Source of the DNA: a virus | Lineage: Duplodnaviria > Caudoviricetes | Length of the DNA: 64,000 nucleotides | Virus record (IMG/VR): IMGVR_UViG_3300037807_000296 | Coordinates: 1,295 to 65,294 of that record | Direction: 5' to 3' (one strand) | Shown: one piece after another, positions 1-64,000 of the stretch | Layout: each line of letters opens with the position of its first letter | How positions within the stretch are numbered: the first letter of the stretch is position 1 | Notes under the pieces: generated by a model | Databases searched by the model: none | Told to the model about the DNA's origin: nothing | The model's input: the letters and a program-made list of their open reading frames with translations, nothing else | Made by a program: the position numbers and the translations under genes

Positions 1-777
1 TGTAAATTTATTATAGGCAATCATGATACATTCTTTAGGGATACATTATCAGTTAATTCCCCATCATTATTAATTGATAAAGATATGATAGTAGATGTAC
101 CACAAGAGTGGATGGGGATTGATTTAATTCCGTGGATCAACTCAGAGAATGAAGATAGTGTTGCGGAGTTTATCAAAAACTCGACTAACCGAATTGCAGG
201 AGGTCATTTTGATCTTGCTGGTTTCTATATGAATAAAGGTGTTAAGTCTCAGTACACAGCTAGATCCAGAGAATCGTTAAACAAATATGAGAAAATATTC
301 TCAGGACATTTTCACACTAGATCAGATGATGGTCACGTGTATTATATAGGGGCTCCGTATGAAATGACTTGGGCTGATTATGATGATCCTCGAGGTTTTG
401 TAGTATATGATACAGAAACACAAGAACATGATTATATAGATAATCTTCATACAATATATGCTCAATGTTTATATAATAATGGATTAGAATATCTTCCTAA
501 AGATAAAATAGTAAAACTTATTGTAGAGAGAAGAGAGAATTACAGCTCTTTTGAATTACTTACATATAAATTGATAGATCAATCGATTGATGTTAAGATC
601 ATTGAAGTGTTACCTGATGATGTAATAAGTGTAGATGTAGCTGATTTTGAAGTGATAGACACAGAAAAGTATTTGTTGGGATGGGTTGATAGATTAGAAT
701 CTGATATACATACTATTGCAGATAAAAAATCCATTAAGAGGTTGTTGTCTAAAATGTATAAAGAGGCTATGACGTGA
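1..777 (+). CDS. 47: Recombination nuclease subunit gp47 (Mre11/SbcD-like), 5'-truncated by the window
   Basis: Frame is open from base 1 (CKFIIGNHD...); metallophosphoesterase motifs GNHD, GHF, SGHFH, YIGAPY; overlaps gp46. Confidence 0.92.
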   Translation, partial: CKFIIGNHDTFFRDTLSVNSPSLLIDKDMIVDVPQEWMGIDLIPWINSENEDSVAEFIKNSTNRIAGGHFDLAGFYMNKGVKSQYTARSRESLNKYEKIFSGHFHTRSDDGHVYYIGAPYEMTWADYDDPRGFVVYDTETQEHDYIDNLHTIYAQCLYNNGLEYLPKDKIVKLIVERRENYSSFELLTYKLIDQSIDVKIIEVLPDDVISVDVADFEVIDTEKYLLGWVDRLESDIHTIADKKSIKRLLSKMYKEAMT

Positions 778-2432
778 TTAAGTTTAAGAGTATAACATTC
801 AAAAATGTATTATCGTATGGCAATATTCCAACTACCATAGAATTAGATGTATGCGGAACTTCTCTAATAACGGGAGCTAATGGTTGTGGTAAATCATCAA
901 GTTTATTGGATACATTGTGTTATGGTTTATATGGTAAAGCGTTTAGAAAGATTAATAACATTGATTTGATTAATCGTATTAATAACAAAGCAGCTGAAGT
1001 TGAAATTGTGTTTGATGTAAATGATCGTAATTATATCGTGCGGAGAGGAATGAAACCTACTAAGTTTGATATCACGGTTGATGGAAAACCTCGTAATAAA
1101 GATGCTGCTGTTCGTGATCAACAGGATTGGTTAGAGAGTGTTCTTGGTATGAATGAAAAGAGTTTTAGACAGATTGTTGTCTTAGGCTCAGGTAATTATA
1201 TCCCATTTATGCAGTTATCATCTAATGATAGAAGAAAGGTTATTGAACAGCTTCTTGATATAGAAATATTCTCTAGTATGAATGTTACGTTAAAAGAACA
1301 TGTCCGTATTGTAAAAGATAGTGTAAAATCTACTCAACATGATTATGATATATTAGAAAGAGAAGTTGATGTTAATCGTAAACATATTAATGATAATGAT
1401 GTGAAACGATCTGTGTCATTACAGAAGCTAGATGAAGAAATTAATAAAATTGATGCTGATATTAAAAAACTCAACAACGAGAATAAAGAGTTGAGTTCAA
1501 TTGATACGTCAGATATCAAAGGTAAAATTCGGAAATTAACATCCATTAAAAGTGATGTGGATGCACGGATAAAATCAAATAAAAGTATGATTAAAATTAT
1601 TAATAACGCTAATGGAACTTGTCCTACATGCACCCAGTCTATAAGTGAATCATTTAAAAATAGTTATATATCTGGTAGTGAAAGTGTTATCGATAGGTTA
1701 GAGGAGGGGAAAGTTGAGATGGTTGATGTGCTTGATTCTATGAATGATATGTTAAGTGTCATGGAGTTGAATATGAAAAAGTTATCTGAAAATGAGACTA
1801 TTATTGATCAGAAGTTATCATTGATAACGATGTTAAAAGAATCAGATGCTATTACAGATGACTCTAAGCTTAAAGAGGATGTTAAGTTAAAGGAAGATGA
1901 GTTAAAATTGTTTAGGAGATCATTGAGTAAATATAATAAAACTGCTAATCATTTAAGTGTTATTGAGATTATGTTAAAAGATTCAGGAATTAAGACTAGA
2001 ATCATTAAAAAGTATCTTCCTGTACTTAATGGTATAATTAACAAATATTTACAAGTATTTGAATTTAATGTGATATTGAATTTAGATGAGACGTTTAACG
2101 AGACTATAACACAGAATGGCAGAATAATTTCAGGTTATAATAATTTTAGTGAAGGAGAAAAGCTGAGAGTTGATCTTGCTATTCTATTTTCATTTAGAGA
2201 ACTTGCACGAGTTAAAAACAGCGCAAATACTAATATATTAATATTAGACGAGACTCTTGATAAGTCTATGGATAGTACTGGAGTTGAGCATTTTTTAAAT
2301 ATTATCAGAGAGCAAGATAAATCACATATATTTGTTATATCTCATAAAGATGATATGGCAGGTAATTTTAATAGAAATATCAACGTGACAAAAGATGGTC
2401 AATTTTCTGTTTTAACTGAAACGATGTTGTGA
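774..2432 (+). CDS. 46: Recombination ATPase subunit gp46 (Rad50/SbcC-like)
   Basis: Walker A GANGCGKS, CPTC zinc hook, signature FSEGEK, Walker B LILDE, coiled coil. Confidence 0.95.
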   Translation: MIKFKSITFKNVLSYGNIPTTIELDVCGTSLITGANGCGKSSSLLDTLCYGLYGKAFRKINNIDLINRINNKAAEVEIVFDVNDRNYIVRRGMKPTKFDITVDGKPRNKDAAVRDQQDWLESVLGMNEKSFRQIVVLGSGNYIPFMQLSSNDRRKVIEQLLDIEIFSSMNVTLKEHVRIVKDSVKSTQHDYDILEREVDVNRKHINDNDVKRSVSLQKLDEEINKIDADIKKLNNENKELSSIDTSDIKGKIRKLTSIKSDVDARIKSNKSMIKIINNANGTCPTCTQSISESFKNSYISGSESVIDRLEEGKVEMVDVLDSMNDMLSVMELNMKKLSENETIIDQKLSLITMLKESDAITDDSKLKEDVKLKEDELKLFRRSLSKYNKTANHLSVIEIMLKDSGIKTRIIKKYLPVLNGIINKYLQVFEFNVILNLDETFNETITQNGRIISGYNNFSEGEKLRVDLAILFSFRELARVKNSANTNILILDETLDKSMDSTGVEHFLNIIREQDKSHIFVISHKDDMAGNFNRNINVTKDGQFSVLTETML

Positions 2433-2513
2433 TTTTAATGTAAAATAACAGTTAACATATATAGTAATGTGCTGTATGATTAATAATATAATATAACTAA
2501 TGAGGATTTTAAT

Positions 2514-3170
2514 ATGAAACTATGTAAAACAACCCAAGAAGCTATTAAGAACGTTTCTTCCATTAATCAAAGTATTATTTTTAAAACAGGGGAGAGTAGA
2601 CTTAATACAATATCAGCTGAAAAAAATATATTAGCTTCTATCGCGATTGATGAGACATTCCCAGTTGATTGTGCTATATATGATTTGAATAGTTTCTTAG
2701 GAGCAATTAACTTGTTTGATGATCCTGAATTAACATTTAATGATACTAATGTAATTATATCAGAAGGTAATAATAACTGTGTATTCTATTATACTGATCC
2801 AAGTATAGTTATTTCTCCTCCGGAAAAAGATATTAAACTACCATCATTAGATGTAGAGTTTAATCTTAAAGAAGAATCAATCTACACTCTTCTAAAAGCA
2901 TCAAGTGTTTTAGGAGTTGAGGATATAGTGATTAAAGGAGGAGATGGTAAAATTGTGATGCAAGCTGCTGATATTAAAACCTCTGGATCTAATTCTTTTA
3001 CAATTGAACTCGGAGAATATTCTGGTGGTGTTTTTCAAGCTAGTATTAAAACTTATCATATTAAACTTCTTCCAGGAAGTTATAATATACAAGTATGTCG
3101 AGATGGTATTTCTAAATGGTCTAATGTCAATCGAGATGCTACATATCACGTTGCAATGAGTATGGTGTAA
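2514..3170 (+). CDS. 45: DNA polymerase sliding clamp gp45
   Basis: SINQSI, IYDLNSFL, DPSIV motifs; synteny 46-45-44-62. Confidence 0.92.
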   Translation: MKLCKTTQEAIKNVSSINQSIIFKTGESRLNTISAEKNILASIAIDETFPVDCAIYDLNSFLGAINLFDDPELTFNDTNVIISEGNNNCVFYYTDPSIVISPPEKDIKLPSLDVEFNLKEESIYTLLKASSVLGVEDIVIKGGDGKIVMQAADIKTSGSNSFTIELGEYSGGVFQASIKTYHIKLLPGSYNIQVCRDGISKWSNVNRDATYHVAMSMV

Positions 3171-3433
3171 TGTCGGATTCTAAAAGTAATTATGAAAATA
3201 GCAGTTATGATTGTGAACACTTTATTTACGATTCGTTAATGCCTATGATTAGAAGTGTTGAGGAAAATCAATATCACCGTTATAGTGATGATATGCATGA
3301 TGTGTTTTTAGATGTGTTTTGTATGGCGTATAGTGTAATGCGACATTCAGGTTGGTCTGAAGAGATGATAACTGAACAAATACATAATATAGATAGTAAT
3401 GTTGATTACAGTATTCAGGAAACTATACATTGA
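3170..3433 (+). CDS. Hypothetical protein
   Basis: 87-aa ORF overlapping both neighbours. Confidence 0.6.
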   Translation: MSDSKSNYENSSYDCEHFIYDSLMPMIRSVEENQYHRYSDDMHDVFLDVFCMAYSVMRHSGWSEEMITEQIHNIDSNVDYSIQETIH

Positions 3434-4374
3434 AAATGCAAATGATATGGGTTGAGAAGTATAGACCTCAAACGATTAAAGATTTAATTCTTCCTGATAA
3501 AGTAAAATCTACTTTTGAAGATTATGTGAATAATGGAGATTTTACTCATTTAATGCTCACAAGTCCTAGTCCAGGAACTGGAAAAACTTCTTGTGCGAAA
3601 GCGTTGTGTCAAGATCTTGATTTTGATTATATAGTGATAAATGGTTCAAATGAAGGTCGTCAAATAGATGTTCTAAGAACATCTATGCTTAATTACGCTA
3701 CTACTATATCTCTCAATGGTAAACCTAAATGTATTATCATTGATGAAGCTGATCATCTTGGTCCTCAAGTACAGAAAGCGTTTCTTAATTTTCTTGAAGA
3801 ACATTCAGATAAGGTTAGATTCATTCTAACCGCTAACAGTACTAATAAACTAATCGAGCCTATACATTCTAGAACTACAGAGATTAAATTTAATACTAGT
3901 AAAGCAGATAAACCTATGATGATGGCTACAATCATGAAACGATTGATGTTCATTCTCACAGAAGAAAAAATCGAACTTAAAGATCCTAAGATTTTAGCGA
4001 CTCTTATTGAGAAACATTATCCTGACAATAGACGGATTATTAATGAGCTTCAGAGATATTCGAGTTCAGGTGTGATAGATGTTGATGTACTTGAGATGTT
4101 ATCTCAGGATCATATCAATGAGTTGGTTAATGCTTTAAAGAAGAAAGATTTTAATCAGATGCGAATTTGGGTTGGAGAGAATATGGATCATGATATTCAA
4201 GGAATGTTCAAAGTTGTATATGAATATATGCTCCCATTACTAAATCCTGCGAGTATCCCTGAAGCGGTTGTGATGATGAGTGAGTATATCCATAAATGTA
4301 ATTTCGCAGTAGATTCAGAAATTCATTTAGTTGCTTTTTTTACAGAGTTGATGGTAACAGTTGAGTGGAAGTAA
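3430..4374 (+). CDS. 44: Clamp loader ATPase subunit gp44
   Basis: WVEKYRP, SPGTGKTS, IIDEAD RFC-type motifs. Confidence 0.96.
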   Translation: MKMQMIWVEKYRPQTIKDLILPDKVKSTFEDYVNNGDFTHLMLTSPSPGTGKTSCAKALCQDLDFDYIVINGSNEGRQIDVLRTSMLNYATTISLNGKPKCIIIDEADHLGPQVQKAFLNFLEEHSDKVRFILTANSTNKLIEPIHSRTTEIKFNTSKADKPMMMATIMKRLMFILTEEKIELKDPKILATLIEKHYPDNRRIINELQRYSSSGVIDVDVLEMLSQDHINELVNALKKKDFNQMRIWVGENMDHDIQGMFKVVYEYMLPLLNPASIPEAVVMMSEYIHKCNFAVDSEIHLVAFFTELMVTVEWK

Positions 4375-4375
4375 T

Positions 4376-4759
4376 ATGTCTAAAATAAATCCATTTGATT
4401 TTTTAAACAAGATTAATAACAATGGGAATAATATTGTTAGAGATAATCCAGAACTAACATACCCAGAGTTTATGGTTAATAGAGGTATGTCACTTCACTC
4501 TGATACAATCTTTCAAGCGTATCAGGCTGATCAAATGCACGATATACACGATGAAGCTAAAATGGATTATTATATCGGAAGTGTATCGAAAAGGAAACGA
4601 TACAGTAAATGGCCAAAACAAGTTGCAGATGATGATGTAACGTTTATACAAGAGTTATATCAAGTTAATCGATATATAGCTGAAGATTATATTAAATTAA
4701 TGCCTGATAATGGTGTTGATATGCTTAGATCTAAGTATAATAAAGGAGGCATGGTTTAA
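4376..4759 (+). CDS. 62: Clamp loader small subunit gp62
   Basis: PFDFLN, FMVNRGMS, KRKRYSKW motifs; follows gp44; start moved to ATG 4376. Confidence 0.88.
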   Translation: MSKINPFDFLNKINNNGNNIVRDNPELTYPEFMVNRGMSLHSDTIFQAYQADQMHDIHDEAKMDYYIGSVSKRKRYSKWPKQVADDDVTFIQELYQVNRYIAEDYIKLMPDNGVDMLRSKYNKGGMV

Positions 4760-4815
4760 CATTTTCTAGAATCATAAATAACTTGATATTAATGATTTAC
4801 AGAGAATATTGGATT

Positions 4816-5223
4816 ATGGAAATTGAAGAAGTTGTTAAATGGGATACCTCTCTTTTAATTAAAGTTGAGTTAATTGATACAGATAGTTTTCTAAAAATTA
4901 AAGAGACATTGTCAAGGATAGGCATCAGTACAAAGGATAATGTATTATATCAAAGTTGTCATATACTACATAAACGTGGTGTATATTTCATAGTGCATTT
5001 TAAAGAGATGTTTGCTATGGATGGTAAACACGTGAATTTCACGTTGGAAGATATGACTAGACGGAATCGCATAACACTCTTATTAGAGGAATGGGGGTTA
5101 TTGGAGATAGTATCAGACAACTTCAATGAGCAACCAAGATCTGATTATAACAATTTTAAAGTTATACCTTATAAAGATAAACATAACTGGGAATTGATAC
5201 CTAAATACAGTTTCGGGAGATAG
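4816..5223 (+). CDS. regA: Translational repressor RegA
   Basis: FLKIKETLSRIGI, LYQSCHILHKRG, YFIVHFKEMF signature; probable start ATG 4816. Confidence 0.95.
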   Translation: MEIEEVVKWDTSLLIKVELIDTDSFLKIKETLSRIGISTKDNVLYQSCHILHKRGVYFIVHFKEMFAMDGKHVNFTLEDMTRRNRITLLLEEWGLLEIVSDNFNEQPRSDYNNFKVIPYKDKHNWELIPKYSFGR

Positions 5224-5291
5224 ATGTTACCTGTGTATGAATGTATAGAGTTAAAATAAGCGGATAAACATACACAGTATTACTCCAGTTA

Positions 5292-5708
5292 ATGACTAGT
5301 AATACAACCAAAGGAATAATTATGAGTACAAGTGAAGATATTTTTAAACAATTTGATGGCGAAAGTTTTGAATTTGGGATTGACTTCGTCGATAGCGTCA
5401 GCAAAGAACAAGAAGTTGATGACATTAAACAAGTAGTATCAGACAGCAATAGTAACCTAGAACATAAATTAGATGGACTAACATCTCACTTAGATCAATT
5501 AGCAGCTAAGATAGACTTTAGCGAATCTAAAGAATTAGTAGAAGCTAATGCGCAGCGCAAGGTGGTTGACATTGTGCAATTGATAGTACCTTTGCTTCGT
5601 AACCTACAAAAATCTCCAGAATCAGATACCATTTATTGGCCTGGTTCTAAGAGGGTGCCGATGATCGATTCTCAGTTAAATAAGATGAAAGTGATATTAG
5701 ATAGTTAA
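5292..5708 (+). CDS. Conserved hypothetical coiled-coil protein
   Basis: 138-aa ORF (start may be 5322, after AAGGA); PLLRNL..SPE..IYWP motif. Confidence 0.65.
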   Translation: MTSNTTKGIIMSTSEDIFKQFDGESFEFGIDFVDSVSKEQEVDDIKQVVSDSNSNLEHKLDGLTSHLDQLAAKIDFSESKELVEANAQRKVVDIVQLIVPLLRNLQKSPESDTIYWPGSKRVPMIDSQLNKMKVILDS

Positions 5709-7003
5709 CTGTCTAGATAGAACCCTAGATCTTTCCACGTCAAACCAACAATATCATCCTCTGTTCCTAAATATTGAAGGTAGTTGTTACGAAGATAAGA
5801 TAATTTGGTTATCACTTGGTTGAAATTTGTCCGTGCTAATCTTATGATCACAGATGGTGATAAGTGTGGTAATTGATCAGCCATTAATACTCCAGTTCTG
5901 AAACACCCTAACTCAATATGACATATGTTACTATATCTAAATCCTTTAGTTTTGGTTGATTTTTTATGAGCTCTCTCAAATGAATTTAAACCAGTATCAT
6001 CCACATCGTTTAATTTTGTGCTAAGCATTTTAATACCAGCTCTCTTAAACGAATTTAAACCATTTTCATCTATATCATCTAATCTAGTGTTGAGGGTTTT
6101 GATACCAACTCTCTGAAACGTATTCAAACCATTTACATCTACATCATTTAATTTAGTCTCATTTCCTTTTCTTGTGTTTCGGATACAAGCATTCAAACCA
6201 TTTTCGTCTATATCATTCAATTTAGTATTAAGCATTTTAACACCAACTCTCTGAAACGTATTCAAACCATTTTCGTCTATATCATTTAGTTTCGTATTAG
6301 ATGCTTTAATACCAACCCTCTGAAATGTATTCAAACCATCTTCGTCTATGTTGTTTAGTTTAGACTCAATCATCCGTTTAGTTGATGGTATTTTAACATT
6401 ATCAATCCAATCAGGATCGTTGTAATGTGATTTAATTTTATCTACAGCTGCTACCCACACTGTAGATTTCCAATCAGGGTTATTGTGATACTTGCTGTTA
6501 CTCTTACCTATCTGGATGCATGCTGGTTTCCACACATCATTAACCCAATTTACATCTTCATGGTGTTTGGATATCTTCAAGCTAGTTCTGTTAAATTCAT
6601 TTAACCCATTATCATCAATATTATTTCTTTTAGTTTCGAGTCCCTTATTAATACTTTCTACTGAATTCATAAACGAGTTAGCATACGATAGATTATAGAA
6701 TAAAGGATTTGAAGCTGCCTCATATTCTCTTTGTAACTTCTCCTCGTAATCTAAACAATCTTTCTTAAACGAAAATGTTTTAACGATAATGCGTTCTAAT
6801 TGAGGGGATTGATTTTTTTGAAGGATCTTGAAATGCTCAACGGTAGAAGATCCAAAGTAAGTATCCTCTTCAGGATTAATATTTTTCTCAATGAGTTCTT
6901 TACGTGTTGAGGAACCAATATAATACTTCTCTGTTCCTATAGGATTGAGATCAGTAATAAGATAAACGTAAAAGTTGGGGCCGCTATAAATAGATGTATA
7001 CAT
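5705..7003 (-). CDS. Free-standing GIY-YIG (Seg-like) endonuclease with tandem repeats, paralog 1
   Basis: YVY...YIG, Arg, Glu and FYN motifs in the first 110 aa; 23-aa and ~21-aa repeats; C-terminal domain ending WKDLGFY. Confidence 0.88.
   Translation of the reverse strand: MYTSIYSGPNFYVYLITDLNPIGTEKYYIGSSTRKELIEKNINPEEDTYFGSSTVEHFKILQKNQSPQLERIIVKTFSFKKDCLDYEEKLQREYEAASNPLFYNLSYANSFMNSVESINKGLETKRNNIDDNGLNEFNRTSLKISKHHEDVNWVNDVWKPACIQIGKSNSKYHNNPDWKSTVWVAAVDKIKSHYNDPDWIDNVKIPSTKRMIESKLNNIDEDGLNTFQRVGIKASNTKLNDIDENGLNTFQRVGVKMLNTKLNDIDENGLNACIRNTRKGNETKLNDVDVNGLNTFQRVGIKTLNTRLDDIDENGLNSFKRAGIKMLSTKLNDVDDTGLNSFERAHKKSTKTKGFRYSNICHIELGCFRTGVLMADQLPHLSPSVIIRLARTNFNQVITKLSYLRNNYLQYLGTEDDIVGLTWKDLGFYLDS
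5948..6637 (-). repeat. Coding repeat array A-B-B-B-A6 (A = 23 aa/69 bp TKLNDIDENGLNxxxRxxxK; B = ~21 aa NDPDW type)
   Basis: Visible in both translation and DNA. Confidence 0.9.
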
Positions 7004-7030
7004 GATAATACTCCAGTATTGTTGTGTTAG

Positions 7031-7063
7031 AAAGGGATTGATGCTAAGAACATTAATCCTTTT
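7031..7063 (+). terminator. Hairpin plus T-run, conserved upstream of the three GIY-YIG paralogs
   Basis: AAAGGGATTGATG-7nt-CATTAATCCTTTT. Confidence 0.6.
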
Positions 7064-7102
7064 TGTGTATCTATGATTATTTATCGTTTAAAGAATCTCT
7101 CG

Positions 7103-7131
7103 TTCACAATTATCGTTTTGTGTGGTATAAT
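7103..7131 (+). promoter_or_regulatory. Sigma70-type promoter for gene 43
   Basis: TTCACA-17-TATAAT with extended TG. Confidence 0.65.
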
Positions 7132-7137
7132 TGTGTT

Positions 7138-9642
7138 ATGATTAAAAATAAAAACACGTATGTATCTGTTGCCAAGCAAGGTAACAAAATTCTTCACCGT
7201 TTCGTTGATGAGAACGGTAATAAACACAACGAGAAGGTCACCTATAAACCTACACTCTTCACTAAATCTAAAGATGAATATAAACACAAGGATCTGCACG
7301 GAAATTCTATGCAACCCCATAAGTTTGATAATATGTGGGAAGCATCTCAATTCATTAATCAATATAAAGATGTAGATGGGATTGAAGTTGGGGGAATGGA
7401 TAATCATGTTCTAGCGTATCTGGGTGATGTGTATCGTGATAGAGATCTTCAGAGACCTGATGGTATTAGTATCCTCATCTATGATATTGAGACTGAGTTT
7501 GTAGCAGGAAATGGGTTCCCTTTTCCGGATTTGGCAGCACATAGAATCAATGCTGTATCAGTATATTCATCATTGGAAGACAAATATTGGGTATTAGGTT
7601 TAGGACCAGATACATGGGAGTCGGATGAGTGTGAGTATAGGGCGTTTGATACTGAAACCGCTCTTCTTGAGAATTTCATTGAGCTTTGGAGATCCATTGA
7701 TCCTGATATAATATCTGGATGGAATATTGACACATTTGATAATCCATACATCTACAATCGAATCACATCAATACTTGGGCAAGCGTATGCTGATAGTTTA
7801 AGTCCGTGGGGAATTGTTAAGAAGCGTATGATTAGGGATAAGTTTGGTAAGGATAAAGAGATTGTTGATTTCACGGGTATTGCATCTTTTGATTATATCC
7901 AGTTGTATCAGAAGTTTACGTTTACCGTTAGAGAGAATTACAAATTAGATACTATAGCTCATATTGAGTTAGGGGATAATAAAATCTCTTATGATGAGCA
8001 TGCAGATTTAATGCAGTTGTATGAGAATGATTATCATAAGTTTCTTGAATATAATTTGAAAGATACTCAGTTGGTTAAGAGGTTAGATGATGCTTTAGGT
8101 CTTATGGATATTGGTATCAACTTCTCGTATATGGTTAAAGTTCCGTTTGATAAAGTGTTTGGAACTGTTACTCCTATAGATGCATGGATATATAATTACT
8201 GTTTAGCTAATGATATAATCGTTCCCCGAAATAGTCCATTTCAAGGAGATGCATCATTTATGGGAGGGTATGTATCAGATCCTGTAATAGGAAGACATGA
8301 TTGGATAATCAGTTCAGATTTAACATCGTTGTACCCGAGTATCATTAGAGCGTTAAATATTAGTCCTGAAATGAAGATTGGGCATCGAGATGGTATTAGT
8401 ATAGACGCTCTTTTAAATAAAGAGATTGATCTTCGGGGTATCGATTATACTATTAGTGCGTCAGGGGTAATGTATGATAGATCTAAACAAGGTATGATTC
8501 CGCATCTCATTGAAGGGTTATTTAAAGAACGGAAATGGAATAAAGGGAAGATGTTTGAAGCACAACGAGAGGTGGAGAAGTTAAAATCTGAGGGAAAGGA
8601 TTACTCTGCTGCATCCAAACAAGTTGTCTTATATGATAATGCTCAGATGACAAGGAAGATTACGTTAAACTCTATTTTTGGTTCATTTGGATCTGTGTAC
8701 TTCAGGTACTTTGATTTAGATGCAGCTAGATCGATTACTCATACAGGGCAGTTGATTGTTAAGTGGATGAGTGTTGGAATGGAACAATTCTTTCAAGGTA
8801 TAGTACCATCTAAGAAAAAGTATTGTTATTACATTGACACTGATTCCAATTATTTTGATGTCACTCCTTTGGTTAATAAGATGCTTCCTAATGAATCACT
8901 TGATCAGAGAGTTGAAGCTCTTGCTAGATTTAGCTCCGACAAAATGGAACCTAAGCTCAATGAAGTGTATGATGAGTTGATGGATTATCTTAATGTAGCT
9001 GATAGATGTATCGCAGCTGATAGAGAGATTATTGGAACACAAGGAATTTGGGTATCAAAGAAGAGGTATGCTGTTAGAGTACATGATAATGAAGGGGTTA
9101 GATTAGACACTCCCAAGCTAAAGATTATGGGTCTCGATATCATTAAATCAAGTACTCCATCTATCCTTCGTGATAAACTTAAAGGTGCTTTAGAGATGAT
9201 GATGGATTCTGATAACAATACTCTCATCTCATATATAGATAAAATTCGAGATGATTATAAGGATTATACGATTGAGGATATTGGTATGCCTAAATCAGTG
9301 TCTTATGTTGATAAGTATATTGATCTAGATGGTGGGTTGATTAAAGGAACTCCGATTAATAGTAGAGCTGCTATCATACATAATAGATTGTTGATAGAAG
9401 GTGAAGCGTTAACAGAAATAGGAGATGGAGATAAGATGATATATGTATTTCTGAAAACTCCGAATCCGTATCATTCTAATGTAATTGCTTTTAAAGATGG
9501 CATTCCATCAAAATTTGATTCTAAATGGATTGATAGAGATGTTCAATTTGAGAAATCGTTTATCAAACCTCTTCAGTTAATGTTAAAAGCAGTAAACTGG
9601 AATCATGAGAAAAAAGCTGATTTGAGTGGTTTTTTTGGGTAA
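7138..9642 (+). CDS. 43: Family B DNA polymerase gp43
   Basis: Exo motifs YDIET, SGWNIDTFD, YNLKD; pol motifs DLTSLYPSII, KITLNSIFG, YIDTDS, KKRY; start taken as ATG 7138. Confidence 0.97.
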   Translation: MIKNKNTYVSVAKQGNKILHRFVDENGNKHNEKVTYKPTLFTKSKDEYKHKDLHGNSMQPHKFDNMWEASQFINQYKDVDGIEVGGMDNHVLAYLGDVYRDRDLQRPDGISILIYDIETEFVAGNGFPFPDLAAHRINAVSVYSSLEDKYWVLGLGPDTWESDECEYRAFDTETALLENFIELWRSIDPDIISGWNIDTFDNPYIYNRITSILGQAYADSLSPWGIVKKRMIRDKFGKDKEIVDFTGIASFDYIQLYQKFTFTVRENYKLDTIAHIELGDNKISYDEHADLMQLYENDYHKFLEYNLKDTQLVKRLDDALGLMDIGINFSYMVKVPFDKVFGTVTPIDAWIYNYCLANDIIVPRNSPFQGDASFMGGYVSDPVIGRHDWIISSDLTSLYPSIIRALNISPEMKIGHRDGISIDALLNKEIDLRGIDYTISASGVMYDRSKQGMIPHLIEGLFKERKWNKGKMFEAQREVEKLKSEGKDYSAASKQVVLYDNAQMTRKITLNSIFGSFGSVYFRYFDLDAARSITHTGQLIVKWMSVGMEQFFQGIVPSKKKYCYYIDTDSNYFDVTPLVNKMLPNESLDQRVEALARFSSDKMEPKLNEVYDELMDYLNVADRCIAADREIIGTQGIWVSKKRYAVRVHDNEGVRLDTPKLKIMGLDIIKSSTPSILRDKLKGALEMMMDSDNNTLISYIDKIRDDYKDYTIEDIGMPKSVSYVDKYIDLDGGLIKGTPINSRAAIIHNRLLIEGEALTEIGDGDKMIYVFLKTPNPYHSNVIAFKDGIPSKFDSKWIDRDVQFEKSFIKPLQLMLKAVNWNHEKKADLSGFFG

Positions 9643-9904
9643 TATAATATTGGAAACACAAAATTTAATCTTATTGGGAGCCTCTTTTATTATGGTATTA
9701 TTAAGAGGATTTCAACAACAAAATGTTATTCACTCATATTACTATTGGGCAGTGTTAACTACATGGGGATTATCTGTAGCTGAAGTTGCTATGTTGTTGT
9801 ATGTGGTTAAGATTGGATGGGAAGCAGTTCCGTATATCGGATTAGGAGGTTCATTTGGAGTTGTATCAGCAATGTATATCCATAAACGCTTCATTAGAAA
9901 ATAA
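9626..9904 (+). CDS. Small multi-pass membrane protein
   Basis: Three hydrophobic segments; exact start uncertain. Confidence 0.6.
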   Translation: MVFLGNIILETQNLILLGASFIMVLLRGFQQQNVIHSYYYWAVLTTWGLSVAEVAMLLYVVKIGWEAVPYIGLGGSFGVVSAMYIHKRFIRK

Positions 9905-9917
9905 CGTTAAATAGTTG

Positions 9918-9946
9918 TTGACTTTTATCATTTTATATAGTATAAT
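9918..9946 (+). promoter_or_regulatory. Sigma70-type promoter for the uvsX N-half
   Basis: TTGACT-17-TATAAT; SD AAGGAG before ATG 9977. Confidence 0.8.
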
Positions 9947-9976
9947 AATGATAGTATCAATGTAAGGAGATTATAA

Positions 9977-10216
9977 ATGAGTTTGTTAGATAAGTTAAAA
10001 AAAGCTAGTACGATTGAAGATGTTGAGGTTTTGAGTAATTCTGAATTTTTCACTGATAAAGATAATACAGTTACTGAATTACCTATTCTTAATATTGCGT
10101 GTTCAGGACAATTGGATAAAGGTTTCACTTCTGGATTGACTTTAGTCTGTGGGCCTTCAAAACATTTTAAATGTTGTGGACCTGATACACCTATTGTTGT
10201 TTACGTTGCTGATTAG
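9977..10216 (+). CDS. uvsX: UvsX recombinase N-terminal fragment fused to a 14-aa N-intein
   Basis: PILNIACSG...GLTLVCGPSKHFK (Walker A up to Lys), then CCGPDTPIVVYVAD-stop. Confidence 0.92.
   Translation: MSLLDKLKKASTIEDVEVLSNSEFFTDKDNTVTELPILNIACSGQLDKGFTSGLTLVCGPSKHFKCCGPDTPIVVYVAD
10172..10213 (+). mobile_element. Split intein N-fragment (IntN, 14 aa)
   Basis: Block A-like C-x-x-x-D-T-P-I starting exactly at the UvsX breakpoint. Confidence 0.85.
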
Positions 10217-10221
10217 ATTAA

Positions 10222-11106
10222 TTAATTAGCTATTTCATAATAATAAAATCCTAAACTTTTCCAAGTCTTATTTATAGGATTATTGGGGAGGTTTTGAAGG
10301 AATAAACTTCGATTGATGCTGCCTTTACTGATTACAGCATTAAAATCTTGTTTACACAATCTTCGGATAGTTCTCGCTAGTACACTGTAAGTGTGTATCT
10401 CTTTAATAGCGTTTACTAGAGCTTGAGCTGAGTGGAATTCTCCAACTCCCTTGAACCCGTAAAATTTGTAACCGTGTCTTGTCTCTACATGTTTTCGTAT
10501 CTTATCCTTCCCGATAGTCGCTTTCCATTCAGGATCAGTAATAGTTTCAATGTGTTTAGCGGTACTATCCTTTCCTGTAGTTGCTTTCCACTCAGGATCG
10601 TTTCTGGTGTTTATCATTTTAGCTGATTGTTTTTTTCCTGTAGTTGCTTTCCATTCAGGATCAGTAATAGTTTCTAATCTTTTAGCTGATTGTTTTTTTC
10701 CTGTAGTTGCTTTCCATTCAGGATCAGTAATAGTTTCAATGTGTTTAGCGTTTGAATTAAATGATGGGGCAAATCCTTTATTAGCATATCCTTTGTTGTA
10801 GAATAAAGGATTAATAGCTGCTTTGTGTTCTCGTTGTAAATTCTCCTCATAATCTAAACATTCTTTGATGTTATCAAATGTTTCAATTATTACACGTTCT
10901 AATTGAGATGATTGGGTTTTTTGAAGGATCTTAAAATGCTCAACAGAGGATGATCCGTAATAAGTATCCTCTTCAGGATTAATGTTATTTTCTTGTAATT
11001 CTTTACGATAAGAGGAACCAATATAATACTTCTCTGTTCCTATAGGATTGAGGTCAGTGATTAAGTAAACATAAAAGTTAGGGCCGCTATAAATAGATGT
11101 ATACAT
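10222..11106 (-). CDS. GIY-YIG endonuclease paralog 2, lying between the uvsX halves
   Basis: N-terminus nearly identical to 5705..7003; four 21-aa repeats; ends WKSLGFY. Confidence 0.88.
   Translation of the reverse strand: MYTSIYSGPNFYVYLITDLNPIGTEKYYIGSSYRKELQENNINPEEDTYYGSSSVEHFKILQKTQSSQLERVIIETFDNIKECLDYEENLQREHKAAINPLFYNKGYANKGFAPSFNSNAKHIETITDPEWKATTGKKQSAKRLETITDPEWKATTGKKQSAKMINTRNDPEWKATTGKDSTAKHIETITDPEWKATIGKDKIRKHVETRHGYKFYGFKGVGEFHSAQALVNAIKEIHTYSVLARTIRRLCKQDFNAVISKGSINRSLFLQNLPNNPINKTWKSLGFYYYEIAN
10498..10749 (-). repeat. Four 63-bp/21-aa repeats AKxxETITDPEWKATTGKxxx
   Basis: Visible directly. Confidence 0.92.
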
Positions 11107-11133
11107 TGCAATACGTCCTTATTGTTGTGTTAG

Positions 11134-11166
11134 AAAGGGATTAATGTTCGAATCATTAATCCTTTT
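11134..11166 (+). terminator. Conserved hairpin plus T-run
   Basis: AAAGGGATTAATG-TTCGAAT-CATTAATCCTTTT. Confidence 0.65.
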
Positions 11167-11180
11167 TATTTATCTTTATG

Positions 11181-11209
11181 TTGACATTTATCGTTTAATG
11201 TTGTATAAT
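11181..11209 (+). promoter_or_regulatory. Consensus sigma70 promoter for the uvsX C-half
   Basis: TTGACA-17-TATAAT; SD GGAG before ATG 11244. Confidence 0.85.
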
Positions 11210-11243
11210 TATATTAATGTTAATGATATTATGGAGAAAGTGA

Positions 11244-11627
11244 ATGAAGCGGTTAAAATTAACGTATAAAGAGTTGTATGAGTTGATTGAAAAAGATCAG
11301 ATGATAGAATATCATGTTAAGGATCATAACGGAGAATTTACAAAGGTTATAGGTATCAATAAGAAACAATCTGATACATATGATATCGATATCTCAGATG
11401 GTGCTATTAAGATGACTGTTGGTGATCGGCATGCTTTTATGAATTCAATCGGTAATGCTGTTGTTACAGAAGATTTAGTCCCAGGTGATCAATTAAAATC
11501 ATTACATGGAAATTTACTAGTCACATCTGTTGACAATTTCAAGAAAGATCAAGAAGTGTATGATATAGCTATATCAGATCCACATTGGTATACTAATGAT
11601 GATAGTCATGGATTAATTCATCATAAT
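11244..11627 (+). mobile_element. Split intein C-fragment (IntC, 128 aa)
   Basis: Ends GLIHHN|S(+1). Confidence 0.88.
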
Positions 11628-12458
11628 AGTTTAGTTTCTTTACAATTCGTTTCTGCTTATATGGGTAAGCATAAAGATGCTGTATGTTTATTTTACGATT
11701 CAGAATTCGGTATGCCTGAGAATTACTTCACATCTAATGATGTAGATGTTGATAGAGTTATACATCTTCCAGTCAAGAATATTGAGGAGTTGAAGTTTGA
11801 TATCATGCAACAGTTAGAAGCTATCAGCAAAGATGATAAGGTTATAATCTTTATTGATAGTATCGGTAATCTATCCAGTAAGAAGGAAATGGATGATGCT
11901 ATTGATGGAAAATCAGTTGCTGATATGTCAAGAGCTAAGATGTTGAAATCGTTATTCCGTATGGTTACTCCTTATCTAACAATGAAGGATATTCCTATGA
12001 TTGCTGTTAATCATGTATATAATGAGATTGGTTTATATCCTAAAGCTATCGTTGGAGGAGGGCAGGGTGTGTACCTCTCAGCTGACACAATCTTCATCAT
12101 GGGAAGACGTCAGAATAAGAAGGGTACTGAGGTTAAGGGTTATGATTTTATCATGAACATTGAGAAAAGTCGATATGTTAGGGAGAAGTCTAAGTTACCT
12201 ATAACAGTATCATGGGAAGGTGGTATTGATAAGTATTCAGGATTGCTTGAGATTGCTAGACAGTTGGAGTATGTTACCTCACCTAAGAATGGATGGTATA
12301 CTAGACCCATGATTGAGGGTGATAAGAACTGGAGAGCGGGAGATTCATCGTGTGCTGAGTTTTGGGATCCATTATTGTTGAGTGATGAATTTAAAACAGC
12401 TATTACACGTTCTTATGAAGTGGGTAGCTCTCCTATGGAAGGTGATATGGATGAGTGA
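11244..12458 (+). CDS. uvsX: 128-aa C-intein fused to the UvsX C-terminal part
   Basis: Intein block B (TVGDRH), block F (VYDI), terminal HN then S; extein carries CLFYDSEFG, IFIDSIGNL, VGGGQG, IEKSR. Confidence 0.93.
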   Translation: MKRLKLTYKELYELIEKDQMIEYHVKDHNGEFTKVIGINKKQSDTYDIDISDGAIKMTVGDRHAFMNSIGNAVVTEDLVPGDQLKSLHGNLLVTSVDNFKKDQEVYDIAISDPHWYTNDDSHGLIHHNSLVSLQFVSAYMGKHKDAVCLFYDSEFGMPENYFTSNDVDVDRVIHLPVKNIEELKFDIMQQLEAISKDDKVIIFIDSIGNLSSKKEMDDAIDGKSVADMSRAKMLKSLFRMVTPYLTMKDIPMIAVNHVYNEIGLYPKAIVGGGQGVYLSADTIFIMGRRQNKKGTEVKGYDFIMNIEKSRYVREKSKLPITVSWEGGIDKYSGLLEIARQLEYVTSPKNGWYTRPMIEGDKNWRAGDSSCAEFWDPLLLSDEFKTAITRSYEVGSSPMEGDMDE

Positions 12459-12735
12459 GCTTGATGTAGATCTTAAAAGATATAAGTTGTGTGTAGATCA
12501 ACATGGAGTTGATAGATATTCTGATATGAAGGGTATCTTCACCCAAGATGCTATTGTATTTATAAATGAGAATGATCTAGTTGATGTTAGTCTTGATGAT
12601 GTTATAGATCACCATGGTATTATATTTTATGCACATGCTTTATCTAGGGATGACCCATCTATATACGGTACATATTATAATAAAGGAGAGCCAATGTTAA
12701 TGTTAAAGTCAATGATGGAGATAGCAGATGAATAA
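12451..12735 (+). CDS. Hypothetical protein
   Basis: ORF overlapping the uvsX stop; start moved to ATG 12451. Confidence 0.55.
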   Translation: MSELDVDLKRYKLCVDQHGVDRYSDMKGIFTQDAIVFINENDLVDVSLDDVIDHHGIIFYAHALSRDDPSIYGTYYNKGEPMLMLKSMMEIADE

Positions 12736-12952
12736 TGATCAAGTTAATTTAGTTACAGAATCTGGATATCATATACAATTTAATCCTGATTCTGTTGAGA
12801 TTTCGGAAGATGGAGAGGTGGTACTTGATATTGTAGTGTATAAAAATGACGTTCCTGTTAATGATTATGATAAAGATGAAGTTGATGGAGCTATATCAAG
12901 ATTTATAACAGATGTATTTAAACAAGCAATGGAGATTGATGAACATGAGTAA
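12728..12952 (+). CDS. Hypothetical acidic protein (in the position of gp40)
   Basis: Lies between uvsX and 41; identity inferred from synteny only. Confidence 0.5.
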   Translation: MNNDQVNLVTESGYHIQFNPDSVEISEDGEVVLDIVVYKNDVPVNDYDKDEVDGAISRFITDVFKQAMEIDEHE

Positions 12953-13259
12953 AATTGTAGTAATGAAGTTGTTGTCAGGGGATGATATTGTAGCAAATGT
13001 TGTAGATGCAGGTACTAATGAATCTGTTATTGAAATACGGGATGTGATAGCTCTACACCAAGTACCTATGGAACAAGGGGGTATTGGTGTAGCTGTTCAT
13101 CCATTCTTACCTTATGTTACTGAAGGACATGTTTTTTCTATCGCTCTATCTCATGTTATTGTTATGGCTCCTCCATCAGAAGATATTCTGAAACAATATA
13201 ATAATGTATATAAAGAGAAAGAGAAAGAGTTAATCAATCGTAAAGAATACAAACATTAA
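12945..13259 (+). CDS. Sm-like fold protein of T4-like phages
   Basis: KLLSGDDIVA and PFLPY motifs. Confidence 0.55.
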   Translation: MSKIVVMKLLSGDDIVANVVDAGTNESVIEIRDVIALHQVPMEQGGIGVAVHPFLPYVTEGHVFSIALSHVIVMAPPSEDILKQYNNVYKEKEKELINRKEYKH

Positions 13260-13280
13260 AGTATAGGGTATACTGTATAT

Positions 13281-14639
13281 ATGATCACAACTGAAAATGT
13301 TATAATATCTGAGTTATTGACTAACGTTGATTATCTTCAAAGAGTGATCGCACATATTAGACCAGAATATTTTCATGATGCAGCAGAGAGAGTGGTTCTA
13401 GAAGAGATTATAAAATATACAATTAAATATGGCAATGCTCCTAGTAAAGATGCTCTTGCTATTAATATTGATTCTCGAGATGATCTTAATGAGCAGCAAT
13501 ATATTAATGTGATTGATGTATTGGAAAATTTATCTGAAGAATCTCATGATAATGATTGGCTTATAGATGCAACAGATCAGTTTATCAAAGATAAGAGTGT
13601 ATATAATGCTGTAATGGAAAGTATCTCTATTATTGATGATAATGAAAAGCCTAATACATCCCTCCCTGATATACTGAGTGATGCGTTATCTGTATCTTTA
13701 GATGATCATGTTGGTCATGATTATTTGGATGATATTGAAGAACGATATGATTTTTATCATAACGTAGAGGAACGTATACCGTGTGATCTAAGCCGATTGA
13801 ATGTGGCAATGAAAGGGGGAGCACCTAAAAAAACGTTAAACTGTGCTATGGCGGGTACAAACGTGGGGAAAACAGTATTTTTATGTTCATTAGCGGCATC
13901 TTATTTAAAACAACATAAAAATGTGTTGTATATTACGATGGAGATGGCTGAGGAACGTATTGCTGAACGTATTGATGCTAATATTCTAAAAACCCCAATG
14001 GATGAGTTGGAACATCTTGATAGAGATATGTACACCACAAAATTTAAGAATGCTATGAGTAATGTGAAAGGTAATCTTATTGTAAAGGAATACCCTACAG
14101 GTGCAGCATCTGCAGCAACGTTTAGAGGGTTGTTAAAGGAATTGAAAATAAAGAAGGATTTTACTCCGGATATTCTTTTAATTGATTATCTAGCGATCTG
14201 CTCTTCTACTAGATATAGTGGAGTGTCGGAGAATAGTTATCATTTCGTTAAAGCAGTCGCAGAAGAGTTGCGGGGATTAGCGATTGAATGTAATGTTCCA
14301 ATATGGACAGCAGCTCAAACGAATCGTGGTGCATTTAACGATTCTGATCCTGATATGACAAGTATTGCTGAATGTATATACGTAGAAGAGCAGGTTGAGT
14401 TAGTTAATGGTGATTTCATTGCTATTAAAGATGTTGAAATTGGTGATAAGATTTTAGATAATGAGATGTATAAGACTGTGGTGACTACTCATCACGTGAA
14501 ACCTAAAGATTGTGTTAAGATCACATTAAAATCGGGGAAAACTATCATTGTATCTAAGCAACACGTTTTCCCTACTAAGAGTGGTCGTAAATCGATAGAT
14601 TTAGGGTTGTGTGTTGGGGATAGATTGAATACTAAATGA
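13281..14639 (+). CDS. 41: Replicative helicase gp41 N-terminal part fused to an 88-aa N-intein
   Basis: AGTNVGKT, ITMEMAE, LIDYL, AAQTNR; after SIAE the sequence switches to intein CIYVEEQV...SKQHVFPT. Confidence 0.94.
   Translation: MITTENVIISELLTNVDYLQRVIAHIRPEYFHDAAERVVLEEIIKYTIKYGNAPSKDALAINIDSRDDLNEQQYINVIDVLENLSEESHDNDWLIDATDQFIKDKSVYNAVMESISIIDDNEKPNTSLPDILSDALSVSLDDHVGHDYLDDIEERYDFYHNVEERIPCDLSRLNVAMKGGAPKKTLNCAMAGTNVGKTVFLCSLAASYLKQHKNVLYITMEMAEERIAERIDANILKTPMDELEHLDRDMYTTKFKNAMSNVKGNLIVKEYPTGAASAATFRGLLKELKIKKDFTPDILLIDYLAICSSTRYSGVSENSYHFVKAVAEELRGLAIECNVPIWTAAQTNRGAFNDSDPDMTSIAECIYVEEQVELVNGDFIAIKDVEIGDKILDNEMYKTVVTTHHVKPKDCVKITLKSGKTIIVSKQHVFPTKSGRKSIDLGLCVGDRLNTK
14373..14636 (+). 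mobile_element. Split intein IntN (88 aa) in gp41
   Basis: Cys1, IKDVEIGDKI, block B SxxH. Confidence 0.9.
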
Positions 14640-14692
14640 TCTGTTGTTGATGTGGTTATATAAAGATAGGATTACCAGAAACGGAGATTGGA

Positions 14693-15244
14693 ATGACACA
14701 AAAAGAGTTTGAGCAGGATTGTTATGAAAAAGCGCAAAAATATATACAAGGTGGATTGGTACACGCTGGTACTGATTTATTAAACCTCACTGAAGTGTTT
14801 ATATCTATGGGTCAAGAGCATTTGGATAGAATGTTATTATCTGACTCTAAAATAGATTATAATGATGAGATAGTTGCTATTGAAGAGGTGGGAGTTAAGG
14901 ATACTGTGGATATTTCAGTTACTGGAGATCATCTTTTCTATTGTAATGGCATATTAACGAAAAATTCATTTGGACTTGCTGCCACTCTCGATTTCCTCAT
15001 TTCATTAACGACTAATGATGAGTTATCTGAGATGGGTCAAATTAAATTCAAAACTATTAAAAATAGGTATACTGAGGATAAAAAATCATTTATGGTGAAT
15101 GTTGATTTCCCTCGAATGACATTCTCTGATGTTGATGATATATCTACTAACTATTCAGTATCACCCCAAACTCAAGATTTGATGTCTAATAAACCTACAT
15201 TTAACTCTAGAGTTAGTAAATTTGATAGTATCGTTGTTAATTGA
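14693..15244 (+). CDS. 41: C-intein fused to the gp41 C-terminal part
   Basis: DEIVAIEEVG..TVDISVTGDHLFYCNGILTKN|SFGLAATLDF...IKNRY. Confidence 0.92.
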   Translation: MTQKEFEQDCYEKAQKYIQGGLVHAGTDLLNLTEVFISMGQEHLDRMLLSDSKIDYNDEIVAIEEVGVKDTVDISVTGDHLFYCNGILTKNSFGLAATLDFLISLTTNDELSEMGQIKFKTIKNRYTEDKKSFMVNVDFPRMTFSDVDDISTNYSVSPQTQDLMSNKPTFNSRVSKFDSIVVN

Positions 15245-15260
15245 ACTGATAAATAATGAG

Positions 15261-15476
15261 ATGAATGAAGAACATAAAAATAGATTGATATCTAAAACGA
15301 TATCAGATGATATCCGGACATTAGAGAGATTCGTTAAATTATACTCAAGAAAATCATCAATAATCCGTAAATTATCATCTGGTAATAACGTTGATTATGG
15401 ACAAGATTCTGATGTGATTTTACATGGAATTTCTTTGATATCTCAAACACTAACTAAATTAAAGAGTGTAACATGA
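15261..15476 (+). CDS. Hypothetical protein
   Basis: ORF after GATAAATA at 15248; start uncertain. Confidence 0.5.
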   Translation: MNEEHKNRLISKTISDDIRTLERFVKLYSRKSSIIRKLSSGNNVDYGQDSDVILHGISLISQTLTKLKSVT

Positions 15477-16891
15477 AAAGTTTCTTAGATCATTTGGATG
15501 AGGTTAAATTCAGCTCTAAACGTATTAACTCAGTGTTAACTTTACTAGCATCTCTAGCTAGTAAAAAAGTTGGAAGTGAGTTTAAGAGACTTGAGGGATC
15601 CATCTTCCTTGATGTGCAATTTAAGAAAGCTGATGGTATAAAAGGATCTGGTGCCTTATATATGAATGAAAAAGGTCAGATGCTTCGTATAGGAGTTAGC
15701 AAAGGTAAGGGTTTCGAGAATAAGAGTAATGAGCTTAATACTTTTGATTTCTGGGAAGCGGGGATGGATTGGTCGAAGCCTTCTCGATCAGCTATAGCAT
15801 ACCCTCATTATAATATCATAGATGTAGTGAATGATGTACTTCTTTATGTTATTAAAGGTAATTATCCTATTAAAGAGAGTTTAGATGAAGCAGCGACTCA
15901 AGTTAAATCAGGGTCAAAATTATTCCTCTACGCATTATCTAAAGGGTGGGAAGCAGAGGATGCTGTAGCATTAACACAGCATAGTCTCAAATCCCGATTG
16001 AATAAATCTGGTGATTGGGATAATGATGAGTTTAGAGGATATAAGAAGATAAGCTCATCAGAAGTTAATAGCGTTAAAGTTAATATGAAAAAAGCTGATA
16101 AAATATTAGCAGATCGTAAGTATGCTGATCCCGATTTAGTATTTAATGATATTGAGGATTTAGCTAAAGTGGTTGCATCAGGTGCTCAGAATAGTATGAT
16201 TGTGGCTGGGATGGCTGGAATTGGTAAAACGTATCACATCGAAAAAACTCTAGAATCTATGTTTGGATCTCCTGACGGTCCAAACGCGAGATGGAGACAT
16301 TATAAAGGGGCTAAGTTATCAGTCTTTGGTTTATATAATGCTCTATATCAAAATAGAACTGATATGACTATAGTATTTGATGACTCTGATAGTGTGTGGA
16401 AGGATGCTGATGCAGTTAACATCCTCAAATCTGCTTTAGATACTTATGAGAAGAGAAAATTATCGTGGACTAGTAAAGCGACGTTCCCTGTTCAAAATCT
16501 AACTCCAGAAGAGAGATTGGAATATGAGATGAAGGTTGATGGAGAGTTATTGGATCCTGATTCACTTTCTGCTGTTAAACTTCCATCAGAGTTTATCTTC
16601 ACGTCTAGAGTTATATTTATTAGTAATCTCCCTCCTAATAAGATTGACTCTGCTATTCAATCAAGATCACTGTTTATTGATGTAAACTTAACAAGAGAGA
16701 GTGTAATCCTCCGAATCAAATCAATCCTTAAAGTTATTCATTTAGATGTATCAGATGAGGAGAAGTTTGCTATTGTGGATGCGTTATCAGAAAACTCTTC
16801 GACTCTAACTATGAGAGCTGTTGAGGCTGCTATGGCTATTAAAAAGGCAGGAATCAATGATTGGGAAAGACTTGTTTCACAGTACGTCTAA
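15473..16891 (+). CDS. AAA+ ATPase with capsid-targeting-like N-terminus
   Basis: GMAGIGKT, IVFDDSD, FISN, AIQSRS; begins MKSFLDHLDE. Confidence 0.82.
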   Translation: MKSFLDHLDEVKFSSKRINSVLTLLASLASKKVGSEFKRLEGSIFLDVQFKKADGIKGSGALYMNEKGQMLRIGVSKGKGFENKSNELNTFDFWEAGMDWSKPSRSAIAYPHYNIIDVVNDVLLYVIKGNYPIKESLDEAATQVKSGSKLFLYALSKGWEAEDAVALTQHSLKSRLNKSGDWDNDEFRGYKKISSSEVNSVKVNMKKADKILADRKYADPDLVFNDIEDLAKVVASGAQNSMIVAGMAGIGKTYHIEKTLESMFGSPDGPNARWRHYKGAKLSVFGLYNALYQNRTDMTIVFDDSDSVWKDADAVNILKSALDTYEKRKLSWTSKATFPVQNLTPEERLEYEMKVDGELLDPDSLSAVKLPSEFIFTSRVIFISNLPPNKIDSAIQSRSLFIDVNLTRESVILRIKSILKVIHLDVSDEEKFAIVDALSENSSTLTMRAVEAAMAIKKAGINDWERLVSQYV

Positions 16892-16989
16892 ACATCCTCG
16901 TAATAGTAAAATCCTAAATCTTGATGGGATGTTGCGATGGACGTGAACAGTATACAAACGGAAACTACAGTTATTGGAGAGTGTATCAA

Positions 16990-17943
16990 ATGAAAACATT
17001 TGAGATGTATATCAGTGAGCGGAGACGGAATCCAGATCAGAATCCTAGAATATCAGCATATGATGCTCTATTAAAGTATAAAGATGATTCTGATATGTAT
17101 ATCAGTTTTACCTCAAAACGAAAGATTGGGATTAATCCAGCGTCTGATTACAATACTCCCTTATCTATATACACTTACCCTTTAAAAGAGATTTGGAAGG
17201 GATTTGATCATAAACATAAACGAATTGTAGTACCGTTTGCAGGTCAATATAAACATATATGGGTGTTGAAGCAAACTGGGACTAAATTTATAAAAAACAT
17301 GAATCAGGATTACTTATCGAGTGATTATGATCGAGATATGATGAAGTTGAGAGATTTATATGAAAAGGAATCGATGGCCTCTGTAACTAAAGACGCTATA
17401 CTATTCTCAGCTAAAAAGATAACCCGAGCTATTATAGGTATTAACTCTAATCAAGATTCTAAGCATCTTGTATTTGGATCTATGATTGAAAATGTTTATG
17501 ATGTTATTAAGATTGGAGTTATTAGCTGGGATGAGTTTAAGTTGAAGGTAAATGCATTTCAATCCCTTGATAAAGATTATACACAAGTTGAAGTTGAGCT
17601 TAAAAAACACAATGATATGTTCATTGCTAATAGTATATCATTTATAGAGAAGCAGGGAGCACAAAACGCTCGTTTTAAATCGCCTATTGGAATATTTTGG
17701 TATGTTACTATGAAGCTTGCTGAGAAGCTTGCTACTGGAGGACAGTTTAAACCAAGAGGTGTCAAAATTGGAAATAAGACTTCAAGAAAATGGAATAGTG
17801 TATTACGATCCTTAGGTTATGCGGGTTTCGCTGATAAAGATGGAAAGGGAATTATACACTCTTCAGAACCAATGCAGGCAATATTCTTAGATAAGAAGAG
17901 TTTTAAAGTCATTGAACTGATATACAATGAGATTGATAAATAA
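16990..17943 (+). CDS. Hypothetical protein, possibly ADP-ribosyltransferase-like
   Basis: SD GGAG before ATG 16990, MKTFEMYISE; LGYAGF...EP.QAIF pattern; fold is a guess. Confidence 0.55.
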   Translation: MKTFEMYISERRRNPDQNPRISAYDALLKYKDDSDMYISFTSKRKIGINPASDYNTPLSIYTYPLKEIWKGFDHKHKRIVVPFAGQYKHIWVLKQTGTKFIKNMNQDYLSSDYDRDMMKLRDLYEKESMASVTKDAILFSAKKITRAIIGINSNQDSKHLVFGSMIENVYDVIKIGVISWDEFKLKVNAFQSLDKDYTQVEVELKKHNDMFIANSISFIEKQGAQNARFKSPIGIFWYVTMKLAEKLATGGQFKPRGVKIGNKTSRKWNSVLRSLGYAGFADKDGKGIIHSSEPMQAIFLDKKSFKVIELIYNEIDK

Positions 17944-17947
17944 TAAT

Positions 17948-19312
17948 ATGAAAACATTTACCCAATACATCTTTGAAGGAAAAGCGTCTCTAAGTAGATC
18001 GAATTTCTCGGATAATCCAATTAGATTTGAGAAGTTTAAAGAGTTGATTTCTCAAGGATTTGAATTTGAATTAGTAGATAAACATGGATCTAAGAAGGTT
18101 GTTATAGATAAAGCGGTATTATCAGTGTTATCTGATGATCCTTCGTCCATTCCTGCATCTATTGATACAACGGACGGTCCTCATACAATTGGGCACTTCT
18201 TCAAAATCCCAGAACTTGGAGGGGGCAAGGGATCAGGAGGAGGGGCAGCGTCAACTAGATTGATGGAATCACTTCAATGTTTGTACTGTTCTTTAGCGTT
18301 TAATGTAGTTAAAGGGAATATATCAACACTCCACCTCCTCTCAGATAATTTAAAATCTGCGGCAAAGTACATTGATGTGGATGAGCAGTTTGATAATCTC
18401 TTAAACGTTAATCAACAAGATTGGATTGATGGGACTATATTAGCAGCGAATAAAATATACAACTATCTAGGTAATCACAAGTATACAATGCATCGTGGAT
18501 CTAAATTCATGAAGAAGATATACCAAAATAAAACTGATTTAATGAAAAAGGAATTGGGAACAGACTTGAATCCAGATAAATGGAATCCAGGGGATGTCTG
18601 GTTCGTAACATCTGAAGGGGAGAAGCAGATTAATAGAGGAAGTGGATCTATTGATGATTATAATCTATTGATTAAACGGTTATTCCAGAGTAGAGATTTA
18701 GTCGGTATATCCTTAAAGAAGATTGGGGGATCGGTAGCTATAGATGCTTATAATATAGAAGTTGAAGTTGTTGATGATAAATTCTCTTCATTTATAACTT
18801 CATCTAAACGAAATGATTTTTTTAATTCAATTGATGTGTATCTATTCTCAGATAAAAATACTACAATTCAATTGAGAGCATTTGGTAAGATTACGGGATG
18901 GCAGGCTGAGATTAAAGAGAAGTTAGCTAGTGGGGGTAAGATGAGTTTAGGCCCGATTAACATGCTCCTAAGAAGATTGAAGCATAGAATTCTCCCTGAT
19001 AGTAAACGAGTATCAAAAGCAGCTAAGGAACCTAATAACGTGTTCTGGAAAGAGTTTCATAGACTGTATGAGAAATATTCCGATGAACAATCTATGTCAC
19101 TAGAAGATTTTATCCTTAAAGCTACTTCTGGGAAGATGTCAAATCCTCAAAAAGCACACTCCTTCCGTTATAGTAAGTTTTTAGGATTGAAGTTCATTGA
19201 TATTTTAAACGGAACATCTAAAAGATCTGATAAAGATGATATAATTAAAGGTATGATAAGGTATGCTAGATCATCAACAGATCTCTCTTCTGTTTATATT
19301 AAAGTTCATTAA
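17948..19312 (+). CDS. Putative PD-(D/E)xK-type nuclease
   Basis: KWNPGDVW...VGISLKK; begins MKTFTQYIFE. Confidence 0.6.
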   Translation: MKTFTQYIFEGKASLSRSNFSDNPIRFEKFKELISQGFEFELVDKHGSKKVVIDKAVLSVLSDDPSSIPASIDTTDGPHTIGHFFKIPELGGGKGSGGGAASTRLMESLQCLYCSLAFNVVKGNISTLHLLSDNLKSAAKYIDVDEQFDNLLNVNQQDWIDGTILAANKIYNYLGNHKYTMHRGSKFMKKIYQNKTDLMKKELGTDLNPDKWNPGDVWFVTSEGEKQINRGSGSIDDYNLLIKRLFQSRDLVGISLKKIGGSVAIDAYNIEVEVVDDKFSSFITSSKRNDFFNSIDVYLFSDKNTTIQLRAFGKITGWQAEIKEKLASGGKMSLGPINMLLRRLKHRILPDSKRVSKAAKEPNNVFWKEFHRLYEKYSDEQSMSLEDFILKATSGKMSNPQKAHSFRYSKFLGLKFIDILNGTSKRSDKDDIIKGMIRYARSSTDLSSVYIKVH

Positions 19313-19332
19313 TCAAATAAAAAGGTACACTA

Positions 19333-20532
19333 ATGTATACGTTTAAAGAATATATAGATCTGAATGAAGGGGGTAATATAACAATCCCTGATATACATGG
19401 AGTTGAGCATGATGCAGCTCGTATCCCATTAGAGGATATTGGCCGTAAAACATTTGTTGAATCTTTCCAAAAATTTTTCTTAAAGCTTAATACTATATTC
19501 GAGAAAGAGTATAATTATCCTCTATGGCCGGATACTGGGGAAATCACTAATGCTGGTATCTTTAACGGCTCCACTAGTTTCATTATGAGTGCTGATTACT
19601 CTGATGAAGAAGTGCTTAAATATAAAAAAACTGCTGGTGATATTGATGTTGCATTCCCTCGAGAATATGGTCCTGATCTATATAACTTACTTCTTAAACT
19701 TAGAGGAAAGGAGTTGGTTCCGGGATTAGAGTATATAGGGAATAACGCTAAAACTCAAGATAAATTAGGCAATACTATAATATGTATAGTGAAAGCTCGT
19801 TATGGTGATATAGAAGTATCTGCTCAAGTAGATATGGAATTATCAGAATTCGTACAAGGTAAACAAACCGATTGGAGTGCTCATATACACTCGAGTAGCT
19901 TTGAAGACGCTAAGGCAGGAATTAAAGGAGCAGCATCAAAATTCTTATGGAGAGCGTTGATTGGGATCACTTCACAAGTAACAGATAACTTCTTAGAAGC
20001 GACACCATCTAGTACACCTGATAAGATAACAATCAAAAAGAAACAGCCTGCTTACTTGAGTCTTATAGTGTATGGAGGAGAAGCAGGTGTTGGTACGAAT
20101 CCTGCATATGAGTTAATGGTTGATTCAAAGAATAAACCTATCTTAGTAAATGGGAAGAGGGTGTTCCGTAAGCTGAAGCCTAAAGAGAGGACTTATGATA
20201 GAAATCTAGGAAACCTCATTAAGATAGCATTTGGGGGCAAGATTGATTCTAAGAAGATACCTAAGAAGGAGTTAGATAGTTTTGTTAAGACATTAGCGAT
20301 AGCTAATAAGTATCTTGATAAAAAGAGTAAGGAAGATGTGAATTATAGGTTCATGTTAATATTGTTTGGAGAAGATGGAAGGACACAAACTATTGAGCCT
20401 AAAAATCCAAGAGAGGATTTAGAGATTAAGATGGCTATGTATAATAAACTAATTGAACTCTTGAAAATTAAAGCACATCCGCAATTAGAGGCTAAGGTTA
20501 ATATGTACATGAAGGTTATGCATAAGTCATAA
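19333..20532 (+). CDS. Pol-beta superfamily nucleotidyltransferase
   Basis: NGS...GDIDV and QVD motifs; begins MYTFKEYIDLNE. Confidence 0.68.
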   Translation: MYTFKEYIDLNEGGNITIPDIHGVEHDAARIPLEDIGRKTFVESFQKFFLKLNTIFEKEYNYPLWPDTGEITNAGIFNGSTSFIMSADYSDEEVLKYKKTAGDIDVAFPREYGPDLYNLLLKLRGKELVPGLEYIGNNAKTQDKLGNTIICIVKARYGDIEVSAQVDMELSEFVQGKQTDWSAHIHSSSFEDAKAGIKGAASKFLWRALIGITSQVTDNFLEATPSSTPDKITIKKKQPAYLSLIVYGGEAGVGTNPAYELMVDSKNKPILVNGKRVFRKLKPKERTYDRNLGNLIKIAFGGKIDSKKIPKKELDSFVKTLAIANKYLDKKSKEDVNYRFMLILFGEDGRTQTIEPKNPREDLEIKMAMYNKLIELLKIKAHPQLEAKVNMYMKVMHKS

Positions 20533-21837
20533 TTTAACATCTTCGTAATAATAAAACCCTAAATCGTGATATGATTTACCAGTAGGATCATCTTCTAGGG
20601 ACTGGAGAAATGGACTATTCCCTCTTCTCGTGATGATTGTTTTGAAATTACTTTTAGCTAATTCATGAATACGAGATGAGCTCAAACTACATCCGTAATG
20701 TTTTTTAATAGCAGCAGCGAGTGCTTTAGGAGTGTGAACAACCTCCACTCCTTTAAATCCGTAACACTTGTGACCACATAACGTTTTACTTCTCTTCTGT
20801 GCAGCGTCTTTTCCGGTAGTATTTTTCCATTTTACATTATTTACAGTTTTGATGTGTTTAATAGCACCTCGTTCATGAGAATTCAATCCACTATCGTCTA
20901 TATCATTTAATTTAGTGTATTTAGTTTTAATAGCACCTCGTTCATGAGAATTCAATCCACTATCGTCTATATCATTTAATTTAGTGTATTTAGTTTTAAT
21001 AACACCTCGTTCATAAGAATTCAATCCATTATCATCTATATTATTTAATTTAGTTTCACTTATTTTAAATACACTTCTTTGGTATGAATTTAATCCATCA
21101 TCATCTATATTATTTAATCGAGATGCACAAGTTTTAGCACCAGCTCTTTGATAAGAGTTCAATCCATCGTTGATATCATTTAATCTAGTTTCTTTTACTT
21201 TAAATGCACTTCTTTGATTTGTATTCAATCCGTCATCATCGATGTCATTTAATTTAGTTTCTTTTACTTTAAATGCACTTCTTTGATAAGAGTTTAATCC
21301 ATCATCATCGATATCATTTAATCTAGTTTCTTTTGCTTTAACTCCAACTCTTTGATAAGAGTTCAATCCGTTACTATCTATATCTTTTAATCTCGTTGTG
21401 TTAGATTTAAGGATAGCTCTTTCAAATACATTTAATCCATTCTCATCCACATTAGTGAGTTTTGTTTTTACTGTTTTCAGTTGCGATTCAGCAGTTGTTG
21501 AGAATCCACGATTAGCATAACATTTGTTGTAGAATAAAGGATTGGAAGCGGCATCATGATCTCTTTGTATCTTCTCCTCATAATCTAAACATCTTTTCTT
21601 AGAAGAAAATGTTTTAATAATAATGCGTTCTAATTGAGGTGATTTGGATTTTTGAAGAGCTCTAAAATGTTTAACAGAAGAAGACCCAAAATAAGTATCT
21701 AGTTCTGGATTTATGTTATTCTCTTGTAGCTCTTTACGATGTGATGACCCAATATAATACATCTCTGTTCCTATAGGATTGAGATCAGTAATAAGATAAA
21801 CGTAAAAGTTGAGGCCGTTATAAATAGATGTATGCAT
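20527..21837 (-). CDS. GIY-YIG endonuclease paralog 3 with tandem repeats
   Basis: Same N-terminal nuclease domain; nine A-type repeats plus one B-type; ends YHDLGFY. Confidence 0.88.
   Translation of the reverse strand: MHTSIYNGLNFYVYLITDLNPIGTEMYYIGSSHRKELQENNINPELDTYFGSSSVKHFRALQKSKSPQLERIIIKTFSSKKRCLDYEEKIQRDHDAASNPLFYNKCYANRGFSTTAESQLKTVKTKLTNVDENGLNVFERAILKSNTTRLKDIDSNGLNSYQRVGVKAKETRLNDIDDDGLNSYQRSAFKVKETKLNDIDDDGLNTNQRSAFKVKETRLNDINDGLNSYQRAGAKTCASRLNNIDDDGLNSYQRSVFKISETKLNNIDDNGLNSYERGVIKTKYTKLNDIDDSGLNSHERGAIKTKYTKLNDIDDSGLNSHERGAIKHIKTVNNVKWKNTTGKDAAQKRSKTLCGHKCYGFKGVEVVHTPKALAAAIKKHYGCSLSSSRIHELAKSNFKTIITRRGNSPFLQSLEDDPTGKSYHDLGFYYYEDVKL
20788..21468 (-). repeat. Coding repeat array A9-B (69-bp unit)
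   Basis: TKLNDIDDxGLNSxxRxxxK repeated. Confidence 0.9.
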
Positions 21838-21864
21838 GATAATACTCCCGTATTGTTATGTTAG

Positions 21865-21897
21865 AAAGGGAATGGTGATTGGTTCATCATTCCTTTT
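21865..21897 (+). terminator. Conserved hairpin plus T-run
   Basis: AAAGGGAATGGTGA-TTGGT-TCATCATTCCTTTT. Confidence 0.6.
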
Positions 21898-21901
21898 CGT
21901 A

Positions 21902-21921
21902 TATTTATCAGATGATAAATA
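21902..21921. promoter_or_regulatory. Back-to-back late promoters (GATAAATA on both strands)
   Basis: TATTTATC-AGAT-GATAAATA between divergent genes. Confidence 0.7.
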
Positions 21922-21926
21922 TTAAT

Positions 21927-23075
21927 ATGAAAACATTTAAAAGTTACCTTAATGAATTAGTGCACTTCTCTGAAATACTCACGAAGAAGGGTGAGTCTTT
22001 TGTTGATAAGTTACTCTCACAATACATCATAGTGAACTTTAAGATTGATGTAAGTGCATTCGTTTTTGGTAAAGAGAATGGTGAACTTGTCTTTTATGGA
22101 AGAGAAGGTAAAGTCGAGATTGATAAAGTTAAACGAGCTGGTATGGATCTTTTTGAGCCATTCATTGAGCGTATAGAACAATCCGATTGGCAACAGATGC
22201 CAGATGGTATTAGAATATATGCTGAAATGTTTACTGGTAAATTTGAGCCTATCATTAAACATCCTGTAACACCTAAGAATGGATTGATCATATCTTACAG
22301 TGAACTCAATGGTAAAAGGTTGTTGCCTAATAATCCTATTAATATAGAGATGGCTAAGTTATTTGATATAGCTCCCCCTCCTATTATGTTTGAAGGTAAG
22401 TTGAATAATAAACAGAAAGGTATGATCAAAGACTTCTTGAATAATCCAGAAGATTATAAACAAGTTGATTTTACCAAATTCATCTTAGGCTTATTCTTAC
22501 CACCTAAGAGTGTTAGTGGATTAATTGATGATCTAATTGAAGGTATTGTGATATACTTTGATGATGGATCAATGAGTAAGATTGTAGATCCAGGCTTTAC
22601 TGATACAGTTAAGATGAAAAAAGTGAAGATGAATGATAATACTTATAATGACACTTTGAAAGATGTTATCTTCAAGAATATAAAGTCTTCATATGATGCT
22701 ATTATGACTAATAAGACTACATTAAAGAAGATTAATAAAGAGAAGAGTTTGGATGATAAGTATATTAGATTAGCTGCTGCATTAACTGGTTCATTGATGC
22801 ATAAAGTGTCTAAGCAGTTTAAAGATATTGATATGTATAAAGATAGTGCACTAGAGAATAGATTCTCTTCTGTAACACATAAGATGTTGCCTGTTGGATT
22901 TAGTCAGATGATAAAGATTAAGAGTTGGTGGGCTGAAGATGTATTCCGAGTTGTATTGTTTGCATTGCCTAGAGAAAAGAAGAGAGTGCATAAAGCATCA
23001 GGATTAACACGAGAACGGAAAGAGTTGATTAATAACATAGTTGCTGATTTAAGAGTTAGAGGAATAGTAGAATGA
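21927..23075 (+). CDS. RNA ligase-like nucleotidyltransferase-fold protein
   Basis: FKID (motif I-like), YAEMF, IEGIVI, SKIVD; begins MKTFKSYLNE. Confidence 0.6.
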   Translation: MKTFKSYLNELVHFSEILTKKGESFVDKLLSQYIIVNFKIDVSAFVFGKENGELVFYGREGKVEIDKVKRAGMDLFEPFIERIEQSDWQQMPDGIRIYAEMFTGKFEPIIKHPVTPKNGLIISYSELNGKRLLPNNPINIEMAKLFDIAPPPIMFEGKLNNKQKGMIKDFLNNPEDYKQVDFTKFILGLFLPPKSVSGLIDDLIEGIVIYFDDGSMSKIVDPGFTDTVKMKKVKMNDNTYNDTLKDVIFKNIKSSYDAIMTNKTTLKKINKEKSLDDKYIRLAAALTGSLMHKVSKQFKDIDMYKDSALENRFSSVTHKMLPVGFSQMIKIKSWWAEDVFRVVLFALPREKKRVHKASGLTRERKELINNIVADLRVRGIVE

Positions 23076-23632
23076 AATTGTTTAAAGATTTTGTGAATGA
23101 AGGTAAGGAGATATTACCTCGAGATGATAACGCTCCTAAAGTATCATTATTTTTAGGTCGTATGGCACCGTTACATATAGGTCATCTTGCGATAATAAAG
23201 GAGATGGGTGATAATCCTATTATATTATTAGTGAAGGGTAAAGATTCATCTAATGATAAGAAAAAGAATCCATTTGACGCTAAAACACAGACTAAGTGGA
23301 TCAAGATGGTAGCGCCACATGCGGAAGTAAGAGAGATCAGTTCTGGATTTTTACCTAAGATTGCCGCAGAGTTGAGATATGAAGGTAAAGAATTGACTGC
23401 AGTATTCGCTGGTGAAGATAGGTTAGCTTCATACGAGAAGCAATTCAAGCGTATGACATTAGAACCTGAATTTGAGTATAACATAGACTTTAAATTGACG
23501 AAGCGTATTGCGAGTGCTACTGATGTTAGACAAGCTATTATTGATGATGACTATAATGCATATAAGAAGTTAATGCCGAGTAAGTTACACTCTGAGTATA
23601 AATTAATGCAAACGTTGATGACTGATAAATAA
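23072..23632 (+). CDS. HIGH-family cytidylyl/adenylyltransferase
   Basis: GRMAPLHIGH, KNPF, AGEDR, SATDVR. Confidence 0.85.
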   Translation: MKLFKDFVNEGKEILPRDDNAPKVSLFLGRMAPLHIGHLAIIKEMGDNPIILLVKGKDSSNDKKKNPFDAKTQTKWIKMVAPHAEVREISSGFLPKIAAELRYEGKELTAVFAGEDRLASYEKQFKRMTLEPEFEYNIDFKLTKRIASATDVRQAIIDDDYNAYKKLMPSKLHSEYKLMQTLMTDK

Positions 23633-23659
23633 GATTATTAATTAAAAGGATATAAAAAT

Positions 23660-23857
23660 ATGTTTAAGAAAACTAAGAAAAATGAAAATAAACGAGAAAA
23701 ATCAAATGTAGAAGTGTTGGTTGAGTCACCTGATAGATCAGCCTCTAAAGGAGATTCTCTTCTTAGAGATGCGTCCACAGGTGTATTTTATCGTGGCCCA
23801 GCTCAAACTGGTTCTGCTACTGGTACTAATGCAGGTGAGAAGTTCTGGGAAGTGTAA
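23660..23857 (+). CDS. Hypothetical late protein
   Basis: GATAAATA at 23624 and SD AAGGA. Confidence 0.55.
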   Translation: MFKKTKKNENKREKSNVEVLVESPDRSASKGDSLLRDASTGVFYRGPAQTGSATGTNAGEKFWEV

Positions 23858-24084
23858 TGTCTAAACCAACGATTATAATCAAAACCGTTGAGGATATGTA
23901 TCGTTCTATTGAAGAAATGATAAATCAGATACATTCCCAGTATGATAATGATGTTCAAGCTTCCAGTTCAATTAGAAGAAGTGTTATTGAAGGGTTAATT
24001 ATGGGGGCAGGAGGATCGTTAAAGAATAATATTGGAATATTCTCTGCTGCAATGGCTAATAATAAATTCAAGAAGGCTTTATGA
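23857..24084 (+). CDS. Hypothetical protein
   Basis: Overlapping start/stop codons with neighbours. Confidence 0.55.
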   Translation: MSKPTIIIKTVEDMYRSIEEMINQIHSQYDNDVQASSSIRRSVIEGLIMGAGGSLKNNIGIFSAAMANNKFKKAL

Positions 24085-24410
24085 CTGAAAGTGAGATTAA
24101 ATCATATGCTGCTCGATTTTATAATGATGTGGCATCTGATACTAGAATCTTCTTACAAGATTTTAGTAAGATAAGACATCTTATTAGATATCTTGGGGAA
24201 GAAGATAAACGTTGTAGACTTATTCTTAATACTGTTATAATATTAAATAATGTATTTGATCCAAGAGCGTTATCAGTTATTTTGTTCCATAGCGTTCCGG
24301 AATCGACTCATCTTGAATTGAATACATATTTAAAATATCTTAATATCAATGTTCAAGAGATAACAGATTATGATACTGTTTTATATGATAAACTAATATT
24401 TGATATCTGA
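24081..24410 (+). CDS. Conserved T4-like phage protein
   Basis: RLILNxxIILNNVF motif. Confidence 0.65.
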   Translation: MTESEIKSYAARFYNDVASDTRIFLQDFSKIRHLIRYLGEEDKRCRLILNTVIILNNVFDPRALSVILFHSVPESTHLELNTYLKYLNINVQEITDYDTVLYDKLIFDI

Positions 24411-24470
24411 TGTGTTGATAAATAATATTGTTAATTAAGGAAATAATGGAGTTTAATATGTGGATATCTA

Positions 24471-25190
24471 ATGCCGATTAAATCTGAAGGAAAACGATCT
24501 AAATTTGGAAGATTAGGAGATCTATATTACTCTTATAGATTCATTAAACTTATAAGTTTACCCTGGGAAGAGTGGGAAGCTTTCAAGTTAGGTATTATTG
24601 ATGATGATGGTAAAGTTATTAAGAAGCATAGAATCGGTAATGAAGAAAAGAATGCATATACCCCTTTCCACCGATTAACGAGAAATTTAAAAAGACTTTT
24701 ACATAAACTACCCCTAGGATCCCGTATGATTTCTAAAGCTGCTGCTGCATATTTTCTATTAAGAGAAGAGTTGGTGAATCAAGGTGGTAAATCTGATGTT
24801 ATAGATGAAGCGTTCCTCGATTACATTAATAAAGATGATACAGTTGATTTGAATGAGGAGATTGCATTGAAGATCCTTGTGAATGAATCAGCTGTCATGT
24901 CTGCAGATGTTGCATCATCTCCATCCCCTTTAATATCAGATCCTGATGGATATGCAATGGGAATGCCGTATTATACTTGCTCTCTTGATGTTTATCACAA
25001 ATGTGTAAATGGAAAAAGGAAAACGGGCCGTTGGCAATCACATTTGGATGGGGATGAAAGAGCAGAAGGTATTAAGAATTGGGCTAAACTTAATGCTAAA
25101 GAGGGTTTAATGATACAAAATGAGAAAACTAATGCATATACGGTTTTGAGAAGACCATCAGGTCCAGGGAGATGGAACCCTCATACATAA
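24471..25190 (+). CDS. Conserved T4-like phage late protein
   Basis: YRFIKL..PWEEWEAFKLGIIDDDGK, AYTPFHRL motifs; GATAAATA at 24417. Confidence 0.7.
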   Translation: MPIKSEGKRSKFGRLGDLYYSYRFIKLISLPWEEWEAFKLGIIDDDGKVIKKHRIGNEEKNAYTPFHRLTRNLKRLLHKLPLGSRMISKAAAAYFLLREELVNQGGKSDVIDEAFLDYINKDDTVDLNEEIALKILVNESAVMSADVASSPSPLISDPDGYAMGMPYYTCSLDVYHKCVNGKRKTGRWQSHLDGDERAEGIKNWAKLNAKEGLMIQNEKTNAYTVLRRPSGPGRWNPHT

Positions 25191-25200
25191 TGGAGTTATA

Positions 25201-25386
25201 ATGAGATATTTTTGTGATAGTGTTAAACGGCCGTATTCATGTGGATATGCCGCGTATAAACCAGTGGTGTGTTGTTTTCATTGTGATAAGAAAGATCATT
25301 GTTGGCAAGAGCAGATTAATGAAAAGTCAGAAGCTAAAATCCCTTGTTTGAATACAGATGTGACTCAATGCGACTTCAATTTCTGA
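25201..25386 (+). CDS. Small Cys-rich protein
   Basis: SD GGAG; 8 Cys in 61 aa. Confidence 0.55.
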   Translation: MRYFCDSVKRPYSCGYAAYKPVVCCFHCDKKDHCWQEQINEKSEAKIPCLNTDVTQCDFNF

Positions 25387-25454
25387 GTGCCTTATCAATA
25401 GAATATATGATTTAATTGATGTGATAAATAATATCATAATTAACGGAGAATATA

Positions 25455-26405
25455 ATGGGAAGTAGAAAAATATCTAGTTTACCAGTAGCATCTATTGATG
25501 GTACGGAAGAGTTACTAGTCAATGACTCAGGTACATCTAAAAAAGTAACGATTTCTAATGCAGTCAACTCAGTAGTAGACGTATCAGGCGCTACTGTGGG
25601 TGGTGATCTGAGCGGAACAGTCTCAAATGCCCAACTAACAGCTAATTCCGTGGGAACATCAGAAATTGTAGATGGATCGGTTACAGCAGCTAAATTAGAT
25701 ACTACATATGAATCTGCTGATGCTGACATTCAAACTCACATCACAGCAAGTCATGCACCTTCTGATGCTAACAATTACACATTACCAAGTTCGGTTGTAC
25801 ATGATAGTGAGTTGAGTTCTTCTACATCAAGTACATCCACCTCAACAGGTGCTAACAGTGCTGCTGTTAAAGCTGCTTACGATAAAGGTAATCATAGTCA
25901 CTCTTATTTAGGTGACTCAGACTCTAGAATTTCTGGTTGGGATGATGCAGCTGCATTTGCTAACGGTGTAGATGATGGTGATAATGTATTAAATAAAGCA
26001 CATGAATTTATCGATGCATTTAATACACTACCAGAATCTTTAAATCTTGCAAATGAACTAGCTGGAAAGGTAGATGATTCACAAGTTCTTACTGATGTAC
26101 CTACTGGTGCTGTATTCTCTGATACTACTTATAGTGTTGGTGATAATGGGTTATCTCAGAAGAACTTTACAACTACACTTAAATCTAAGTTAGATGGTAT
26201 TGAGACTGGTGCTACAGCAGACCAAACACAATCAGATATAAATGCTTTAGGCATTACAGCAACAGGAGTTGACCTAGGTAACTGGACATTAACTGAGTCA
26301 GCTGGTGTACTATACTTTGCTACAGGTGGGACTAACAAGATGAAGCTAGATGCTTCAGGTAATCTAACAGTAGTTGGAGACGTTACAGCGTTTGGTACAA
26401 TTTAA
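25455..26405 (+). CDS. Tail fibre / virion structural protein
   Basis: KISSLP start, fibre motifs STSTGANSAAVKAAYD and KSKLDGIETGATADQT, C-terminal GNLTVVGDVTAF; late promoter at 25423. Confidence 0.75.
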   Translation: MGSRKISSLPVASIDGTEELLVNDSGTSKKVTISNAVNSVVDVSGATVGGDLSGTVSNAQLTANSVGTSEIVDGSVTAAKLDTTYESADADIQTHITASHAPSDANNYTLPSSVVHDSELSSSTSSTSTSTGANSAAVKAAYDKGNHSHSYLGDSDSRISGWDDAAAFANGVDDGDNVLNKAHEFIDAFNTLPESLNLANELAGKVDDSQVLTDVPTGAVFSDTTYSVGDNGLSQKNFTTTLKSKLDGIETGATADQTQSDINALGITATGVDLGNWTLTESAGVLYFATGGTNKMKLDASGNLTVVGDVTAFGTI

Positions 26406-26415
26406 GGAGTAATCT

Positions 26416-27378
26416 ATGGCTTTACAGTCTTCGGGAGCAATATCACTAGCTAACACTCAAACAGAGTTTGGAGGTTCTCATCCTATCAGCCTTAGTGAAT
26501 ATTATGGTGTAGATACTGTACCTTCTTCAGGTGCTATTAGTTTGAGTGACTTCTATGGTACAAGTAATATTGTATATACCGTCGCCACAGGTGGTACAGT
26601 TACCACTGATGGGGATTATAAGATACATACCTTTACAGGCTCTAGTTCATTTAATGTTTCACAAGTAGGTACTGATGGTACTGTTGAATACTTAGTTGTA
26701 GCTGGTGGTGGTGCAGGTACTCAAGCTGGCGCTGGTGGCGGCGGTGGAGGAGCAGGGGGTTTTAGGAATGGAAACCTTACGATTTCTACTACAGGAAGCA
26801 ATACCGTAACTATTGGTGCTGGTGGTACAGACGGTAACGGGTCATCTCAATGGGCAACTAACGGCTCTAATTCGGTATTTAGTTCTATCACCTCAACAGG
26901 TGGTGGCGCTGGTGGTGGTAGACTAACAACACAAGGCTGTAATGGAGTTAACGGTGGTTCAGGTGGCGGTGGCGGCGGACGTGTAGCTTGTTCAGGTGGA
27001 ACTGGAGTAAGCGGACAAGGTAAAAATGGCGGAAACGGTTATGGTTACTCAGGTATGTTCCACCCAGGTGGTGGCGGTGGTGGCGCAGGTCAAGCAGGAG
27101 TAGGGGGTAACTCTAGTAATGGAGGTAACGGTGGTAATGGTAAACAGTTCTATGGTACTTACTACGCTGGCGGTGGTGGCGGTGGTAAAGAATACGCAGG
27201 TTCAAATGGTACTGGCGGCTTAGGTGGCGGTGGTGGTCCTACTGGAAATGATGCAGGAGATATTAACACAGGCTCAGGTGGAGTAGGTGGTGGTGGCTCA
27301 GGTTGGGGCAGCTACCCTAACCAACCATCAGGGGCAGGCGGTTCAGGCGTTATAATTATTCGTTACAAGTACCAATAA
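26416..27378 (+). CDS. Glycine-rich tail fibre tip / adhesin
   Basis: MALQSSGAISL, YLVVAGGG, poly-Gly motifs, GGSGVIIIRY. Confidence 0.78.
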   Translation: MALQSSGAISLANTQTEFGGSHPISLSEYYGVDTVPSSGAISLSDFYGTSNIVYTVATGGTVTTDGDYKIHTFTGSSSFNVSQVGTDGTVEYLVVAGGGAGTQAGAGGGGGGAGGFRNGNLTISTTGSNTVTIGAGGTDGNGSSQWATNGSNSVFSSITSTGGGAGGGRLTTQGCNGVNGGSGGGGGGRVACSGGTGVSGQGKNGGNGYGYSGMFHPGGGGGGAGQAGVGGNSSNGGNGGNGKQFYGTYYAGGGGGGKEYAGSNGTGGLGGGGGPTGNDAGDINTGSGGVGGGGSGWGSYPNQPSGAGGSGVIIIRYKYQ

Positions 27379-27387
27379 GGAGATAAT

Positions 27388-27762
27388 ATGGCACATTTTG
27401 CACAAATAGAAAACAACATAGTAACTCAAGTAATTGTTGTAGATAATAACGATATACTTGACGCACAAGGTAATGAATCAGAAGCTATAGGTACTCAGTT
27501 TTGTACTGACCTATTAGGTGGCACATGGGTACAAACATCTTATAATAATTCTTTTAGAAAGAATTACGCGGGTACTGGTTTTACTTTCGACGACAATAGA
27601 GATGCGTTTATTGCTCCTCAACCTTATCCATCATGGGTATTAGTTGAAGATATTTGCATTTGGGAAGCACCTGTACCATATCCAGAAGATGTTGGTACAG
27701 AAGATGATCCGATAAGGTATATTTGGAATGAAGCATCAGTTTCTTGGGTAGAAACTGATTAA
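27388..27762 (+). CDS. Tail-fibre-associated (chaperone-like) protein
   Basis: MAHFAQI, WVQTSYN, DAFIAPQPYPSW, WEAPVPYP motifs typical of genes after Gly-rich fibres. Confidence 0.7.
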   Translation: MAHFAQIENNIVTQVIVVDNNDILDAQGNESEAIGTQFCTDLLGGTWVQTSYNNSFRKNYAGTGFTFDDNRDAFIAPQPYPSWVLVEDICIWEAPVPYPEDVGTEDDPIRYIWNEASVSWVETD

Positions 27763-28125
27763 CATGATATAATTATTATCAACATTCTTAACACTACTGA
27801 GATTATTGATATTAAAGATTATTTTACCTTTGATGAAATAAAGAGTTAAATTTGGAACAGATGAGCGATAATACCAAACCTCCTCTGTTTGTAAGGTTTA
27901 TCAGATTCATTCTTAGGTATAAAAAGTATAAACCTAGAGAGCACAGATTCATCGATTATAAGTTGACGAACTTGGATAAGTTTATGCTGGATATGCCACA
28001 TAATGGACATATAAATGTAACCTTTCACTAATTAAAATTACAATAGTTAAAGAACATAAATACTATCTAAATGGATATAAAATTTAGCTTCTTATGATAG
28101 CTTGAGAATGTATTAAGGAGTAGTA

Positions 28126-28416
28126 ATGAGTCAAGATTTAGAGGATCGTGTTACTGCTCTTGAAAAAGAGGTAGCAGGTATTCAAGGGCAGTTAAAGTCT
28201 GATATGAAGCATATTGATAGACGATTTGATGAGCTTGAATCTGATATGCGGAGATTATTGGAGAAGTTGGATACTGTTAATGATAGTATATCAATTGCGA
28301 ATACAACAGGTCAATTAGCAACTCAGAAAGCATCAGGTAATGAGAAATTATTAGCTACTGTTATTGCAGTTATAGCGGCGTTGATTGGTTATTTTGGTGA
28401 GAGGGTGATGCTATAA
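28126..28416 (+). CDS. Coiled-coil protein with C-terminal TM helix (haemolysin XhlA/holin-like)
   Basis: Heptad pattern then hydrophobic tail; CATAAATA upstream; SD AAGGAG. Confidence 0.6.
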   Translation: MSQDLEDRVTALEKEVAGIQGQLKSDMKHIDRRFDELESDMRRLLEKLDTVNDSISIANTTGQLATQKASGNEKLLATVIAVIAALIGYFGERVML

Positions 28417-28751
28417 TGGATACATCAATATTTCTTACAATTTCTCAAGCTGCTATGGTAGGTATCACATTCACAGTCTTAGTCTATTTATTCTGTCATC
28501 GTAATATATACAGTATCCATGACTTTGGGATAGTAATAGCGATATTTATCTCATTGATGACTAGATATAGCCTCCCTATGCCCCCTGCTTCACATGTCGG
28601 AGGCATTACGCTGCTTAACATTATATTTGTTGCAGTGTTGGCGATGGTTTGGTCAAGACCTTCTAATATACCTTTTATAGATAAATTTAATGATTGTGGA
28701 TGGAAACGATTAGCTTGTAAATTATTCGGAGGAAAAATTTGCTATGACTAG
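28416..28751 (+). CDS. Three-TM membrane protein (holin candidate)
   Basis: Three hydrophobic stretches. Confidence 0.55.
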   Translation: MDTSIFLTISQAAMVGITFTVLVYLFCHRNIYSIHDFGIVIAIFISLMTRYSLPMPPASHVGGITLLNIIFVAVLAMVWSRPSNIPFIDKFNDCGWKRLACKLFGGKICYD

Positions 28752-28968
28752 AGAAGATAAGTTTTGGAATATAGCTGCAATCATTTCCACTGTGATTGCT
28801 TGTATTATTATAATTTCATCATTATCAGGCTGCAACACTGGTATTAGATATGAACACCCTAAACAATTTAATCCAGTATTATACAAAGAAAGAATTATAC
28901 AAGTAAGCGTTGATATAGATGGTAATTGTAGAACTGAAGATGAGGATTGGGTATGCCAGATGAATTAG
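28744..28968 (+). CDS. Small lipoprotein
   Basis: Signal peptide with lipobox LSGC. Confidence 0.55.
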   Translation: MTREDKFWNIAAIISTVIACIIIISSLSGCNTGIRYEHPKQFNPVLYKERIIQVSVDIDGNCRTEDEDWVCQMN

Positions 28969-29041
28969 TAGTATTCCTTTTAATAGTAACAATAGCTATT
29001 GGTATTGGTTGTATATATAGCAATTGTGGTGAAGATAAACA

Positions 29042-29290
29042 ATGAATATTGAAGCGGAATGGCTGTTGGCGTTGATAGCATTTCCTGTAATAGGGTTTTT
29101 CTTTAAGATGTTCCTGACGAACTTCGATAAGCACGATGCAAGAATGGACTTGATGGAAAAGGAACTAGTTAGTCGAGTGGAGTGGCAGAGAGAGTTAGAC
29201 AGAACTAATCGAATTGTAGGAGAACTCTTTAATCAAAAAGCAGATAAAGAGTTGGTTGAAGCTATAACAGGAAAATCAAATGAAACTTAG
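29042..29290 (+). CDS. N-terminal TM plus coiled-coil protein
   Basis: Hydropathy pattern. Confidence 0.55.
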   Translation: MNIEAEWLLALIAFPVIGFFFKMFLTNFDKHDARMDLMEKELVSRVEWQRELDRTNRIVGELFNQKADKELVEAITGKSNET

Positions 29291-29660
29291 TATAGAGAAA
29301 TTAGGAACCTTTTTAGGTATCGCAACTGCACTAAGTGCATCAGTCGGTGGTTACTTTGTGATGGAAGATAGACAAAACACTCTAATCAATACTGTTGAGA
29401 CGTTATCTCAAGAGATGAAAGAAGTTAGAGAGAGTGGTGATCTGATATTGAGAGTCGGGATATTAGAGACTAAAATTGAGTTAACGGAATCTTACGATGA
29501 TGCTTGGATTAGAAAGTTATCTGATGATAATATGAACAAAATCATACTAATAAATGAGCGTACACGTAAAATCAAAGATATCGAGAAAATTATTAATGAT
29601 GAGATAATACCATCAATTGATGATATATTCGATGATATAGATAAATTTACAGGAAGATAG
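29280..29660 (+). CDS. N-terminal TM plus coiled-coil protein
   Basis: Hydropathy pattern. Confidence 0.55.
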   Translation: MKLSIEKLGTFLGIATALSASVGGYFVMEDRQNTLINTVETLSQEMKEVRESGDLILRVGILETKIELTESYDDAWIRKLSDDNMNKIILINERTRKIKDIEKIINDEIIPSIDDIFDDIDKFTGR

Positions 29661-29662
29661 AT

Positions 29663-29971
29663 ATGAAATTAATAATGATGCTTATGGTTATGGTTACCTT
29701 TACTGCTAATGGCGCAGAGCTTTTGGAATGTAAAGACGGAGAATTGAGTTTTGGTATAGATAGAGCTCAAGCAGTTAATGAGAACACTTTTAGACTGGGA
29801 TGGATAATGCCTATTAACTCTAATTGTAAACAAATCAATAGAGATCAAGCTAGAGCCAATCGAATCAAAGATGAAACTAACTTACTAGCAGCATGTGCTG
29901 ATTACAGAAGTTTAACAGTTGATCCAACTAAATTCCCGACACTTGAAGCGGCTTGTAAATTAAGTAAATAA
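29663..29971 (+). CDS. Secreted small protein
   Basis: Signal peptide (ANG/A), 4 Cys. Confidence 0.55.
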   Translation: MKLIMMLMVMVTFTANGAELLECKDGELSFGIDRAQAVNENTFRLGWIMPINSNCKQINRDQARANRIKDETNLLAACADYRSLTVDPTKFPTLEAACKLSK

Positions 29972-30011
29972 CTAATATAGATAAATATCTCTATTAATAC
30001 GAGGAATTATC

Positions 30012-30389
30012 ATGCACATGTCGAATTACTTAGAGGATGGTCTACTTAACCATCTCTTGTCTAATATACCACTTGAATTTACAATACCATATCTAGCCTT
30101 ATACACATCTGATCCTACTGATGCTGAAATTGGTATTGAATGTTCTGACGTTAATTATAGTAGACAATCAATAACATTTGATACATCTTTGAATGGTGAA
30201 ACTTCTAATACTGACTACATTACATTCCTTCCATTTACAGGTGATGTTACAATCACTCATATTGGTATCATGAATGCTCCTATTGGAGGGAATTTGATGT
30301 TTCACGTGGACTTATCTACATCTAAAATAATGCATGATACAGATGAGTTAAGATTTCATCCAGGAAGTCTTACTATAAGATTATCATAA
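30012..30389 (+). CDS. Virion structural (tail-associated) protein
   Basis: MSNYLE, YLALYTSDP, ITHIGI, GGNL motifs; GATAAATA at 29980. Confidence 0.7.
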   Translation: MHMSNYLEDGLLNHLLSNIPLEFTIPYLALYTSDPTDAEIGIECSDVNYSRQSITFDTSLNGETSNTDYITFLPFTGDVTITHIGIMNAPIGGNLMFHVDLSTSKIMHDTDELRFHPGSLTIRLS

Positions 30390-30823
30390 TGGGTGCTAAG
30401 TTAGCCCCTAACTCATTTCATGAACGTGTTATATTAGTCCATAACTGGGCTTATGAGAAGTTATCGGAGTATAAAAGTTGTCACGAAAAGATATCAGTTG
30501 AGTGTAAAGAGCATGGAGTTTTTGAAATAGAGCCTCATAGTCTATTAAGTGGCCATGGGTGTCCTAAGTGTGCTAGAGAAGAACGGAGACGTAGTTTAAC
30601 TATGTTCCTTGAAAAAGCTAAGATGGTCCATAAGAATACATATTCATATACTATGATTAAACCAGGATGGATAACCGGGAAGATTGAAGTTACATGTATA
30701 GATCACGGAGGTTTCATGGTGGATGCAGACTATTTCCTTAAAACTAATAAAGATGGGAGCCCTAAGACTGGCTGCCCTAAATGTAACAAAAGACAGAAAA
30801 TAGGTAATACATTATTAGGTTGA
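30389..30823 (+). CDS. Tandem zinc-ribbon (CxxHG...GCPKC) protein lacking a nuclease domain
   Basis: Two DUF723-like repeats. Confidence 0.7.
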   Translation: MGAKLAPNSFHERVILVHNWAYEKLSEYKSCHEKISVECKEHGVFEIEPHSLLSGHGCPKCAREERRRSLTMFLEKAKMVHKNTYSYTMIKPGWITGKIEVTCIDHGGFMVDADYFLKTNKDGSPKTGCPKCNKRQKIGNTLLG

Positions 30824-30900
30824 CAACGCACTCAGAATGTTATTAAAAATAACATTAATTGAGAGATAAATAAATACACAATCAAATAACGGAGATGTAA

Positions 30901-31416
30901 ATGGGTATCAAATTTTCAAATAATGCTGGAACAATAATATCAGCAGATGTAACTAGTGACGCAACAAGTATACTTGTCGATGATGCATCAGAATTTCCTA
31001 CTTTAGGAGCAGGTGATTGGTGTTATGCTACGATTATAGGTTCTTTTGGAATTGAAATAGTGAAAGTTACTGCTATAACGGGTAATAATATGGTCGTTGA
31101 GCGAGCAAAAGATAATACTAGCGCTCTCACGTTCACATCAAGTGATAGATTCGAATTACGTAATAATGCGGCAATGTTTGAAGATATTACAGCAGCTGCT
31201 GTAATATCCCTAAACCATAGTGCTATAACCACAGTCACAGATGCTGGTATATCAACATATAACTTTACATACAACCCAAACTTTGTCACTGTTTACATTA
31301 ATAGACAGATATTGAGAGAAGCGGAATACACAGCAACCAACGGAACAAGCATCACATTTATTGTTTCGTTGAATGTTGGGGATGATATCGAAACCACTAC
31401 TACAACAGGAGCATAA
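30901..31416 (+). CDS. Virion structural protein
   Basis: [27 protein letters not shown] motifs; GATAAATA at 30865. Confidence 0.7.
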
Positions 31417-31417
31417 C

Positions 31418-31999
31418 ATGGGTAAATTCAGACAAATATATAATAAAGCAGGTGTTGTGCAGAGTATTGATAAGGATAAGTTTTACACTCTTGATATATC
31501 AGGTAATGTAACTGAGCATGTTGATAAAACTGCCGCTGAAGCTGCAAGTGCACCTGAAGACACTTTAAACATAACTGGTAACCCAGCTGATATTAGACGT
31601 ACTGATAACCTTGAGGAGAATATTAGTGTATTAGCTCGTAAGAAAGCTAATGCTGATATGAGCAACGTTGATAGTCTTCCACCATCTGTAGTTGCTACAT
31701 TGAAGGGTGATACTGGTAATACTGGCCCTGCTGGTTCTAATGGAGCTACTGGTAATACTGGCCCTGCTGGTTCTAAGGGTGATACTGGTAATACTGGCCC
31801 TGCTGGAGCTACTGGTAATACTGGCCCTGCTGGTTCTAATGGAGCTACTGGTAATACTGGCCCTGCTGGTTCTAATGGAGCTACTGGTAATACTGGCCCT
31901 GCTGGTTCTAATGGAGCTACTGGCCCTGCTGGAGCTAAAGGAGATGTTGGTGCAACTTTTGTGATGAATGGCTCAACTTTAGCAATTACGACCCCATAA
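31418..31999 (+). CDS. Collagen-like fibre protein
   Basis: About 28 Gly-X-Y triplets; SD AGGAG before ATG 31418. Confidence 0.85.
31706..31957 (+). repeat. Collagen repeat (36-bp [12 protein letters not shown] units)
   Basis: Near-perfect DNA repeats. Confidence 0.9.
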
Positions 32000-32003
32000 C
32001 ACT

Positions 32004-32543
32004 ATGGCTACTCAGTTAATAGATTTTTCGATTGTTCGTGACTTCATTTACAACGGTGTTAATCAAGGGTACAGTTGTATCTACCTCAATGGTACTCGTC
32101 TATGGGAACGCTATCAAATAGAAGAGGTGTATCAAGAGTGGGTGAATTCAGGGTATGAAGAGGATGTATTAGAGTGGGTGAATGTATATCGAGACTCTAG
32201 CGGTACATACGTTTTACCTAGTTCCATATTAGGTGAGAGCTGGATTGGCGCGAGTTATTTTTATACTATTTTTAAGGAGGGTATAGCTGTTGAACTCACA
32301 GATACTGGAAATCACGGCAACAAAGGTCAACATACCTATGGAGCGGGTGGACGGGGTGCCTTCTCGACAGGTCGTGGGTATCAACTTAAAAACACACAAC
32401 CCGGCGGACAGATTCACAGTATTGTGCATTCAGGTGCCACTCCCGCATGGAATAACAGTTACCAACAAGTCGTAGGTACGCAGTGGGTAGACACTAGTAT
32501 TTATGTATATAAAACTAAATTAACAGATATGTGGTATTACTAG
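32004..32543 (+). CDS. Putative fibre tip / receptor-binding module
   Basis: Follows collagen gene; conserved-looking ends around a higher-GC variable centre. Confidence 0.55.
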   Translation: MATQLIDFSIVRDFIYNGVNQGYSCIYLNGTRLWERYQIEEVYQEWVNSGYEEDVLEWVNVYRDSSGTYVLPSSILGESWIGASYFYTIFKEGIAVELTDTGNHGNKGQHTYGAGGRGAFSTGRGYQLKNTQPGGQIHSIVHSGATPAWNNSYQQVVGTQWVDTSIYVYKTKLTDMWYY

Positions 32544-32555
32544 GAGATATATAAG

Positions 32556-32963
32556 ATGAGCATTTTAATTTATAACGGAGTCACTTCGTTAATTGAAAAG
32601 GATAACAAACAACTACTGTCTAAGCAGAAGCCAAAGTTTACTTTTGAATATGAGACAATTCAGTTCACGGAGCATACTAAATCTTTTGTTTTTGCTGACA
32701 AAGTCGTAGAGTTAAGTGAAGAGCAAAGCATAGAGGTGTTGGATTTTATAGGGGGCGTGTCTGAAGATAAAGAAACTGCTAGTCAGATCGCATCAAATTT
32801 AGAGAGTTTGCGATATCTCACAGACACTGATTGGGTAAATAGTAAGTACACTGATGAAGTTGTATTGTTAAAGAACATGACTAGAGTTGAGTTTCTGGCC
32901 AAATATCGTGAGGTTTTGGAAGCGAGAGTAATAGCAAGGAAAAATGTAGTTGAAATAGAGTAA
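32556..32963 (+). CDS. Fibre assembly chaperone-like protein
   Basis: YLTDTDW...R..AR C-terminal motif. Confidence 0.55.
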   Translation: MSILIYNGVTSLIEKDNKQLLSKQKPKFTFEYETIQFTEHTKSFVFADKVVELSEEQSIEVLDFIGGVSEDKETASQIASNLESLRYLTDTDWVNSKYTDEVVLLKNMTRVEFLAKYREVLEARVIARKNVVEIE

Positions 32964-33094
32964 TGAAATTAGAATTGATAATTCAATAACACTTCATGGT
33001 GTAGATGTTGTTTCAGTTAAGTACTCTAGATAATTGTAAGTATTAATTCATGTTCATTATTACCATCTAGCATTTTATGTGGTATAATATAATC

Positions 33095-34090
33095 ATGGAT
33101 TATATTGATATATCATACATTAGACAGTTATCTCCTCAGCTCAATAAGTTCAAGGATAAAGGTAACAACACATTTAATGCTAGATGTCCTGTATGTGGTG
33201 ATTCAAGTCTAAATCCCAACAAAGCTCGATTCTGGTTCTTTCCTGAAAAAGTTAAGACTAGAGTTCATTGTTTCAATTGTGGGTACTCATCAGAGTTATC
33301 ATGGTTTCTGAAAGATTATTATCCCAATTTATATAAAGAGTATCAGCGAGAGCGTTTTGGGTCCAGATCAATCAAGTCTAAGGAAGTTAGGCTTCCGAGT
33401 GTTCCGAAGCCGATATTCAAGCCAAAGCCTTTGAATCTCAAGAGTATTAAAGATTTATCAGTAGATCATCCAGCGAGGTTATATGTAACCAATCGGTTCA
33501 TACCAGAGGATAAGTTACATCTTTTATACATAGCTCCCAAGTTTAAAGCTTGGTCACATGAGATGATGCCTGAGAAGTATACATACATTAAACAAGATGA
33601 ACCTCGTCTTATTATACCATTCTTTGATAGAGATCATAATTTAATAGCATTTCAGGGAAGGAGTTTTGATCCCAGAGCAGATGTTAAATATATCACGATA
33701 AAAATTCAAGATACTGTTAAGCTTTTTGGACAAGAGCGGATAAATAATGATACAGATATAATTATCGTTGAAGGTCCTCTTGATAGTTTATTCCTTGACA
33801 ATTCATTAGCTATGGCTGGATCAGCAGTTAAAGATGTACCATATGATAAGGATAAGGTTATATTTGCATTCGATAGAGAGCCTCGTAATAAAGAAATCGT
33901 TAAAGCGATGCATAAAAAGATCAAACAAGGTTATAGGGTTTGTATAGCTGATAATCTCGAAGGTGGTAAAGATATTAATGATTGGATTAAGGCGAGACAC
34001 ACACCAAAACAGATACAATGTGATATAATAGAACATACGTATCAAGGAATGGAAGCTGAATTGAAATTAACCGAATGGAGAAAGTGTTGA
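33095..34090 (+). CDS. 61: DNA primase gp61
   Basis: RCPVCGDS...HCFNC zinc finger, FQGRS, VEGPLDSLF, FDREPRN, KDIND; start ATG 33095. Confidence 0.96.
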   Translation: MDYIDISYIRQLSPQLNKFKDKGNNTFNARCPVCGDSSLNPNKARFWFFPEKVKTRVHCFNCGYSSELSWFLKDYYPNLYKEYQRERFGSRSIKSKEVRLPSVPKPIFKPKPLNLKSIKDLSVDHPARLYVTNRFIPEDKLHLLYIAPKFKAWSHEMMPEKYTYIKQDEPRLIIPFFDRDHNLIAFQGRSFDPRADVKYITIKIQDTVKLFGQERINNDTDIIIVEGPLDSLFLDNSLAMAGSAVKDVPYDKDKVIFAFDREPRNKEIVKAMHKKIKQGYRVCIADNLEGGKDINDWIKARHTPKQIQCDIIEHTYQGMEAELKLTEWRKC

Positions 34091-34815
34091 AATCTTTTAA
34101 AGAATATGTGAATGAATCTTTTATCATTAAAGATGATGTGTTATCATTTGATTATAGCAATACTGAATCAACTAAGATGGGTAAACGAATTGTGATGGAA
34201 CCTTATAAGAAAAGGGGGAAGTCGACTGGTGGTATTGATGTGTATAGTGTATATAATGTTCATAATCAGACAGATGTTATTAAAAGTATCAAAGGTAAAG
34301 GACCGTACACGATCAGTTCAGAAGATTATCAGCAATTCTTAAAACGGACTGATTTATATATATCATCTAAGATTATAAAGTCTCATAAAATATCAACGAT
34401 CATCACTCCTAAATCTAGTAGTGGTATATTAAACGATCTTATAGTCTTATTGAAGAAACGTAATCCTCATATTAAGTTTTTACCGGAGACGTTGATTAAA
34501 GTGATTGATCCGAATCAGATTAAGATAGATTATGATCACCCTAAGATCACAGATAAAATTTCCAAAAGACTTGAGGGTATAATTAGAGCAGCTGTTAAAA
34601 ATAAATATTTTGAGATAAAAAAGGTAGATAAGAGATTCGCTCAATTTGTTTCTGGTTATTTTGAATCCAAGGATAATGTCAAATTCGAAGATGATGATAA
34701 TATTATGATCCTTGATGATGTAGTTAGCTCAGGTTCCACATTCACTGAAATACACAATATCATTAAAGGTTACAGATATAATAATGTCATTGGCACGACA
34801 ATTTTTAAGACATGA
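34087..34815 (+). CDS. Type I phosphoribosyltransferase-fold protein
   Basis: PRPP loop ILDDVVSSGST, PKSSS; probable TTG start giving MKSFKEYVNE. Confidence 0.72.
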   Translation: MKSFKEYVNESFIIKDDVLSFDYSNTESTKMGKRIVMEPYKKRGKSTGGIDVYSVYNVHNQTDVIKSIKGKGPYTISSEDYQQFLKRTDLYISSKIIKSHKISTIITPKSSSGILNDLIVLLKKRNPHIKFLPETLIKVIDPNQIKIDYDHPKITDKISKRLEGIIRAAVKNKYFEIKKVDKRFAQFVSGYFESKDNVKFEDDDNIMILDDVVSSGSTFTEIHNIIKGYRYNNVIGTTIFKT

Positions 34816-35156
34816 CGATTTTCGCTATAATAGGAAGTCGGACCTTCGATGATATTGAGTATGCTGCTAATAAATTAGATGAGATAATAAGTCAGTATGA
34901 TTCTATTGTATCGGGTGGAGCTAAAGGTGCTGATAGTATCGGAGCCGCGTACGCTGATATAAATGGATTACCATTAACAGTGTATAAGCCAGATTGGAAG
35001 AAGTATGGAAAAGGTGCTGGATTTATAAGGAATAAGTTAATAATAGATGAGTGTGATGTTGTGATTGCGTTTTGGGATGGTTCATCTAAAGGAACCAAAC
35101 ATAGTATAAATTTAGCTAGAAAGAGTGGTAAAGAAGTAATAATATTGAAACCTTGA
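34812..35156 (+). CDS. SLOG/YspA-like (DUF2493) protein
   Basis: IIGSR, VSGGAKGAD, AGFIRN, FWDGSSKGT. Confidence 0.85.
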   Translation: MTIFAIIGSRTFDDIEYAANKLDEIISQYDSIVSGGAKGADSIGAAYADINGLPLTVYKPDWKKYGKGAGFIRNKLIIDECDVVIAFWDGSSKGTKHSINLARKSGKEVIILKP

Positions 35157-35166
35157 GGAATATAAA

Positions 35167-35373
35167 ATGCCTGTATTTGATGTGAGATGTAAGAGTTGTG
35201 ATAGAACCAAAGAGATACTAACCTTAAAGATTAACACTGAAATCAAAGCATCTGACTGCTTATGTGGTGTTAATGACTGGGAGAAGATTGTTAGTGTATC
35301 TCATTCAAAAAATAAAGAACTTGATAGTGAAACACGACAAACAGAAGATATGTGTGATTCACGCTGGACATAA
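35167..35373 (+). CDS. FmdB-like zinc-ribbon protein
   Basis: MPVFDVRCKSC...CLCG. Confidence 0.65.
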   Translation: MPVFDVRCKSCDRTKEILTLKINTEIKASDCLCGVNDWEKIVSVSHSKNKELDSETRQTEDMCDSRWT

Positions 35374-35386
35374 TGGAGAGTAAATA

Positions 35387-37072
35387 ATGAACGATTATCA
35401 AAAATTTATAGCATTATCAAGATATGCTAGATGGTTACCTGAAGAGAAACGGAGAGAGCACTGGAGTGAGACAGTTGCTCGATATTTTGATTTTTTCACA
35501 AATCATTTAAAAGAAATTCATGAATATGATCTCACATCAAATGATCGTGAAGTATTAGAGGTTGCTATTAACAATCTTGATGTGATGCCATCAATGCGTT
35601 GTATGATGACAGCTGGAGATGCTCTCAAAAAGAATAATATAGCTGGATACAATTGCTCATATGTTGCTATTGATCACCCAAAAGCATTTGATGAAATTTT
35701 GTTCATTTTGATGCATGGAACTGGTGTGGGATTTTCTGTAGAGCGTCAGTTTATCCAGAAGCTCCATGAAATCCCGGAATTAGAATTAACAGGCTCCGTT
35801 ATTCAGGTAGCTGATAGTAAAGAAGGGTGGCAGAAGGGTTTGAGGAGATTGTTTCAACATTTGTGGGATGGGGAGATTCCTACATGGGATCTATCCAAGA
35901 TTAGAGAGAAGGGAGCGAGACTTAAAACGTTTGGGGGAAGAGCTAGTGGTCCTCAGCCATTAGAAGACCTTTTTCAGTTCACTGTACAGATGTTTAAAGG
36001 TGCTCAAAATCGTAAGTTGACATCTGTTGAGTGTCATCGGATTGCTTGTAAGATCGCAGAGGTTGTTGTGGTTGGGGGAGTTAGAAGAAGTGCTTTGATA
36101 TCCCTTTCCAATTTGAGTGATGAACGGATGAGACATGCTAAGTCAGGGCAATGGTGGGTTGACACACCAGAAATGGGTTTAGCTAATAATAGTGTATGTT
36201 ACACAGAGAAGCCTGATATCGGTATTTTTATGATTGAGTGGACTAGTTTATACGAATCTAAGTCAGGGGAACGTGGTATCTTTAACCGTGAAGCAGCGTA
36301 TAAACATCTCCCAGCTCGACGCAGAGAGCAATATGATGGTAAAGATCTACCTTTATACGGGACAAACCCCTGCAGCGAGATAGTTTTGCAAGATGGTCAA
36401 TTTTGTAATCTATCTGAGGTAGTATTAAGGACTAATGATACATTAGATGACATCCGATCTAAAGTTAAGCTTGCTGCTATATTAGGTACTATGCAAGCAA
36501 CATTAACAAATATTAAAGGTCTCCGTGCTAAATGGAAACAAGCTACTGTAGAGGAAGCTCTTCTAGGAGTTTCATTGACCGGTATTATGGATCACACATT
36601 CATGAATGGATCTAAAAAAACGGTGGAAGGTTTATCATTGCCTGATTTTTTGTCTGAGATAAAAGATATTGCAGTTTCTGTTAATGAGGAGTGGGCTAAT
36701 AAGTTTGGTATTAATCCTGCTATGGCTGCTACAGCAATCAAACCCAGTGGATGTACAACGTTAAACACTAAAATCAAAACAACTTCTGGTGATATGAGTA
36801 TGGCAGATATATTCATAGCTAATAAAGTTGAAGATGTTTTCAGTTTAAAACCTAATACATGGATTGAACCAATTATCGATGTTAAAGTTTATGATGAAAA
36901 TAATGATGAGCAATTGATAACAAAACTTTTTATTAATGGTTTATCAGATGTATATGAAGTAGAGTTTAATAATGAAAAATATAAATTTACAGGAAATCAT
37001 AAACTAAAGACGGTTGATGGATGGAAAAGAGTTGATGAAATAACTATAGATGATGATGTTATACAGTTGTAA
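35387..37072 (+). CDS. nrdJ: Class II (B12-dependent) ribonucleotide reductase N-part fused to a 106-aa N-intein
   Basis: PSMR, YNCS, GGVRRSA, TNPCSE, AIKPSG then intein CTTLNT...FTGNH. Confidence 0.94.
   Translation: MNDYQKFIALSRYARWLPEEKRREHWSETVARYFDFFTNHLKEIHEYDLTSNDREVLEVAINNLDVMPSMRCMMTAGDALKKNNIAGYNCSYVAIDHPKAFDEILFILMHGTGVGFSVERQFIQKLHEIPELELTGSVIQVADSKEGWQKGLRRLFQHLWDGEIPTWDLSKIREKGARLKTFGGRASGPQPLEDLFQFTVQMFKGAQNRKLTSVECHRIACKIAEVVVVGGVRRSALISLSNLSDERMRHAKSGQWWVDTPEMGLANNSVCYTEKPDIGIFMIEWTSLYESKSGERGIFNREAAYKHLPARRREQYDGKDLPLYGTNPCSEIVLQDGQFCNLSEVVLRTNDTLDDIRSKVKLAAILGTMQATLTNIKGLRAKWKQATVEEALLGVSLTGIMDHTFMNGSKKTVEGLSLPDFLSEIKDIAVSVNEEWANKFGINPAMAATAIKPSGCTTLNTKIKTTSGDMSMADIFIANKVEDVFSLKPNTWIEPIIDVKVYDENNDEQLITKLFINGLSDVYEVEFNNEKYKFTGNHKLKTVDGWKRVDEITIDDDVIQL
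36752..37069 (+). mobile_element. Split intein IntN (106 aa) in NrdJ
   Basis: Cys1 after PSG; block B TxNH; GWKRVDEI. Confidence 0.9.
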
Positions 37073-37128
37073 TTTGATGGTTATGTCAGTGCCTGGTGGA
37101 TTGATATAACTATTTACGGAGAAGTGTA

Positions 37129-37711
37129 ATGGAGTATGTACCGTATGTTTACATTATAAAGAATATAACAACTCAATTAAAATATATCGGAGTTCGGTAT
37201 GCTCTGATTATTTGAATATGTGTTTTAGTTCAGGACTTCAAGATTTGAGAATAAACTCTAAAGCGGGAAAGGTAGGAGGGGCGATAGTTAAGGCTAAGGG
37301 TGTTGGAATTTTTAGAGATTATAGTGAAAGACTTGAATGGGCTAAGATGGGTGGAAAAGCAAGCATGAAAGCTGGGAAGCTTGAATATGAAGAAACAGGA
37401 AAAAAGAATTTTTATTGTTGGTCAACTGTTGCTGGAAGGAAAGAAAGATCTAGTTTAGGTGGAAAGAATGGAGCTTTTTCAGTTAATTATATTATGAAAA
37501 CACATAATTGCTCTGAAAAAACAGCAATAGAAATTTTAAAAGAAGAGCAATCTATTAGAGGGACAATAGGTGGTAAAGGAAATAAAGGTTTTATTTGGAT
37601 AACTGATGGTATAAAAACATTCAAATACACTAAAAATATTAAAATGAAAAACACATTGACGTTTTTCTAGATGAAAATTCAAACTATAAAAAAGGTAGAA
37701 TACTTAAATGA
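37129..37711 (+). pseudogene. Decayed GIY-YIG homing endonuclease between the nrdJ halves
   Basis: MEYVPYVYIIKN..KYIGVR stops after 28 codons; second frame carries YLN, GGK repeats, WITDG; third frame ends YKKGRILK. Confidence 0.8.
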
Positions 37712-38394
37712 AAATAACAGCTATTACAAAATTAGATGTGCAAGAATTTACAGTTGATGTTGAAGTGGACAATACCCATTCGTATCAATTAAACAACGGT
37801 TGTGTGTCACATAATACGGTCAGTCAATTAGTTGACTCTGCATCTGGTATCCACGCTAGACATAATCCTTATTACATCCGTAGAGTTAGAGCTGATGCTA
37901 AAGACCCTCTTGCAGAGTTGATGGTAGATGCTGGTGTTCCAATGGAATCAGATGTGATGGCAAAGGGTAATGTTAATGTATTCTCGTTCCCTATGAAAGC
38001 TCCTAAAAATGCTGTATTTAGAGAAGATCGGACAGCTATTGAGCAGTTAGAGTTATGGTTGACATATCAGCAAAATTGGACAGAGCATAAACCATCTATT
38101 ACAGTATCAGTAAAGGAACATGAGTGGATGGATGTTGGAGCGTGGGTGTATAAGCATTTTGATGATTGTTCTGGTGTATCATTCTTACCATTCTCAGAAC
38201 ATTCTTATGCTCAAGCACCGTATGAGGATATTGATAAAGAGACTTATGATGAGCTATTAAGTAAAATGCCGAAGAGTATTGATTGGACTCAAATTGTTAA
38301 GTATGAATCTGATGATTCAGCATTGAAGAATACCAAAGAGCTTGCTTGTAGTGCTGGTGTTTGTGAAGTAGTTGACTTAGTTGCTGATGAATGA
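37708..38394 (+). CDS. nrdJ: 36-aa C-intein fused to the NrdJ C-terminal part
   Basis: VDVEVDNTHSY..VSHN|TVSQLVDSASGIH; HKPSIT, QAPYE, terminal CSAGVC. Confidence 0.94.
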   Translation: MKITAITKLDVQEFTVDVEVDNTHSYQLNNGCVSHNTVSQLVDSASGIHARHNPYYIRRVRADAKDPLAELMVDAGVPMESDVMAKGNVNVFSFPMKAPKNAVFREDRTAIEQLELWLTYQQNWTEHKPSITVSVKEHEWMDVGAWVYKHFDDCSGVSFLPFSEHSYAQAPYEDIDKETYDELLSKMPKSIDWTQIVKYESDDSALKNTKELACSAGVCEVVDLVADE

Positions 38395-38827
38395 TTGGTT
38401 GTATGATGATGTAAAATTCACAACAGATGATATTGGTGATGCTATAGGGTTTGTCTATAGGATCACTAATACGCAGAATGGGATGGATTACATCGGTAAG
38501 AAGAATTTCTGGCGGAAGGTGACTAAGCCTCCTCTTAAAGGAAAGAAACGAAAGCGACGATCTATAGTGGAATCTGATTGGCAGGTATATCATGGTTCAT
38601 CTAACAAATTGTTATCTGATATAGATGGATATGGTTACGATGCATTTAATCGGGAGATTTTGTGTCTGTGTACATCTAAATCAATGATGAGTTATATCGA
38701 GTTATGGTATCAAATGAAAGAAGGTGTGTTGTTTAGTGATATGTCGTATAATGGTATCATCAACATTAGGATTAATTCTTCAGCTATTAAAAAGGATAAA
38801 GAGTTTATATTAAATGAGACAAAATAA
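38387..38827 (+). CDS. GIY-YIG nuclease (single-domain type conserved in T4-like phages)
   Basis: GFVY...YIGKK, ESDW..YHGSS, YNG. Confidence 0.8.
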   Translation: MNDWLYDDVKFTTDDIGDAIGFVYRITNTQNGMDYIGKKNFWRKVTKPPLKGKKRKRRSIVESDWQVYHGSSNKLLSDIDGYGYDAFNREILCLCTSKSMMSYIELWYQMKEGVLFSDMSYNGIINIRINSSAIKKDKEFILNETK

Positions 38828-38917
38828 TTTGAAATTTTAGTTGACAGGTATCTAAATATATGGTATACTGGTACTATCAATTGAATTATTCTTTTGATAC
38901 TAATTATGGGATTTAAT

Positions 38918-39175
38918 ATGAATAAAGATGAATTAAAACAAGCATTACATGAAGGGGCAGTTCGTATCACTTTTACAAAGAAAGATGGCTCAGAACGAAC
39001 TGGTTGGTTTACTCTTCAAGCTGATGTATTAGCAGAAATTGTAGGAACAGGAAAATCAAAGACTATCAATAACCCTGATCTTATTGTTGCTACTGAGATT
39101 GCTGTAGATGGGAATAATCAATGGAGATCATTTAATTTCGATCAAATAACTGATATTAAAACAGAGAGATCATAA
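38918..39175 (+). CDS. WYL_2/SH3-barrel domain protein
   Basis: FTKKDGSER...TL...WRSF; promoter TTGACA-17-TATACT at 38841. Confidence 0.75.
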   Translation: MNKDELKQALHEGAVRITFTKKDGSERTGWFTLQADVLAEIVGTGKSKTINNPDLIVATEIAVDGNNQWRSFNFDQITDIKTERS

Positions 39176-39381
39176 TGAAGGTTAATCTAACACAAGAATA
39201 TTATACTAGCCGAGTTCAGTTCGGAAATTATCACTCAATCACAACTCCATTTGCATCTGATACAGATAAAGCTGCAGGAAGAGAGTGGACACTTCCTGGA
39301 ACGAAAAAACTTTTCCTTGCATCTGAGATTCAAACGTTTGCAACTAAACTCGGTTACGGTGGTATATTTGAGAGTGTATGA
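39175..39381 (+). CDS. Hypothetical protein
   Basis: ORF overlapping both neighbours. Confidence 0.5.
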   Translation: MKVNLTQEYYTSRVQFGNYHSITTPFASDTDKAAGREWTLPGTKKLFLASEIQTFATKLGYGGIFESV

Positions 39382-41201
39382 AAGATAATCAAATTAAAGT
39401 GTTGAGTGATAGAGATCACGTACTATTGCGACCAGCGATGTATTTGGGATCGGTTAACACTAAACTCCACGAAGACTTTTTTCTTGAGGATGATTCTATA
39501 TCACATCAAGGTAAAGAGTATGTCCCTGCATTGGTTAAGATGTTTGGGGAGGTATTTGATAATGCTGTGGATGAAGCTATTCGTACCAACTTTGAATACG
39601 CTACGGATATCCGTGTAAAGATAACTTCTGATAGTATCACTATCAAGGATACTGGAAGAGGTATACCAGTTGAATTAGAAGAATCTACAGGAGAATATGG
39701 TCCAGTATTAGCTTGGGGACAAATGAAAGCTGGTTCTAACTTTGAAGATGATGATACTAGAATGACAGCTGGTATGAATGGTGTTGGGGCGTCTGTTGTA
39801 AATATATTCTCAACCAAATTTAAAGGTGAAACTTCAGATGGTCAACAGAAATTAGTTTACACCTCAAAAGATAATATGGATAGTAATTATGTAAAGGTTA
39901 CTAATTCATCTCTCAATTACACTCAAGTTACATTCCATCCAGATTTTTCTAGATTGGAGTGTGATGTTATAGATGATGTAACGTTGAATGTTATGAAACA
40001 GAGAGTATTAATAGCATCTATTATGTTTCCTGATATCTCTTTCAGATTTAATAATAAAAAAATACATTCTAAGAGTCCTAAACATTTTATCAATTTATTT
40101 GGGAAAGGAGCAGACGTTTTAACTGGAGGGGATGGTAAGTGGTTTGTTGGTGTTATTCCTAATGATAATGATGATTTCAGATTCTTCTCTTATGTTAACG
40201 CTCTACATATGAAGGATGGAGGAACTCATATTGATAATATTTCATATAATATAGTAAACCGTCTTAAAGATAAACTCATTAGAAAGCATAAAGGTATTAA
40301 ACCAGGAGACATTAGAAATAAGATGCAATTAGTTGTATTCTTTAGAGATTTTCCTAAATTTGAAACAAACTCACAGACCAAAGAGAGTTTGAGTAACTCA
40401 GCATCATTCATTAGGGAGTATATGGGAGATGTTGATTGGGATAGTTTTGTATATAAGTTAGCGAAGAATAAATTATTAATTGATCCTATCACAGAAGTGT
40501 TTAGAATTAAGGAAGAGTTTAAGAAAAGGCAAGAGCTTAAAAAATTAGATAAAGTCACTAAAAGGATTAAGTCAGAGAAATATTTTCCTGCTATTGGGGG
40601 AGTTGATAAGTTATATATCTGTGAAGGGACAAGTGCTCGAGTTGGTTTAATGAAAATACTCGGGAGGAGAGGAAATTCCTTTTATGAACTTAAAGGGGTA
40701 CCGTTGAATGCAGTGAACGCGTCGCAACAAAAATTCACAGCAAATAAAGAGTTATCAGAATTGTATAAAATTATTAATAATGTAGATTTTAATCGGATTG
40801 TGATTGCAACAGATGCTGATCTTGACGGTAATAAAATTACTGGTCTTTTGTTTGGATTCTTTATAACATACATGCCTGATGTAAGTGTATCAAGATTAAG
40901 AACTCCATTGATGGTCCTTAAAAAAGGAGATAAGGTTATTAAGTGGGCTTATGATATGACAGAAATTAATTCATGGACTGAAGTAGATATGAAGGGTTGT
41001 GAAGCTTTTTACGTAAAAGGATTAGGATCTTGGAGAGCAGATCAATTAAGACATGTTATTAATATTGATGGTCTAGATAATATGATTGATAATGTAATTT
41101 TTGATGATAACACTATTATCACTAGTTGGCTATCATCTAATACATCTGACATCAGAAAAGAATATGTATTAGCTAATGAATTTTCTATTGCTAAATTGTA
41201 A
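39378..41201 (+). CDS. 39: Type IIA topoisomerase large subunit (gp39+60 fused)
   Basis: HVLLRPAMYLGS, EVFDNAVDE, GMNGVG, CEGTSA, TDADLDG, KGLGS. Confidence 0.95.
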   Translation: MKDNQIKVLSDRDHVLLRPAMYLGSVNTKLHEDFFLEDDSISHQGKEYVPALVKMFGEVFDNAVDEAIRTNFEYATDIRVKITSDSITIKDTGRGIPVELEESTGEYGPVLAWGQMKAGSNFEDDDTRMTAGMNGVGASVVNIFSTKFKGETSDGQQKLVYTSKDNMDSNYVKVTNSSLNYTQVTFHPDFSRLECDVIDDVTLNVMKQRVLIASIMFPDISFRFNNKKIHSKSPKHFINLFGKGADVLTGGDGKWFVGVIPNDNDDFRFFSYVNALHMKDGGTHIDNISYNIVNRLKDKLIRKHKGIKPGDIRNKMQLVVFFRDFPKFETNSQTKESLSNSASFIREYMGDVDWDSFVYKLAKNKLLIDPITEVFRIKEEFKKRQELKKLDKVTKRIKSEKYFPAIGGVDKLYICEGTSARVGLMKILGRRGNSFYELKGVPLNAVNASQQKFTANKELSELYKIINNVDFNRIVIATDADLDGNKITGLLFGFFITYMPDVSVSRLRTPLMVLKKGDKVIKWAYDMTEINSWTEVDMKGCEAFYVKGLGSWRADQLRHVINIDGLDNMIDNVIFDDNTIITSWLSSNTSDIRKEYVLANEFSIAKL

Positions 41202-41210
41202 AGGTATATT

Positions 41211-42527
41211 ATGACAACAACGACTGAATTCTTCTCAACTGATTATGTTGATTATGCATCATATGACAATTTACGTAAAATCTGTAGTTATGTTGATGGA
41301 TTAAAAAACACATCTCGGAAGATTATTGCTACAATCATTCGAAATAATATTAATAAAGAACATAAAGTGTTACAGCTTGCTAGTAAGATGTCTGAGCAAT
41401 ATCAATACTTACACGGGGATGCAAGTGGTGTGATTGTTACATTAGCTCAACATCACATCGGTTCAAATAATCTACCACTGTTAAAAGATGCAGGAGAATT
41501 TGGATCTCGTTTCGAGCCTATTGCAGCAGCTCCAAGATACATATTTACTCACAAGGAGAGTTATTTCAACTCTTTATTCAATGATGATGATTCACCTGTA
41601 TTGAAACATCAAACATTTGAAGGAGAGGTTATTGAACCTATATTCTTTATACCAACACTACCTCTTATATTAGTTAATGGATCTGAAGGTATATCACCTG
41701 GATTTGCTCAGAAAATACTTCCTCGGAAGGTAGATGGAATTAAGAAGTCTTTGATTAATTTTATTAATGGAAAGAGTATCCGAGCCCAGAAACCACATTA
41801 CAACGGCTTCAGAGGAACTATCTCTAAAGGGGATGGAGATAGTAAGTGGTTAATTTCAGGGAGTATTAAGTTACTGTCTATGAATAAAGTAGAGATTACT
41901 GAATTACCTATTGGATATACTCTTAAATCATATGTTAACATTCTTAATGGTCTTGAAGATAGTAAAGTGTTAAAATCATTTGAAGATCGAAGTGACAATG
42001 ATCAATTTAATTTTATTGTAGATTTCTCTAGAGGGGTTATCAGAGATCGAGATGAGGGTTTTATTCTCGATACGTTAAAATTGGTTAAGAAAGTGTCGGA
42101 GAACTTCACTACAATAGATCAAGATAATAAAATTAAAGTGTTTAATAATGATGTTGATCTGCTGAAAGCGTGGGTTGATATTAAACTTACATATACTTTG
42201 AAACGAAAAAAATATATGTTATCACAAATGCAACATGAAGGAGAACTGTTGACATCGAGATATATCTTCATTAAATCTGTAATAGATGGAGATATAATAG
42301 TTACAAACACTAAAAAATGTGATATAATAAAACAAATTAAAAAAGTCAATGGGGTAATCGAGAAAGATGGGTTATATGATTACTTATTGAATATGCCGAT
42401 TCACTCCCTAACAAAAGAGAAGGTTACTATGTTGAAAAGTAAAATTAAAGTGTTGATGGTTGATATAAAATCACTGAAACGTAAGACTGAACAAGAGTTG
42501 TATATGGAGGATCTGGATCAATTATGA
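41211..42527 (+). CDS. 52: Type IIA topoisomerase medium subunit gp52
   Basis: DGLK, YLHG, AAPRY catalytic Tyr, ITELP. Confidence 0.95.
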   Translation: MTTTTEFFSTDYVDYASYDNLRKICSYVDGLKNTSRKIIATIIRNNINKEHKVLQLASKMSEQYQYLHGDASGVIVTLAQHHIGSNNLPLLKDAGEFGSRFEPIAAAPRYIFTHKESYFNSLFNDDDSPVLKHQTFEGEVIEPIFFIPTLPLILVNGSEGISPGFAQKILPRKVDGIKKSLINFINGKSIRAQKPHYNGFRGTISKGDGDSKWLISGSIKLLSMNKVEITELPIGYTLKSYVNILNGLEDSKVLKSFEDRSDNDQFNFIVDFSRGVIRDRDEGFILDTLKLVKKVSENFTTIDQDNKIKVFNNDVDLLKAWVDIKLTYTLKRKKYMLSQMQHEGELLTSRYIFIKSVIDGDIIVTNTKKCDIIKQIKKVNGVIEKDGLYDYLLNMPIHSLTKEKVTMLKSKIKVLMVDIKSLKRKTEQELYMEDLDQL

Positions 42528-43372
42528 GTACGTTAATGCTAGTTGATCAGAATCAGATTCTGCTTGGAGCTATATTTGCTACTACTAGAAAACAAGATGA
42601 TGTTGATATAAGTCTCATTCGTCATGTGTTTTTTAGATCTATTATTGCATTAAATAAAAAGTTTAAACCAGATGATATTGTGATATGTGGGGAGGGACGA
42701 TCTTGGCGGAAGGATGTGTATCCTCATTACAAAGCTCATCGTAAGAAGGGTAGAGATAAATCACCTTATGATTTTGATAAGATATTTCCAATGATCAATC
42801 AAATTATAGATGAGATTAATGAGTTTATGCCGTGGAAAGCTGTTAGTCATAAAAGGGCAGAGGCTGATGATATTATAGGTCAGTTAGGGCGACGACATGC
42901 TATGAGTGGAGGTAAAGTTGTTATCGTAAGTTCAGATCATGATTTCAAACAGCTTCACGAGTTTGGGAATGTAGTGCAATGGAATCCAACTATGAAGAAG
43001 TTGGTTAGAGGGGAACCCGGATATCTGAAGACTCATATCATCAAAGGAGATTCAGGTGACGGTATCGAGAATATATTGACTGATGGAGGAACGCTTATAA
43101 CCGAAGGGAAGAGACAGACTCCGATCAGAAAGATGTTCTTAGATGCGTGTATGGCTATGCATGAGGATGAGTTAATTGCTCATCCAGATTTATCAGAAAA
43201 TTATCAACGGAATAGGGAATTGATTGATTTGAGTTACACTCCTCAAGATATTAAATTAGATATCAATAAGATGTATGATGAATATGATGGACAAGGGGAT
43301 CGGAAAAAAGTGTTTAACTATTTCATTAAGAATAAGTTGAAGAATTTAATGGGAGATATTAATAATGTGTGA
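42524..43372 (+). CDS. rnh: RNase H / 5'-3' exonuclease
   Basis: WRKDVYPHYKAHR, EADDII, SSDHDFKQL, GDSGDGI. Confidence 0.94.
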   Translation: MSTLMLVDQNQILLGAIFATTRKQDDVDISLIRHVFFRSIIALNKKFKPDDIVICGEGRSWRKDVYPHYKAHRKKGRDKSPYDFDKIFPMINQIIDEINEFMPWKAVSHKRAEADDIIGQLGRRHAMSGGKVVIVSSDHDFKQLHEFGNVVQWNPTMKKLVRGEPGYLKTHIIKGDSGDGIENILTDGGTLITEGKRQTPIRKMFLDACMAMHEDELIAHPDLSENYQRNRELIDLSYTPQDIKLDINKMYDEYDGQGDRKKVFNYFIKNKLKNLMGDINNV

Positions 43373-43378
43373 TTACCG

Positions 43379-43573
43379 ATGAATATGTACTCTCCTTGCT
43401 TAGAATGTTTATTCAAGCAACGTTATCAGTATGGGTTAATATATTGTACCCATCAGAATACAGATTCAATGAGAGTAGAGGTTAAGGTTGATGAGAAACA
43501 TTGGCCTAACATGTACGATCAATATAATATAATTGAATGTCGAGAAGGTCGATATTCTATAAAAAAGGATTAA
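43379..43573 (+). CDS. Small Cys-containing hypothetical protein
   Basis: ORF filling the gap between rnh and the exonuclease. Confidence 0.45.
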   Translation: MNMYSPCLECLFKQRYQYGLIYCTHQNTDSMRVEVKVDEKHWPNMYDQYNIIECREGRYSIKKD

Positions 43574-43574
43574 T

Positions 43575-44141
43575 ATGAAAAGTTTTTTAATTATAGATTT
43601 CGAGACCTTAGATACTCGTCCATCAGCCGTTGTGTTATCTTTAGGAGCTTACTACGTGGATCTAGATAAAGATTTACCTAGTTATCAAGATATCATTGAT
43701 ACTGGATATTACAAAACGTTTGATGTTGAGGAGCAAGTACAGGATGGTCGCACCATCAGCAAAGATACATTAGATTGGTGGAAAGATGTTGGAGAAGAAG
43801 CTCAGCATATTCTTAAACCGTCAAATGATGATGTATCATATAAGAGTTTGATTCCATCACTTCGTGAATATATATCAGATTATTCTGATTTTTTTGTATT
43901 CGCTCGATCTCCGTCATTTGATTTTAGTATCATTGATGATATTATATACTCTCAAAAAGAAGAGGTATTGTACCCTCAGTGGATGCAGAGAGATACCCGT
44001 ACTTGGATTGAATGTATGTCTGATTATAAGATTTATAACGGATTTAATATACCAGATCAAGGAGTTTCTATTATAAAACATCACGCTCTCCATGATATTG
44101 CTATAGATATTATTAGAATGAAAATGATAGTGGAGGCTTAA
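43575..44141 (+). CDS. dexA: DEDDh 3'-5' exonuclease (DexA-like)
   Basis: IDFETL, SFD, RDTRT, HHALHD. Confidence 0.82.
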   Translation: MKSFLIIDFETLDTRPSAVVLSLGAYYVDLDKDLPSYQDIIDTGYYKTFDVEEQVQDGRTISKDTLDWWKDVGEEAQHILKPSNDDVSYKSLIPSLREYISDYSDFFVFARSPSFDFSIIDDIIYSQKEEVLYPQWMQRDTRTWIECMSDYKIYNGFNIPDQGVSIIKHHALHDIAIDIIRMKMIVEA

Positions 44142-44142
44142 T

Positions 44143-44454
44143 ATGGAAATTGAAAATATAACCAATCCTATTAACTATATCATCACTTATTGTTTAGATG
44201 AAGATAAAGAATCATGTGTTGAGTATGATATTGTAGTTGATGGAGAGATTTCTAATAAACCAGCAATGGTATTTGAACATTTGGAATCCATCCCTTATAT
44301 AGTGGAGATGCCTGACGGAACTATGATTAATCTTAAACAATTTAAATATGCTTATATTGATACTGTTTCTAATGAGATTCCTAAACCTGATATTAATAAT
44401 TCTACTTCTGGTGGTAATGTTGTAAATATATTTAGTAGATTGAAACCTGAATGA
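44143..44454 (+). CDS. Hypothetical protein
   Basis: 103-aa ORF with SD GGAGG. Confidence 0.55.
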   Translation: MEIENITNPINYIITYCLDEDKESCVEYDIVVDGEISNKPAMVFEHLESIPYIVEMPDGTMINLKQFKYAYIDTVSNEIPKPDINNSTSGGNVVNIFSRLKPE

Positions 44455-44710
44455 TACATTTACAACATTCCAATAACTTGTCTTGTGTAGAATACTTTCA
44501 GCTGATTGTGTAATTTTAATCCAGATATCATAACTTTCATTAATAAGCGTGTTTTTTGATTTGAGGTGGAAGTTAGGTATGAGAGTACAGTAACCTTAAT
44601 AAACACGGTTATTTAAACATTTCTTGTATTTTGGGCACTTAAACCCCCTGTGTTTATGTGGTTTATATTTTAAGGGATATGTGTATATTTGCTGATTATT
44701 AAATTTTATT

Positions 44711-44774
44711 AAAATAACTGTTGACTTTTTTTTCAAATCCTGTATAATAGACCTCACTGAAGCAAGAAAGGAAA
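44711..44774 (+). promoter_or_regulatory. Early promoter/leader cassette, copy 1
   Basis: AAATAACTGTTGACT..TGTATAATAGACC..AGCAAGAAAGGAAA, near-identical to 48409-48471. Confidence 0.8.
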
Positions 44775-44861
44775 GTAATATGAGTATAATTGAATTGATG
44801 TTTGTAGGGTTAGTTGCTGGACCTGTTATAGGTCGTTTAATTGAATTATGGGAGAATTATA

Positions 44862-45029
44862 ATGTTTAAAGTATTCACAATTGATGCGTATCATTCATGT
44901 ATTGTTGATGTCGCTGATGATCTCAAATTAATGATTACCGAAGCAAGGGAGCTATTTAAGATGGGGTTTCCTGATACAGAGGTAATGGTATTGGATCAGG
45001 ATGATAATATATTATGGTCGGGGGGTTAG
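44862..45029 (+). CDS. Small early hypothetical protein
   Basis: SD GGGAG before ATG 44862. Confidence 0.5.
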   Translation: MFKVFTIDAYHSCIVDVADDLKLMITEARELFKMGFPDTEVMVLDQDDNILWSGG

Positions 45030-45305
45030 ATGGTTAAGCAAGATGGGTATAAGGGGTTGGGATTTAATCCTGCAATGAGTCTCAGAGAAGTAGCAGAGCA
45101 ACTTCAATTTGAAGAAGGAGCTGAAAAACCTCTTACAATTCAACGAATTCTCGCTATTGAAAAGTCAGCGCTCGCTAAGTTATCTAAGAATCCTACATTA
45201 AAGAAGATGTTTGATACATATGTAACCGGAAATTCATCAGATGAGTATTTCGGTGAAGGTCAAGGGGCGGGTGGTAATATTAGACCAGATAAAACAATGA
45301 TGTAG
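45030..45305 (+). CDS. Stand-alone sigma70 region 4-like HTH protein
   Basis: MSLREVAEQL...LTIQRILAIEKSALAKL resembles TLEEVG..VTRERIRQIEAKALRKL. Confidence 0.72.
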   Translation: MVKQDGYKGLGFNPAMSLREVAEQLQFEEGAEKPLTIQRILAIEKSALAKLSKNPTLKKMFDTYVTGNSSDEYFGEGQGAGGNIRPDKTMM

Positions 45306-45307
45306 AT

Positions 45308-45535
45308 TTGGAGATCAACGTGTTTAAACGTGCAGAAATTGAAGGTGGATGGGAATTCATCGATAAAACCCCTGCTGGTGGAATGACTTATTATGATCTA
45401 AATTTAGATCAAGTTGCAGTGGTTTATGACGACATCATCAAAGTGTTTAATAGGAAACGAAGATTACCTATTGAGCACTCGAATGGAAAATATCCTTGTG
45501 CTTATGATGTAGATGGTCAGGATTTTTTGCTTTGA
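45308..45535 (+). CDS. Hypothetical protein
   Basis: 75-aa ORF, TTG start. Confidence 0.45.
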   Translation: MEINVFKRAEIEGGWEFIDKTPAGGMTYYDLNLDQVAVVYDDIIKVFNRKRRLPIEHSNGKYPCAYDVDGQDFLL

Positions 45536-45637
45536 ATATTTGTAATATGAACTGGAGTTACTAATTGAAATTATATATAATAATCACCAGGAAGTCTTGA
45601 TAGCAGATGGTAAATAGGTTATCAAGAAAAAAAATGA

Positions 45638-45709
45638 ACAAAAGAGATAAATAATAGTATAATATAGAAATATACAAAAGAGATAAATAATAGTATAATA
45701 TAGAAATAT
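45638..45709 (+). repeat. Perfect 36-bp tandem duplication containing GATAAATA and TATAAT
   Basis: ACAAAAGAGATAAATAATAGTATAATATAGAAATAT x2. Confidence 0.95.
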
Positions 45710-45726
45710 ACAAACAAAAGGATTTT

Positions 45727-45849
45727 ATGAAAACATTTACACAACCACTTAGACAGGAACAAGATCACGGCACAATTACGCCCGTGTTCAGTCCTGCCAT
45801 AGTATGTTGGTTAAATGGATCGAATTATAAGGGAGGGGTCCCTGAATGA
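45727..45849 (+). CDS. Putative attenuator leader peptide (40 aa)
   Basis: SD AAGGA; MKTFTQPLRQEQDHGTITPVFSPAIVCWLNGSNYKGGVPE; 3' end overlaps the antiterminator strand. Confidence 0.75.
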   Translation: MKTFTQPLRQEQDHGTITPVFSPAIVCWLNGSNYKGGVPE

Positions 45850-45885
45850 AGTAGCTCAATACACTCATTCAAGAAGGACCCTCCC
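45831..45885 (+). promoter_or_regulatory. Antiterminator hairpin
   Basis: GGGAGGG-G-TCC..TGAATGA pairs with TCATTCA..GGA-CCCTCCC. Confidence 0.75.
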
Positions 45886-45909
45886 AGTATGAACTTGGAG
45901 GGTTTTTTT
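45878..45909 (+). terminator. Intrinsic terminator that also sequesters the downstream SD
   Basis: ACCCTCC-CAGT-ATGA-ACTT-GGAGGG followed by T7. Confidence 0.85.
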
Positions 45910-46053
45910 ATGCAAACAATTAAACAAGAGAAAAAGAATGTGTCTCGTAATTTTGTTGCGAAACATTCAAGTGAATATAATCATTCTCGAGTCTTTCGAG
46001 ATAGGAAGAATGATTATAAACGGAAGTCTAAACACGTAACAACTGTTTATTGA
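45910..46053 (+). CDS. ArfA-like small basic protein (47 aa)
   Basis: MQTIKQEKKNVSRNFVAKHSSEYNHSRVFRDRKNDYKRKSKHVTTVY; RV..........Y.RK.KH pattern; SD GGAGG. Confidence 0.62.
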   Translation: MQTIKQEKKNVSRNFVAKHSSEYNHSRVFRDRKNDYKRKSKHVTTVY

Positions 46054-46204
46054 TATATAGGATACCTAGATCCATAAGCTAGGGTATTGTAGAGGGAACA
46101 AGTCTTTTAAGATGGTAACCAACACAATTGCATAGAGACATGAGGAATTTTGTATTCCTCGTTTCTTTAAGGGTATTCGTTAGAGTATCTTTAAAGAAAT
46201 TTTT

Positions 46205-46279
46205 GCCTTGGTCGTATAATGGTTAGTACAGAAGATTGTCGATCTTCATATAGGGTTTCGATTACCCTCCAAGGCGCCA
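46205..46279 (+). tRNA. tRNA-Asp(GTC)
   Basis: Cloverleaf, GAAGA-TTGTCGA-TCTTC, encoded CCA. Confidence 0.9.
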
Positions 46280-46557
46280 AATAACCGATTGATGTGAAAT
46301 GAAGATATTTCACTAAGTCTAGCGCTGCGGTATCGTTAATACATTAGCAAGTATAATTTGGAACCTTAGTTGAGATGTATATTATCATATTCAGTAATAG
46401 CAGTGATTAAATCACTATATGATATTGTTGATTTTGTTTTCTTGGTATTGTTCTCTGTTTGTAACATTAATTCACAATTTAACATGTGTTTAATAGTAAA
46501 ACATCTCTCTTACAAAGAGGAGCCAAAGGAGCGTTACCTTTATTGGATACCAAAAAT

Positions 46558-46631
46558 GTCGTGTTAGCTCCAATTGGCAGAGCAGGAGTTTCCAACACTC
46601 ATGGTTCGGGGTTCGAATCCCTGGCACGGCG
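46558..46631 (+). tRNA. tRNA-Trp(CCA)
   Basis: Cloverleaf, loop TTCCAAC, GTTCGAATC; no encoded CCA. Confidence 0.85.
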
Positions 46632-46633
46632 CC

Positions 46634-46705
46634 CGTAATCGATCAAGAGATCATTCATCTTTCATAAAGAAGAATAGCTTGGGGCAGTACCAAGGATTAC
46701 GACCA
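46634..46705 (+). tRNA. Atypical tRNA with CAT anticodon (Met-like)
   Basis: CGTAATC/GATTACG acceptor plus ACCA; loop TTCATAA; T-loop GGCAGTA; short D arm. Confidence 0.68.
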
Positions 46706-46722
46706 TATAATGTTATAAAATA

Positions 46723-46798
46723 GGGGAATGGGCTTGGGTACCCAGGATTCTTTTGCAAGGAGTCAGCTTGATCAGTTCAATTCTGATATTCTCTACCA
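46723..46798 (+). tRNA. tRNA-Ala(TGC)
   Basis: G3:U70, loop TTTGCAA, ACCA. Confidence 0.85.
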
Positions 46799-46805
46799 GT
46801 TATAT

Positions 46806-46878
46806 GCCTGTGAGCTAATGGATAGACGCCAGCCTTCCAAGCTGTGCTGAGAGGTTTCGATCACCTCCACAGGCTCCA
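46806..46878 (+). tRNA. tRNA-Gly(TCC)
   Basis: GCCTGTG/CACAGGC, loop CTTCCAA, TCCA. Confidence 0.88.
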
Positions 46879-46903
46879 TTTAATGATTGATGTAATATAT
46901 TTA

Positions 46904-46987
46904 GTCTTTTGTTCCTGACATCAGTCTTCTAAACTGATCCAAGAGTTAGGTGGATGGCGTGAGGTTCGATTCCTCCAGAGGACACCA
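46904..46987 (+). tRNA. Atypical tRNA-Arg(TCT): D arm missing, long variable region
   Basis: Acceptor GTCTTTT/AGAGGAC plus ACCA, ATCAGT-CTTCTAA-ACTGAT, GGTTCGATTCC. Confidence 0.72.
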
Positions 46988-46993
46988 ACAAAC

Positions 46994-47079
46994 GGAAGAT
47001 AAACTAGTCAGGGACTAGACTTGTTTGCTAAACAATGTGAACCGCAAGGTTTGAATTTCGAATATTCTGTCTTCCACCA
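46994..47079 (+). tRNA. tRNA-Ser(GCT)
   Basis: Long variable arm with GCAA loop, anticodon loop TTGCTAA. Confidence 0.88.
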
Positions 47080-47084
47080 ATAAA

Positions 47085-47159
47085 GGGCCTTTAGCTTAAA
47101 GGTAAAGCACTCCACTCATAATGGATTGAGTCTAGGTTCGATTCCTGGAAGGCCCACCA
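47085..47159 (+). tRNA. tRNA-Ile2 or Met (CAT)
   Basis: Canonical cloverleaf GGGCCTT/AAGGCCC, loop CTCATAA. Confidence 0.88.
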
Positions 47160-47170
47160 TGTTACATAAT

Positions 47171-47242
47171 GCCCTTGTAGTCTAATGGAAAGGCTACAGT
47201 CTTCGAAACTGTTATATAGAGGTTCGAATCCTCTCAAGGGTA
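47171..47242 (+). tRNA. tRNA-Arg(TCG)
   Basis: ACAGT-CTTCGAA-ACTGT; followed by CTA rather than CCA. Confidence 0.85.
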
Positions 47243-47249
47243 CTAAATT

Positions 47250-47342
47250 GGAAGTCCCATCCGATGGTTGGCGACGGATGCTGTCTTGAAAACAGTTAGC
47301 TCTGAAACGGGCGTTAGGGTTCGATCCCCTAGGCTTCCGCCA
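47250..47342 (+). tRNA. tRNA-Ser(TGA)
   Basis: Long variable arm, loop CTTGAAA, GCCA. Confidence 0.9.
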
Positions 47343-47479
47343 TTTTATATACAGTTGAATAGTTATTCGCTATTGACTTTCATTATTTTATATGGTATAC
47401 TAAAGTTAAATACTATTTCATGAAATGTTATAGTGTAATATTAATAACTGTGGTAATTAATTTCAGGAGAAATGTAGAT

Positions 47480-47737
47480 ATGACAGAAGCAGAATACGAT
47501 TTATTTGAACAGTTAACGGTAGTTGATGATCAACAAGCTAAACGAATTACTGAATTAGAAGCTAGATTGGAAGAATTAGAGAATAATAACAATATACCTC
47601 TGTATTATCCGACTCCACCAACTTTTAAATCTGAATCCCCAGTGTGCAATCTATGTGGAATGGATTTTAACGGCACTACTGGATATGTATGTACTAATAT
47701 GAATTGTCCAATGGGTCGTGGGCCAATAATATCCTAA
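47480..47737 (+). CDS. Coiled-coil plus CxxC/CxxxxC protein
   Basis: SD AGGAG before ATG 47480. Confidence 0.55.
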   Translation: MTEAEYDLFEQLTVVDDQQAKRITELEARLEELENNNNIPLYYPTPPTFKSESPVCNLCGMDFNGTTGYVCTNMNCPMGRGPIIS

Positions 47738-47752
47738 CAATAGAGAAATAAA

Positions 47753-48193
47753 ATGAAAATACAAAATGTTTCATATGCTGATATTGTTACAGGAGTTCAC
47801 GTGAATCCAGGAACAAACTCAATGCTTATACAGATTGTTGATCCTGGTATGGAATTTCCGTTGCCTAATCATCAGTTCAAAAGTATGCATCAGTTTGAAT
47901 TTACAGATGTTGAATGTTCTGATGATGTTGGTTGGGAGTCTAGAATAACAAAAGCACAAACACGAGACATCGCAAATTTAATTAGAAAAGCGAAGCACGG
48001 TGATATGAATATAGTAGTTCATTGTGTTGCAGGCGTATGCCGTTCTGGTGCTGTGGTTGAAGTAGCAACGATGGCAGGTTTTGATGATATTCCTGGAATA
48101 TTCAGACTTCCAAATATATATGTTAAAAGGATGTTGATGGAAGAATTTGGATATTATGTAACAAAATCTGACTTTGATAATATATTTAAATAA
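47753..48193 (+). CDS. Cys-based (CX5R) phosphatase
   Basis: VHCVAGVCRS active-site loop. Confidence 0.85.
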   Translation: MKIQNVSYADIVTGVHVNPGTNSMLIQIVDPGMEFPLPNHQFKSMHQFEFTDVECSDDVGWESRITKAQTRDIANLIRKAKHGDMNIVVHCVAGVCRSGAVVEVATMAGFDDIPGIFRLPNIYVKRMLMEEFGYYVTKSDFDNIFK

Positions 48194-48197
48194 CATT

Positions 48198-48271
48198 TCT
48201 CCTGTCGTCTAATGGTCGGACAATAGACTTTGAATCTGTTTATGAAGGTTCGAATCCTTCCAGGAGATCCA
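48198..48271 (+). tRNA. tRNA-Gln(TTG)
   Basis: TCTCCTG/CAGGAGA, loop CTTTGAA, CCA. Confidence 0.9.
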
Positions 48272-48277
48272 ATTAAT

Positions 48278-48355
48278 GCACATGTACCAAAGTGGTTTAA
48301 TGGAACAGATTGCAAATCTGTATAGTCGTTGGTTCGAATCCAATCATGTGCTCCA
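48278..48355 (+). tRNA. tRNA-Cys(GCA)
   Basis: GCACATG/CATGTGC, loop TTGCAAA, TCCA. Confidence 0.92.
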
Positions 48356-48408
48356 AACATCTAGAATTTAATTTAACATTTTATTTAAATTCAAAGAGTT
48401 AAATGAGT

Positions 48409-48471
48409 AAATAACTGTTGACTTTTTCTTCAAATCCTGTATAATAGACCTTACTAAAGCAAGAAAGGAAA
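48409..48471 (+). promoter_or_regulatory. Early promoter/leader cassette, copy 2
   Basis: Near-identical to 44711-44774. Confidence 0.8.
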
Positions 48472-48476
48472 CTAAA

Positions 48477-48671
48477 ATGAATATAATATACGAAGAGATG
48501 TTACATAATATTAAAGAGCATATTGATATTAATTATGACTCAACGGAAGTTGATCCAGAAACTGCGTATGATTTAATTAGAGGAGTTGCTATTGCTATAG
48601 CAATGGATCAAGATGATATTTATGATGATTACATTGAATTGTGTAAAGAGGAGAATTGTTACAATGATTAA
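48477..48671 (+). CDS. Small acidic early protein
   Basis: Directly after promoter and SD AAGGA. Confidence 0.55.
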   Translation: MNIIYEEMLHNIKEHIDINYDSTEVDPETAYDLIRGVAIAIAMDQDDIYDDYIELCKEENCYND

Positions 48672-48852
48672 ATTTTTTGATGAACGTGATTTTAGAGAAA
48701 TGTTAGGTCCAGAGGTGGTTAGAAAATTAACAATCACTGGTACTGATGTATCAGAGTTGTACGAGTCTTTTAGAGAATGTAAACACTCTCCAGTGAGTAT
48801 GGATTATCATAATCTAAGCTTAGTTTTCAGATTGTTGGAACCAGAAGAATAA
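48664..48852 (+). CDS. Hypothetical protein
   Basis: SD GAGGAG before ATG 48664. Confidence 0.5.
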   Translation: MIKFFDERDFREMLGPEVVRKLTITGTDVSELYESFRECKHSPVSMDYHNLSLVFRLLEPEE

Positions 48853-49071
48853 TTAAATAGGAGAAGTAAAATGAATGAAGTAAAAAATTACAATTACAAT
48901 TATAATAATGTTGGTTGGGTTATTGTTTTTTTGGTGTTATTATTTCAAAATTTTGAAGATAGTAATGGAGTGGAGACAGAAAAAGATTTATACGACCATA
49001 TCTATCTAATCGTGGATAATACAGTGACAGGTAAGTAATATGATAACGGAGTTATCGATATATCCGCTGAT

Positions 49072-49254
49072 ATGCGCCTAATGAAAGAAGAGCATCCAAA
49101 ATTTGAATTTGAGGGTAATGCTAAGAAAGTGGATATTGAAGTATTGCTATGGAACGCTATTGCTATAGCTGATAACTTGTCTATTGCTGATGGTATTTCT
49201 TTTATGAGAGAAGTTATTATTATTGCATCAGCATATGCTCACAATAAAAAATAA
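49072..49254 (+). CDS. Hypothetical protein
   Basis: 60-aa ORF; start uncertain. Confidence 0.4.
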   Translation: MRLMKEEHPKFEFEGNAKKVDIEVLLWNAIAIADNLSIADGISFMREVIIIASAYAHNKK

Positions 49255-49275
49255 ATTTATTAAAAAAGGTAAAAT

Positions 49276-49458
49276 ATGAAATTACTAATTAAACGGCTGT
49301 TAACACCTATATTATTTTTAGGATTTCCTTTCTTCTTTGTTATAAAGTGGTTATTCTGGGATGAATTTGATTCTAAATTTTATAAAGATCCTTGGGAATG
49401 TACTTGGTATACGTTTTTAATGGTTAGTGGATGGAAAAGTGACAGTTGTATATTATAG
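49276..49458 (+). CDS. Small membrane protein
   Basis: SD AAGG, hydrophobic N-terminus. Confidence 0.5.
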   Translation: MKLLIKRLLTPILFLGFPFFFVIKWLFWDEFDSKFYKDPWECTWYTFLMVSGWKSDSCIL

Positions 49459-50130
49459 ATTAGTAGATGAATGTGAAGATAGTTACTACAAGCTGGAAAC
49501 ACTGTGAGATGTTACATCTCAACAAGATTATATTGCAGGAGACTCTGCTGAAAATTACTTTAAGTATTACGATGGCATTGAACATACTGAAGCAGGTGAT
49601 AGCTTATTAATTTCACTGCATACTGCAAAAACTGAGGAATCGGAGATAGGAATGTTAATATGTTCAGTAAGTCTAGCTACACTTGTTTTAGTATATTATT
49701 TGTCCTTGTAAATTCCCTTCATAACCATTGAAGTAAAATAGTGGTCTGATCTTAGAGTATAAGGTGCTTAGCGAGGATAATGACGTTACGGTTTATCTAC
49801 GATAATTGATACGAGCAGAGCATACTGCTATGTTAGTAAATAAAACACTCACGCTATCTCATCTAATTGGAACTAGGTGGTGGAAAACCTTAATGGTTTG
49901 AAGTAGCCTTGTTATGCTATACGATAGATAGTTCGAATCTATCCGGGGGAAAGGGCACGCGAATAAGACCCTGTGCCCCGAGGTCATAAGGGGTCAATGC
50001 GACAATGACATGTATAGTATTTGACTCCCTGAGTGTGTGGTCACAAATGCATATTGGCGGTTCAATTCCGTTGCAGGGAGGCGCATTTGAAGTATTAAGC
50101 ATGTTAACTTGTTACTGGAGGAGAATATCA

Positions 50131-50466
50131 ATGACATATGATGTTAAATATAACTCGATTGATGAAAACAGTCAAATAGAAGTTTTAAGGGTGTATATAG
50201 ATATTGAATTCTTATCTGATGTACCAGTGATAATAAATATAATAGACGAGTCTGGTAAAAAATATGGTTCATTAAGTCATATTAACCATCCTAGTTTTGA
50301 AGCAACTAGAACTCTACTAGAGGAAAAAGGATATTTGCTAGTAGAAAGGGGATGGTGTAATGGTGATGTAATATTAAGAGATTTTTATTTCAATGATAAG
50401 TTACTTAAAGCAGGCACGAGTTTTTATTCAGCAGTTGCTATGGGTATACGCTCTCAGTTTAATTGA
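50131..50466 (+). CDS. Hypothetical protein
   Basis: SD GGAGG before ATG 50131. Confidence 0.6.
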   Translation: MTYDVKYNSIDENSQIEVLRVYIDIEFLSDVPVIINIIDESGKKYGSLSHINHPSFEATRTLLEEKGYLLVERGWCNGDVILRDFYFNDKLLKAGTSFYSAVAMGIRSQFN

Positions 50467-51316
50467 TATCAAATTTCATTAACATTTCGGAACCGACAGA
50501 AGATAATGGATTCATTGCTAAAGCATATCTATTGATGATTCCGATGTTATCTTGCATAGATTTGGAGAATGTGCTTGTTACAATTTCTTGTTGATAAGTT
50601 CCCATTATTAAAGATGAAGAAGCACCGAATTCATCATTTTCCTCTTTAAGTCCTATGAACGCTTTAGTTGCACTAATGTCTGGATTTACATAGTATAGAG
50701 TTTTACCTACACGTCCAACTATTAATCTTTTGCTTCTAGATGTTACATATTCACTTCCTCCAATATACGCATTCAATGCTGATATACTAGCAGCTGCTTT
50801 ATATGGAAGGATAACAAAGGCATCATACGTTCGGAAATTAGGTGTATTCATTTTCATCACTAATTCTTGTACCCTCTGAGTGATCTCGAATAATGATGTT
50901 TCAGAGCTTCCTTTATCTGATAATGTTAAAACTGGTGTAGATAATGAGTTATTATCGAGATAATTTAGTAACGTATAATCTTCATTTGATTCTACTATAC
51001 TCTTCAATAATTTACTTGCATAATTTTGTCCTGTATCTCCATATTGAATAGATATATCTTTAATAGCTTCTGTAGATAAACCAGTTTGTAGTGGGTTAGA
51101 TGTATCGGTATTTACTTGAAGAACACTTTCAACTGCTTCATAAGCATTTGAACCAGTTTGTTTCTTAATGTTTATTATCTTACCACTTGGTAATTTCATT
51201 GGTACTATAGTAGCAATTTCACGCATTAATGATAAAGTTGGAAGCTCCTGAAAATTTGTGATTACATCATTAAAATTATATTGAGCTGCATTGTTTACTA
51301 TTGTATTTTCGTTCAT
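50459..51316 (-). CDS. Short gp23/gp24-like (HK97-fold) capsid protein paralog
   Basis: IATIVPMKLPSGKI and IINRYALAMNPL resemble gp23 motifs; GATAAATA upstream on the minus strand. Confidence 0.65.
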   Translation of the reverse strand: MNENTIVNNAAQYNFNDVITNFQELPTLSLMREIATIVPMKLPSGKIINIKKQTGSNAYEAVESVLQVNTDTSNPLQTGLSTEAIKDISIQYGDTGQNYASKLLKSIVESNEDYTLLNYLDNNSLSTPVLTLSDKGSSETSLFEITQRVQELVMKMNTPNFRTYDAFVILPYKAAASISALNAYIGGSEYVTSRSKRLIVGRVGKTLYYVNPDISATKAFIGLKEENDEFGASSSLIMGTYQQEIVTSTFSKSMQDNIGIINRYALAMNPLSSVGSEMLMKFDIN

Positions 51317-51514
51317 GTTATTCCTTGTTAATATTGATTATATTTATCTATAATATATGTTAAGATAAATTAAAATAATCGTTGACTTTTATCATTATTT
51401 AGAGTATAATATACATATAGAAAAGGTTGTAAATAAATGATAACGCCTAATCAGCAGTAAGTTAATTGCTACCTTACCGAAAGTTAGTTCTAAGTAAATT
51501 GGATAGATTACTAA

Positions 51515-51745
51515 TTGAACAGACTAGTTAGTAGTGTTAAATACATAGAAGATAACGGGTATCAGAGATTCTATCGGATTAATGTTAATAGCGAAAATGT
51601 ATTTGAAGTGTATGAAGGTGGAGACAATAATCTTGGCTGGAATTTCAATGATGTGTACTTGATTCCAACATTAATGCAAATAGCATATCACGCTGGTAAG
51701 AATGGTGAAGAATTCAAGATATCTAATGCTGAAAGTGATAAATAA
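51515..51745 (+). CDS. Hypothetical protein
   Basis: 76-aa ORF downstream of a TTGACT..TATAAT promoter at about 51382. Confidence 0.45.
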   Translation: MNRLVSSVKYIEDNGYQRFYRINVNSENVFEVYEGGDNNLGWNFNDVYLIPTLMQIAYHAGKNGEEFKISNAESDK

Positions 51746-51750
51746 TCAAT

Positions 51751-51821
51751 AGCGAGTTAGTCAAGGACTGGATTGGGTTCATATCCCTTTTAGCATGGAG
51801 CGTTACCATGGCTCGCTACCA
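51751..51821 (+). tRNA. Atypical initiator-like tRNA-Met(CAT)
   Basis: AGCGAGT/GCTCGCT plus ACCA; GGG-TTCATAT-CCC; T-loop AGCGTTA; minimal D loop. Confidence 0.7.
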
Positions 51822-51823
51822 AA

Positions 51824-51967
51824 ATTCAACGTAGACATCTCTAAATGGAATGTTTCTATAGTATGAGTGTTATGTTCAAAGGCAGTAAAATTCCAGCAGA
51901 TTATATTAAGAAACAGTTACCGTACAAAAGAGTAGAGTACGAATATACAAGGATGTTAGATTTATGA
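51824..51967 (+). pseudogene. 3' remnant of a DUF285 paralog
   Basis: Aligns with the 3' end of the downstream gene (GACATCTCTAAATGGAAT...AAAATTCCAGCAGATT...TTAGATTT). Confidence 0.75.
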
Positions 51968-52611
51968 TTAAAATCAGCGACAAGGCACATCTAAAGAGTA
52001 TTATTAATGAAAGATTAGATGATGCAGATTTAAATGATCTTGATGTTTCTAAAGTGACTGATATGGATTCTGTGTTTTATGAGTCTCAATTCAATGGGGA
52101 TATCTCTAAATGGAATGTCTCTAAAGTAACTAATATGAGTTATATGTTCTATAATTCTCAATTCAATGGGGACATCTCTAAATGGAATGTTTCTAAAGTA
52201 ACTGATATGTCTAGTATGTTCCAAGATTCTCAATTCAATGGGGATATATCTAAATGGAATGCTTCTAAAGTGAAAAATATGAGTTATATGTTTTATAATT
52301 CTCCGTTCAACAGGGACATCTCTAAATGGAAGACTTCTAATGTGACTAGTACATACTCAATGTTTATAAATTCTCCGTTCAACGGAGATATCTCTAAATG
52401 GGATACTTCTAAAGTAACTAATATGAGTTATATGTTCTATAATTCTCAATTCAATGGAGATATTTCTAAGTGGAATACTTCTAAAGTGATGTATACAACC
52501 TCTATGTTCAAAGGTAATAAAATTCCAGCAGATTCAATAGAAGATTATATTAAGAAACAACTGCCATTTAAAAGAATCGGTAGGAAATTTATGAAGGTGT
52601 TAGATTTGTAA
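51964..52611 (+). CDS. DUF285/BspA-like repeat protein
   Basis: About seven 22-aa repeats FNGDISKWNVSKVTNMSYMFYNSQ-type. Confidence 0.9.
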   Translation: MIKISDKAHLKSIINERLDDADLNDLDVSKVTDMDSVFYESQFNGDISKWNVSKVTNMSYMFYNSQFNGDISKWNVSKVTDMSSMFQDSQFNGDISKWNASKVKNMSYMFYNSPFNRDISKWKTSNVTSTYSMFINSPFNGDISKWDTSKVTNMSYMFYNSQFNGDISKWNTSKVMYTTSMFKGNKIPADSIEDYIKKQLPFKRIGRKFMKVLDL

Positions 52612-52691
52612 AATAATTATTAAAAATTGATTACCAAACTCCTCTTTTCGTGGTATAATTAAATTACAGACAACATAACGGGAGATATATT

Positions 52692-53258
52692 ATGATACAC
52701 ACTAAACTATTATTAGCGGGAGCGATTACTGCATCATTATCTGGATGTGTAACGAATCCACTAACATCAAATGATTCTGATTTATCTACTATGGGACCAG
52801 AAACACAAGTACCGAGTTGGTACTTAAATTTTCCAGAGGATGATGATGTGATTTATGCATCAGGTACAGGTATCTCAGATGACCTTCAATTCAGTATGAA
52901 AAAGGCTACTCACTCTGCTAAAGTGTCATTAGGAGATAAGATTGCTTCTGATGTAGGTGCTCAGTTCAAATCTTATACTGCTGATAATAGTTCAGGTGGA
53001 CAAGGTCGAACAACATCAGAAAGTGAGAGTGTATCGAAATCTGGATTTAAAGATGTATCGATTCGTGGATATGATATTATAGAGAAGGCTGCATTCAAAG
53101 ACTCAACTGGATTTTATAGAACTTACGTTCTTGTATCTCTATCATTAGATGGTCCTCAATTCACTGAAGGTGATTATAATAAACCACAAGTGATTGAGAT
53201 TAACACTTATAGTGAAGGGGATCATAATAAAGCTTCTGAAGCGTTTAAGAGATTTTAA
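52692..53258 (+). CDS. LPP20-like lipoprotein
   Basis: Lipobox LSGC, PSWY, YASGTG, A...AK..L, YRTYVLV. Confidence 0.75.
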   Translation: MIHTKLLLAGAITASLSGCVTNPLTSNDSDLSTMGPETQVPSWYLNFPEDDDVIYASGTGISDDLQFSMKKATHSAKVSLGDKIASDVGAQFKSYTADNSSGGQGRTTSESESVSKSGFKDVSIRGYDIIEKAAFKDSTGFYRTYVLVSLSLDGPQFTEGDYNKPQVIEINTYSEGDHNKASEAFKRF

Positions 53259-53516
53259 GTGAAAAACGTCATCTTTATGATGTTGGTTGTTGGGAACACA
53301 CCCGTATATTCATTTGGATTCGGGGATGTTGTGATGGAATTAACTTATATCATATCACCTGCTTATAAAGAGTTGTATGGACCTATTGAGGTTGTTAAAT
53401 CACCTAGATCTGATACATCGATTAAAAGTAACGAAATTGAGTATTGTGTTGATAATAAGTGTGTTACAGTATTGAGGGTGGAGACTATAAAAGAAGAACG
53501 AGAGATCATAGAATGA
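53259..53516 (+). CDS. Hypothetical protein
   Basis: GTG start adjacent to the previous stop. Confidence 0.45.
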   Translation: MKNVIFMMLVVGNTPVYSFGFGDVVMELTYIISPAYKELYGPIEVVKSPRSDTSIKSNEIEYCVDNKCVTVLRVETIKEEREIIE

Positions 53517-53802
53517 TCCGAATATCCTGGGCATATGATGTAATCTCCTTGCATCGCTTAGCGCTGGGGGATTATTGTGATCCGCGCCAGCTCTAAATTA
53601 GGTATAATATGTTAAAAATGTGCAATTTTAACGTTTTAAGATAAATAAAGATAGGGATTGATCGGATTCCCTTAAAATAACCGGCAGAATAGATGTTGAG
53701 TTGTATAGTATACTGTCAAAGAACAGATCTTGCAAACTCCTAAAATAGTAAAACAAAGGCCACTTTGGTCATTATTTAATTACAATTCTTAGGAGAATTA
53801 TT

Positions 53803-54086
53803 ATGTTTGGAATTTCCAATCTACAAAGCCCTGTTATGGGTTCTATTGACCGTACAGATACTCGTATGAGTCAAGTTGGTAAAATGTTATCAACTGGTAA
53901 AAATGATTTAAACGCTGCTCAAACGGGTATGGTGACACGTCTTAATGCATCTATTGCTGGATTTGATGCAGCACAAGATAATATTACAAATCTATACACA
54001 TTCTTAACTCTGCTATCAAAACACGTGACTTCAAAAAATTGATGATCGTTCAAAGCACTATAGGCACGTTACTAAACGGATGGTAA
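53803..54086 (+). pseudogene. Flagellin-like gene, internally deleted or frameshifted
   Basis: KMLSTGK..NAAQTGMVTRLNASIAGFDAAQDNI resembles the flagellin N-terminal helix; stops at 54042; out-of-frame tail ends TIGTLLNGW-stop at 54086. Confidence 0.65.
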
Positions 54087-54089
54087 ATA

Positions 54090-54455
54090 ATGGATACTTC
54101 AGTAATACAAACTAACATTTCATCATCAATTTCTATTCCAGGAGCAATGGTACCAGATCGAGATAATTCTAGAGTTATTGAAGTAGATGCATTAGATCTT
54201 AAAGCAACTGAGACTGTTGCTAATGTTACTGAAACTGATATCATTAACGTGAACAAAGCGTTATATAATCAGAATCACTCAGTTCGATTTGAGATGGTTG
54301 AAGATCACTCGGTAATAAAAATAACAGATACTACTACTGATAAAGTCATTCGAGAAATTCCATCCGAAACATCTAGAGCAATTATCGATGCAATCAAAGA
54401 AAAATTAGCTAATAATGAAGATGTTATAGGAACATTAATCAATGAAATTGTCTAA
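54090..54455 (+). CDS. flaG: FlaG-family protein
   Basis: VRFEM....VIKITDTTTDKVIREIPSE; position directly after flagellin. Confidence 0.78.
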   Translation: MDTSVIQTNISSSISIPGAMVPDRDNSRVIEVDALDLKATETVANVTETDIINVNKALYNQNHSVRFEMVEDHSVIKITDTTTDKVIREIPSETSRAIIDAIKEKLANNEDVIGTLINEIV

Positions 54456-54753
54456 GTGTGAATTGTGTGATAGAGATATACCTGATAATGAAATCTCTAT
54501 GCACCATCTGATACCTAAAACATTTAAAGGTAAACGAGATGATTCTAATTTATTAACTTTACATAAAGTGTGTCATATGAAGTTACATTCACTTTTCTCT
54601 GAGAGAGATATGTTACATTTATACAATACTTTGGATATGATTAAAACTGATAAGAATATAGAGAAATTTGTAAAATGGATAATCAAGAAGCCGATTGAAT
54701 TCAATGATAGCAGTAAAGACTCTATATCAAGAAAAGGTAAACGAAGGTATTAA
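54442..54753 (+). CDS. Small HNH endonuclease
   Basis: CELC, HHLIP, NL..LHKVCH. Confidence 0.82.
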   Translation: MKLSKCELCDRDIPDNEISMHHLIPKTFKGKRDDSNLLTLHKVCHMKLHSLFSERDMLHLYNTLDMIKTDKNIEKFVKWIIKKPIEFNDSSKDSISRKGKRRY

Positions 54754-55040
54754 TTGAATTCTTCTGGGTGAATAGGTTGATCTAAAAACAACTTTAACGC
54801 TACTAGAATCTCATGTAATGTAACTTCTTTGAACCACTCACCTTTTAACCGTTTATTTGAGAATTTTTGGTGAAGATATTTTTCCGCTTTTTCAGGTTTG
54901 TAGCGTTCTTCAATGTGAATGACATTGATTTCATGAGCATTACCAGTTTGTAACGATTTCAATCTATTTGTGATATTATTCGTTATTCCTATTTTATAAT
55001 ACCCGTTGCATTCTAATACATATAGTTGATCACTTTTCAT
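54750..55040 (-). CDS. GIY-YIG nuclease (T5orf172/MUG113 type)
   Basis: YKIGIT, RLKSLQTGN, EKYLH, GEWF. Confidence 0.85.
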   Translation of the reverse strand: MKSDQLYVLECNGYYKIGITNNITNRLKSLQTGNAHEINVIHIEERYKPEKAEKYLHQKFSNKRLKGEWFKEVTLHEILVALKLFLDQPIHPEEFN

Positions 55041-55111
55041 ATGTTTATTTATTAGCTATTAACATTATCAGATATTCGTGATATACTATACATTCACGAA
55101 AGGAAAATAAT

Positions 55112-55414
55112 ATGAAATATAGAGATTGTTTTGATGATAACACACTACTCAACCAACTTGAGATTTATAATCTTGAATTTGATGTAAATGATAGAGAATT
55201 TCAGATGAGAATACTTGATGTGTATAACACTTTAATTGATGATATTGTAAAATTAAAAGAATTGGTTGAAATAAATAACGTTGAATCTTATGACAACGGG
55301 TTTTATGATGCAGTCGATAATATGACTAGAGATTTTGATGTAACATTAGCAGGAACTGATTTTGATGATACTGTTATTGAACTTATTGATGATGTTATTA
55401 GCAAGTACAAATGA
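55112..55414 (+). CDS. Acidic hypothetical protein
   Basis: SD AAGGA. Confidence 0.55.
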   Translation: MKYRDCFDDNTLLNQLEIYNLEFDVNDREFQMRILDVYNTLIDDIVKLKELVEINNVESYDNGFYDAVDNMTRDFDVTLAGTDFDDTVIELIDDVISKYK

Positions 55415-55935
55415 ATATTAATGAGCTTGAGGGTTGGTTGGTATCATCATACCTAGATTCAGATGTGGTGTTTTATGATTCACCTGAATCTGAAATAGGG
55501 GTTACTATTATAGGGGGATTTTTTGATGGATCTCAGATGATTTGGGATGATGAACCAGAAATCACATTCGCAGTTTATATAAATCCTGATACATATGAGA
55601 TAACTACACCTCATCACCTTATCGAAGAAGATGCGCATACAACTTATCATCATGAAATGCGTCATGTATATCAATATTCTCGAAAACCTGTTGATATTAT
55701 ACAAAAAGAAATGGGAAGAAGTTTAAAGCAGGGGATTGAGTATAGACAAGATCTTGATGAAATTGATGCATTTGGGTCGGTTGATTTACCTGTATTCATT
55801 CAGATATATGGATGGGATCAAGCTTGGCTTGATGAATTCTCTCCATTGAAACAATATGTAGATATATTTGGTAAAGGAAGTGTGGAGGTTAAACGTTTGA
55901 TTAAAAAAGCAGTTAAAGTTTTGGATAGTGTATGA
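55411..55935 (+). CDS. HExxH zincin-like protein
   Basis: HHEMRHVYQ...Y....DEIDAF. Confidence 0.68.
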   Translation: MNINELEGWLVSSYLDSDVVFYDSPESEIGVTIIGGFFDGSQMIWDDEPEITFAVYINPDTYEITTPHHLIEEDAHTTYHHEMRHVYQYSRKPVDIIQKEMGRSLKQGIEYRQDLDEIDAFGSVDLPVFIQIYGWDQAWLDEFSPLKQYVDIFGKGSVEVKRLIKKAVKVLDSV

Positions 55936-56174
55936 TGGAATTTTTGACATATATTGATATTTTGTTTTTTATTTTAGGTTGTATTATTGGTACAGCTACT
56001 GGTTATATTTTCACAGAATTAGAGAACTGGTATTATAGAATAATGTTTATGGTATTAAGCTCTTTAGTTGGGGGAATTGTAGGTGTTATTTTGTTGTATA
56101 GCTTACTGTTTATTATGATAATGTTGGGTGGTATTATCATTTTTACGATTATTTTGAGTATATTTAATAGATGA
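55932..56174 (+). CDS. Membrane protein
   Basis: Highly hydrophobic. Confidence 0.55.
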   Translation: MMEFLTYIDILFFILGCIIGTATGYIFTELENWYYRIMFMVLSSLVGGIVGVILLYSLLFIMIMLGGIIIFTIILSIFNR

Positions 56175-56441
56175 GTGTTAACATCAAGAAGTTACGATGG
56201 ATGAAGCTTCTCTGTGATTCTAATCATTATTATACCACATTACTCCACTAGAAAGAAAATATTTTAAGTTGAAAATAACTGTTGTCTTTTATCATTTTCT
56301 AGTGTATAATAGACATACAATAAATGGAGATATTAATATGTATGATTTTATGGCGGTGTTTTTAGGTTTGATAATTTTCACTAGTGTTATAGTTATTAGT
56401 TTGAAGAGTATTGGTTTCAATAAAATATTAGGAGTACAATT

Positions 56442-56912
56442 ATGAGTACAAATGCTTTAGTTGGTATTTTGAATGAAGATGGAACTATTGAATCGATATA
56501 CAATCATTGTGATGGTGATTCACTGTTAGATGTATTAAAAGATGATTATACTGATGAAGATAGTGTTCGAAGTATGTTAGCACGAGGAGATGCATCTAGT
56601 TTATATGAAACTAAAAGAGGTTGGTTTGATTGGAATAATTATGTTTACTTCTACCTTTTTGAACCAGAAGAATGTGAATGGACTATGTATGATTCGCATG
56701 GTATCGTTATAAAGTCTATATGGGTTGGTGATTTATCAAAAGAGAGGATATTTTCAGATGATATATCTTGTAACGTAAATGAAACATTGAAAGAACAGAT
56801 GATCATCAAAGCAATGGAAGCATTAATTGTTAAAAGTGGGTATTATTGTGATATTGGTATAGATGCTGTTAATGCAGTTAATAGAACTTTAGAGGCGATG
56901 GCTGATGATTAA
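56442..56912 (+). CDS. Conserved phage early protein
   Basis: MST.A.VG...SIYNHCDG and YVYFY motifs; SD AGGAG. Confidence 0.62.
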   Translation: MSTNALVGILNEDGTIESIYNHCDGDSLLDVLKDDYTDEDSVRSMLARGDASSLYETKRGWFDWNNYVYFYLFEPEECEWTMYDSHGIVIKSIWVGDLSKERIFSDDISCNVNETLKEQMIIKAMEALIVKSGYYCDIGIDAVNAVNRTLEAMADD

Positions 56913-57120
56913 ATTGATGGGATGGTCACTCGTTGTTATGTTTTTAATCGCTGGACTTACTAATTATGGGTTTGTTGATTTATCTAATGGAATTTTTAGA
57001 TTGGAGGTTGATTTTAATTTTATGATGGAGATTTATAATGATATTTGATATGCTTATATTTGTAATAGTTATGTTGATTATCACTTGGGTATTTCTAGGT
57101 TCAAATGGAGGAGGTACAGT

Positions 57121-58416
57121 ATGAATATTAAAGATATACTAAATGCGTTGACAGTAACAAGTAAGAAAACTGAGAAACTTGCTATTCTAAATGAACACAA
57201 AGATAATGAGTTACTTAAACAAGTTTTTAAGTATGCACTCGATCCTATGATTACATTCGGCATTAAAAAAATTCCGTCTTATCTAAATGCAGAAGAATCA
57301 TATAATCTTGAAGATTCATTTATTACACTCGAATTACTTATTAGTAGAGAGCTTACTGGTAATGCTGCTATTGATGCATTGAGTAAAGAGTTATCTGAAC
57401 AATCTTCTTTAAATGCTCCGATTCTTGAAATGATTATTAAGAAGGATCTTAGATGTGGTGTATCATATAAAACAGTAAACAAGGTATGGGGAAATGATTT
57501 CATTAAGGAATTCCCTGTTATGTTAGCTTCATCATTTAATGAGAAGAATCTAGCTAGAATTGATTTTGAAAGGGGTATATTAGCGCAAACGAAAATGGAT
57601 GGAGGGCGTTTAGAAGTTATCGTAGATGGAGGTGATATAACTTGTTACACTCGTAATGGTCGTGTTATTGATATAACATCACAATTCTCTGATCTACCTT
57701 TTGGACGATACGTTATAGATGGAGAGTTGTTAGCTTACGAAGATAATATAATTCTTGATAGGAAGACTGGTAATGGTATCATGAATAGTTGTATAGCTTT
57801 CACAGCTTCTGATAAAGATAAATTGAAAATGAAAATGGTTGCTTGGGATATTGTTCCTTTGGATGATTTTTGGAAAGGGAAGTATAATAAAGGAGCAGAG
57901 GAACGTCTTGATGATCTAAAGGGTATGGTTGAAGAATGTGTGAATGTATCTACAATTGATAATATTATTATTTACACTCATGAACAAGCTCAAGAATTAT
58001 ATAAGATTAAAGTTGCTGAGGGAGAAGAAGGTATAATACTCAAAAATCGAGATTCTATTTGGGAGAATCGACGAAGTCGTGATTGTGTGAAAATGAAAGA
58101 AGTGTTAGATATTGATTTGAAAATTACAGGTCTAAATGAAGGTTCTGGGCGGCATAAAGGGCGTTTGGGATCAATATCTGTGACTGATGCTTCTGATACG
58201 CTTAGAGTGGATGTTGGAACTGGATTATCAGATGCTCAACGAACGTTATTCTGGGATCGAAGGGATGAGTTGATTGGGAGTATAATTGAGGTTCAGTATA
58301 ATGCTATCATCAATAGTAAAGGTAAAAAAGCACCTTCTCTATTCCTTCCAGTGTTTGTAGAATTGCGAAAGGATAAGAGTTTACCTAATAATATTGGATA
58401 TAATAGCGATAAATAA
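57121..58416 (+). CDS. 30: ATP-dependent DNA ligase gp30
   Basis: TKMDG, IDGEL, EGIILK, VKMK, VGTG, SLFLPVF; SD GGAGG before ATG 57121. Confidence 0.96.
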   Translation: MNIKDILNALTVTSKKTEKLAILNEHKDNELLKQVFKYALDPMITFGIKKIPSYLNAEESYNLEDSFITLELLISRELTGNAAIDALSKELSEQSSLNAPILEMIIKKDLRCGVSYKTVNKVWGNDFIKEFPVMLASSFNEKNLARIDFERGILAQTKMDGGRLEVIVDGGDITCYTRNGRVIDITSQFSDLPFGRYVIDGELLAYEDNIILDRKTGNGIMNSCIAFTASDKDKLKMKMVAWDIVPLDDFWKGKYNKGAEERLDDLKGMVEECVNVSTIDNIIIYTHEQAQELYKIKVAEGEEGIILKNRDSIWENRRSRDCVKMKEVLDIDLKITGLNEGSGRHKGRLGSISVTDASDTLRVDVGTGLSDAQRTLFWDRRDELIGSIIEVQYNAIINSKGKKAPSLFLPVFVELRKDKSLPNNIGYNSDK

Positions 58417-58450
58417 AAGGGTAATATATTAATAACTAAGGATACTATTC

Positions 58451-58687
58451 ATGCACAATTTCAGTAACATTATAGACAAAATATTAGAAGATTCAACTGA
58501 TATTCAAACATTTTCATCACAATCTGATGACTATTACTGGGAGCAATTAGATCCTACAACAGAACAACGGTTTAGAATTCCGATGCTTAGCACTGATAAT
58601 TTTGAATATTATGATACTTATATCAAATATATGAAGCTAAGAGAAGCGAATCCAGAACAATTTGAAAGATTGATGGCGTGGAGTTAA
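58451..58687 (+). CDS. Hypothetical late protein
   Basis: GATAAATA at 58408, SD AAGGA. Confidence 0.55.
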   Translation: MHNFSNIIDKILEDSTDIQTFSSQSDDYYWEQLDPTTEQRFRIPMLSTDNFEYYDTYIKYMKLREANPEQFERLMAWS

Positions 58688-58688
58688 A

Positions 58689-61577
58689 ATGAAAAAATTT
58701 AGAGATTTTAATTCTGCGGATGAAGTATCAGTAAACGAAGTTGTAGTTAAAGGAATTTTCAAAAGAAAAAATACAGGACTTAATATAAATAGTAAAAATT
58801 TAGTTAAATTCTTCCATTCTATTGCTGGAAAAGAGTTTAGAAGTTTCAGAGATCCTGAGTTCCATAACGTATTTAATGATTATTTTAAATTAGATCCTAG
58901 AATCAAGACATTTTATAAAGATGAAGTTGCTTACTTCTTTAAGCATTTCGCTACAAAAATTCATAATAAAAAAATCTCTATTAATGTTATTCCCAGTAAA
59001 GTGGATGACAATGTCAAAGTGAAGGTATCACAGTTATCTAAAGGTAAAGTTAAGAAACTAAAGATCCCATCAGCAATCAAAGGAGATAAAATAGAGAAGT
59101 TCGCTAAAACAGTCCTTAAAAATATGATGGGTACCAGCAAAGGTAGATTATTATTAACTGGTGATCCTGGCACAGGTAAAACGAGTTCAGTTCAAACTGT
59201 TATGTCGTTGTTGCGTATGAATGTGATTACAATTGAAGCTCCTCATGTATCAGAAGAGCACATCATTAACGTTCCTTATCTCGTTAAACGTGGTGTAGCT
59301 GATACTAAACATGAATCATCATTTGAGGAAATTGGGTCATCATTTGAAGTTGTTAATGCTGATTCAAATCTAATCACAACACTTAGAAAAGCAAAACCAA
59401 TCAAAGATGTTGAATATGAAAAATTCCTTAAAGCTAATAGAGCATTAGCTCCTTTAGCAGCACAGTTAAAAAATGTAATTGCTTCGTTAAATTATACTAA
59501 TGTATTGTTCATTGATGAGTTCTTCCGTTCAGGATCCACTAGGATTCAGAATTTATTCAGAACTATATTGAATGGTAAGATTGGTACTACTGCGATCCCA
59601 GCTAATACATATATCATTTACTCATCTAATATGGATGATTCTGATGGTTCCTTGGACGGTATAGCATTAAACCAGCAATTCCAAGAGGTTGAGTTTGATA
59701 AACCTGAAGCTGCTGGTTTCATGACATATATGGCTGATAAGTTCACTAATATTGATCCAATAACCGGTGAAGAAATAGGTGATAAACAGGATCCCATTAC
59801 ACCTGAAGTGTATAATGCGTTTATTGATGCACTCAAAGATGAAGAAATGGGTGTTAAAGATAAATCTACAGAAGCTGAAATTAGAGTGTCACCGAGACGT
59901 TGGGAAGAAATTATCAAATATGTGAATGCTAATATACCAGCATCAAGTAATATAGCAGCTAATAGACTGTTGACGTATATTAGAGATAATATGAAAGATT
60001 ATGAGACTGGAGAATTATCTAGTTTATATCCTAAATATGCTGATCTAGTTAAGAAATTGATTACTGATTCATCTGATATTAATGCTGAAGATATCGTTGT
60101 TATAGAAGATGAAGATTGGAGAGATAATCTTTCTGGTCAGATTGAATCTAAGTTGAAGATGGGTAACGATCGTAAATATGTTCCTATCATATCTGGAAAA
60201 CCAGGCTTAGGTAAGACAACGATTATTGATAATATATGTGAAACATACTCACTCAAGAAGATTGATATTGATTGCTCTGTATTAAATTCAGAAGATGTAA
60301 TCGGATTAACTACTCCATCAACTAATGGGGGTGTAACAACAACAGAGTTTACAACACCTCCTCTACATGCTCAAATCATGGCTGATTATGATGAATCAAT
60401 AGAGCCTGTAAACGGTTATAAGTATACTCATATACTATTCTTAGATGAGATTACTCGTGTTGCTACTCCATCAGTCTTTAATGGTATCAGAGCTTTGATA
60501 CTAGATAAGAAAGTAGGTCAAGTTGAAATCCCTAAAGATATTATGATTGTAGGAGCTATGAATCCAGTAGATGTAGGTGCGGAAACCTTAACTGATCATA
60601 TGAAAGATGTAGTGGATATCGTAACAGCTGAAGCTAATTACATTAAATTATTTCAATATTTCAAAAGTGTAACTGTATACAAGAATAACAAAGATACAAT
60701 TGGATTTGATATTAGTCCCGTTGTATCAGAAGTATTCGATGGTATCGTTGATACATTTAAATCAGATGTTGATCCAGATGGAAATACTTTGAATGTTAAT
60801 GATGGACATTTCTATTGGACTGATGGTTTCAATGTTGTATATGTATCACCTCGTGAATTTGATGATATGATGATCGGTAGTATTGAGAATGTTGTAAGTG
60901 CTTTGATCATTGATGGGTATGATAGCGATGTTAATTACAGTGACGTTGAATCTGATGAATATATCAATGTTATAATCGATGCTGTTAAAGAAACAATGGT
61001 TGGTGCATTTAAGTTTATTATCAGCAAACACAATTTAGTGGATACTGAGTTTATGAGTAAATTTGATTTGTATATTCAAACCACTTTATCTAGTCAATAT
61101 ACTGTTATAGAGGAATTGATGAATAGTATTCAATCTGAAGCTATTGTATCAATGAGAGGTATATTCAATGATTCTGAGTCTATTGAGGAGTTGCTTAATT
61201 ATGACGGTGTTAAAGATATTTTAGAGACTATAATCGATACTAATGATGTTGATATTATCATCAATGAGATTAGTGATGTTCTCATAGAGAAATCACAAAC
61301 CAATGATATTGCTGTTATATTTGATAATCTACTCGATATTAGAAAGTTGCTGATGAAGGTTGATTGGTCGAAATATAGTGGAGAGATTACAAATGGATTG
61401 AGTAATAAATTCATTGAGATGATCTTAAAACCGTTAATGAATAAGATCCTTAAAAATGATGGTATGTATAATGATATACCGTTCATTGATTATATGACGA
61501 ATATATACACTCGATACGATGAATTGATATCGATGATTGATATGGCAAAAGAAAATAAAAATAATATGTTTATATAA
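58689..61577 (+). CDS. Tandem double AAA+ ATPase (MoxR/dynein-related)
   Basis: GDPGTGKT/LFIDE and GKPGLGKT/LFLDE; two SPR sensor motifs. Confidence 0.88.
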   Translation: MKKFRDFNSADEVSVNEVVVKGIFKRKNTGLNINSKNLVKFFHSIAGKEFRSFRDPEFHNVFNDYFKLDPRIKTFYKDEVAYFFKHFATKIHNKKISINVIPSKVDDNVKVKVSQLSKGKVKKLKIPSAIKGDKIEKFAKTVLKNMMGTSKGRLLLTGDPGTGKTSSVQTVMSLLRMNVITIEAPHVSEEHIINVPYLVKRGVADTKHESSFEEIGSSFEVVNADSNLITTLRKAKPIKDVEYEKFLKANRALAPLAAQLKNVIASLNYTNVLFIDEFFRSGSTRIQNLFRTILNGKIGTTAIPANTYIIYSSNMDDSDGSLDGIALNQQFQEVEFDKPEAAGFMTYMADKFTNIDPITGEEIGDKQDPITPEVYNAFIDALKDEEMGVKDKSTEAEIRVSPRRWEEIIKYVNANIPASSNIAANRLLTYIRDNMKDYETGELSSLYPKYADLVKKLITDSSDINAEDIVVIEDEDWRDNLSGQIESKLKMGNDRKYVPIISGKPGLGKTTIIDNICETYSLKKIDIDCSVLNSEDVIGLTTPSTNGGVTTTEFTTPPLHAQIMADYDESIEPVNGYKYTHILFLDEITRVATPSVFNGIRALILDKKVGQVEIPKDIMIVGAMNPVDVGAETLTDHMKDVVDIVTAEANYIKLFQYFKSVTVYKNNKDTIGFDISPVVSEVFDGIVDTFKSDVDPDGNTLNVNDGHFYWTDGFNVVYVSPREFDDMMIGSIENVVSALIIDGYDSDVNYSDVESDEYINVIIDAVKETMVGAFKFIISKHNLVDTEFMSKFDLYIQTTLSSQYTVIEELMNSIQSEAIVSMRGIFNDSESIEELLNYDGVKDILETIIDTNDVDIIINEISDVLIEKSQTNDIAVIFDNLLDIRKLLMKVDWSKYSGEITNGLSNKFIEMILKPLMNKILKNDGMYNDIPFIDYMTNIYTRYDELISMIDMAKENKNNMFI

Positions 61578-61620
61578 CACACACGATGCGGTATAATTAA
61601 ATGATAATTAAAGGTATTAT

Positions 61621-63546
61621 ATGAAGAATTTTTTAAGTGAGATTGCTGGAAGTGGTATTAAATCTCAGAAAGGTGTTACATTTTCAACATCAACAATGAG
61701 TACACCTTTCGTAGTCAATTTGATCAACAAAATATCAGACACGTCTGGTAAATCAGTTGCTACGATTAAAGCAGATGTACAATTTCAAAGTGAAATAGCT
61801 TTAGAAAAAATGAAAGATGGACCTGATAGATTCTATGCAGATGCTAGAAAGAATGTTATTGAAAGCATATTGTTTAGTATGATTAAAGAGATTGATCATA
61901 CAGAAAAATTCAATGTCGAAGAGTTTAAAATACTCTTTAATTATATTCTAGTTAAGAATAAGAATTTCCTCAAAATCAAAGATCCTATGACAGGTAAACG
62001 TGTTAAACTTAATATCATGTACACTCCTATGCCGTCCTTTGTGAAACAACCTGATTGGGTTAAAAACGTTGATACTGCATCAGCGTCTCCTGAGGGTGAT
62101 ATTGTATTTAATATTAACTTTATTAATCAATTAATCACATACGCTTCTTATAAAGAGATAAAACCGAAAGGTAGCATATACAAATCTAATGGTGGTTTAG
62201 TATCAGATAATTTAGCGTACATTGAGTTTCTAATTCTACATGAAATATATCATATCATACACGGAGATCATTTCTTTCAATCAAAGAAAGAAGGTATGAC
62301 ACCAATTGTCCAGAATTATTTAGGTGATTTCATCAGCAATGCTAATCTAGTTAAAGCTGGGTATGAGCAATTACCAATTGGATTATATTCATCTAATTAT
62401 AACTATGATAATTATACTACAATGAATGATATGCAGGATGATATTATAGAAGATATAGAATCTATGACTGATGTTCAGAAACAGAATGCTGACGATCAGA
62501 TGGATCATCATATGGATGATAATCATGAGAAGTTAGATTCTACATCTGATGGTCAAGATGGTCAAGATGGTCAAGATGGTCAAGATGGTCAAGATGGAGA
62601 ATCGCGAGATGATTTGTTGGATGATGCTATGAAAAAATCATCAGATGATATTGTTGATGCAGCTGATGAAATGACTGCTGATGAAATTGAAAATGCTATT
62701 AAGAAAATGAAAGAAGAACAGCAAAATGAATCTGCTGCAGATAGACGAAAATCAATTGACTCTCGAACTAAACGCGCTGAAGAGAGAGATAAAAACATCA
62801 AAGATCTTAATCAAAATTCTGATTTTAAACCTATCAACTGGCTTAAACTGCTACGAATGATGATTCCTAAAAAGAAAGTTAAAGAAGAGGAGTCTATAAC
62901 TAAGTTGAGTAGACGTACTAGAGCGTCTCTAGCAACAGCTAGCACTAACAGCAAGATCAGCATCAAAGCTGGTATAATCAAAGATGAGGAAAATGAACAA
63001 AATCTAATGTTTGTACTTGACTCTTCTGGGAGTATGAGTGGTATAATTGAAGATATTAGCATCGATATATTAAAGTTGATTGATAAGAGTAAATCTACAG
63101 GTGTGAAAAATGTGTATATTATCAGGTTTGACTCTGATTATGCTATGTATAAGGTTATTATAGATCCAAGAGGACGGAACCACACGTACATTGAGTTGAA
63201 GCGTCCTATGGATATTCTAACAAAAGATGGAAGTAGACTAGATTTTATCGGAACTACGAAACCCTTGAAAAATCTATTTAAATTATCATGGGGTGGTGGA
63301 ACAATTTTCCCTAAGGGAGTAGTTTTAATTATACAGAAACTACTGAAGATGAAATTCAATCAAGTTCTTTTCACTGATTCAGATATATTAACTGAAGAAA
63401 ATATTAAAATGCTGAATATAGCATCAAGAACTGGAACAAAACGACCATACTCATTTAATGTATTATTAGATAAAAAAGATACGTATGAACAAGTGTCCAA
63501 AGCATTAGGTGGACGATATAAGTATATGAGCTACATTAGTGATTAA
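61621..63546 (+). CDS. Metallopeptidase-like plus vWA domain protein
   Basis: LHEIYH, acidic (GQD)n linker, INW..LL, MIDAS DSSGS, GGGT, FTD. Confidence 0.85.
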   Translation: MKNFLSEIAGSGIKSQKGVTFSTSTMSTPFVVNLINKISDTSGKSVATIKADVQFQSEIALEKMKDGPDRFYADARKNVIESILFSMIKEIDHTEKFNVEEFKILFNYILVKNKNFLKIKDPMTGKRVKLNIMYTPMPSFVKQPDWVKNVDTASASPEGDIVFNINFINQLITYASYKEIKPKGSIYKSNGGLVSDNLAYIEFLILHEIYHIIHGDHFFQSKKEGMTPIVQNYLGDFISNANLVKAGYEQLPIGLYSSNYNYDNYTTMNDMQDDIIEDIESMTDVQKQNADDQMDHHMDDNHEKLDSTSDGQDGQDGQDGQDGQDGESRDDLLDDAMKKSSDDIVDAADEMTADEIENAIKKMKEEQQNESAADRRKSIDSRTKRAEERDKNIKDLNQNSDFKPINWLKLLRMMIPKKKVKEEESITKLSRRTRASLATASTNSKISIKAGIIKDEENEQNLMFVLDSSGSMSGIIEDISIDILKLIDKSKSTGVKNVYIIRFDSDYAMYKVIIDPRGRNHTYIELKRPMDILTKDGSRLDFIGTTKPLKNLFKLSWGGGTIFPKGVVLIIQKLLKMKFNQVLFTDSDILTEENIKMLNIASRTGTKRPYSFNVLLDKKDTYEQVSKALGGRYKYMSYISD

Positions 63547-64000
63547 AATAAATAGTAAAACACATTTACAGAATATTATCAATGAAAGATCTGATGATGC
63601 TGATCTTAATGACCTTGATGTTTCTAATGTTACTGATATGAGTAATGTGTTCATGCACTCTAAATTTAATGGTGATATAAGTGAGTGGGACATCTCTAAT
63701 GTTACTGATATGAGTGATATGTTCAATCAATCACCATTCAATGGTGATATAAGTGAGTGGAATGTTTCTAATGTTACTGATATGAGTTATATGTTTGGTA
63801 GTTCTAAATTCAATGGTGATATAGGTAAGTGGGATGTTTCTAATGTTACTGATATGAGATTTATGTTTAATAGTTCTAAATTCAATGGTGATATAAGTAA
63901 ATGGGATGTGTCTAATGTAACTAATATGAGTTATATGTTTGGTAGTTCTATATTTAATAATGATATAAGTAAATGGGATGTTTCTAATGTTACTGATATG
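63539..64000 (+). CDS. Second DUF285/BspA-like repeat protein, 3'-truncated by the window
   Basis: GTG start; N-terminus and 22-aa repeats paralogous to 51964..52611. Confidence 0.88.
   Translation, partial: MIKINSKTHLQNIINERSDDADLNDLDVSNVTDMSNVFMHSKFNGDISEWDISNVTDMSDMFNQSPFNGDISEWNVSNVTDMSYMFGSSKFNGDIGKWDVSNVTDMRFMFNSSKFNGDISKWDVSNVTNMSYMFGSSIFNNDISKWDVSNVTDM

What the first reader, a model, noticed from the sequence alone, without database searches (positions are those of the whole stretch)
45727..45909. Codon-sampling leader-peptide attenuator upstream of the phage tRNA array: candidate general sensor of translation stress
Seen: a 40-codon ORF with an SD, below the ORF-track cutoff. It contains all 20 amino acids by codon 34 and 33 distinct codons, including GC-rich ones (GGC, ACG, CCC, GCC, TCG, CAC, GTG) that look out of place in this AT-rich genome. 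Its last codons (45831-45849) pair with 45865-45885, which excludes the intrinsic terminator at 45878-45909. The codons include those read by most downstream tRNAs (GAT, TGG, GGA, AGA, AGT, ATA, TCG, CAA, TGT). Established: in trp/his-type attenuators, ribosome position picks the hairpin, but those leaders repeat one amino acid; host anticodon nucleases (e.g. PrrC, PARIS) deplete tRNAs and phage tRNAs can compensate. Inference: a ribosome that finishes the leader masks the antiterminator and transcription stops; stalling at almost any codon permits read-through into the ArfA-like gene and tRNAs. That would be an inducible, codon-agnostic counter-defence switch. Alternative: the MKTF start resembles T4 internal-protein leaders, but the match is poor (Pro7, no hydrophobic-x-E).
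Basis: partly seen in the sequence, partly recalled or inferred. Interest (0 to 1): 0.92.

Follow-up and report, generated by a model that had tools for sequence, protein, structure and literature searches.

The report
Leader-ORF attenuator before phage tRNAs
A marine T4-like phage has, just ahead of a small unknown gene and its tRNA genes, a short reading frame wired to a switchable transcription stop; this probably raises tRNA output when ribosomes run slowly, but the idea that the frame samples every codon on purpose is not supported beyond chance.

Summary
There is a 40-codon ORF (45727-45849) with an SD typical of this phage, all 20 amino acids and 33 codons. It sits in a three-part RNA switch. 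The ORF's last codons (arm A, 45831-45849) pair with B (45865-45885). That pairing excludes the terminator B:C (45879-45909), whose 3' arm is the SD of a DUF7230 gene.

The switch is beyond chance. The codon diversity mostly follows from the GC-rich hairpins the ORF overlaps (P 0.01-0.04 against composition-matched open frames). The codons are not enriched for those read by the downstream tRNAs.

A pattern taken from the switch found 15 loci (four leader families, uncultured phages). All head tRNA arrays, and all have an ORF ending 15-19 nt into arm A. The nearest cultured relatives (Vibrio phage Va1 group) have the same layout with unrelated switch letters.

I read it as a ribosome-mediated attenuator. 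A ribosome reaching the stop codon masks A and transcription ends. Slow or absent leader translation gives read-through into DUF7230 and the tRNAs. "Codon-agnostic counter-defence sensor" and "ArfA-like" remain unsupported. This scan noted such tRNA-array leaders before on other DNA; my searches found none in print.

The parts
45632..45703 (+). Tandem 36-nt duplication carrying two sigma-70-like promoters (-35/-10 at 45635-45663 and 45671-45699)
   Evidence: two copies, 94% alike; each 10 of 12 promoter matches
45717..45721 (+). SD (AAGGA) of the leader ORF, 5 nt before the ATG (45722-45726, TTTTT)
   Evidence: same type and spacing as real genes of the phage
45727..45849 (+). Leader ORF, 40 codons plus TGA
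45729..45821 (+). Long imperfect hairpin P1 inside the ORF; its stems hold most of the rare GC-rich codons
   Evidence: -25.9 kcal/mol for 45727-45830
45831..45849 (+). Arm A: 5' arm of the antiterminator. It contains the last six codons and the stop codon (45847-45849)
45865..45885 (+). Arm B: pairs either with A (antiterminator) or with C (terminator)
45879..45909 (+). Intrinsic terminator: stem 45879-45902 plus a run of seven T (45903-45909)
45897..45902 (+). Arm C (GGAGGG): 3' arm of the terminator and SD of the next gene, 7 nt before its ATG
45910..46053 (+). 47-aa basic protein, Pfam DUF7230
   Evidence: 35.7 and 33.2 bits; cut-off 27
46205..47342 (+). First tRNA block. Asp, Trp, Met/Ile-CAT, Arg-TCG and Ser-TGA at the default threshold; Gly-TCC, Arg-TCT and Ser-GCT at a relaxed one

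Best explanation
This is a ribosome-mediated transcription attenuator that also hides a ribosome-binding site.

How I think it works:
- Transcripts from the duplicated promoter, and probably from the promoter at 44721-44748, carry a 40-codon leader ORF.
- If a ribosome follows RNA polymerase closely and reaches the stop codon at 45847-45849, its footprint covers arm A. Arm B is then free to pair with C. The terminator forms, transcription ends at 45909, and the SD of the DUF7230 gene is buried.
- If the leader is not translated, or the ribosome lags or stalls before about codon 30, A pairs with B. The terminator cannot form, and polymerase runs on into the DUF7230 gene and the first tRNA block.

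The element would therefore report how well ribosomes keep up with transcription, not the supply of one amino acid.

Shown: the ORF, its SD, the three arms and their energies, the position of the stop codon, and the recurrence of this layout before tRNA arrays in other phages.

Inferred: that the ORF is translated, that ribosome position decides the fold, and that the tRNAs depend on read-through.
For: 1. Mutually exclusive hairpins.
- A:B is -26.1 kcal/mol. The terminator state is -28.4 at the decision point.
- The estimated barrier from A:B to the terminator state is 12.3 kcal/mol.
- Before C is made the MFE has A:B. The full-length MFE has the terminator.

2. Masking 45832-45862, a ribosome at the stop codon, leaves the terminator.

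3. It is the only one of 10 terminator-like sites in the window with a significant upstream alternative partner.

4. The ORF has an SD of the phage's usual type. A shuffle of its letters stays open only 8% of the time.

5. A pattern of the three arm cores found 88 loci.
- 15 of the 88 have a same-strand tRNA within 1.5 kb downstream. These are 13 distinct sequences in four leader families.
- All 15 have an ATG ORF whose stop lies 15-19 nt after the start of arm A (ours: 15).
- Only 3 of the other 73 do, and one of those is a truncated copy of an array locus.
- In 7 of the 15 (L017, L020, L023, L033, L036, L076, L095) the first tRNA starts 6-9 nt after the T run, so it can only be made by read-through.

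6. Within these families the peptides diverge strongly while ORF length and stop position are kept. Examples: 23 of 35 and 16 of 29 codons changed non-synonymously.

7. Evidence independent of the pattern comes from Vibrio phage Va1, the nearest cultured relative (47% identity in the gp52-like protein).
- At the head of its tRNA array it has a promoter, an SD and a 53-codon ORF.
- The stop codon lies in a 19-bp hairpin that competes with the terminator. The switch letters are different from ours.
- Six Vibrio phage records share this element at 97.3% identity or more. In the four aligned, both variable ORF sites are synonymous third positions.

8. No + strand promoter-like site of 9 of 12 or better lies between 45909 and tRNA-Asp.

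9. Contigs of two RNA libraries of one study bridge the terminator. Contigs of two other studies end at 45863 and 45897. This is a weak hint only.
Against: - No close relative of this element was found, so there is no covariation or conservation test on this sequence itself.
- The arm cores of the 15 loci were fixed by my search pattern, so their A:B pairing is partly by construction. The pairing inside the arms is only modestly better than in chance hits (z -1.1 to -3.7 against a control mean of -0.9, sd 1.5).
- Arm A can fold on itself (5 bp). The estimated barrier from that state to A:B is 9.7 kcal/mol, so an untranslated leader may terminate as well.
- In 8 of the 15 array loci (L012, L013, L016, L018, L042, L055, L090 and L015) the first tRNA lies 136-777 nt after the terminator; where I read the spacer (L012, L016/L018, L015) and in Va1 it holds promoter-like sequence, so their arrays need not depend on read-through.
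- A perfect TATAAT (45976-45981) with a poor -35 lies inside the DUF7230 gene.
- No codon is repeated the way regulatory codons are in trp- or his-type leaders.
- The RNA data are contigs. They give no ends and no local depth.
Confidence: 0.55

Rival explanations
1. An ordinary small early gene. The 40-aa peptide has a function of its own and is the last gene of the early unit that starts at about 44750. A leaky intrinsic terminator closes the unit. The A:B hairpin is incidental or only stabilises the mRNA end.
For: - The neighbourhood is full of small ORFs of 29-91 aa.
- RNA-library contigs run continuously from about 44770 through the ORF.
- In the Va1 group the two variable sites of the equivalent ORF are synonymous, as for a protein under selection, and two records annotate it as a CDS.
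Against: - No homologue of the peptide was found among 5.8 billion clustered proteins or in Pfam or NCBIfam.
- Codon adaptation is in the lowest 2%.
- The stop codon sits inside a -26 kcal/mol hairpin that competes with the terminator, which is unique among 10 terminator-like sites.
- The same stop-in-arm geometry recurs with unrelated peptides before tRNA arrays.
Confidence: 0.2
2. A translation-independent RNA switch. P1 and the A:B helix would bind a ligand, a protein or an RNA (or sense temperature), and that would choose between antiterminator and terminator. The ORF would be a by-product.
For: - Strong structure (z -4.07).
- The GC-rich letters lie in stems.
- A frame of this composition stays open by chance 8% of the time.
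Against: - No Rfam family matches at E up to 1.
- P1 is a plain long hairpin, not a multi-helix junction.
- All 15 array-linked loci and Va1 keep an ATG/GTG ORF that ends in arm A, although their upstream RNA is not alike.
Confidence: 0.12
3. A free-standing small RNA of about 200 nt (promoter at 45694-45699 to terminator at 45909) that acts in trans.
For: - Promoter, structured body and intrinsic terminator form a complete unit.
- RNA-library contigs of two studies end inside the terminator region.
Against: - The contigs continue upstream into the neighbouring genes with no break at the promoter beyond the collapsed repeat.
- The terminator's 3' arm is the SD of the next gene, which points to cis control.
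- No target was sought or found.
Confidence: 0.08

Closest known systems
Leader-peptide attenuators of enterobacterial amino-acid operons (trp, his, thr, ilv type; recalled textbook knowledge)
   Same: A short translated leader, a stop codon placed so that a terminating ribosome masks the antiterminator's 5' arm, mutually exclusive antiterminator and terminator, and a T run.
   Different: - No run of one regulatory codon.
- No clear 1:2-type helix that pairs with arm A.
- The target is tRNA genes and a small unknown protein, not biosynthetic enzymes.
- The terminator also hides the SD of the next gene.
- The host is a phage.
Ribosome-mediated attenuation of translation-factor genes by drug-stalled leader ribosomes, e.g. 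msrD with leader MsrDL (bioRxiv 10.1101/2021.11.29.470318; abstract and outline read)
   Same: A ribosome stalled on a leader ORF prevents a Rho-independent terminator. The regulated product acts on translation. The signal is impaired translation rather than one amino acid.
   Different: There the stall is drug- and peptide-specific and the stalled ribosome itself blocks the terminator. Here any delay before arm A would act through an antiterminator helix, and no drug is implied.
Silent tRNA operon of Anabaena induced under translational stress (PMC8421152, search listing only; PMC10272220, abstract read)
   Same: An accessory tRNA array that is switched on when translation is impaired.
   Different: Control there is by the protein repressor TrcR at the promoter, not by a leader ORF and terminator, and it is cellular rather than viral.
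The scan's earlier notes describe the same on other DNA
   Same: - Position at the head of the array.
- The ORF stop lies 15-19 nt into arm A.
- A:B and B:C alternatives.
- With F1-F4, the same arm cores, and in F1-F3 a similar 5' leader motif around the SD.
   Different: - F1 and F4 leaders are spelled largely in the codons of their own arrays (0.75 own against 0.11 foreign for F1). The window's leader is not (0.36).
- It is longer (40 against 21-35 codons).
- It contains the large hairpin P1.
- A DUF7230 gene lies between the terminator and the tRNAs.

Membership tests
Leader-peptide transcription attenuators (trp/his type) | Short ORF with a ribosome-binding site in the leader | tested here: met
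   ORF 45727-45849 with AAGGA 5 nt upstream, as in real genes of the phage. Translation itself was not shown.
Leader-peptide transcription attenuators (trp/his type) | Mutually exclusive antiterminator and intrinsic terminator | tested here: met
   A:B -26.1 against terminator state -28.4 kcal/mol with shared arm B; z -3.6 for the alternative partner.
Leader-peptide transcription attenuators (trp/his type) | A ribosome at the leader's stop codon covers the antiterminator's 5' arm | tested here: met
   The stop codon at 45847-45849 lies inside arm A (45831-45849). Masking 45832-45862 gives the terminator fold.
Leader-peptide transcription attenuators (trp/his type) | Clustered or repeated codons of the regulating amino acid | tested here: not met
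   33 distinct codons in 40; no codon set enriched. The cluster of array-matched codons 22-32 has scan P 0.32.
Leader-peptide transcription attenuators (trp/his type) | An upstream helix that sequesters the antiterminator arm when the leader is not translated | tested here: inconclusive
   P1 does not pair with A. A can fold on itself (5 bp), with a barrier of 9.7 kcal/mol to A:B.
Leader-peptide transcription attenuators (trp/his type) | Read-through depends on ribosome stalling | not testable with these tools
   Needs reporter, Ribo-seq or in vitro coupled assays.
Curated RNA families (Rfam 15, including T-box and riboswitch leaders) | Match to a family covariance model | tested here: not met
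   No match in 45600-46200 at E up to 1. None over the leader elements of L013, L015, L016 or L017 at gathering score.
Phage tRNA-array leader cassettes (F1-F4, Va1 group) | Lies at the head of a same-strand tRNA array | tested here: met
   tRNA-Asp starts 296 nt after the T run, with only the DUF7230 ORF between.
Phage tRNA-array leader cassettes (F1-F4, Va1 group) | ORF stop 15-19 nt after the start of arm A | tested here: met
   +15 in the window; 15 of 15 array-linked loci against 3 of 73 others.
Phage tRNA-array leader cassettes (F1-F4, Va1 group) | Leader codons matched to the tRNAs of its own array | tested here: not met
   Share 0.36 for its own array against 0.56 and 0.62 for two foreign arrays. 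P 0.43 against shuffles.
ArfA (alternative ribosome-rescue factor A) for the downstream ORF | Match to the family profile or to solved ArfA chains | tested here: not met
   Pfam lists only DUF7230 at E up to 0.1. NCBIfam gives nothing at E up to 10. The three PDB sequence hits at E up to 10 are unrelated.
DUF7230 (PF23876) for the downstream ORF | Score above the curated cut-off | tested here: met
   35.7 bits against 27; 33.2 bits in the genome search.

The most novel reading that the evidence does not exclude
The leader is a deliberately broad, codon-agnostic gauge of translation. Because it holds 19 of the 20 amino acids, many as rare codons, within the roughly 30 codons that precede arm A, loss of almost any tRNA would delay the ribosome. 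Such loss could come from a host anticodon nuclease, or there could be a general slowdown. Either would switch on both the phage's spare tRNAs and a small basic DUF7230 protein that acts on ribosomes. That would make it an inducible counter-defence module.
Probability: 0.13. Interest if true: 0.9.

Novelty: new variant of a known kind. Interest (0 to 1): 0.66.

Why it matters
Phage tRNA genes are usually treated as constitutively expressed helpers for codon usage, or as spares against tRNA-cleaving defences. A leader ORF wired to a terminator in front of them would mean phages measure translation directly and make tRNAs on demand. In this phage it would also couple an uncharacterised family of small basic proteins (DUF7230) to the same signal.

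The layout recurs in unrelated phages: a marine T4-like phage, its cultured Vibrio phage relatives, and uncultured phages with large tRNA arrays. My three literature searches found no description of it. The Va1-group phages are cultured, so the idea can be tested at the bench.

Tried and rejected
Search for relatives of this element. All of the following found nothing usable:
- blastn of 45300-46300 against phage records.
- An exact 19-nt arm pattern and a 24-nt tRNA-Asp pattern in viral contigs.
- Neighbour proteins of 75, 91, 188 and 438 aa in viral contigs.
- The leader peptide and the DUF7230 protein in the 5.8-billion protein set.
- The 75-aa neighbour, which gave only a 99%-identical cluster.
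- The 91-aa neighbour in 1.84 billion representatives, which gave one 47% relative. Its two-sequence alignment found nothing in metagenome contigs.

DUF7230 loci L002-L008 and the Va1 copy (L010) have no such leader.

Ideas rejected:
- T-box or another riboswitch: no Rfam hit.
- A two-codon mini-ORF (ATG AAG TAG, 45846-45854) behind the SD-like arm A. It is not present in the other families, so I dropped it.
- The T4 internal-protein leader idea. No family hit for the peptide; not pursued.
- A cluster of array-matched codons at codons 22-32 (7 of 11). Not significant as a scan statistic (P 0.32; P 0.03 only if the window is fixed beforehand).

RNA libraries:
- The depths are contig means and cannot rank parts of the stretch.
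- X18 has no contig on 45911-46147. X16 has only a thin contig on 45902-46061. Neither is evidence of termination.
- No DNA run was laid beside them.

Other dead ends:
- Cultured phages with F1- or F4-type elements: none found by blastn.
- AT-rich pattern hits L024 and L086 proved to lie before a bacterial gene, not in a relative.
- No further leader cassette was found inside the eight array loci I scanned, and no second one in the window.
- Supplements of papers were not opened.

Full report
WHAT THE WINDOW IS
The window is almost all of a 65,294-base IMG/VR virus record that CheckV rates 37% complete. It encodes T4-type topoisomerase II subunits, a ribonucleotide reductase and an exonuclease. 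It has 33.6% G+C. Its nearest cultured relatives are Vibrio phages of the Va1 group, with 47% identity in the gp52-like protein. Near-identical DNA occurs in marine and seawater runs: 20 runs were listed, naming 14 studies.

THE OBSERVATION
The ORF 45727-45849 exists. Its SD (AAGGA, 5 nt before the ATG) is of the type and spacing seen at real genes here, for example at 43575. About 20-30 nt upstream lie two promoter-like sites on a 36-nt tandem duplication.

The ORF has 33 distinct codons and all 20 amino acids, the last by codon 34. It uses rare GC-rich codons. Its codon adaptation is 0.568 against 0.717 +/- 0.071, the lowest 2.1% of 2525 CDS windows.

The last codons (45831-45849) pair with 45865-45885 at -26.1 kcal/mol. 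The 3' half of that partner is the 5' arm of a terminator (stem 45879-45902, seven T to 45909). The terminator's 3' arm, GGAGGG, is the SD of the next ORF (ATG at 45910).

IS IT MORE THAN CHANCE?
The RNA switch is.
- The leader folds at z -4.07.
- Among 10 terminator-like sites that my scan found in the 64 kb, only this one has an upstream alternative partner beyond shuffles (z -3.6; 2 of 300 shuffles reach it).

The codon diversity is less clear.
- It is rare against 40-codon windows of long ORFs (P 0.0008 for codons, 0.002 for amino acids).
- Against shuffles of the ORF's own letters that remain open it is P 0.037 and 0.014.
- The rare GC-rich codons sit in the stems of the long hairpin P1 (45729-45821) and in arm A. 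RNA structure therefore explains most of the unusual composition, and with it most of the diversity.

The match to the tRNAs is not more than chance.
- With a relaxed ARAGORN threshold the array adds Gly-TCC, Arg-TCT and Ser-GCT to the seven default tRNAs.
- Nine of 10 species have a cognate codon in the leader (P 0.11 against shuffles).
- The number of such codons, 13 of 39 (10 tRNA species; 14 of 39 when Leu-TAA is added), is as expected (P 0.43 against shuffles; 0.23 against CDS windows).

ENERGETICS
- Before arm C is transcribed the MFE contains A:B. The full-length MFE contains the terminator.
- With the RNA out to 45903 the two states are nearly equal (-26.1 against -28.4 kcal/mol). The estimated barrier from A:B is 12.3 kcal/mol, so a formed antiterminator should outlast the polymerase's stay on the T run.
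- Masking 45832-45862, the footprint of a ribosome on the stop codon, leaves the terminator.
- A caveat: arm A can also fold on itself (5 bp), and the estimated barrier from that state to A:B is 9.7 kcal/mol. What an untranslated leader does is not settled by computation.

RELATIVES OF THE ELEMENT

I then searched for the three arm cores with free spacers.
- Viral contigs gave 8 loci.
- Metagenome contigs gave 117 stretches, of which 80 loci were listed.
- Most are GC-rich chance hits and serve as controls.
- Fifteen of the 88 loci have a same-strand tRNA within 1.5 kb downstream. In fact they have whole arrays of 3-18 tRNAs.
- All 15 have an ATG ORF of 21-35 codons whose stop lies 15-19 nt after the start of arm A, as in the window (+15). 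Only 3 of the other 73 do, and one of those is the same element cut short by the locus end.
- They fall into four leader families, 13 distinct sequences.
- In 7 of the 15 (L017, L020, L023, L033, L036, L076, L095) the first tRNA begins 6-9 nt after the T run.
- Two of the loci carry tail genes of phages with contigs of 111-121 kb.

The arm cores were fixed by the pattern. The ORF, its end point and the tRNAs were not.
- Inside the A:B helix the pairing exceeds shuffles in all 11 sequences tested, the window among them (z -1.1 to -3.7), against a mean of -0.9 (sd 1.5) in 71 controls. This is modest support.
- Within families the peptides change a great deal while the frame length is kept (23 of 35 and 16 of 29 codons changed non-synonymously).
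- F1 leaders are spelled in the codons of their own arrays (0.75 and 0.64) and not of F2 arrays (0.11). The window's leader matches its own array at 0.36.

AN INDEPENDENT CASE
Va1 has 23 tRNA matches. Upstream of the first lies a TATAAT, an AAAGGA, and a GTG-started 53-codon ORF with 19 amino acids. Its stop codon lies in a hairpin of about 19 bp that competes with a terminator of different sequence. The MFE switches from the one to the other when the 3' arm is added.

Six Vibrio phage records share this stretch at 97.3% identity or more (6 of the 25 records matched). In the four that I aligned, the only two variable sites within the ORF are synonymous third positions.

In Va1 a tRNA-like gene and a promoter-like site follow the terminator.

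TRANSCRIPTION IN NATURE
Four RNA libraries hold the stretch as contigs.
- Two libraries of one study have single contigs that run from about 44770, just after the promoter-like site at 44721-44748, across the terminator to 46117 and 46137.
- Contigs of two other studies end at 45863 and 45897, with no loose ends listed there.
- Contigs show neither ends nor local depth, and no DNA run was laid beside them. I count this as a weak hint that the leader is transcribed with the upstream genes and that both terminated and read-through forms exist.

THE DOWNSTREAM GENE
The 47-aa ORF scores over the cut-off for Pfam DUF7230. It matches PHROGs of unknown function. It has no hit to ArfA in Pfam, to any NCBIfam model, or to any solved chain. 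An Atlas look-up returns DUF7230 clusters, and no paper in the library holds the family name. The likeness to ArfA is a recalled resemblance of basic C-terminal motifs, not a tested membership.

MECHANISM
I commit, at 0.55, to a ribosome-mediated attenuator that also sequesters an SD. Completion of the leader to its stop codon gives termination. Absent, slow or stalled leader translation gives read-through into DUF7230 and the first tRNA block.

Because no codon is repeated, the element would gauge how well ribosomes keep pace with polymerase, rather than one amino acid.

It is allowed by the data but not supported by them (0.13).

Rivals: an ordinary small gene with a leaky terminator (0.20), a translation-independent RNA switch (0.12), and a trans-acting small RNA (0.08).

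NOVELTY
Ribosome-mediated attenuation is a known kind. One example is the msrD leader (abstract read). A tRNA operon induced by translational stress is known in Anabaena, but through a protein repressor (abstract read).

Three full-text searches found no account of leader-ORF attenuators before phage tRNA genes.

Earlier notes of this scan describe the same class on other DNA. I treated them as leads, and re-derived the class here from the window's own switch pattern and from Va1.

Noticed in passing
window 45632-45703: The promoter region is a perfect-register 36-nt tandem duplication. Contigs of three of the four RNA libraries laid hold the single-copy form (they skip 45638-45673). This may be a natural variant or a collapse by the assembler.
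   Followed up: partly
window 46161-46200; L015, L016 and L055 just before the first tRNA: An AU-rich hairpin ending in ...TATCTTTAAAGAAATTTTT abuts tRNA-Asp. The F1-F3 loci have GCTCTTTGAAAATT or GCTCTTTGACAATT at the same place. They resemble rrn-type boxA antitermination sites; that is recalled and not tested.
   Followed up: no
L010 1391-1570 (Vibrio phage Va1): Va1's DUF7230-like ORF (25.6 bits, under the cut-off) lies behind a hairpin and directly before a ClpP-like protease gene, not at its tRNA array.
   Followed up: partly
L016 6906-7367: A GOLLD RNA (190.5 bits) sits inside the tRNA array of an uncultured phage that carries an F1 leader.
   Followed up: no
window 46488-47079 and 49859-52396: At a relaxed ARAGORN threshold nine more tRNA-like genes appear. 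Some are odd, such as a 65-nt Cys-ACA and a 91-nt Arg-TCT. This agrees with the scan's notes on non-canonical tRNAs here.
   Followed up: partly
L137 1276-1348 (Va1): A tRNA-like gene with a CAT anticodon loop and a good T arm, which ARAGORN does not call, follows the leader terminator. It resembles the shrunken CAT tRNA-like genes noted in the window.
   Followed up: no
L024 3452-3526 and L086: The same three-arm pattern precedes an argininosuccinate-synthase-like gene (starts MKKEKIILAYSGGLDTS) in an AT-rich bacterial contig. It is a candidate attenuator of another kind.
   Followed up: no
window 45723-45735 and 45906-45918: The starts of the leader ORF and of the DUF7230 ORF share a 13-nt direct repeat with 12 of 13 identical (TTTTATGAAAACA and TTTTATGCAAACA).
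   Followed up: no
window 45846-45854: A two-codon mini-ORF (ATG AAG TAG) lies 7 nt behind the SD-like arm A. It is not conserved in the other leader families.
   Followed up: partly
window 45030-45305: The 91-aa neighbour has only one relative (47% identity, 73 aa) among 1.84 billion representative proteins, apart from two long repeat proteins. This phage lineage is very thinly sampled although it is common in seawater runs.
   Followed up: partly

Follow-up and report, generated by a model that had tools for sequence, protein, structure and literature searches.

In E. coli, the message for the ribosome-rescue factor ArfA is itself a truncated mRNA that has no stop codon. According to PMC5378476, residues 31-48 of E. 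coli ArfA occupy the mRNA tunnel, and contact with RF2 is made by a hydrophobic N-terminal minidomain (Leu19, Leu24 and Phe25) together with a beta-strand (residues 25-29). The same source reports that ArfA no longer mediates release when it is truncated after Met40, with the removal of at least five of the basic residues that bind the tunnel, and that ArfA cut at Asn47 keeps its function. ArfA genes also occur in phages. The ArfA gene of Salmonella phage Arash lies about 850 nt 3' of tRNA genes, and an ArfA domain is reported for gp30 of HTVC027P (PMC12753301). In the literature found, for example in PMC12753301 and apparently in PMC8953757, phage ArfA is reported solely as annotations.

Two further systems are close to the locus described here. 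The trp, his and pheST leaders of the enterobacteria contain a short leader ORF and mutually exclusive antiterminator and terminator stems, and their stop codon is placed so that the terminating ribosome masks the antiterminator arm. DUF7230 (phrog_1359; for example KVP40.0286, Aeh1 ORF324c and Xoo-sp13_17) is a family of uncharacterised phage peptides. A literature search for DUF7230 found no paper that names the family.

The window, a stretch of 64,000 nt of DNA, comes from a marine, T4-like phage. Its features of interest are collected in Table 1. The best explanation of the locus, with a probability of roughly 0.4, is a DUF7230 rescue peptide, akin to ArfA, under the control of a leader-peptide attenuator.

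Table 1. Features of the leader, the 47-aa ORF and the tRNA cluster (positions within the window)
Feature	Position	Strand	Basis
Perfect 36-bp tandem duplication, one TATAAT -10 box per copy	45638..45709	+	Sequence, promoter scan
Leader ORF, 40 aa, AAGGA 6 nt upstream	45727..45849	+	Sequence, ORF list
Antiterminator, 45831-45841 with 45876-45885, 10 bp and one bulge	45831..45885	+	Folding
Intrinsic terminator hairpin and U-run, SD GGAGG in 3' arm	45872..45909	+	Folding
Gene, 47-aa basic peptide, ArfA-like (DUF7230 / phrog_1359)	45910..46053	+	Pfam and PHROG matches
Pair of overlapping hairpins with T-rich tails, past the ORF and before the first tRNA	46140..46200	+	Terminator-like sites in scan
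Seven tRNA genes: Asp, Trp, Met, Arg, Ser, Gln, Cys	46205..48355	+	ARAGORN

The preliminary description of this DNA proposed an unannotated 47-aa basic ORF directly behind the T-run of a terminator. That ORF is real; the record itself has no annotation at this place. It matches Pfam DUF7230 (PF23876) with 35.7 bits (E 9.7e-9; curated gathering cut-off, 27 bits), residues 12-42 aligning to model positions 3-32, and phrog_1359 with an E-value of 1.5e-7. The DUF7230 model confirms the match on the DNA of the ORF (33.2 bits). Because the Pfam match is above the cut-off, the frame is, on sequence evidence, a real gene and not a chance frame. A protein atlas holds an entry that is identical to the 47-aa sequence letter for letter. 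The frame closes with an in-frame TGA (46051-46053), unlike E. coli arfA. The ORF list gives the same frame as 54 aa from an upstream ATG at 45889. This codon lies within the hairpin loop and has no SD, and in the closest relative, the locus L174, the family ORF also begins directly 3' of the T-run; the start codon is therefore likely the ATG at 45910. In an AF2 model of the peptide (mean pLDDT 73), there is a helix at residues 15-23; the peptide has hydrophobic residues at F15, V16, Y23, V28 and F29. A search of NCBIfam with the ORF gives no match, and phmmer against solved structures gives chance-level matches only (E>1). A word-index protein homology search, in which the word index is limiting, returns one match for the ORF and, for the ArfA-annotated protein of phage J2-1, only that protein itself.

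The leader has the geometry of an attenuator: a leader ORF with an SD, alternative stems, and a stop codon within the ribosome footprint of the antiterminator arm. The stop codon (45847-45849) is 6 nt past the 5' arm of the antiterminator, which competes for the 5' arm of the terminator (45872-45884). The 3' arm of the terminator occupies 45897-45903, with a U-run extension to 45909. The core hairpin has a folding energy of -14.1 kcal/mol, or -19.4 kcal/mol with the A/U extension. Sequence and folding both confirm the earlier placement of the SD GGAGG (45897-45901) within this arm. The SD is 8 nt 5' of the ATG at 45910, and the T-run (45903-45909, T7) abuts the ATG. A simple terminator scan omitted this hairpin because its loop is larger than the 3-8 nt limit of the scan. 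The 206-nt leader folds better than 200 of 200 shuffles (z -4.4). The minimum free energy (MFE) structure of the nascent RNA to 45896 is the antiterminator (-26.6 kcal/mol). For the full RNA, the most stable fold is that of the terminator state (-34.2 kcal/mol vs -28.8 kcal/mol for the enforced antiterminator). When a ribosome footprint at the leader stop (45832-45862) is masked in the folding, the terminator forms. The promoter-like sites of the duplication are at 45635-45663 and 45671-45699. The leader ORF has no match in Pfam, NCBIfam or PHROG, and a search of Rfam with the leader finds nothing near threshold (rnk_leader, 22 bits vs 50).

This leader differs from the trp, his and pheST leaders in three respects. 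It lacks a run of regulatory codons: Trp and Cys have a single codon each, and the L174 leader contains these two residues as well. The 3' arm of the terminator also serves as SD for the gene that follows, and one stem would thereby gate both transcription and translation. The genes behind the leader are a rescue-factor-like peptide and tRNAs.

In the proposed mechanism, a ribosome that translates the 40 codons of the leader to the stop would cover the antiterminator arm, and the terminator would form. Most transcripts would then end at the U-run before the ATG, and in read-through RNA the SD would be paired. If leader translation were slow or stalled, the antiterminator would form first, transcription would continue and the SD would be free. 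The basic tail of the peptide would enter the vacant mRNA tunnel of the 30S subunit of ribosomes stalled at cut mRNA ends. The peptide would help to free these ribosomes, either together with RF2 in the manner of ArfA or in some other way, and the freed ribosomes could go back to phage messages. The downstream tRNA genes may share the same read-through RNA. A wider and rather unlikely reading is that the family is a phage-specific class of rescue factors derived from ArfA, the T4 member included, which at this locus sits behind a translation-sensing attenuator, possibly together with tRNAs. As part of that reading, the factor would be switched on exactly when host translation falters, for example through host mRNA decay or through a defence that cleaves tRNA or mRNA.

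The layout is shared with one relative only, L174. This locus has the hairpin, the SD in the 3' arm, the T-run followed by the ATG, and a homologous leader peptide. Its stem carries two compensatory changes relative to the hairpin in the window, and four tRNAs lie 123 nt downstream. An analogous antiterminator pairing is present, and the leader stop again falls within the ribosome footprint of the antiterminator arm. The two leader peptides (in L174, ORF 1304-1432) are 41% identical; M1, F4, T5, L8, Q10-E11-Q12 and G15-T16-I17 are invariant between them. In none of 20 other folded loci is the SD inside the terminator stem. At one of them, L189, a terminator is just upstream of a separate SD. 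Neither a leader-peptide scan of viral contigs nor a metagenome scan with the two closest peptides finds further relatives with the layout. A DNA pattern scan yields 118 stretches, five of which encode the motif; among the four distinct peptides listed, three are clear family members, and none of those listed has the hairpin layout.

The 47-aa ORF is a full member of DUF7230. At E<=1e-3, 16 representatives are found among 1.84 billion proteins, and all 21 aligned members match the DUF7230 model. The ORF shares with the family the core N-[FLP]-V-A-K-H...F-N...R-D-R-K-N-D-Y-K-R-K-x-K-H, which in the 47-aa peptide extends from N14 to H42 and ends in the tail Y-K-R-K-x-K-H. Among 35 aligned sequences, there is no variation at N14, K18 and D31, and at least 90% have V16, A17, N24 and K33; the 47-aa ORF contains each of these residues. 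One of the 16 representatives, P0006, is a read-through call from the same contig as the window. This public gene call (116 aa) passes two TGA codons. Recoding of TGA is rejected, since TGA is the stop codon of 16 of 45 long ORFs and the members of the family begin at the short form.

Phages with DUF7230 infect Vibrio, Aeromonas, Xanthomonas, Erwinia, Serratia, Acinetobacter and Escherichia hosts. T4 carries a member of 39 codons that has no annotation in its reference record; it is on the minus strand of NC_000866 at 161581-161700. In T4, KVP40 and Aeh1, the gene is 3' of gene 52, between gene 52 and asiA, with no tRNA genes nearby, whereas the ORF in the window and that of L174 have a leader-peptide attenuator in front and tRNA genes behind. 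Across the viral loci of the family, tRNA genes are absent within 1.5 kb at 55 of 65. In T4-like phages, the DUF7230 gene has early take-over genes around it, for example arn, asiA and motA. The module also occurs inside long proteins of 336-646 aa (forms of 336, 381 and 646 aa) and at the C-terminus of cytidylyltransferase-like proteins. The 646-aa protein has a near-threshold match to the SutA RNAP-binding domain (29.2 bits vs a cut-off of 29.3).

The ArfA comparison set (PF03889; curated gathering cut-off, 25.5 bits) includes the short phage forms CRP-212, XM05, RsoM2USA, J2-1, Arash gp99c and pf16. Its diverse sequences were taken from genome searches; the ArfA search and contig scan gave only near-identical enterobacterial ArfA. 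The alignment of five short phage ArfA forms is too variable for a profile scan. DUF7230 and ArfA are alike in their small size (37-50 aa vs about 47 aa for minimal active ArfA), in an invariant N close to the N-terminus, behind which come hydrophobic residues and K/A (N-x-V-A-K in DUF7230), in a central hydrophobic-F-R segment, and in a basic tail, Y-x-R-K-x-K-H, that aligns in sequence. Both occur in large phages, sometimes near tRNA genes. They differ in that DUF7230 lacks the KGKGS(Y/F) loop, which is replaced by R-D-R-K-N-D-Y; the stretch from N to Y is 3 residues shorter, the spacing from N to FR is 4 residues longer, and DUF7230 also exists as a module in long proteins. The absence of KGKGS had been pointed out for the 47-aa ORF, and in the consensus the loop is missing from all 35 aligned members. 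The Pfam-positive phage ArfA of J2-1 lacks it as well.

Statistical comparisons support a kinship between DUF7230 and ArfA. The preliminary description had aligned the ORF with ArfA by eye (N..., FRxR, YxRKxKH), and hhalign reproduces this alignment with the short ArfA forms. Between DUF7230 and six of these forms, 33 columns are co-linear with a score of 20.0, a value that none of 200 column shuffles reaches; with J2-1 left out it is 17.8, which again none of 200 reaches. Against 22 bacterial ArfA sequences, only the tail aligns (13 columns, score 17.5; reached by 1 of 300 and 0 of 300 shuffles). In cross-scoring with HMMs, 13 of 38 ArfA-like and 10 of 35 DUF7230 sequences are above the 95th percentile of shuffled nulls. 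Across a whole Escherichia genome, the best match of the DUF7230 model is within arfA, with an E-value of only 0.99.

Two bridging phage ArfA proteins further back the alignment. The Pseudoalteromonas phage J2-1 protein (P0143, annotated as ArfA) is above both cut-offs, with 41.3 bits on ArfA and 28.6 bits on DUF7230, and its precomputed domains agree with this double match. Over the last 21 aligned residues it has 76% identity with L339:637-762 (BLASTP E 2e-9), a strong DUF7230 member (63.4 bits). The Roseobacter phage CRP-212 peptide (L198:1489-1611) contains KGKGS and scores 33.3 bits on ArfA; DUF7230 ranks second for it among 24,736 Pfam families (13.4 bits, E 0.09, residues 1-38). By BLASTP it is 34% identical to L339 (E 8e-4), with the likeness starting at the first residue, and 36% identical to the 47-aa ORF over 33 residues (E 0.002). 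Co-occurrence of the two families was checked in 10 phage genomes. DUF7230 has no match in four phages with a standard ArfA gene, the only match in the fifth, J2-1, is inside its ArfA gene, and ArfA is found in none of five DUF7230 phages.

Other comparisons are not congruent with this kinship. At E<=10, PF03889 matches neither the 47-aa ORF nor any of the 21 DUF7230 members. A scan of the phage record with the ArfA model finds nothing, and the DUF7230 profile has no match at E<=10 among solved structures, ArfA included. On a purpose-built ArfA HMM, the ORF scores 1.9 bits, under the 95th percentile of the null. The hhalign probabilities between DUF7230 and ArfA are low (17-33%). The J2-1 protein stands alone among phage records, and it may be a chimera in which an ArfA head is joined to a DUF7230 tail. 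Of the earlier designation as an ArfA-like ORF, the likeness thus stands at the level of profile-profile and bridge comparisons, with hhalign above shuffles, but the Pfam assignment is to DUF7230 and not to the ArfA family. As judged from the alignments, DUF7230 most likely belongs to the ArfA superfamily, as a divergent branch carried by phages.

The same data bear on what the peptide does. Nearly as probable as the best explanation is that DUF7230 is a general basic binding module, for ribosome, RNA, DNA or RNA polymerase, that would act in early host take-over without release-factor-dependent rescue; its likeness to ArfA would then come either from old common ancestry followed by a change of function or from the exchange of a tail. 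The presence of the module within long proteins suits such a function better than that of a factor that needs to fit the A site beside RF2. The 646-aa (near-threshold SutA), 336-aa and 381-aa modular proteins, the C-terminal position in cytidylyltransferase-like proteins, and the position of the gene among arn, asiA and motA in T4-like phages all favor it, as do the poorly kept ArfA head (hydrophobic patch and KGKGS) and the missing PF03889 match. It is opposed by the co-linear, full-length alignment to short ArfA forms, which beats all 200 shuffles, and by the likeness of CRP-212 and L339 from residue one. The free-standing members are sized like minimal active ArfA, the Asn47 truncation of which is reported as functional (PMC5378476), and ArfA and DUF7230 do not co-occur in the 10 genomes. 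A much narrower role, as an effector of a host type I restriction enzyme and anticodon nuclease complex in the manner of T4 Stp, is very improbable. Stp (PF08133, the PrrC activator) is also very small, is an early peptide of the T4 type and faintly resembles the 47-aa peptide at the N-terminus, in the N-F...H...F spacing, and a link to tRNA damage would suit a site beside tRNA genes. The hhalign score of 11.8 over 12 columns is reached by 9 of 200 shuffles, however, and is not significant. Stp belongs to a separate Pfam family and has no DUF7230 match, the 47-aa ORF has no PF08133 match, and T4 has both genes, on opposite sides of gene 52.

For the RNA, it is distinctly unlikely that the hairpin is a mere terminator of the upstream unit, with low constitutive read-through, a masked SD that damps expression, and no sensing by the leader. 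The global MFE of the terminator state, a leader peptide without an obvious run of regulatory codons, and the family member L189, which is simply behind a terminator with a separate SD, would agree with this. Sensing by the leader is favored instead by the antiterminator as the first fold of the nascent RNA, by a leader stop that, in the window as in L174, is within a ribosome footprint of the antiterminator arm, and by a leader that is conserved as protein while the stems covary. That the ORF is untranslated and the RNA structure alone matters is barely credible: the SD is buried in a stable stem, but the Pfam match is above its cut-off and the protein is conserved across phages of many hosts, T4 included.

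If DUF7230 is ArfA-like, a family that is widespread in large phages would have a function that can be put to the test: to keep ribosomes free while infection proceeds. The T4 member without annotation would make this function approachable in the best-known phage-host pair. A single stem that ends transcription and also masks the SD, and that is governed by how a conserved leader peptide is translated, would be a compact control design. Through it, the expression of a rescue-type factor, and perhaps that of phage tRNAs, would depend on the condition of the host translation apparatus.

It is plausible that the leader, the ORF and the tRNAs form one operon. The leader, the ORF and the seven tRNA genes, six of which are confirmed by Rfam, are all on one strand. 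The stretch from the ORF to the later tRNAs contains the hairpins at 46140-46200 as well as promoter-like sites. Contigs from RNA libraries (X12 record 1 and X14 record 4) run across the terminator from leader to ORF and span the entire ORF; these contigs are not proof of transcription because DNA carry-over is possible. The X16 and X17 RNA-library contigs end at 45897 and 45863, respectively, and cover of the ORF is absent or thin. Since these ends are not at one place, they are not used as evidence of termination. RNA-library contigs of X12 and X17 contain a one-copy form of the duplication, in which 45638-45673 is skipped.

The phage is T4-like around the finding, and a T4-type DNA polymerase and an ATP-dependent DNA ligase are encoded elsewhere in the window (G+C content 33.6%). 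The virus record has 65,294 bases and is 37% complete by CheckV. Near-identical DNA is found in marine and seawater metagenome runs from many studies. Small ORFs follow the exonuclease gene and precede a series made up of a duplication, a leader ORF, a hairpin, the peptide ORF and tRNA genes. A one-copy form of the 36-bp duplication is present in metatranscriptome contigs of two runs (X12 and X17), and its copy number therefore varies in nature. The hairpins directly upstream of tRNA-Asp (46205) may act as another terminator or mark a processing site.

Features around the peptide ORF (window numbering)
Feature	Position	Remarks
Topoisomerase II large subunit	39378-41201	
gp52-type topoisomerase subunit	41211-42527	
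Exonuclease	42524-43372	
Tandem duplication, 36 bp	45638-45709	perfect; TATAAT box in each copy
Leader ORF	45727-45849	40 codons; own SD
G+C-rich hairpin	45872-45909	followed by seven T
Peptide ORF	45910-46053	47 codons; ATG at 45910
Two overlapping hairpins	46140-46200	T-rich tails; between peptide ORF and tRNA-Asp
Seven tRNA genes	46205-48355	same strand as peptide ORF

The peptide ORF matches Pfam DUF7230 at 35.7 bits (curated threshold 27, E 9.7e-9) and also matches phrog_1359. It is almost certainly a real, translated gene of DUF7230, a family that is already catalogued with no assigned function; a literature search found no paper naming it. An exhaustive phmmer search with the ORF returns 16 proteins at E ≤ 1e-3 among 1.84 billion representatives. 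One of these (P0006) is a 116-aa read-through call of the same contig, a public gene call that fuses the leader and peptide ORFs (45727-46053), which share a reading frame, by taking two TGA codons as sense. TGA recoding was rejected because TGA is the stop codon of 16 of the 45 ORFs of at least 150 codons (TAA 26, TAG 3); the phage uses the standard genetic code. The tblastn matches are weak but consistent and come from 66 phage records, mostly of large phages, with hosts in Vibrio, Aeromonas, Erwinia, Serratia, Xanthomonas, Stenotrophomonas, Acinetobacter and Citrobacter. The annotated examples KVP40.0286, Aeh1 ORF324c and Xoo-sp13_17 all score above the Pfam DUF7230 cut-off.

Phage T4 contains a 39-codon DUF7230 ORF (45 bits) at NC_000866.4 161581-161700 on the minus strand (L005:1581-1700). 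It lies between arn.1 and arn, overlaps the end of the former and the start of the latter, and has no annotation in the reference record; this family member is new here. In T4, KVP40, Aeh1 and the window, the gp52-type topoisomerase gene is followed by the DUF7230 gene at a distance of 0.7-3.4 kb, a neighbourhood conserved in all four T4-like genomes examined. In an alignment of 35 DUF7230 sequences, N14, K18 and D31 are invariant, V16, A17, N24 and K33 are near-invariant, and the basic tail reads Y-K-R-K-x-K-H. AlphaFold2 run on this alignment predicts a helix at 15-23 and a short helix at 32-35, with the remainder extended (mean pLDDT 73).

The preliminary description placed a 47-codon ORF directly behind the terminator T-run, with its SD formed by the 3' arm of the terminator, and this is exact. 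The GGAGG at 45897-45901, 8 nt upstream of the ATG, pairs with 45880-45884. The stem consists of seven strong pairs, three inner pairs, and A/U pairs with the U-run (core -14.1 kcal/mol; -19.4 with the extension). None of 200 dinucleotide shuffles is as stable as the 206-nt leader (z -4.4). An alternative in-frame ATG at 45889 is inside the hairpin loop and has no SD. Nascent RNA ending at 45896 folds as an antiterminator at -26.6 kcal/mol, with 45831-45841 paired to 45876-45885. Once complete, the RNA favours the terminator, at -34.2 compared with -28.8 when the antiterminator is enforced. With the leader stop codon covered by a ribosome footprint (45832-45862 masked), the terminator is the sole strong structure. 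The leader region thus has the predicted geometry of a ribosome-mediated attenuator, with the addition that the 3' arm of the terminator is the SD of the next gene. Such a putative leader-peptide attenuator, with an SD-hiding terminator ahead of a tRNA cluster, is new here. Contigs of X12 and X14, two metatranscriptome libraries from a single study, span the terminator and cover the whole ORF; they fit read-through transcripts, and DNA carry-over is also possible.

The closest relative found is L174 (IMG/VR contig, 13,099 bases), with a peptide that is 50% identical to that of the window and begins with the same residues. As in the window, a -10-like box, a leader ORF, an antiterminator-like pairing and a hairpin are present. 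The leader ORFs (L174:1304-1432 in the relative) are 41% identical; conservation is highest in the first 17 residues, and M1, F4, T5, L8, Q10-E11-Q12 and G15-T16-I17 are invariant. Both contain a Trp and a Cys codon. The leader peptide may be a sensing or arrest peptide. Two pairs of the L174 hairpin stem differ from the window through compensatory changes; the SD is again in the 3' arm, and the T-run leads directly to the ATG. An SD inside the terminator stem is found in none of 19 other loci inspected, and the layout is therefore a trait of the window and L174 lineage, not of the DUF7230 family. In one locus (L189), the terminator is just upstream of a separate SD.

In L174, four tRNA genes follow 123 nt after the peptide stop codon. 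tRNA genes lie within 1.5 kb, on the same strand every time, at 10 of the 65 viral loci that match DUF7230; by our own count these loci represent 8 of 49 distinct peptides. The association is recurrent and far from universal. tRNA-Trp genes are located downstream of the leader in both the window phage and L174, and a tRNA-Cys gene in the window.

The ORF had been described as ArfA-like, and direct searches do not recover this likeness. The Pfam ArfA model (PF03889) has no match to the window ORF or to 21 DUF7230 members even at E ≤ 10, and none over the whole phage record. The DUF7230 profile has no match among solved structures at E ≤ 10. The KGKGS loop, correctly noted as missing from the ORF, is absent throughout DUF7230. 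By the PF03889 family's own criteria, the predicted peptide is not an ArfA.

More distant comparisons do connect the two families. Across a whole Escherichia genome, the DUF7230 model has a single match at E ≤ 1 (24 candidates scored); it is weak (12.6 bits, E 0.99) and is inside the arfA frame, in the tail region. Searches with E. coli ArfA (tblastn) show ArfA genes in phages, namely Salmonella Arash, Pseudomonas pf16, Pseudoalteromonas J2-1, Citromicrobium RXM, Ralstonia RsoM2USA, Erythrobacter XM05 and Roseobacter CRP-212. A pelagiphage gene with an ArfA domain appears in print (PMC12753301). ArfA genes of phages are known from annotations only. The J2-1 protein is above both Pfam thresholds (ArfA 41.3 bits, DUF7230 28.6 bits), in agreement with precomputed domains. 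It has an ArfA head without KGKGS, and over its last 21 aligned residues it shares 76% identity with L339:637-762 (BLASTP E 2e-9), a strong DUF7230 member (63.4 bits). The CRP-212 peptide contains KGKGS and is above the ArfA threshold (33.3 bits); its second-best model among 24,736 in Pfam is DUF7230 (residues 1-38, 13.4 bits, E 0.09). Composition-adjusted BLASTP aligns it with L339 at 34% identity across 38 residues (E 8e-4) and with the window ORF at 36% identity across 33 residues (E 0.002).

In profile-profile comparison with 22 diverse bacterial ArfA sequences, only the tail of DUF7230 aligns (13 columns, score 17.5), a score reached by one of 300 ArfA-column shuffles and none of 300 DUF7230-column shuffles. 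With six short ArfA forms, the alignment is co-linear over 33 columns and includes all three motifs (score 20.0; 0/200 shuffles reach it). HH-suite probabilities are low (17-33%), as expected with 40-residue profiles. In unfiltered HMM cross-scoring, 13 of 38 ArfA-like and 10 of 35 DUF7230 sequences score above the 95th percentile set by composition-matched shuffles; at 1.9 bits, the window ORF falls below it. DUF7230 has no match in four phages that carry a standard ArfA gene; in a fifth (J2-1), its sole match is inside the ArfA gene, and ArfA has no match in any of five DUF7230 phages. J2-1 is a singleton and could be a chimera, and all compared sequences are short and basic, which leaves some doubt about kinship. 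When J2-1 is left out of the short ArfA set, the score is 17.8 and again none of 200 shuffles attains it. Because several independent results agree, DUF7230 is taken as a likely divergent branch of the ArfA superfamily (probability about 0.75), a link that is new here. The preliminary observation is confirmed and its interpretation partly supported: the likeness holds as probable distant kinship in the bridging proteins and profile-profile alignments, not as a PF03889 match.

In ribosome structures (eLife 2017, PMC5378476), the ArfA tail (aa 31-48) occupies the empty mRNA tunnel; residues 25-29 contribute a strand to the beta-sheet of RF2, whose switch loop is bound by Leu19, Leu24 and Phe25. 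ArfA-mediated release is lost when the protein is truncated after Met40, which takes away at least five basic residues that bind the tunnel (PMC5378476). Conservation in DUF7230 is best in the tail, which makes tunnel binding the most defensible prediction; likeness in the head is loose, and RF2 recruitment is accordingly much less certain. The window peptide probably works with an ArfA-type tail, though it is outside Pfam ArfA. That it binds the ribosome by this tail is a tentative reading at slightly under even odds, and release-factor-dependent rescue is less likely still. The DUF7230 module is also found within long modular proteins (336, 381 and 646 aa; the 646-aa form shows a near-threshold match to the SutA RNAP-binding domain) and at the C-terminus of cytidylyltransferase-like proteins. 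These settings are hard to fit in the A site beside RF2 and argue for caution. In T4-like phages, the DUF7230 gene is among early host take-over genes.

In uncultured marine phages, the module forms part of long modular proteins of strongly basic character (L143:358-2295, L156:1228-2235, L172:1267-2409 and L179:130-1617) that have repeated short motifs, one near-threshold SutA match, or an N-terminal cytidylyltransferase-like domain. Several of these have an internal Met directly before the module. In Salmonella phage Arash, gp99c (L194:1417-1641) is a clear ArfA homologue (PF03889, 67.8 bits) annotated as 'ribosomal protein L2'; genes for tRNA-Phe, Gln and Asn lie on the same strand, and it follows them at approximately 850 nt. 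Two further DUF7230 members (L131 and L136) directly follow consensus-like TTGAC(A/T)-17-TATAAT promoters, located approximately 40 nt upstream of their starts. The -10 box of L131 ends 6 nt ahead of the start codon ATG, a spacing suggestive of a leaderless mRNA.
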